From assembly GCA_031416315.1 (NCBI GenBank), contig JANOTL010000134.1, positions 1-23,460 on the forward strand: a stretch of DNA of 23,460 nucleotides. The letters run 5' to 3'. Origin of the DNA: Pseudomonadota bacterium. GTDB taxonomy: Bacteria; Bdellovibrionota_B; Oligoflexia; Oligoflexales; CAIYRB01. The first letter of the stretch is position 1, and the number at the start of each line of letters is the position of its first letter. The notes under the pieces are model-generated. The model was not told the origin of the DNA. It ran no database searches and saw nothing but the letters and a program-made list of their open reading frames with translations. Positions 1-23,460 of the stretch are shown here, piece by piece. Both the position numbers and the translations under genes were made by a program.

Positions 1-40
1 CGAGCAGGGAAGGCAAAGTCTGCATGATCATTGCCGGGGA

Positions 41-112
41 ATCCGGCGAGAGCGAGGGTCGCGTGACGGACGCTATGGGTAGCGCCGCGAGATCCCTCGC
101 TCCGCTCGGGAT
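41..112. repeat. Degenerate inverted pair of REP-like palindromic units (GAGATCCCTCGCTCCGCTCGGGAT at 89-112 and a decayed inverse copy at 41-63)
   Basis: GAGCGAGGG (50-58) is the reverse complement of CCCTCGCTC (95-103), and flanking ATCC and TCGCG also match. The 89-112 unit resembles a widespread extragenic palindrome type (recalled, not searched). Confidence 0.5.
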
Positions 113-141
113 AGACCCTGGCGCGAAAGCGCCAGGGTCTA
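112..141. terminator. Perfect 13-bp stem-loop, possible terminator or stabilising hairpin
   Basis: TAGACCCTGGCGC-GAAA-GCGCCAGGGTCTA. No U-tract on either side, so terminator function is uncertain. Confidence 0.45.
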
Positions 142-265
142 GCTAGCGCAAGAGGCGAGGCTCTCGGCGGCCGCCTCGAGGGCGAGGTCGATTGGAAGTT
201 CCATGGCCATGCCAGCCGAGCTCACACCTGCCGCGATGCAAAACGCCGCATCGATTTGGATGGTG

Positions 266-718
266 CTAGTCGAGGTGGGTGCGACCACCCTCCTGACTCG
301 ATCCAGACTGTTTCCTGCACAACAGGCCGTACTTGCCCTGCGCCGTCGCAATATCGACGTCGATCTCACTGTCGTCGAGCAGCGAGACGATGCCGGTCCG
401 GTGCTCGCCGTCGGAGACGGACACGTCTTTGACGGAACAGGCCATCAGCTTGTCGAGCCGATCGCCTTTGGTGGACGCTAGGTAGCCGCGGCAACCCGCC
501 TCGACGAAGCCTCGCACCGAAAATACGAGCTGGACCTCGCTCGGCGGCTCGCGTTCATAGCGACCAAGGTCGATGTCGGCAGGATCGACGGTTCCGACGG
601 CGAGGTTCGACCAGCTTCCACCAGGTGGCTGGTGCATGAACTCGCAGAACCATGGCTTGGCGGCAGCGGGGGTGGCGGTCAGTAAGGCTAGGGCAAGGGG
701 TGCAAGACGGCTCAGCAT
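266..718 (-). CDS. Secreted hypothetical protein (150 aa)
   Basis: Start reassigned from 1000 to ATG 718 (GGAG just upstream). Signal peptide MLSRLAPLALALLTATPAAA|K. Four Cys in the mature part. Family not recognised. Confidence 0.6.
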   Translation of the reverse strand: MLSRLAPLALALLTATPAAAKPWFCEFMHQPPGGSWSNLAVGTVDPADIDLGRYEREPPSEVQLVFSVRGFVEAGCRGYLASTKGDRLDKLMACSVKDVSVSDGEHRTGIVSLLDDSEIDVDIATAQGKYGLLCRKQSGSSQEGGRTHLD

Positions 719-777
719 GTTCACTCCATAGGGTTCTATCCGAGCGGCTTGTCCGCAGGACGGAACTCTAGGCGCAG

Positions 778-1047
778 CTACGCCCAACGTGACGATTTGC
801 ATCCGCATCCAGTATCGCAGGCGGGGCTGATCGCCGCGGAGCAGGACTTTTTCTCCGAAAGCGCTCGTGCGCCGACGAAAAGCACGACGCCACTCGTTGC
901 CGCGAGCACCGCAGGGACGACGGCGCCGGACGAGATTCCCGCGAAAGTCACAGGCAAGCCCGCGGCCGCGATGAGCGGAACTGCGCAGCAAACTCCGCAA
1001 AGCAGAACGCCAATGATCGGGATCGAGGCGATGGCGGGCATTTTCAC
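778..1047 (-). CDS. Small Cys-rich two-TM membrane protein, MerT/MerF-like architecture
   Basis: AGGAG RBS before GTG. Hydrophobic helices with CGVCCAVP in the first and a C-terminal CDTGCGC. Confidence 0.6.
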   Translation of the reverse strand: MKMPAIASIPIIGVLLCGVCCAVPLIAAAGLPVTFAGISSGAVVPAVLAATSGVVLFVGARALSEKKSCSAAISPACDTGCGCKSSRWA

Positions 1048-1153
1048 GGTCGTCTCCTAGTCCAGGCCGGTTACTCGCGACATGAGTCTAGGCACTCCTT
1101 CGGGCCCCGTGACTCGCCTCAGAATTCGCGCGCTGTCCTCTGATCAGCTTCTG

Positions 1154-1951
1154 TCACTTGCCCGCCAACGGGGAAGTCAGCATCCACATCAATCGGGCCG
1201 TGCGCGGCTCGTCGATGAATTGGGGGAGCCCGATGACCATGTCCTCGTGCCCAGCTTTGGGCTGTTCCGTATAGGTGCCGAAAAAGCGATCCCAGAAGGG
1301 AAGGTTGAAGCCAAAATTCCTCCCCGTCTCTATGGGGTGAATGGAGTGATGGACTCGATGCATGTCTGGCGTCACGACCACAAGCCGAAGCAGGCGATCG
1401 AGCGCAAGAGGAATACGAGCGTTCGCATGATTGAACATCGCCGTAGCATTTAGCAGGATCTCGAAGACCATGACGCTTGCAGCAGGCGCGCCGAGCGCGA
1501 CGATCACTAAACCCTTGACGCCGAGTGAGATCAGAATCTCGACCGGGTGAAACCGCGCACCGGTGGTCACGTCGATGTCCTTGTCGGCGTGATGAACGCG
1601 ATGAAGATGCCAGAGAGGTCCCACTGCATGGAACGCCCTATGCTGGAGGTAGACCGCCAAGTCTAGCAATACGAAAGACAGCACCGCGGCGGTATGAGTC
1701 GGTATGGAGAGAAGCGGCGACAGACCCCAGCCACCCGACTCCGCAAATAGTGCGATGCCGACAGCTCCGATGGGGCTCACAATCCTGACAAGCACCGCGC
1801 CGGACAGGGCGAGGAGCAAGTTTCCGGGCCATCGTTGGCGGCGCGTCGCCGACGAAGCCCTGCGAGGAGCGAAATGCTCCCAACCCGCCATGACTGCGAA
1901 AACGACGGCGAAGTATGCGAGGCGCACGCCTCCTTGACTCACAGTATCCAT
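1154..1951 (-). CDS. Sterol desaturase / fatty acid hydroxylase superfamily membrane protein
   Basis: His boxes QHRAFH, HRVHH, FNHAN, HRVHH, plus RFHPVE and NFGFNLPFWDRFFGTY. Confidence 0.9.
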   Translation of the reverse strand: MDTVSQGGVRLAYFAVVFAVMAGWEHFAPRRASSATRRQRWPGNLLLALSGAVLVRIVSPIGAVGIALFAESGGWGLSPLLSIPTHTAAVLSFVLLDLAVYLQHRAFHAVGPLWHLHRVHHADKDIDVTTGARFHPVEILISLGVKGLVIVALGAPAASVMVFEILLNATAMFNHANARIPLALDRLLRLVVVTPDMHRVHHSIHPIETGRNFGFNLPFWDRFFGTYTEQPKAGHEDMVIGLPQFIDEPRTARLMWMLTSPLAGK

Positions 1952-2065
1952 TCGATGCTCGCTTTGAGTGTGTCAATTATCCTGCCGCTGCGAAAGCGCT
2001 GCTTGCGCACTGACGCAGTTCCTCTATCGATCCGGGTCGAACCGACGCTAACGCGGCGACCATAA

Positions 2066-2464
2066 TCAATGCAGGCTGGCCAAGACCCGCTCGAGCCTGC
2101 TGTCAGCATCCTCGGCCATTCGGATGAGCGCAGCGTCGCCGACCAATCGCATGAGGGCGGTGGGCTTCGCCAGCTCGACGCTCACTTTGCCACCACCGAC
2201 GTCGCGGACGACTGCGTTACACGGAAGGAGGCTTGCAACGTCGGGATTTGCCGAAAAAGCCTCGAACGCCAGGCCTGGATTGCAGGCACCGAGAATCACG
2301 ACTTCGGGAATTTTTTTGCCAAGCTTCTCGTCGATCTTCGCATGGAGATCGATGCGGCTCAGTACCCCAAAGCCTTCTGCCTTCAGCGCCTGCGTCACTT
2401 GCTCGACCATGGGGCCGACGGTGCCCACGAGTTCTTGCTTTAAATTGATGCTCTCTTTTTGCAT
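2066..2464 (-). CDS. DUF302 domain protein
   Basis: ALKAEGFGVLSRID, ILGACNP and LLPCNAVV motifs. GGAG RBS. Confidence 0.9.
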   Translation of the reverse strand: MQKESINLKQELVGTVGPMVEQVTQALKAEGFGVLSRIDLHAKIDEKLGKKIPEVVILGACNPGLAFEAFSANPDVASLLPCNAVVRDVGGGKVSVELAKPTALMRLVGDAALIRMAEDADSRLERVLASLH

Positions 2465-2502
2465 AGCTAACTCCGCGAATATGAGATCAACACATTGTGT
2501 GA

Positions 2503-2518
2503 AGCACGAACCGTGCCT
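2503..2518 (-). promoter_or_regulatory. Sigma54 (-24/-12) promoter for DUF302-desaturase
   Basis: Minus strand AGGCACGGTTCGTGCT = GG-N10-GC, ~40 nt upstream of the DUF302 ATG. Confidence 0.7.
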
Positions 2519-2537
2519 GCTCTTTCAACCGACCGCA

Positions 2538-3500
2538 TCAAACCATGCGGTATTCCCTAAGTTTTCTCCACAACGTCGACCTGCTCATACCAAGCGCGGC
2601 TGCGGCATCCCCACGCTTGTTCTTTGCCGCGGCCATGGCGTCGACGATGCGCCGATGCTCAAGACCTGCGACGTTGAGCGGGTGTAGCTCGCTGCCCGGC
2701 GGCGGCTCTCCTCTCAACTCTGGGGTGAGGTCTCCGAGGCAAATCCGGTCGCCGTCGCCAATGGCGCAAGCATACTCCAAGACGTTTCGCAGTTCGCGAA
2801 CGTTTCCCGGCCACGAGTAGCTCAACAGAGCGTTCCTCGCCGGGCCCTCCATACCCACGATCCGTCGGTATCCCATCCTTCCGAACTCATCGATGAAGCG
2901 CCAAGTCAGCATCTCGATGTCGCCGTCCCGCTCGGCCAACCGCGGCAGAAATAGCGGGATGACGCGGATTCGGTACATCAAGTCTTCTCGGAAGCGGCCA
3001 AGCTCGACCGCGTGACGAAGCGATTGATGAGTTGCAGAAATGACCCTTACGTTTGCTTTCTTTACGGTGGCGGAGCCGAGCGGTGTAAACGTCCGCTCCT
3101 GCAAGACGCGAAGCAGGCGGGCTTGCACGTCGACCGGGATTTCCGCGATCTCGTCGAGGAAAATCGACCCCGTGTTCGAGAGCTCGAAAAGCCCCTTGCG
3201 GTCGCTCGACGCCCCGGTAAACGCGCCCTTCACGTGACCGAAAAGCTCGGACATCATGAGCTCGGAAGAGAACGTCGCACAGTTAATCGCATAGAAGGGA
3301 CCTTTGCCGCGTCGACTGAGCGCGTGAATGGCCCTCGCCGCGAGCTCCTTGCCCGTTCCTGTATCGCCTCGCATCAAGATCGAAGCCTCAGTCGCCCCGA
3401 CCTTCTTGATAAGCTCGAAGAGTCGAAGCATCTTCTCCGACACCGTCATCATTCCATGGAACTGTGTCGGCTTGATTTCGGGACGCGTGTGGATCTTCAC
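2538..3500 (-). CDS. Sigma54-dependent Fis-family transcriptional activator (AAA+ and HTH only, no N-terminal sensor domain)
   Basis: Walker A GDTGTGKE, ELFGHVKGAFTGA, Walker B FLDEI, FREDLMYRI, WPGNVREL, C-terminal HTH AAAALGMSRSTLWRKL. AAGGGA before GTG. Confidence 0.95.
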   Translation of the reverse strand: MKIHTRPEIKPTQFHGMMTVSEKMLRLFELIKKVGATEASILMRGDTGTGKELAARAIHALSRRGKGPFYAINCATFSSELMMSELFGHVKGAFTGASSDRKGLFELSNTGSIFLDEIAEIPVDVQARLLRVLQERTFTPLGSATVKKANVRVISATHQSLRHAVELGRFREDLMYRIRVIPLFLPRLAERDGDIEMLTWRFIDEFGRMGYRRIVGMEGPARNALLSYSWPGNVRELRNVLEYACAIGDGDRICLGDLTPELRGEPPPGSELHPLNVAGLEHRRIVDAMAAAKNKRGDAAAALGMSRSTLWRKLREYRMV

Positions 3501-3575
3501 GATTGTCCCTTAAACAAGCTTTGCCAGTAGGGCCGGGGCAGCGCGTTCTCTTGTGACATGGGGTTTCTTCCGATC

Positions 3576-4394
3576 TCAGCGAAGAACTTCGATAGCGACG
3601 ATGACACCGGAAAATACCAGAACGAACCACCCGAAAAACGTTTTTACGGCGCCGTCGGAGAGTCGGCGCGCCAGACGAGAGCCAAAGAGCATTCCGGCGA
3701 CGGCCAAAGCGGAAAATCCAAGCATCAGCCTCCAGTCAAAAGAAATGGAGAGTGCCGCAGCGTCCCTTGCAAATCCAAACAGGCTGTTCGCGGCAATGAT
3801 CAAGAGGGAAGTACCTACGGCCGTCTTCATCCGTAGGTGTTCAGAAAGCACGAGTGCTGGGACCAGCATGAAGCCGCCGCCGGCGCCGACAAACCCCGTG
3901 AGAAGGCCGACGGCTGCCCCACGTGCAATTGAGCTAACTACGCTAGAGGGCCGTTTCCTTTCGGACGCGTTGGCAGCGCTGGCGTCGTCCTTAGACTTTA
4001 GAATCATCGTGATGCCGGAGGCGACCATGACCGCGGCGAGAAGAAACATGATCGCTGAGTCTTTCGTCAAGGCGACGCCTCCAGGAAGCGCCAATTCGGT
4101 CGGAAGGCGCGGCAAGACGACGGCCCTAACGGCGTAGATGACGACAAATGCCGGGAGCGCAAATCTCAAAGCGGCCTTGTAATCGATCGACTTCGAGCGA
4201 GCATACTGCACGGATCCGACGGCGCTCGTTAGACCGACGATGAAAAGAGAATACGTCGTCGCTTCGAGGCCCGGAATCGAGAAGGCGTAAACCAGCACCG
4301 GGAGTGCCAGGATGGCGCCCCCCCCTCCGATCACTCCCAGGACCGCGCCGATTGCGAGCGCGGCAGAGTATCCCAGCAAAGCTTGCGCATCCAT
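3576..4394 (-). CDS. Sulfite exporter TauE/SafE family protein
   Basis: GVIGGGGAILALPVLVY and GFVGAGGGFMLVPAL repeats, AVGTSLLII. Start reassigned to ATG 4394, just after the rhodanese stop. Confidence 0.9.
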   Translation of the reverse strand: MDAQALLGYSAALAIGAVLGVIGGGGAILALPVLVYAFSIPGLEATTYSLFIVGLTSAVGSVQYARSKSIDYKAALRFALPAFVVIYAVRAVVLPRLPTELALPGGVALTKDSAIMFLLAAVMVASGITMILKSKDDASAANASERKRPSSVVSSIARGAAVGLLTGFVGAGGGFMLVPALVLSEHLRMKTAVGTSLLIIAANSLFGFARDAAALSISFDWRLMLGFSALAVAGMLFGSRLARRLSDGAVKTFFGWFVLVFSGVIVAIEVLR

Positions 4395-4402
4395 TGAATG
4401 CC

Positions 4403-4735
4403 TCAGCGCTTGACGGTTGGAAGACCGGCCTGTTCCCACGCCATCATCCCGCCCGACACGTTGACCACGTTGTGAAGTCCTTGTGCGTGCATAAGGCGCG
4501 CGGCCTTCAGCGAACGTTGGCCAGAGCGGCAGATCAAGTAGATCGTTTGATCCGCGGGCGAGGCCTTTAGCGCTGATACACCGCTGCGCTCGATTTCACT
4601 TAGCGGCCTATTGACGGCAAAGGGCGCGGACGTCTGTGAGAATTCATCAGGCTCCCGTACATCGATCAGAGCGACGGCGGTTGCTTCTTCCTGCAGGGCG
4701 AAGATCTCTGCGGGGGAAATGGTCTTTACGTCCAC
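4403..4735 (-). CDS. Single-domain cytoplasmic rhodanese (sulfurtransferase)
   Basis: LIDVREPDEF, active-site ICRSGQRS, VSGGMMAW. AGGAG RBS before GTG. Confidence 0.92.
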   Translation of the reverse strand: MDVKTISPAEIFALQEEATAVALIDVREPDEFSQTSAPFAVNRPLSEIERSGVSALKASPADQTIYLICRSGQRSLKAARLMHAQGLHNVVNVSGGMMAWEQAGLPTVKR

Positions 4736-5015
4736 ATTCGTCTCCTGTTTGTGTGTCGTCCCGACCGACGATCCAATATCCGTTCCAATTTCGAGGAACG
4801 AAGCGCGACGTCCGTAAGTGCCAAGATCTCAGAGAAATCGGCGTCTAGGATGGGCGCCAAAGCGTTAGGTCGATGCAGATTGTGCCAAAACGTTGCAACA
4901 TAAGGGGGACATTTCGAAGCAAAGCGCTTGCGAGACCTACTCGCATAGGGCCGCAGAATCGCTAAATACGCAATAAAAATAACTAGTTGGTCTTCTTGGT
5001 GCTGCAGTTCCGTCG

Positions 5016-5032
5016 TTGGCTTAGTCTTTGAT
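5016..5032 (+). promoter_or_regulatory. Probable sigma54 promoter (deviant -12) for the yeeE-yeeE-pdo-rhodanese operon
   Basis: TTGGCTTAGTCTTTGAT = GG-N10-GA, correctly placed ahead of AGGAGG (5045-5050). AT-rich, IHF-like TAACTAGTTG at 4980-4989. Confidence 0.45.
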
Positions 5033-5057
5033 AGATCAGAGCTCAGGAGGCGGCGAA

Positions 5058-5486
5058 ATGATCGACTGGTTTTACGCAATTTTGGGGGGCGTGCTCATCG
5101 GCGGTGGAAGCTCGCTGCTTCTGCTGTTCAAGGGCCGAGTTTTCGGCGTTAGCGGGGTCATCGGTGGAGTGCTTCGTCCAAGGCAAGGCGATGTGCAATG
5201 GCGGCTGGCGGTTCTTTCCGGTCTCGTCGTTGGCGGAGCCATTCTGCGGATGACCAGTGTAGGAGCATTCGATGCATCGTACCCTCGCCCGGCGGTCGTC
5301 GCCGTCGTGGCTGGCCTTCTCGTGGGCTTTGGGACCCGTCTGGGAAACGGATGTACGAGCGGGCACGGAGTGTGCGGCATCAGCCGGTTCTCCGTCAGAT
5401 CGATCGCAGCGACGCTCGTCTTCGTACTTAGCGGCATGCTTACTGCGACCGTGGTCACGCTCGTGACGAGAGGAGGAACTCCATGA
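5058..5486 (+). CDS. YeeE/YedE family sulfur-compound transporter subunit (PmpA-like half)
   Basis: GRVFGVSG and GFGTRLGNGCTSGHGVCGISRFS. Start reassigned to ATG 5058 after AGGAGG. Confidence 0.92.
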   Translation: MIDWFYAILGGVLIGGGSSLLLLFKGRVFGVSGVIGGVLRPRQGDVQWRLAVLSGLVVGGAILRMTSVGAFDASYPRPAVVAVVAGLLVGFGTRLGNGCTSGHGVCGISRFSVRSIAATLVFVLSGMLTATVVTLVTRGGTP

Positions 5487-5956
5487 AGTCCTTCGCTCCG
5501 ACATTTTTTGCCGGCATGCTTTTCTCGCTTGGACTTGGAATCTCCGGGATGACGCGACCCACGAAAGTCCTCGGCTTTCTCGATTTGGCGGGAGCTTGGG
5601 ATCCGTCGCTCGCCTTTGTAATGATCGGGGCGATCGCTACCTACGCGGTATCCTTCTGGTTCATTCGTCGCCGGCAGGCGCCGATCGCTGATACACGCTT
5701 TTTCCTACCCGCGGCGGCACCGATCGATCGCCGCCTGCTCCTTGGCGCTACGGTGTTCGGAGTTGGTTGGGGCCTAGGCGGATACTGCCCCGGTCCCGCA
5801 GTCGCGAGCTTGGCTGGCGGGGGCCACGAGGTTTGGCTCTTCTTCGTTGCCATGCTGGTTGGCATGGCAGCGTTCGCGGCCTGGGAGCGGCGTCGGGAAA
5901 AGGCCGCTGCCGCTCAGGACTCCGAGCGTCCTATGCGATCTAAGCAGGAGGATTGA
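5483..5956 (+). CDS. YeeE/YedE (DUF6691-type) transporter subunit (PmpB-like half)
   Basis: GLGISGMTRPTKVLGFLD, WDPSLAFVM, FGVGWGLGGYCPGP. ATGA overlap with the upstream gene. Confidence 0.9.
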   Translation: MKSFAPTFFAGMLFSLGLGISGMTRPTKVLGFLDLAGAWDPSLAFVMIGAIATYAVSFWFIRRRQAPIADTRFFLPAAAPIDRRLLLGATVFGVGWGLGGYCPGPAVASLAGGGHEVWLFFVAMLVGMAAFAAWERRREKAAAAQDSERPMRSKQED

Positions 5957-5959
5957 TCA

Positions 5960-6841
5960 GTGGAAATTAAAGCCTTCTTCGATAAAGCGACGTCGACTTT
6001 GACCTACGTCGCATACGACGGCGCGAGTCGCGACGCCGTTATCATCGATCCCGTACTCGACTTCGATTCGGCCTCTGGTCGCATGAGTCGATCCTCGGCT
6101 GAGGAAGTCCTCGCATTCGTCCGAGCGACGCGACTAAACGTTCGCATGGTGCTCGAGACGCACGCCCATGCCGACCATCTGTCGAGCTCGCAGATTCTTC
6201 GTGAGGCGCTGCCAGGCGTCACTCTCGCCGTCGGTGAGGGCATTACCGCTGTTCAGCGGCGCTTTAAGCCAGTTTACGGACTACCAGAAAGCTTCCCTAC
6301 CGACGGCTCTCAGTTCGATCGTCTGCTCAAAGCTGGCGAGCTGGTGGAGGCGGGAGCCTTGCGATTCGAGGTGAGGCCGACGCCGGGGCACACCGAAGCG
6401 TGCTCATCCTATCGGTTCGGGGACAACGTCTTTACGGGAGACGCGCTATTCATGCCGGATTATGGGACTGGGCGGTGCGACTTTCCGGGCGGAAGCGCCG
6501 AGAACCTCTTTGCCTCGGTGACTCAGCAGCTATTCACGCTCCCAGGCGAGACACGACTCTTTACGGGACACGACTACCAACCTGGCGGAAGGGGCGTCGA
6601 ATTCGAGTCGAGCGTCGCAGAGCAAAAACACGGGAACGTCCAGCTCAACGCCCAAACGAAGCGCGAAGAGTTCATCGCGTTTCGAAGTCAGCGCGACCAG
6701 ACCTTAGCTGCGCCGAAGCTTCTTCATCCAAGCGTGCAAGTGAACATCGATGGCGGTCGGATTCCGCCGCCAGAGACAAACGGCACTTCGTACGTTAAAG
6801 TTCCCCTTACTTGGGCCACTGCGGCCGACCGAAAGGATTAG
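5960..6841 (+). CDS. MBL-fold persulfide (sulfur) dioxygenase, ETHE1/Blh-type
   Basis: IIDPVLD, LETHAHADHLS, TPGHT, FTGDALFMPDYGTGRCDFPGG, GHDY. AGGAGG before GTG. Confidence 0.92.
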   Translation: MEIKAFFDKATSTLTYVAYDGASRDAVIIDPVLDFDSASGRMSRSSAEEVLAFVRATRLNVRMVLETHAHADHLSSSQILREALPGVTLAVGEGITAVQRRFKPVYGLPESFPTDGSQFDRLLKAGELVEAGALRFEVRPTPGHTEACSSYRFGDNVFTGDALFMPDYGTGRCDFPGGSAENLFASVTQQLFTLPGETRLFTGHDYQPGGRGVEFESSVAEQKHGNVQLNAQTKREEFIAFRSQRDQTLAAPKLLHPSVQVNIDGGRIPPPETNGTSYVKVPLTWATAADRKD

Positions 6842-6844
6842 TCA

Positions 6845-7231
6845 ATGGTCAGATTCTTGCTCGCCGCGATCTTCACTTTGGCTTCGGTGGTGCCGACGAC
6901 GGCCGGCGCCGCGGAGCATACGAGCGATACTGAGGCTACGGTCAAAGATAATCTTTCCACGGGTGCGGCCGTGCTCGTCGATGTTCGCGAAGCCGATGAG
7001 TGGGAAGCTGGACATCTCATCGTCGCAACCAATGTCCCGCTTTCGGAGCTACGGAATGGGGGTGGGAGTGATGGGCTCCCTCGCGACAAGATCCTTTACT
7101 TGCACTGTCAGTCTGGTCGTCGGGTCCTGCCGGCCGCCGACCTGTTGATTGGTTTCGGCTTCCGCGACGTGCGAGCTTTGCCGTGGGGCTTCCCCGAACT
7201 CGTTCGTCGGGGCTTCGCGCAAGCTCCCTAG
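6845..7231 (+). CDS. Exported (periplasmic) rhodanese, PspE-like
   Basis: Signal peptide ending AGA|A. LVDVREADEWEAGH and active-site HCQSGRR. Confidence 0.88.
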   Translation: MVRFLLAAIFTLASVVPTTAGAAEHTSDTEATVKDNLSTGAAVLVDVREADEWEAGHLIVATNVPLSELRNGGGSDGLPRDKILYLHCQSGRRVLPAADLLIGFGFRDVRALPWGFPELVRRGFAQAP

Positions 7232-7323
7232 AATGGAGCTGCGCCACCGCATTTGAACCAAATTTGAGACACCGTTTCGTCCGTCTAGGCCGATGTGGTG
7301 CCGCAAGTTCGACGGTGGCTCGA

Positions 7324-7339
7324 CGGCATGACAATTGCT
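7324..7339 (+). promoter_or_regulatory. Sigma54 (-24/-12) promoter for the CstB-like operon
   Basis: CGGCATGACAATTGCT = GGCA-N6-TTGC (GG-N10-GC), in the 255-bp intergenic gap. Confidence 0.72.
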
Positions 7340-7486
7340 GGTAAGTCCTGAACTCGCGCTCCTGACACGGCTGGCTCTGTTCTTCGTGTCAGGCCTGACC
7401 ACCACCTGGCTTAGCAAGCGTAGCTTATCTCCGGGCACTCGTGTCCGAAGCCATCGGGTCGGCATCGTCTTTGGAGGAAGTGGTCA

Positions 7487-8908
7487 ATGTTTTTTCAACG
7501 GGTAAAAACGCCTGGAATAGCCCACGTGGCTTACGTCATAGGCAACAAGGGCGAAGCCGCAGTCGTCGATCCAAGGCGCGACGTGGACGAGTATCTGCGC
7601 ATAGCGCGCGAAAATAAGCTGACGATCAAATATGTGTTTGAGACCCACCGTCAAGAGGACTTCGTGATCGGCTCGGCGGAGTTGGCACGGATCACGGGCG
7701 CCAAGATCGTCAACGGGCGACACGAGCTCTTTGGCCACGGCGACATTCGATTGAAGGACGGCGAGGAGTTTTCTTTCGGCGAGCTTCGCTTTGTGGCACT
7801 TCACACGCCCGGCCATACCCCCGAAAGCATGTGCTACGCCATTTACATTTCGGACGCGCCCGATAAAGCGTGGGGCGTCTTCACCGGCGATACCTTGTTC
7901 ATTGGCGAGTCCGGGCGAACGGATCTCCCCGACCCGAAAAAAACGGCTGAGAACGCAGGGCACCTCTTCGACGGAGTTCACGAAAAAATCGCCCCTCTCG
8001 GTGATCAGGCACTTCTATTCCCGGCGCACGGATCAGGGTCCGTGTGCGGCGGCAACATTGCAGAACGAGACGACTCCACGATCGGCCTCGAGCGGGGCTA
8101 CAATCCGGTCTTCGTCAAGTCACGTCAGGACTTCATCGCCACGAAGGTCAAAGAGCGCATCCCTCGTCCTCCCTACTTCGCTTTGATGGAGAAGGTGAAT
8201 TTCAAAGGCGGGATCCCAGTCGCGAAGCAGCTGAAAGAAGTGAAGGTTCTGCAACCGAAGTCGTTCGCGAGCGAGAAGGAAGCCGGCGTCGTTATCGACG
8301 CTAGGGAACCGGAGGCTTTTGCGGCAGGACACATTCCCAACTCTTACAGTGTATGGGCCAAGGGCTTATCGGTATTCGGCGGATGGATCGCCGACGAGAA
8401 CACCCGAGTGTATTTAGTCCTTGCACGAATGGATGATCTCGAAGACGCGGTTCTGGCCCTTTCCAGGATTGGCGTCGATGCCGTCGAAGGCGTGCTAGCC
8501 GGAGGCTTTGACGGATGGCGCGACGCCGGGCTCCCGATAGCTACATCCGGCGTGACGACGCCTGAAGGCCTCAAGTCACGTAAGGACGTTCGTGTGCTCG
8601 ATGTGCGTGACGACAGCGAGTTCGAAGTGGAAGGCCACATCCCCGATGCCTCGCACCTTTATGTCGGCTACCTAGAAGAGCACCTTCGGGCCTTGAAACC
8701 ACCGCTCAAGAAATCGGACCGGATCGCCGTCGCGTGCAGCGTCGGACATCGCGCAAGTCTCGCGACGAGCATGCTGCGTCGTCAAGGCTTCGAACACGTC
8801 GAAAACCTCCTTGGTGGCATGACTGCGTGGGAAAAAGTCGGACTTCCGACGAGATCTGGCGCTGAGAACTCCGTAACAACGACAGAGGTCGAAGGAGCGA
8901 GAACATGA
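7487..8908 (+). CDS. MBL-fold persulfide dioxygenase fused to two rhodanese domains (CstB-like)
   Basis: VVDPRRD, ETHRQEDF, HTPGHTPES, FTGDTLFIGESGRTDL, PAHGSGSVCG. Cys-less middle rhodanese domain and catalytic C-terminal rhodanese ACSVGHRA. GGAGG RBS. Confidence 0.9.
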   Translation: MFFQRVKTPGIAHVAYVIGNKGEAAVVDPRRDVDEYLRIARENKLTIKYVFETHRQEDFVIGSAELARITGAKIVNGRHELFGHGDIRLKDGEEFSFGELRFVALHTPGHTPESMCYAIYISDAPDKAWGVFTGDTLFIGESGRTDLPDPKKTAENAGHLFDGVHEKIAPLGDQALLFPAHGSGSVCGGNIAERDDSTIGLERGYNPVFVKSRQDFIATKVKERIPRPPYFALMEKVNFKGGIPVAKQLKEVKVLQPKSFASEKEAGVVIDAREPEAFAAGHIPNSYSVWAKGLSVFGGWIADENTRVYLVLARMDDLEDAVLALSRIGVDAVEGVLAGGFDGWRDAGLPIATSGVTTPEGLKSRKDVRVLDVRDDSEFEVEGHIPDASHLYVGYLEEHLRALKPPLKKSDRIAVACSVGHRASLATSMLRRQGFEHVENLLGGMTAWEKVGLPTRSGAENSVTTTEVEGART

Positions 8909-9441
8909 TGAGCGCTCAAACGCGATCTGGACCGTCGCGGTCCCCGTATGTAGTGGGCGCAGGCCTGGGCATTCTGAATACGCTAGCGTTCCTGACGGCT
9001 AAACGAGGGCTTGGTGTGACTTCGGCCTTTGAAAGCACGGCAGCTTTGGCTGGCCGGAAGGTTGCCCCCGACCTGACGCAGGTCAATAGTTACCTAAAGG
9101 CGCGCGACGAAGCTCCGAAGATTGACTGGGAGACACTTCTCGCAGTGGGACTGCCGATCGGCAGCTTCCTCGCGGCGCGTGCGTCGAGCGAGCCCTGGAG
9201 CGATGACACGTCGCCACAGCGGGCGCAGAGGTTTGGGGCCAACGGCGGCACGAGCCTTGCGGTCTCGTTTCTTGGCGGCGCTCTGATGATGTTTGGGGCG
9301 CGTCTCGCAAAAGGCTGCACGAGCGGGCATGGGATTACGGGTACGAGCCAACTTGCGCTGTCGAGTCTCGTCTTCACGCCGTTGATGTTTGTGACGGCAG
9401 GCATTGCCGTTCGTGCCCTCTACGGACGGGGAGAATCGTAA
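8905..9441 (+). CDS. YeeE/YedE family transporter subunit (second pair, first half)
   Basis: SPYVVGAGLG and FGARLAKGCTSGHGITG. ATGA overlap. Confidence 0.88.
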   Translation: MMSAQTRSGPSRSPYVVGAGLGILNTLAFLTAKRGLGVTSAFESTAALAGRKVAPDLTQVNSYLKARDEAPKIDWETLLAVGLPIGSFLAARASSEPWSDDTSPQRAQRFGANGGTSLAVSFLGGALMMFGARLAKGCTSGHGITGTSQLALSSLVFTPLMFVTAGIAVRALYGRGES

Positions 9442-9953
9442 TGGCAACGTCTCGCGATGGAGGCGGTATGCGCCTCCTTGGACTCATGACCGGGATGGCC
9501 TTCGGCAGCCTCCTCCAGCGAGGCAAGCTGGCACGACAGGACGTCATCATCGATCAATTTGCGCTTCGTGATGCTCGCGTCGTCAAGACCATGGGAACCG
9601 CCGTGGCCGTTGGCGCGGCGGGGATTCACGCGCTTGTGGCGATGGGGCTAACGAAGAAGGACGTAAAACCCATGAAGGTTGGCGGCGTCGCGGGTGGCGC
9701 CGTGCTGTTCGGAGCTGGCCTTGCGCTCTTCGGCTACTGTCCGGGCACTTCCCTCGCAGCCCTAGGAGAAGGCCGGCGCGACGCGATGGCCGGAGTCCTC
9801 GGGATGCTGTTCGGCGCGACCGCTTTCGTACGTCTTTACCCAGCGCTCGTTCCGCTTATCGACGCAGGTGGAGACTTCGGCAAGTTAACGGTCAGGCGTC
9901 GTCTGCTCGAGCGCTCGCAAGCTTCTAACCATGAGCTCGCTCGGGGCTCATGA
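9441..9953 (+). CDS. YeeE/YedE family transporter subunit (second pair, second half)
   Basis: GMAFGSLLQRG and LFGAGLALFGYCPGT. TAATG overlap. Confidence 0.88.
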   Translation: MATSRDGGGMRLLGLMTGMAFGSLLQRGKLARQDVIIDQFALRDARVVKTMGTAVAVGAAGIHALVAMGLTKKDVKPMKVGGVAGGAVLFGAGLALFGYCPGTSLAALGEGRRDAMAGVLGMLFGATAFVRLYPALVPLIDAGGDFGKLTVRRRLLERSQASNHELARGS

Positions 9954-10002
9954 CGAGACCCATCACTTGCTGATTGGGTGAGCCGACTGGTATCTCGCCA
10001 CG

Positions 10003-14435
<4,433 letters not shown>

Positions 14436-15674
14436 TCAGTGGTCGTGCGTGGCGCCGTTTTTGCCGACGTCGGCCTTCACTACGAAGCTTTTGTCGGCGA
14501 CGTAGGTCATGCCGGGGTCGATTCCCGAGAGCACCTCGACGAACTCGCCGTCATCTCGGCCGAGCTCCAAAGGTCTGATCTCGTACTTGTCGCCGTCCTG
14601 GACAAAGACGACGGTCCAGTCGCGGAAGGTTTGGAGCGCCGCTTTGCGGACCGCCACCTTCGCCTGGACGGTCTCGACTTGTACGGCGCCGTCAACGAAG
14701 AAGCCTGGCGCCATCCCGGGCGTCGACTTGGGTAGGCGCGCACGTACGGCGATGGATTGTGTTTCACTGGAGCCGACCGGCGCGAGATAGTCGATCGCGC
14801 AACTCAACTTCGCATCGCCGCTGCCAGCGAGCTCGATCGGCTGACCGACCGCGAGTCTTGCGAAGTCATGCCGCTCGACGTGAAACTCCGCCATGACCCG
14901 GTCGAGGTTCGAGATCTCGAAGAGCGCGTCCTTCTCCGACACGAAGGCACCGACGCTGATCGCTTTCTTCGTGATCGTTCCTGCGATGGGCGCGGTGAGC
15001 TCGTAAGAGCTTAGGCTTGCGTTGCTCTCGATGACCGCGAGGCGCTCGCCCTTCCTGACCTTGGCGCCCAGCTTGGCGACGACGGCCGTGGCGACGCCGG
15101 GATATCGTGCGCTCACTCGTGCCGTCTCTTCCTCGTCTTGGACGATCTTCCCCAGGACTGGCAAGCGAACCTTGATCTCGGCGGGTCCGGCGCGCTCGAT
15201 GACGATCCCGGCCGCGAGGGCGGCATCCGCGGAGATCACGGTCCTGCCTTCGTAGGAGTCGTAATCCCACGTCGAGCGCTTGCCGCCGCGCTCGGCGGTG
15301 ACCTTGACGTCGAACGAATGCGGTTCCACGATTTCCTGATCGCCGAGGAGATAGTCGTCCTTTTTCGTGAAGCGAACGAGGTCGACCTTGCCGAGGATCC
15401 GCTTCAGCTCGATCTCGAGGTTCACCGTGCTCGGATCTGCCGGTTTGCCCTTGTCGTAAACGTAGACGCGATACTCCGGCGGAACCCCGCGCTCGAAGAT
15501 CGTGACTTCGATGCCGAGGTCACCATCCTGCAACAGGCGGCCGCCGTGCGGCCCTTTGATCGGCTCCGCCGCCTCGACGTTCGCGGCGCTCTCGCCTCGG
15601 GCAACGTCGAGCGTCGACGGCGCGGCGAACGCCAGGAACGCGAGGACGAGTCTTGCGGTGCGAGTCGGGCTCAT
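14436..15674 (-). CDS. czcB: RND efflux periplasmic adaptor subunit, CzcB-like
   Basis: GPHGGRLL, EPHSFDV, biotinyl-lipoyl-like motifs, C-terminal ATHDH. Start reassigned to ATG 15674 (AGGA RBS, signal-like N-terminus). Confidence 0.9.
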   Translation of the reverse strand: MSPTRTARLVLAFLAFAAPSTLDVARGESAANVEAAEPIKGPHGGRLLQDGDLGIEVTIFERGVPPEYRVYVYDKGKPADPSTVNLEIELKRILGKVDLVRFTKKDDYLLGDQEIVEPHSFDVKVTAERGGKRSTWDYDSYEGRTVISADAALAAGIVIERAGPAEIKVRLPVLGKIVQDEEETARVSARYPGVATAVVAKLGAKVRKGERLAVIESNASLSSYELTAPIAGTITKKAISVGAFVSEKDALFEISNLDRVMAEFHVERHDFARLAVGQPIELAGSGDAKLSCAIDYLAPVGSSETQSIAVRARLPKSTPGMAPGFFVDGAVQVETVQAKVAVRKAALQTFRDWTVVFVQDGDKYEIRPLELGRDDGEFVEVLSGIDPGMTYVADKSFVVKADVGKNGATHDH

Positions 15675-15710
15675 TGCGAATCCTGCCGAGGCGGCGGAGG
15701 CCAGCATGGC

Positions 15711-15727
15711 ATCCCCATAGGGGGGAT
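15711..15727. promoter_or_regulatory. RcnR/CsoR-family operator 1 (upstream of czcBAC)
   Basis: ATCCCCATAGGGGGGAT, ~36 nt upstream of the reassigned czcB start. Confidence 0.8.
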
Positions 15728-15873
15728 CGGTGGCAGGCGCCCGGCCTTGAGATAAAGCCTTCAACCGAACGGAAAATGCTTTTCTTTCAAAGGCTTGAAG
15801 ACTCAGTCAGGCGTTCGGCGATCGTATGCTCCGACAAGTCGGCGAGTCGGCGAGTCCGTCACGACGACCGAAA

Positions 15874-15917
15874 TCGGCCGTCTAAGAAGCTCCTCCTTGA
15901 GCCTCCTAGACGGCCGA
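15874..15917 (-). terminator. 19-bp strand-specific RNA stem-loop downstream of the hupE-DUF6488 operon
   Basis: Minus strand TCGGCCGTCTAGGAGGCTC-AAGGAG-GAGCTTCTTAGACGGCCGA, fully paired with two G.U pairs, followed by only TTT. Confidence 0.55.
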
Positions 15918-15960
15918 CGCCGGGTGTCGAGCAAGCCGCGATCGGCCCCGCTCGCCACCG

Positions 15961-16335
15961 TTACTTACCGGTATAGTTCACGGCGAGATAGTTCCCCGGA
16001 AGCGAGAAGAACATGTAAAGCGTCTCCTTCGTCTTGTCCGTCGCCTTCGGATCCTTGAAGGTCACGAGCCATTCCTTTTTCTTGCCGAACTCCTTCTGCT
16101 CGGCGTTGTCGGGCGCGATCGCCTTCCAAGTCGCTTCGATTTTCTTGTCGCCGATGAGCTTGTCTCGCATTTTCGTAGCTGATTCTAGGATTTGCTCCTT
16201 CGTCGCAGGCGCTTTCGAATGCGTGTGTCCGGCGTCGCCGTCGGCAAGGACCATCTGCGGCGCGACGGCGACGCCGAGCATGAGTGCGGTGGCGGCTGCG
16301 AGTTGGCGAAGGTTGCTGAGCTTAAAGATTGTCAT
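15961..16335 (-). CDS. DUF6488-like small secreted protein, paralog 1
   Basis: Start reassigned to ATG 16335 (AAGGAG RBS inside the hupE end). Signal peptide, GHTH, C-terminal TLYMFFSLPGNYLAVNYTGK. Confidence 0.8.
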   Translation of the reverse strand: MTIFKLSNLRQLAAATALMLGVAVAPQMVLADGDAGHTHSKAPATKEQILESATKMRDKLIGDKKIEATWKAIAPDNAEQKEFGKKKEWLVTFKDPKATDKTKETLYMFFSLPGNYLAVNYTGK

Positions 16336-17101
16336 GACTGTTCTCCTTGGTTTCTTGTTCGATCTGCATATCCTCGTGGACATGCTTGTGCTCGGTCACG
16401 GGAAAGGCCAGGTCATCGGGCATCATGGAATGGAGGTAGCCGTGCGTCTGCATGTAGAACAATGCGAACCCGGCGAGGATTAGGCCATTGTTCGCCAGCC
16501 GGCTGATCCGCTCGAAGCGGTCCGTCTTCCGCCAGGCGGCGAGCGCCGCGACCATCACGACGAGCGCCGCGATCTGTCCCACCTCGACGCCGACGTTGAA
16601 CGACAGGATTCGGAACAGCATCCCGAGCTTGTCGTCGCCTAGCGGCAACTGTTGGAGACGCGTCGAGAGGCCAAAGCCGTGGATTAGGCCGAACAGAAAT
16701 ACAGCGAGCAAAAGGTTCGGAGATCTCCGGCCGAGGTACTTCTCGAAGCCGCCGTTGTTGTCGAAGCCCTTGTAGCAGACGCTCAAGGCGATAACGGCGT
16801 CGATCAGGAAGTAGTTGGCGTTGATCTTAAAAAAGGTAGCGAACACCAACGTGATGCAGTGGCCGAGCGTAAAGACGCTCACGAATTTCGCGACTTCTCG
16901 GAAAGTCTTGAGGAAGAACACGACCCCGAACAGGAACAGCAGGTGGTCGTATCCGGTGAGCATATGCGTCGCGCCGAGCCCGACGTATTGTAAGTATCCG
17001 CCTTCAATCATGCGCTGCTTGTCAGCTTCCGAGATCCCGTGCGCCATCGCCGGGTTCGAAAGCATGAACAGCAGCAGGGACATGGTGAGTCGCCTCGCCA
17101 T
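16322..17101 (-). CDS. HupE/UreJ family (HupE_UreJ_2-type) metal-binding membrane protein, paralog 1
   Basis: AMA|HGIS, HMLTGYDHLLFL, FTLGHCITL, FGLIHGFGLS, FNVGVEVGQ, His-rich tail. AGGAGG RBS. Confidence 0.92.
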   Translation of the reverse strand: MARRLTMSLLLFMLSNPAMAHGISEADKQRMIEGGYLQYVGLGATHMLTGYDHLLFLFGVVFFLKTFREVAKFVSVFTLGHCITLVFATFFKINANYFLIDAVIALSVCYKGFDNNGGFEKYLGRRSPNLLLAVFLFGLIHGFGLSTRLQQLPLGDDKLGMLFRILSFNVGVEVGQIAALVVMVAALAAWRKTDRFERISRLANNGLILAGFALFYMQTHGYLHSMMPDDLAFPVTEHKHVHEDMQIEQETKENSHDNL

Positions 17102-17175
17102 CCTGGAGCCTCCTAGAGCGTGATTTCTCGATTACCCGCGCGGTAACGAGCTCACGCCCTCGGTGGACGAAGAAT
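17100..17175 (-). promoter_or_regulatory. RBS-sequestering mRNA hairpin formed by the 3' end of the upstream ORF and the hupE translation-initiation region
   Basis: AGGGCGUGA (17160-17152) pairs with UCACGCUCU (17123-17115). CCACCG (17166-17161) pairs 4/6 with SD AGGAGG (17114-17109). Apical stem CUCG-UUACC/GGUAA-CGAG (17150-17127). Confidence 0.7.
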
Positions 17176-17469
17176 TCCTTCGCCGCAAAGCTGCTTCGGC
17201 TGCTGGAGCGTATCGATGGCCACGCCCGCGTAGGGAGGGGCTTCGAGTGCGGCGGTCACAAACGGCGCCCGAGCACCGAAGCTCATCGGCGCCTCAGGAT
17301 GCTTGTGGGTCGGCGGCGTATGCTCGCGGCAGTCGTCGCCGCCCGTCAAGCATTCGTGCTCGTGTTCGGACGACGCAAACAGCTCTTCGCCAGCGTGATC
17401 GAGCGCGTGCAGGTTCCACGTGCCCGGAAGCCACGCGAAGCAGACGATTATTATGAGCAAGCGCATCAT
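17152..17469 (-). CDS. His/Cys-rich exported upstream ORF ending in RPPRA (CzcI/DUF2946-like architecture, candidate arrest peptide)
   Basis: Hydrophobic N-terminus, HEHECLTGGDDCREHTPPTHKH, C-terminal ILRPPRA. Directly downstream of a near-consensus promoter. Confidence 0.75.
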   Translation of the reverse strand: MMRLLIIIVCFAWLPGTWNLHALDHAGEELFASSEHEHECLTGGDDCREHTPPTHKHPEAPMSFGARAPFVTAALEAPPYAGVAIDTLQQPKQLCGEGILRPPRA

Positions 17470-17477
17470 CGGCGAAG

Positions 17478-17518
17478 ATCGTAACGAGGCTGACGTTTGC
17501 CGTCAACAACGTTACGCT
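17478..17518. promoter_or_regulatory. Overlapping divergent sigma70 promoters forming a dyad
   Basis: Minus: TTGACG (17506-17501)-N17-TACGAT (17483-17478). Plus: CTGACG (17490-17495)-N17-TACGCT (17513-17518). Confidence 0.72.
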
Positions 17519-17547
17519 TTCGCTAACTCGGAGAGGCGCGCCACGAG

Positions 17548-17895
17548 ATGAGATTCACGATCAGCACCGTCGTCGCTCTGTTCGCATTGAGCGTGACACC
17601 GGACTCAGTCGCGCATCCGGGCCACGACGTCGAGGGTCCGACGGTCTCGGACACTGTGCTCAAGGATCGCGCGCGAGGCGTCGTCGCGAAACTGATTGCT
17701 GCCGGAGAGCTCGACTCGGGATGGCGGGGGCTCACGGCAGATGACCCGCTCGCGGAAGACCTCGGGGGCGTGCGTTGTTGGATGTTGAAGGTTCGCAACC
17801 CGCAAGCAGCGTCCGATGAGCGGAAGACGCTGTACGTCTTTCTTGCCGAGTCGGGAAGTGTCTTGGGGGCCAACTTCAAAGGGCCGGCCGAGTGA
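17548..17895 (+). CDS. DUF6488-like small secreted protein, paralog 2
   Basis: Signal peptide SVA|HPGHD; C-terminal TLYVFLAESGSVLGANFKG. Confidence 0.78.
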   Translation: MRFTISTVVALFALSVTPDSVAHPGHDVEGPTVSDTVLKDRARGVVAKLIAAGELDSGWRGLTADDPLAEDLGGVRCWMLKVRNPQAASDERKTLYVFLAESGSVLGANFKGPAE

Positions 17896-17928
17896 GTATT
17901 GGGGCAGCTGAGGCTGCGTCGCCATTGA

Positions 17929-17958
17929 TTGACGAAGTCCTCCCCCCGGGGATAGGCT
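17929..17958 (+). promoter_or_regulatory. Sigma70 promoter with embedded operator 2 (autoregulation of the repressor operon)
   Basis: TTGACG (17929-17934)-N18-TAGGCT (17953-17958), containing GTCCTCCCCCCGGGGAT (17937-17953). Confidence 0.8.
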
Positions 17959-17988
17959 CTAGCCAATCCTAGCCGACCCGGAGCTCCG

Positions 17989-18270
17989 ATGGCGCACGTC
18001 CATTCCACCCATCCGCAGGTGCTTCTTCGCCTCAAGCGCGCTTACGGCCATTTGGCGCGCGTGATCGAGATGATCGAAGAAGAGAAGGACTGTCTTCTCG
18101 TTGCGCAGCAGCTTCAAGCCGTGAACTCGGCGATCGGGAACGCCAAGACCGTCCTTGTCCAGGATCACATCGAGCATTGCCTCCAGAGCGCGATGGACAA
18201 TTCCGCGGGTGACCGTGACGCGCTGCGGAAGCATTTGCGCGGGTTCAAGGAAATCGCTCGTTACCTCTAG
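17989..18270 (+). CDS. RcnR/CsoR-family metal-sensing repressor, NreA/NcrB/InrS-like
   Basis: RLKRAYGHL, C35 in DCLLVAQQL, H60 and C64 in DHIEHC, N-terminal H3/H5/H8 (H-C-H-C fingerprint). Confidence 0.93.
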   Translation: MAHVHSTHPQVLLRLKRAYGHLARVIEMIEEEKDCLLVAQQLQAVNSAIGNAKTVLVQDHIEHCLQSAMDNSAGDRDALRKHLRGFKEIARYL

Positions 18271-18310
18271 TCTAGTCGAACGTGGATCCATTTGAAGGCG
18301 AGTCCTGCTG

Positions 18311-19099
18311 ATGTCGCGTTTAGCGCTTTTTCTCGCAAGCTTTCTCATGGCGACCCCGGCCTGGGCGCATGGCATCTCCGAGGCCGACAAAGAGGCCATG
18401 CTCGACGGAGGCTACGCCAAGTACCTCTGGCTCGGCGCCAAGCACATGCTCACGGGCTACGACCACCTGCTGTTCATCTTTGGGGTCATCTTCTTCCTCA
18501 CGCGCTTCAAGGACGTCCTGAAGTTCATCACGGCGTTCACCGTGGGTCACAGCATCACGCTCATCTTCGCGACGATCTTCAAGATCAACGCGAACTATTA
18601 CCTGATCGACGCCGCAATCGCCTTGAGCGTCTGTTACAAGGCTTTCGACAACAACGATGGCTTCTCGCGCTACCTAGGGATCAAATCACCGAATCTCTTG
18701 GCGGTGATCTTCCTCTTCGGTTTGATCCACGGCTTCGGCCTGTCGACGAGACTCCAGCAGCTGCCGCTCGGCGACGACATGACCGGCATCGTCACGCGCA
18801 TCATCTCGTTCAACGTCGGAGTCGAGCTCGGCCAGATCATCGCCTTGTCGATCATGGTCGCGATCTTGTCACAGTGGCGCCAGCGGGAGGCGTTCACTCG
18901 CTTCAGCCGCGTGTCGAATGATGCGCTGATGGCCGCCGGAGTCGTTCTGTTCCTGATGCAGCTCCATGGCTATTCGCACACGACCTCCCCGGATGACTTC
19001 GGCTTCGCCGAGGACAACCATGCCCATGCGCACGAGGCCGAGGCCAAGGCAGCTGCCGAACGTGCGAAAAAAGCAGTTCCCGACAACATCCTAGATTGA
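18311..19099 (+). CDS. HupE/UreJ family membrane protein, paralog 2
   Basis: AWA|HGISEADK, HMLTGYDHLLFI, FTVGHSITL, FGLIHGFGLS, HAHAH tail. Highly similar to 16322-17101. Confidence 0.92.
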   Translation: MSRLALFLASFLMATPAWAHGISEADKEAMLDGGYAKYLWLGAKHMLTGYDHLLFIFGVIFFLTRFKDVLKFITAFTVGHSITLIFATIFKINANYYLIDAAIALSVCYKAFDNNDGFSRYLGIKSPNLLAVIFLFGLIHGFGLSTRLQQLPLGDDMTGIVTRIISFNVGVELGQIIALSIMVAILSQWRQREAFTRFSRVSNDALMAAGVVLFLMQLHGYSHTTSPDDFGFAEDNHAHAHEAEAKAAAERAKKAVPDNILD

Positions 19100-19112
19100 G
19101 GACGCCAAAAGA

Positions 19113-19463
19113 ATGGTCCGCTTCCTAAAGCTTCTCGCGTTCGTGGCCGCGTTCGGCGTCGTTTCCCTTGCTTCGGCCCATCCCGGTGGCCACTTCATGC
19201 CGGCAGGCCCCCCGGTTTCGGAGGACGGCATGCGCAACCGCGCTCCCGAGATGCTCGCCAAGCTTGTCGAAGTCGGGAAGCTCGATGCGAGCTGGAAGGG
19301 CGCCGCTCTAAAGACGCTCGAGCAGAAGACCGTGGGCGAAGAAGGCTCAGGGTGGGTCGTATCCTTCTTCAACGCCACGGAGAAGGACAAGGCAAAGCAG
19401 ACAGCCTACCTCTTCTTCACCTTGTCGGGCGAACTCGTCGGCGCGAACTTCAAGGGACTCTGA
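19113..19463 (+). CDS. DUF6488-like small secreted protein, paralog 3
   Basis: ASA|HPGGHF; KLDASWKG; TAYLFFTLSGELVGANFKG. Confidence 0.82.
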   Translation: MVRFLKLLAFVAAFGVVSLASAHPGGHFMPAGPPVSEDGMRNRAPEMLAKLVEVGKLDASWKGAALKTLEQKTVGEEGSGWVVSFFNATEKDKAKQTAYLFFTLSGELVGANFKGL

Positions 19464-19820
19464 TCACTTGCCCGTGTGGTTGGCGCCGAGGGGCTGGCCG
19501 TCGATCGAGAAGAAGAAGTAGACGGTCGCCTTTTCCTTGTCGGTCGCCTGCGGATTCTTGACCGACACGATCCAGCCTTCGCCGCCGCCGACGTCGGTCT
19601 TCACCGGCTCCGACGTCGGTAGCCCCTTCCAAGTCTCGTCGAGCTTTTTCCGCTCGACCAGCGTGCTCAGGACGTCGGCGGCCCGAACCTTGATGTCCTC
19701 CGGCTTCGCTGGCGGTCCGAAGCTGTGCCCGCCGGGATGCGCGAACGCGCTCGCGCCCCCAAGCCAGCACACGGCGAGAAGGAGACGCAGATTCGACGCC
19801 TTGGCGAGGTTCCCGAGCAT
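19464..19820 (-). CDS. DUF6488-like small secreted protein, paralog 4
   Basis: AFA|HPGGHS; KLDETWKG; TVYFFFSIDGQPLGANHTGK. Confidence 0.8.
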   Translation of the reverse strand: MLGNLAKASNLRLLLAVCWLGGASAFAHPGGHSFGPPAKPEDIKVRAADVLSTLVERKKLDETWKGLPTSEPVKTDVGGGEGWIVSVKNPQATDKEKATVYFFFSIDGQPLGANHTGK

Positions 19821-19847
19821 GAGCGGCTGCGTAAATGTGTGGCCCTC

Positions 19848-19877
19848 AACTTATCCCCTCCGGGGGGATGGGGTCAA
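19848..19877 (-). promoter_or_regulatory. Sigma70 promoter with embedded operator 3
   Basis: Minus TTGACC (19877-19872)-N18-TAAGTT (19853-19848), containing ATCCCCTCCGGGGGGAT (19853-19869). Same geometry as 17929-17958. Confidence 0.82.
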
Positions 19878-19975
19878 GGCGGCTTGATCGAGTTCGGTGT
19901 GATATTGGTTGGATACGCCAGCATCTCGACAAAGACTCAACCGACGGCTTCATCGCCGGTTTTGACGGAGGCTCC

Positions 19976-20464
19976 TTGAACAAGGCGACCAAATTCGCGA
20001 TCATCGCCGTGCTGACGATCGCTCCCGTGACGACGGTCGTCCTCTTCGGCCTCGAGGGCCGTGACGACGGCAAGTCGGGCGAAGCCGCGGATGGTTTCGT
20101 CGAAACGAACTGGCGCGTCCTTCGCGGGCTCGATTTGCAGTCCGGAACGAAGCCAACTGATCTCGCAACGCTCGACGGAAAGAATGTAAAGATCGCGGGC
20201 TTCATCGTGCCTCTCGACGACGACCGTGCGGGCGCCGAGTTTCTCCTCGTCCCAAGCCCTCAGGCCTGCATCCACGTGCCGCCGCCCCCGGCAAATCAGA
20301 TGATCATGGTCCGGATGAGCGGCGGCAATGTGCCGCAGCGAGCCCAAGGACCCGTTTGGATCTCTGGGCAACTCACGATCGCGTCGATGAGCAGCCAGTA
20401 CGGCAAAATCTCGTATACGATCCGTGCCGAGAAGTCGGAGCCCTACAAGATTGAGGGCGGCTGA
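19976..20464 (+). CDS. DUF3299 domain protein
   Basis: LDGKNVKIAGFIVPL, EFLLVP, ACIHVPPPPANQMI. Start reassigned to TTG 19976 after GGAGG, followed by a TM/signal segment. Confidence 0.85.
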   Translation: MNKATKFAIIAVLTIAPVTTVVLFGLEGRDDGKSGEAADGFVETNWRVLRGLDLQSGTKPTDLATLDGKNVKIAGFIVPLDDDRAGAEFLLVPSPQACIHVPPPPANQMIMVRMSGGNVPQRAQGPVWISGQLTIASMSSQYGKISYTIRAEKSEPYKIEGG

Positions 20465-20551
20465 TCGAACACGCCGCCGAGCGTCCCGAATCCAGCTTGC
20501 GCCGCTACGATCTCACCCTCTAGACTCCGCGCAAAACCACGGAGCCGACTC

Positions 20552-21406
20552 ATGAGCCTTTCCCGTGCCTTCGCGTTTTCGATCGTCGCCTTTTCCGCCG
20601 AGCTCGCCCACGCCCAGGCGATCCACGACCCTCATGACATCGTTGCGGCACTGACCGGTGAAGCTGAGATCCAGCCCGGCGTCTCGCTGGCGGATCGTCA
20701 ATCGGTAGCTGGCCGGAGCGCGGCGCGCGCGTATCTTTCGACGCTCTTGAGCGAGCTCGGCGTCGAGCCGCAGACCCACACGTATCGCGCCAACGGCGCC
20801 AACGTTTTCGGCACGCTTGCGTCGACTACGGGCGGCACGCAGTCGATTGTGCTCGGCGCACACTTCGATTCGGTCCGTCGCAGTCCTGGAGCGAACGACA
20901 ATGCAACCGGCGTCGCCCTGATCGACGCGGTCGTCGATGCGATGGCTCAGGCCACATGCCGGAGCCGAAACCTCGTCGTCGTCTTCTTTGACGAAGAAGA
21001 GCTCGGTCTGGTCGGCAGCAAGGCATTCGCGCGTTGGCTCCTCGATGCTCGCAGCGACGTCCACTCCGTTCACACGGTCGACCAAATGGGCTGGGACGCC
21101 GACGGCGACCGCGCCGTCGAGATCGAGCAGCCGTCGGCCACGATGCGCGCGCTCTACCAGCGCGTCGCCCGCGAGGTCGGCGTCACGGCGCACGTGACCT
21201 CGACGGGCTCGACGGATCACGAAGCCTTTCGGGATCTCGGCTTCGAGGCCGTCGGCTTGACGGAAGAATACGTCAACGGCGATACGACGCCCTATTACCA
21301 CAGCCCAGGCGATACTTACGACACGGTGAACTTCGACTACCTCGCGTCGTCCTCGACGTACATGACCGAAGTCGTGCGTGACCTTCTGACGGAAGGCTGT
21401 CGATAA
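20552..21406 (+). CDS. Secreted M28-family metallopeptidase
   Basis: LGAHFDS, GANDNATG, FDEEELGLVGS, GSTDH, YYHSPGDT. Signal peptide; GGAG RBS. Confidence 0.9.
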   Translation: MSLSRAFAFSIVAFSAELAHAQAIHDPHDIVAALTGEAEIQPGVSLADRQSVAGRSAARAYLSTLLSELGVEPQTHTYRANGANVFGTLASTTGGTQSIVLGAHFDSVRRSPGANDNATGVALIDAVVDAMAQATCRSRNLVVVFFDEEELGLVGSKAFARWLLDARSDVHSVHTVDQMGWDADGDRAVEIEQPSATMRALYQRVAREVGVTAHVTSTGSTDHEAFRDLGFEAVGLTEEYVNGDTTPYYHSPGDTYDTVNFDYLASSSTYMTEVVRDLLTEGCR

Positions 21407-21487
21407 CAGCTGACTCCGCGAGTTGGGGCGCCGGCAAATCCTTGAACAAGCGACTCTCTTAGGGCAAGTTTGAGGAGTGAGAAACGG

Positions 21488-21504
21488 ATCCCGTCCCAGG
21501 GGAT
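21488..21504. promoter_or_regulatory. RcnR/CsoR-family operator 4 (upstream of ferroportin)
   Basis: ATCCCGTCCCAGGGGAT, 21 nt upstream of ATG 21526. One mismatch to ATCCCC-N5-GGGGAT. Confidence 0.72.
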
Positions 21505-21525
21505 AGGACAAGCGAGCCCGCCATC

Positions 21526-22836
21526 ATGAGCGATCCCTCCCGTCGCATATTGTTGAGCCGATTGCTGACACACAGTGGCGATCAGGCTTGGGACTTCGCG
21601 TTACCGCTAGCGCTGATCCAAGTTTTCCCGGGCGCGATCGGGCTCGTCTCGCTTTTCTACTTCGTCGTGCGCCTGCTCCACACGATTCTGGTGACGCCGG
21701 TGTGCAGCTTGATCGATCGCGTCGATCGGAGGACGGCCGTCCGACTCGGAGTCGGGGCTCAGACGTTCGGAATCGTGCTGGCCGTCGCCTGTGTTCTGAG
21801 TCTGGCATATCTGCGGCCGGGCGCTGCGCCGTGGGGATCTCCGACGACCAGCTTGCTCTTCATCGGCGCGATGGCCGCTGGCGTCATCGCGTCCCTCGGT
21901 GGCACGATGATGGACGTCGCGATCTCTCAGGACTGGCTCCCTCATGTAGTCCCGCGCGAGCGGTTGGCTGCGACGAACAGTCGTTTGAAGCAGATCGATC
22001 TCGCCACAGAGGTGTCCGCGCCCGTCGTCGCTGGTCTGCTCTTCGCCCTGAGCTTGGATAGCGTTCCACTCTTTGGGTTCTTGCTCGTTGCAGCGTGGAA
22101 CGTCGTCTCGTTTCTTCCCGAGCTCGCGTTGCTCGAGAGCGTCCTCGGCTCAAACGCCGCGCTGCGGAAACCCGCGCCAGCGCCGCAGGCGCGGCAGTCC
22201 GTCCTCGACAGGCTGAGCGCAGGTTGGCGGGATTTCGTGGCGCAGCCCGCTGCCCTGTCGATGATTGCCTATGCCCTCCTTTGGTTGACAGTCTTGAGTC
22301 CGCACGGAGTGCTCTTGACGGCTTGGCTTCGCTCGCAAGGTCACCTCTCGGAGGCCGGAGTCGGAATCTTCCGTGGCCTTGGGGCGCTTTTCGGGCTCGT
22401 CGCGACGGTGGTCTTCCCCTGGCTTCTGGCCCGAACGTCGCTCGTGTCTGCGAGTCGCGCGCTGATCGTTTTCGAGGCGGCCTGCGTCCTGGGCGCAGCG
22501 GCGGCTTACGCTTCCGGCGCGAGTTTCGCAGTCGCCTTCCTCGGCCTTGTGCTGTTGTCGCGCATAGGGCTATACGGTTTCTCGTTGGGCGAGACTGAAA
22601 TCCGCCAAGTTACGATCGATCCCGCTGTCCGCGGGCGCGTGAATGGTTTCGCGAACGCGTTGACGAGCATCGCGACTCTCGGACTTTACGGCGCTGGGGC
22701 GGCGCTCGAAGGGCCGGAGCAGTTCGGTTACCTTGTCTACGGCTCGGCTGCGTGCGTGACGGCTGGCGCCGTCGTGTTCGTTGCGTGGTCTGCGACCGTC
22801 GCGCGGAAGTCTCCGGAGCTGAAATGCGCGTCCTGA
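21526..22836 (+). CDS. Bacterial ferroportin (FPN1/SLC40-like MFS divalent-metal exporter)
   Basis: SRLLTHSGDQAWDF, QDWLP, NSRLKQIDLATEVSAP, WNVVSFLPE, VLSPHGVLL, LSRIGLYGF. These closely follow Bdellovibrio bacteriovorus BbFPN as recalled. Confidence 0.9.
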   Translation: MSDPSRRILLSRLLTHSGDQAWDFALPLALIQVFPGAIGLVSLFYFVVRLLHTILVTPVCSLIDRVDRRTAVRLGVGAQTFGIVLAVACVLSLAYLRPGAAPWGSPTTSLLFIGAMAAGVIASLGGTMMDVAISQDWLPHVVPRERLAATNSRLKQIDLATEVSAPVVAGLLFALSLDSVPLFGFLLVAAWNVVSFLPELALLESVLGSNAALRKPAPAPQARQSVLDRLSAGWRDFVAQPAALSMIAYALLWLTVLSPHGVLLTAWLRSQGHLSEAGVGIFRGLGALFGLVATVVFPWLLARTSLVSASRALIVFEAACVLGAAAAYASGASFAVAFLGLVLLSRIGLYGFSLGETEIRQVTIDPAVRGRVNGFANALTSIATLGLYGAGAALEGPEQFGYLVYGSAACVTAGAVVFVAWSATVARKSPELKCAS

Positions 22837-22897
22837 TGTAGAAGGGACTTTCGGGGGGGGGCGTCGGTCGATCGAAGCCGCGCGAGCGCGCGTTGCC

Positions 22898-23233
22898 TTA
22901 GTCGGAGCGGTCGACCAAAGTTCCAGGACCGATTTTTTTGGAGGGATTCGCGTCGACCTTGACGTCGAACTTCCCGAACGTCGCCGCAGCGATGACGGTA
23001 CCGGTGCCGACCCTGCTTTGCACACAGCGCAGAGTGCTCGGTGCGTTTCCTTCAAGGCAGCTTTCCTCGTAGAACGAGACGCGGTCGCCTACCTCGAGCT
23101 TCTGGCGAAGGCCACCGACGCGAACGGTCTCGGATGCAACGGTATCAACGACTTCCCCGTAGATCATGGAAGTGCAGCCGGCCACGAGGAGGGCCATCGA
23201 CAGGCATTTCAAAATTGCGCGCGTGTCAGCCAC
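22898..23233 (-). CDS. Hypothetical lipoprotein
   Basis: GGAGGG RBS before GTG 23233; lipobox LVAG|C; beta-rich mature part. Confidence 0.6.
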   Translation of the reverse strand: MADTRAILKCLSMALLVAGCTSMIYGEVVDTVASETVRVGGLRQKLEVGDRVSFYEESCLEGNAPSTLRCVQSRVGTGTVIAAATFGKFDVKVDANPSKKIGPGTLVDRSD

Positions 23234-23460
23234 GGAATCCCTCCATATCACTCAGGTGCAAGGCTGGCGCCCGGCCCCCGCAAAGTCGCCATCGCCTGTT
23301 TAGGCAAAAGGGTGGCGACGCCCCTGGGATGTAGCGCAGTTGGTTAGCTGATATTCGGTTTTCAAAGATCGGTGGTCGTCCCTCGCATCCGCGTCGAGCC
23401 AACAAACTGCTGATGTATTTTCCTGATCCAGTGTTCCACCTCGCGCTTTCTTGTTTGGTT

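Follow-up and report, generated by a model that had tools for sequence, protein, structure and literature searches.

A histidine-rich exported leader ending in Arg-Pro-Pro as a putative CutF-type stall switch ahead of hupE

Does the small open reading frame (ORF) that precedes hupE in this DNA encode a regulatory leader peptide, and might a ribosome pausing near its end expose the hupE initiation region when a metal is in excess? We examined this question in a stretch of 23,460 nucleotides, called the window throughout, that comes from a genome with a GC content of 64.9%. The genes that matter for the argument, and the parts of the leader, are as follows.

17152..17469, minus strand: leader ORF of 105 aa with CutF/CruR-like architecture, ATG at 17469, ending GEGILRPPRA before the stop
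17404..17469, minus strand: signal-peptide-like N-terminus (residues 1-22), from hydropathy; cleavage after LHA is an estimate
17299..17364, minus strand: His/Cys cluster H36-H57 (HEHEC-x6-C..H..THKH), its final His 45 residues ahead of Pro-Pro (family median, 51)
17161..17178, minus strand: predicted pause site at the motif G-I-L-R-P-P, which reads G-[PLI]-[LFY]-R-P-P in the family consensus
16322..17101, minus strand: hupE, a HupE_UreJ_2 (PF13795) membrane protein of 259 aa (E 3.3e-50); predicted regulated gene
15961..16335, minus strand: DUF6488 protein (domain scan), overlapping the hupE stop; it follows hupE in 83/91 leader loci
10003..15764, minus strand: set of a CzcB-like adaptor, a CusA/CzcA-family pump and an outer-membrane factor that begins about 200 nt past DUF6488 on the same strand; possibly a shared transcript
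17548..19463, plus strand: divergent arm (domain scans) with DUF6488, a CsoR/RcnR-family repressor (H3-C35-H60-C64), a second hupE without a leader, and DUF6488
21526..22836, plus strand: ferroportin (PF06963), from a domain scan

The initial annotation described a 105-aa ORF ending ILRPPRA, with an export-signal-like N-terminus and a His/Cys cluster, and all three elements are present as stated at 17469-17152 (-). The hydrophobic N-terminus reaches a 9-residue hydropathy of 2.7-3.1, the cluster holds seven His/Cys residues (H36, H38, C40, C47, H50, H55, and H57), the Pro-Pro is P102-P103 of the 105 residues, and 50 nt separate the leader stop from the hupE start. By sequence the ORF is isolated: a scan against Pfam and NCBIfam assigned it to no family, and phmmer found no homologue, one search returning only the leader itself and another four long repeat-rich proteins that were judged spurious. 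The DNA contigs searched contained no diverged copy of the leader; a single 270-nt contig (run X2) matches positions 16945-17214 without a difference. By model features, and for the last three not by alignment, the closest named Atlas clusters are DUF2946, CzcI (PF28244 in Atlas), DUF6769, and DUF6660; an Atlas structure search for L082 gave TM <= 0.31 and no fold was assigned. According to the accessible text of PMC9973294, CzcI is a small protein encoded upstream of czcCBA, and the CzcI of C. metallidurans has no proline motif. A filter for signal, His/Cys, and motif was passed by 4/40,270 frames in the window's genome, and the window leader, whose downstream ORF is the one that was scanned, is the only one of these seen ahead of a recognised metal gene. 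The reverse strand across the leader also has a stop-free frame.

Because the window leader has no direct homologue, hupE loci were gathered irrespective of what lies upstream. Of 269 collected, 266 match hupE, and the removal of 19 (no start or <450 nt upstream) left 247 HupE_UreJ_2 loci; these include duplicates, the same record reached by two routes, and the leader-bearing loci among them represent 127 distinct junctions. A leader was called where a His-rich ORF ending [LFIVMY][RKQ]PP lies within 400 nt of hupE, a rule that was widened once, after YRPP ends appeared, by admitting Y and requiring 5 His. Such a leader was found at 146/247 hupE loci compared with 9/5,456 random control windows. 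It is present at 49/79 loci from the GTDB scan, 37/67 from metagenomes, 41/58 from the class of G132 (Bacteriovoracaceae/Bdellovibrio records), 13/17 from the family of G133, 4/20 from the window's class, 1/3 from plasmids (Sulfurospirillum, L189), and 1/3 from the window's genome. Profiles from which the last 20 residues had been removed, which make the check non-circular, match 145 loci, and 145/145 end in the motif. At the level of sequence, motif and architecture are conserved across several bacterial classes.

The initial annotation had asked whether the RPP end is kept at homologous junctions, and it is: among the 127 distinct leaders, the residues before the retained Pro-Pro include Arg in 120, written with all six Arg codons across the family, Leu/Phe/Tyr in 127, and Gly in 75, and the stop follows 2-4 codons past Pro-Pro in 108. 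The homologous leaders carry 8-18 His compared with 7 in the window leader. In 23/23 usable homologue pairs dN is below dS (median, 0.15), a comparison in which picking pairs by protein identity biases dN downward, and the substitution pattern indicates that these leaders are under purifying selection. A profile built from 53 other leaders at full length ranked the window ORF first among 67,846 frames (E 0.017), and the core of the window leader does not match the family core profiles (E 0.02-0.09); layout, motif, and position place the ORF in the leader family without a core-sequence match. Taken with the anti-Shine-Dalgarno (anti-SD) register described below, the homologues lend good support to the leader-peptide reading through motif, position, and purifying selection, and the window feature is most likely a regulatory leader peptide.

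Several observations were made on the operons themselves. At loci without a leader, hupE is often internal to an operon, with CzcA upstream in 21/81, and the first gene of one such operon (L190) is a small ORF whose product ends GRAPPLHA. An EamA/DMT transporter is the usual third gene of betaproteobacterial leader-hupE-DUF6488 operons (EamA in 20/50 proteins scanned, of 102 candidates), and at L015:5080-6159 and L018:5119-6168 this protein has a long His-rich tail; identification of the His-tailed gene with CnrT was set aside, as the 11 plasmid hits include no CnrT-annotated record. In many short-gap operons (defined below) the third gene encodes a conserved 112-aa membrane protein with weak matches to NCBIfam PRK09272 (L082:5092-5427, L191, L198, L200-L204, L206, L218, and L220). 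The window has its ferroportin near hupE, and a similar ORF lies divergent from leader-hupE at L197, L209, and L214.

What the leader might do to hupE depends on the RNA at the junction, for which folding predicts three elements.

17152..17163, minus strand: 5' arm of the masking helix as predicted, made up of CC from the second Pro followed by the Arg-Ala-stop codons
17127..17150, minus strand: apical 9-bp hairpin
17109..17123, minus strand: 3' arm (17123-17115) and the hupE Shine-Dalgarno (SD) sequence AGGAGG (17114-17109)

The fold of the minus-strand junction that the initial annotation had called for beats dinucleotide shuffles (z = -2.70, 3/200). Its proposed 9/9 pairing of the Arg-Ala-stop codons with the segment 5' of the SD was reproduced, AGGGCGUGA (17160-17152) pairing with UCACGCUCU (17123-17115) at probabilities of 0.86-1.0 in the context of the whole leader; an in-register 9/9 match arose in 27/200,000 spacer shuffles. 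The 9-bp apical stem is likewise predicted, at 17150-17127. The proposed 4/6 pairing of the Pro-Pro codons with AGGAGG held in part, in that the geometry exists and the CC of the second Pro pairs at 0.84-0.85, but the CC of the first Pro does so only at 0.02-0.06. Pairing of AUUCU with AGGAU over the hupE start was given a probability of 0.0, AUUCU being held in a local hairpin. To speak of a lock on the hupE ribosome-binding site was thus an overstatement: the strong helix takes in two G's of the SD and the 9 nt on its 5' side.

We then asked of a model, in which everything up to the leading edge of the ribosome is kept unpaired, what it costs to open the 30S footprint on hupE. The cost is 25.2 kcal/mol without a ribosome on the leader and 25.9-26.8 kcal/mol, hence no relief, with a ribosome 5 or 10 codons upstream; it is 18.4-18.9 kcal/mol with Pro in the P site and 16.3-17.2 kcal/mol with the ribosome at the leader stop. 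The cost at Pro-Pro is still high because the first hupE codons stay folded. In this model, the window stem opens only when a ribosome reaches the end of the ORF; a terminating ribosome melts it at least as well as one at Pro-Pro, so that a stall cannot be deduced from the fold by itself. Synonymous recodings of the leader end reach the native pairing in 49/300 cases, so that codon choice in the window is not significant by itself, and among chimeras carrying leader ends from other loci 0/80 attain the native pairing and 15/80 the native relief.

By the distance from Pro-Pro to AUG, the junctions fall into 45 short-gap (<=70 nt), 9 mid-gap, and 73 long-gap cases, and 36/45 short-gap loci belong to one class. 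An SD-like site is present at 42/45 short-gap loci, where the Pro-Pro codons oppose it as CCUCC:GGAGG. CCU encodes the first Pro at 35/45 short-gap loci compared with 108/310 (35%) Pro codons elsewhere in these genes; CCU is used for 17/45 second Pro codons at short-gap loci and for 17/73 first Pro codons at long-gap loci. This codon usage points to the Pro-Pro codons themselves as the anti-SD of short-gap loci. Covariation at homologous junctions, another test that the initial annotation had suggested, gave a mixed answer. The second-Pro wobble and the base 5' of GGAG form Watson-Crick pairs in 21/40 loci (expected, 14.0; p 0.006), this being one of 12 positions tested with 5 short-gap loci lacking GGAG excluded, and slid registers were not significant in the same test. 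With relatives collapsed at 80% identity the excess persists (18.5/33 against 11.6 expected; median p 0.004), and at 70% identity it is 12.4/22 against 8.8 expected (p 0.078). The tree-aware version, which initially rested on just 2 supported pairs, has 8 supported pairs, 4.1 the same way against 0.1 the other, and is not significant (median p 0.125). The anti-SD covariation in short-gap loci is therefore no more than suggestive. The window stem lies in the short-gap register of the family and carries its 9-bp extension in place of the wobble pairs, both of which are lost because its Pro codons are CCA CCG.

SD pairing did not prove to be a general feature. Relief of more than 2 kcal/mol is predicted at 11/17 short-gap compared with 7/64 long-gap junctions, leaving 57/64 of the latter without it, and an SD-like site is found in only 13/73 long-gap loci, which keep the motif nonetheless. 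Persistence of the motif at long-gap junctions that lack the pairing argues for selection on the peptide itself and for a further read-out. A Rho read-out was considered and not established: C exceeds G in the 60 nt past the stop in 57/73 long-gap loci, but the intergenic C/G of 1.21 is close to the 1.17 of hupE itself. At the mid-gap loci L162, L173, L187, L134, and L084, the anti-SD has moved to the last codons and the stop (CCUUUGA against UCAAAGG), a third geometry.

Upstream of the leader, two further features concern its transcription.

17478..17506, minus strand: sigma70-like promoter TTGACG-17-TACGAT, its -10 ending 8 nt before the leader ATG; 1 site compared with 0.5 +/- 0.8 in shuffles, not significant alone
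17480..17516, no strand assigned: imperfect inverted repeat of 37 bp with 16-nt arms and a 5-nt gap, a possible operator; 9/1000 shuffles score as well

The spacing of this promoter predicts that the window leader mRNA is leaderless or almost so, and the family behaves similarly. With leader starts picked from the hydrophobic core, blind to promoters, and 8/127 without a usable start left out, 95/119 leaders have a -10-like hexamer 4-9 nt upstream of the start (peak, 6-8 nt), compared with 5/119 in the same test ahead of hupE and 198/3,649 long ORFs in the window's genome; an SD precedes only 3/119 leaders. The 95/119 leaders thus look leaderless, and a leaderless start may be a family trait. 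Across the window's genome, -10-like hexamers peak 6 nt before ATG (91/7,746 starts, against about 12 at other spacings), and therefore a few per cent of its genes are likely leaderless. The inverted repeat lies between the divergent genes and spans both hexamers (-35 and -10) of the promoter predicted for the leader.

The rest of the window and its genome offer observations of their own. At 17989-19099 (+), a hupE paralogue lies behind a CsoR/RcnR gene with an InrS-like H-C-H-C fingerprint, so that one genome seems to control one hupE copy by a repressor and the other by a leader peptide. The same CsoR/RcnR-hupE order recurs in the same family at L098, there preceded by a perfect palindrome of C/G-tract type; in the window, a C/G-tract operator ahead of the rcnR-like gene was not above shuffles, the best palindrome being matched by 160/1000. 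Four DUF6488 genes lie within 4 kb (15961-19820), three of them encoding His straight after the predicted signal, and the window HupE starts His-Gly past its signal; DUF6488 was named in no paper found by the literature search. A third hupE copy (L002; G000:C111:4129-4848, -, in the window's genome) has a leader-like signal, WIPATW (window, WLPGTW), fused in frame near codon 45, without the His cluster, RPP, hairpin, SD, or hupE's own N-terminus, and its divergent ferroportin copy carries an in-frame stop; the fusion may be a natural deletion of the switch, decay, or mis-assembly. On the same contig, a 138-aa ORF (G000:C111:9301-9717, +) with a signal-like start and a His cluster but no Pro-Pro is the first of a series that continues with a His-rich gene and a CzcB/CzcA-like pair, and may be another type of leader. 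The ORFs at 2066-9953 of the window, named from their translations, we take to be sulfur-handling-like (rhodanese, metallo-beta-lactamase fold, YeeE/YedE, TauE, and a sigma-54 activator).

How does the leader relate to described nascent-chain sensors? In the accessible text of its descriptions, CutF of Rhodobacter capsulatus (PMC9973294; bioRxiv 10.1101/2025.02.05.636593) is likewise an exported nascent sensor with a Pro-rich end and a stem-loop that hides the next SD and is opened by stalling. CutF combines CxxxC and copper with a PPP motif (PEPEGPPPRL), an intergenic stem-loop, and a multicopper oxidase target, whereas the hupE leaders have a His cluster, [LFY]RPP, and, at short-gap loci, Pro codons that themselves form the anti-SD. 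As in CutF, a stem-loop shielding the downstream SD is predicted within reach of a stalled ribosome in the window. [quoted passage not shown] The accessible text of that paper holds no motif, RNA structure, or experiment for the His-only clusters. Its proteins, like our leaders, are <150 aa, His-rich, and directly upstream of HupE/UreJ, with a signal (signal-like by hydropathy in the window leader) and Pro-Pro near the C terminus, and most homologous leaders found here are probably clusters 14/17. The window leader fits the published filters in length (105 aa), in Pro-Pro within the last 15 residues, and in its gene neighbour (hupE 50 nt downstream), but its metal motif is not His-only, since C40 and C47 lie inside the cluster, unlike most homologues, which lack cluster Cys.

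CruR/DUF2946 (PF11162; PMC9426467, as far as its accessible text goes) resembles the hupE leaders as the first gene of a metal operon with a signal and a metal motif at a set distance from a Pro-Pro end, and the long-gap leaders resemble its betaproteobacterial homologues in gap length. CruR differs in CXXC and RAPP, Rho-dependent termination, metal that turns expression off, and a 45-nt 5' UTR. The window ORF has no PF11162 match at E <= 1, no match in its genome exceeds the gathering cut-off, 5/22 homologous leaders match below the cut-off only, and the cysteines are spaced C40-x6-C47 rather than CXXC. ApcA, ApdA, ApdP, and SecM, in the available portion of PMC12992588, are likewise small exported ORFs that precede a regulated gene and have Arg and Pro-Pro close to their end; in RAPP arrest, Arg two residues before the P-site Pro is irreplaceable. 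The hupE leaders, unlike RAPP/RGPP peptides, have Arg directly before Pro-Pro. With L-R-P-P in the window and RxPP in 0/127 leaders, membership of the RAPP group was rejected, and the RAPP-type likeness of the leader end drawn by the initial annotation does not hold. LRPP is undocumented as an arrest motif in the accessible text of arrest-peptide papers including PMC10987492 and PMC12992588, and in the literature searched, mostly without subscription papers, we came across neither an experiment on a hupE leader nor an arrest motif LRPP nor any mention of a leaderless start.

Our results lead us to propose, with moderate confidence, that the leader is a cis-acting CutF-type peptide in which a pause at RPP melts the hupE hairpin and metal on the His cluster prolongs the pause, turning hupE-DUF6488 on. 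Transcription would start at or beside the leader AUG, and the signal would bring the nascent chain to SecYEG. The distance of about 51 residues (45 in the window) between cluster and Pro-Pro is about the length of the ribosome tunnel plus the translocon, so that the His cluster, some 45-66 residues back, would be just across the membrane and newly periplasmic when Pro-Pro occupies the P and A sites. The pause would be of the di-proline type as in CutF, probably EF-P sensitive, and not of the RAPP type. Excess Ni, Co, or Zn would prolong it, and the paused ribosome would cover the 5' arm and lower the cost of loading a 30S subunit on hupE by about 7 kcal/mol. Long-gap homologues, with the same peptide, would require a different read-out, for which termination of transcription, as known from CruR, is a possibility.

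Of the two directions of the response, metal-on is the likelier, a judgement that comes from neighbouring genes only: the hupE paralogue behind a CsoR/RcnR repressor, the RND pump downstream, and, at L189, a divergent Ni/Co exporter and repressor. The CsoR/RcnR family consists of metal-dependent de-repressors (PMC4235346, accessible text). The same switch could run with the opposite sign, by CruR logic (PMC9426467), a default stall keeping hupE on until metal folds the chain, frees the stall, and lets the hairpin re-form, as would suit an uptake gene that is used when metal is scarce. HupE/UreJ-2 proteins have indeed been proposed as metal-uptake permeases (PMC12537917, in the part available), which weighs against metal-on, and the RNA evidence says nothing on direction; the excess-metal neighbours, namely, the pump, CzcA upstream of no-leader hupE, the paralogue behind a de-repressor, and ferroportin, speak against this sign. 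We consider it somewhat unlikely, and grant it that much because the InrS-type fingerprint does not predict the metal and HupE/UreJ-2 is a proposed importer.

The other readings question the stall, the signal, or the leader itself. A small exported metal-binding protein with plain translational coupling, its Pro-Pro a by-product of the CCUCC anti-SD, would account for the real CCU bias in short-gap loci and for the nearness of the stop, as a terminating ribosome opens the stem. This is unlikely, given that 73 long-gap leaders keep the motif, only 13 of them with an SD-like site and none of the CCU enrichment, that Arg, the hydrophobic -2 residue, and the Gly at -4 fall beyond the paired segment and show synonymous variation, and that 0/145 core-profile matches lack the motif. 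A stalling switch of the SecM kind might instead sense export capacity or EF-P status. The signal and C-terminal prolines reproduce the SecM/Apd layout (PMC12992588), loss of EF-P mimics copper for CutF (bioRxiv 10.1101/2025.02.05.636593, in the accessible text), and EF-P is encoded in the window's genome; yet the many His at a conserved distance from Pro-Pro and downstream genes for metal rather than sec functions make this improbable. That 65% GC DNA produced the window ORF and its hairpin by chance, in a form that resembles the family, would fit the want of a homologue, the frequency with which synonymous recoding equals the stem, and the stop-free frame on the opposite strand. So few genome frames pass the filter, one of them 50 nt before hupE, and the stem register, Pro-Pro-to-AUG distance, and -10 spacing fit the family so well that we hold chance to be very improbable.

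For copper, sensing of a metal by a nascent peptide is established in CruR (PMC9426467) and CutF (PMC9973294), as the accessible texts describe. To these our findings add a non-RAPP motif, a doubly coded anti-SD in short-gap loci, and a predicted leaderless start, and they make the published Ni/Co prediction testable through a defined motif, an anti-SD register for which nature offers compensatory variants, and non-pathogenic carriers in culture, among them Acidovorax temperans DSM 7270 (L018) and Hydrogenophaga flava NBRC 102514 (L050), both of the long-gap type. Many hupE leaders have no Pfam match and are thus easily missed in annotation. We tentatively suggest, as a possibility for the family as a whole, that widespread leaderless exported peptides sense periplasmic nickel, cobalt, or zinc through a His cluster and stall at [LFY]-Arg-Pro-Pro, the two Pro codons doubling as the hupE anti-SD in one branch and another read-out serving in the other. 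The leader bears on the role of HupE_UreJ_2 and DUF6488: if this picture is true, no nascent-chain sensor for a metal other than copper would have been demonstrated before it, and HupE_UreJ_2-DUF6488 would be a metal-excess module and not an importer.
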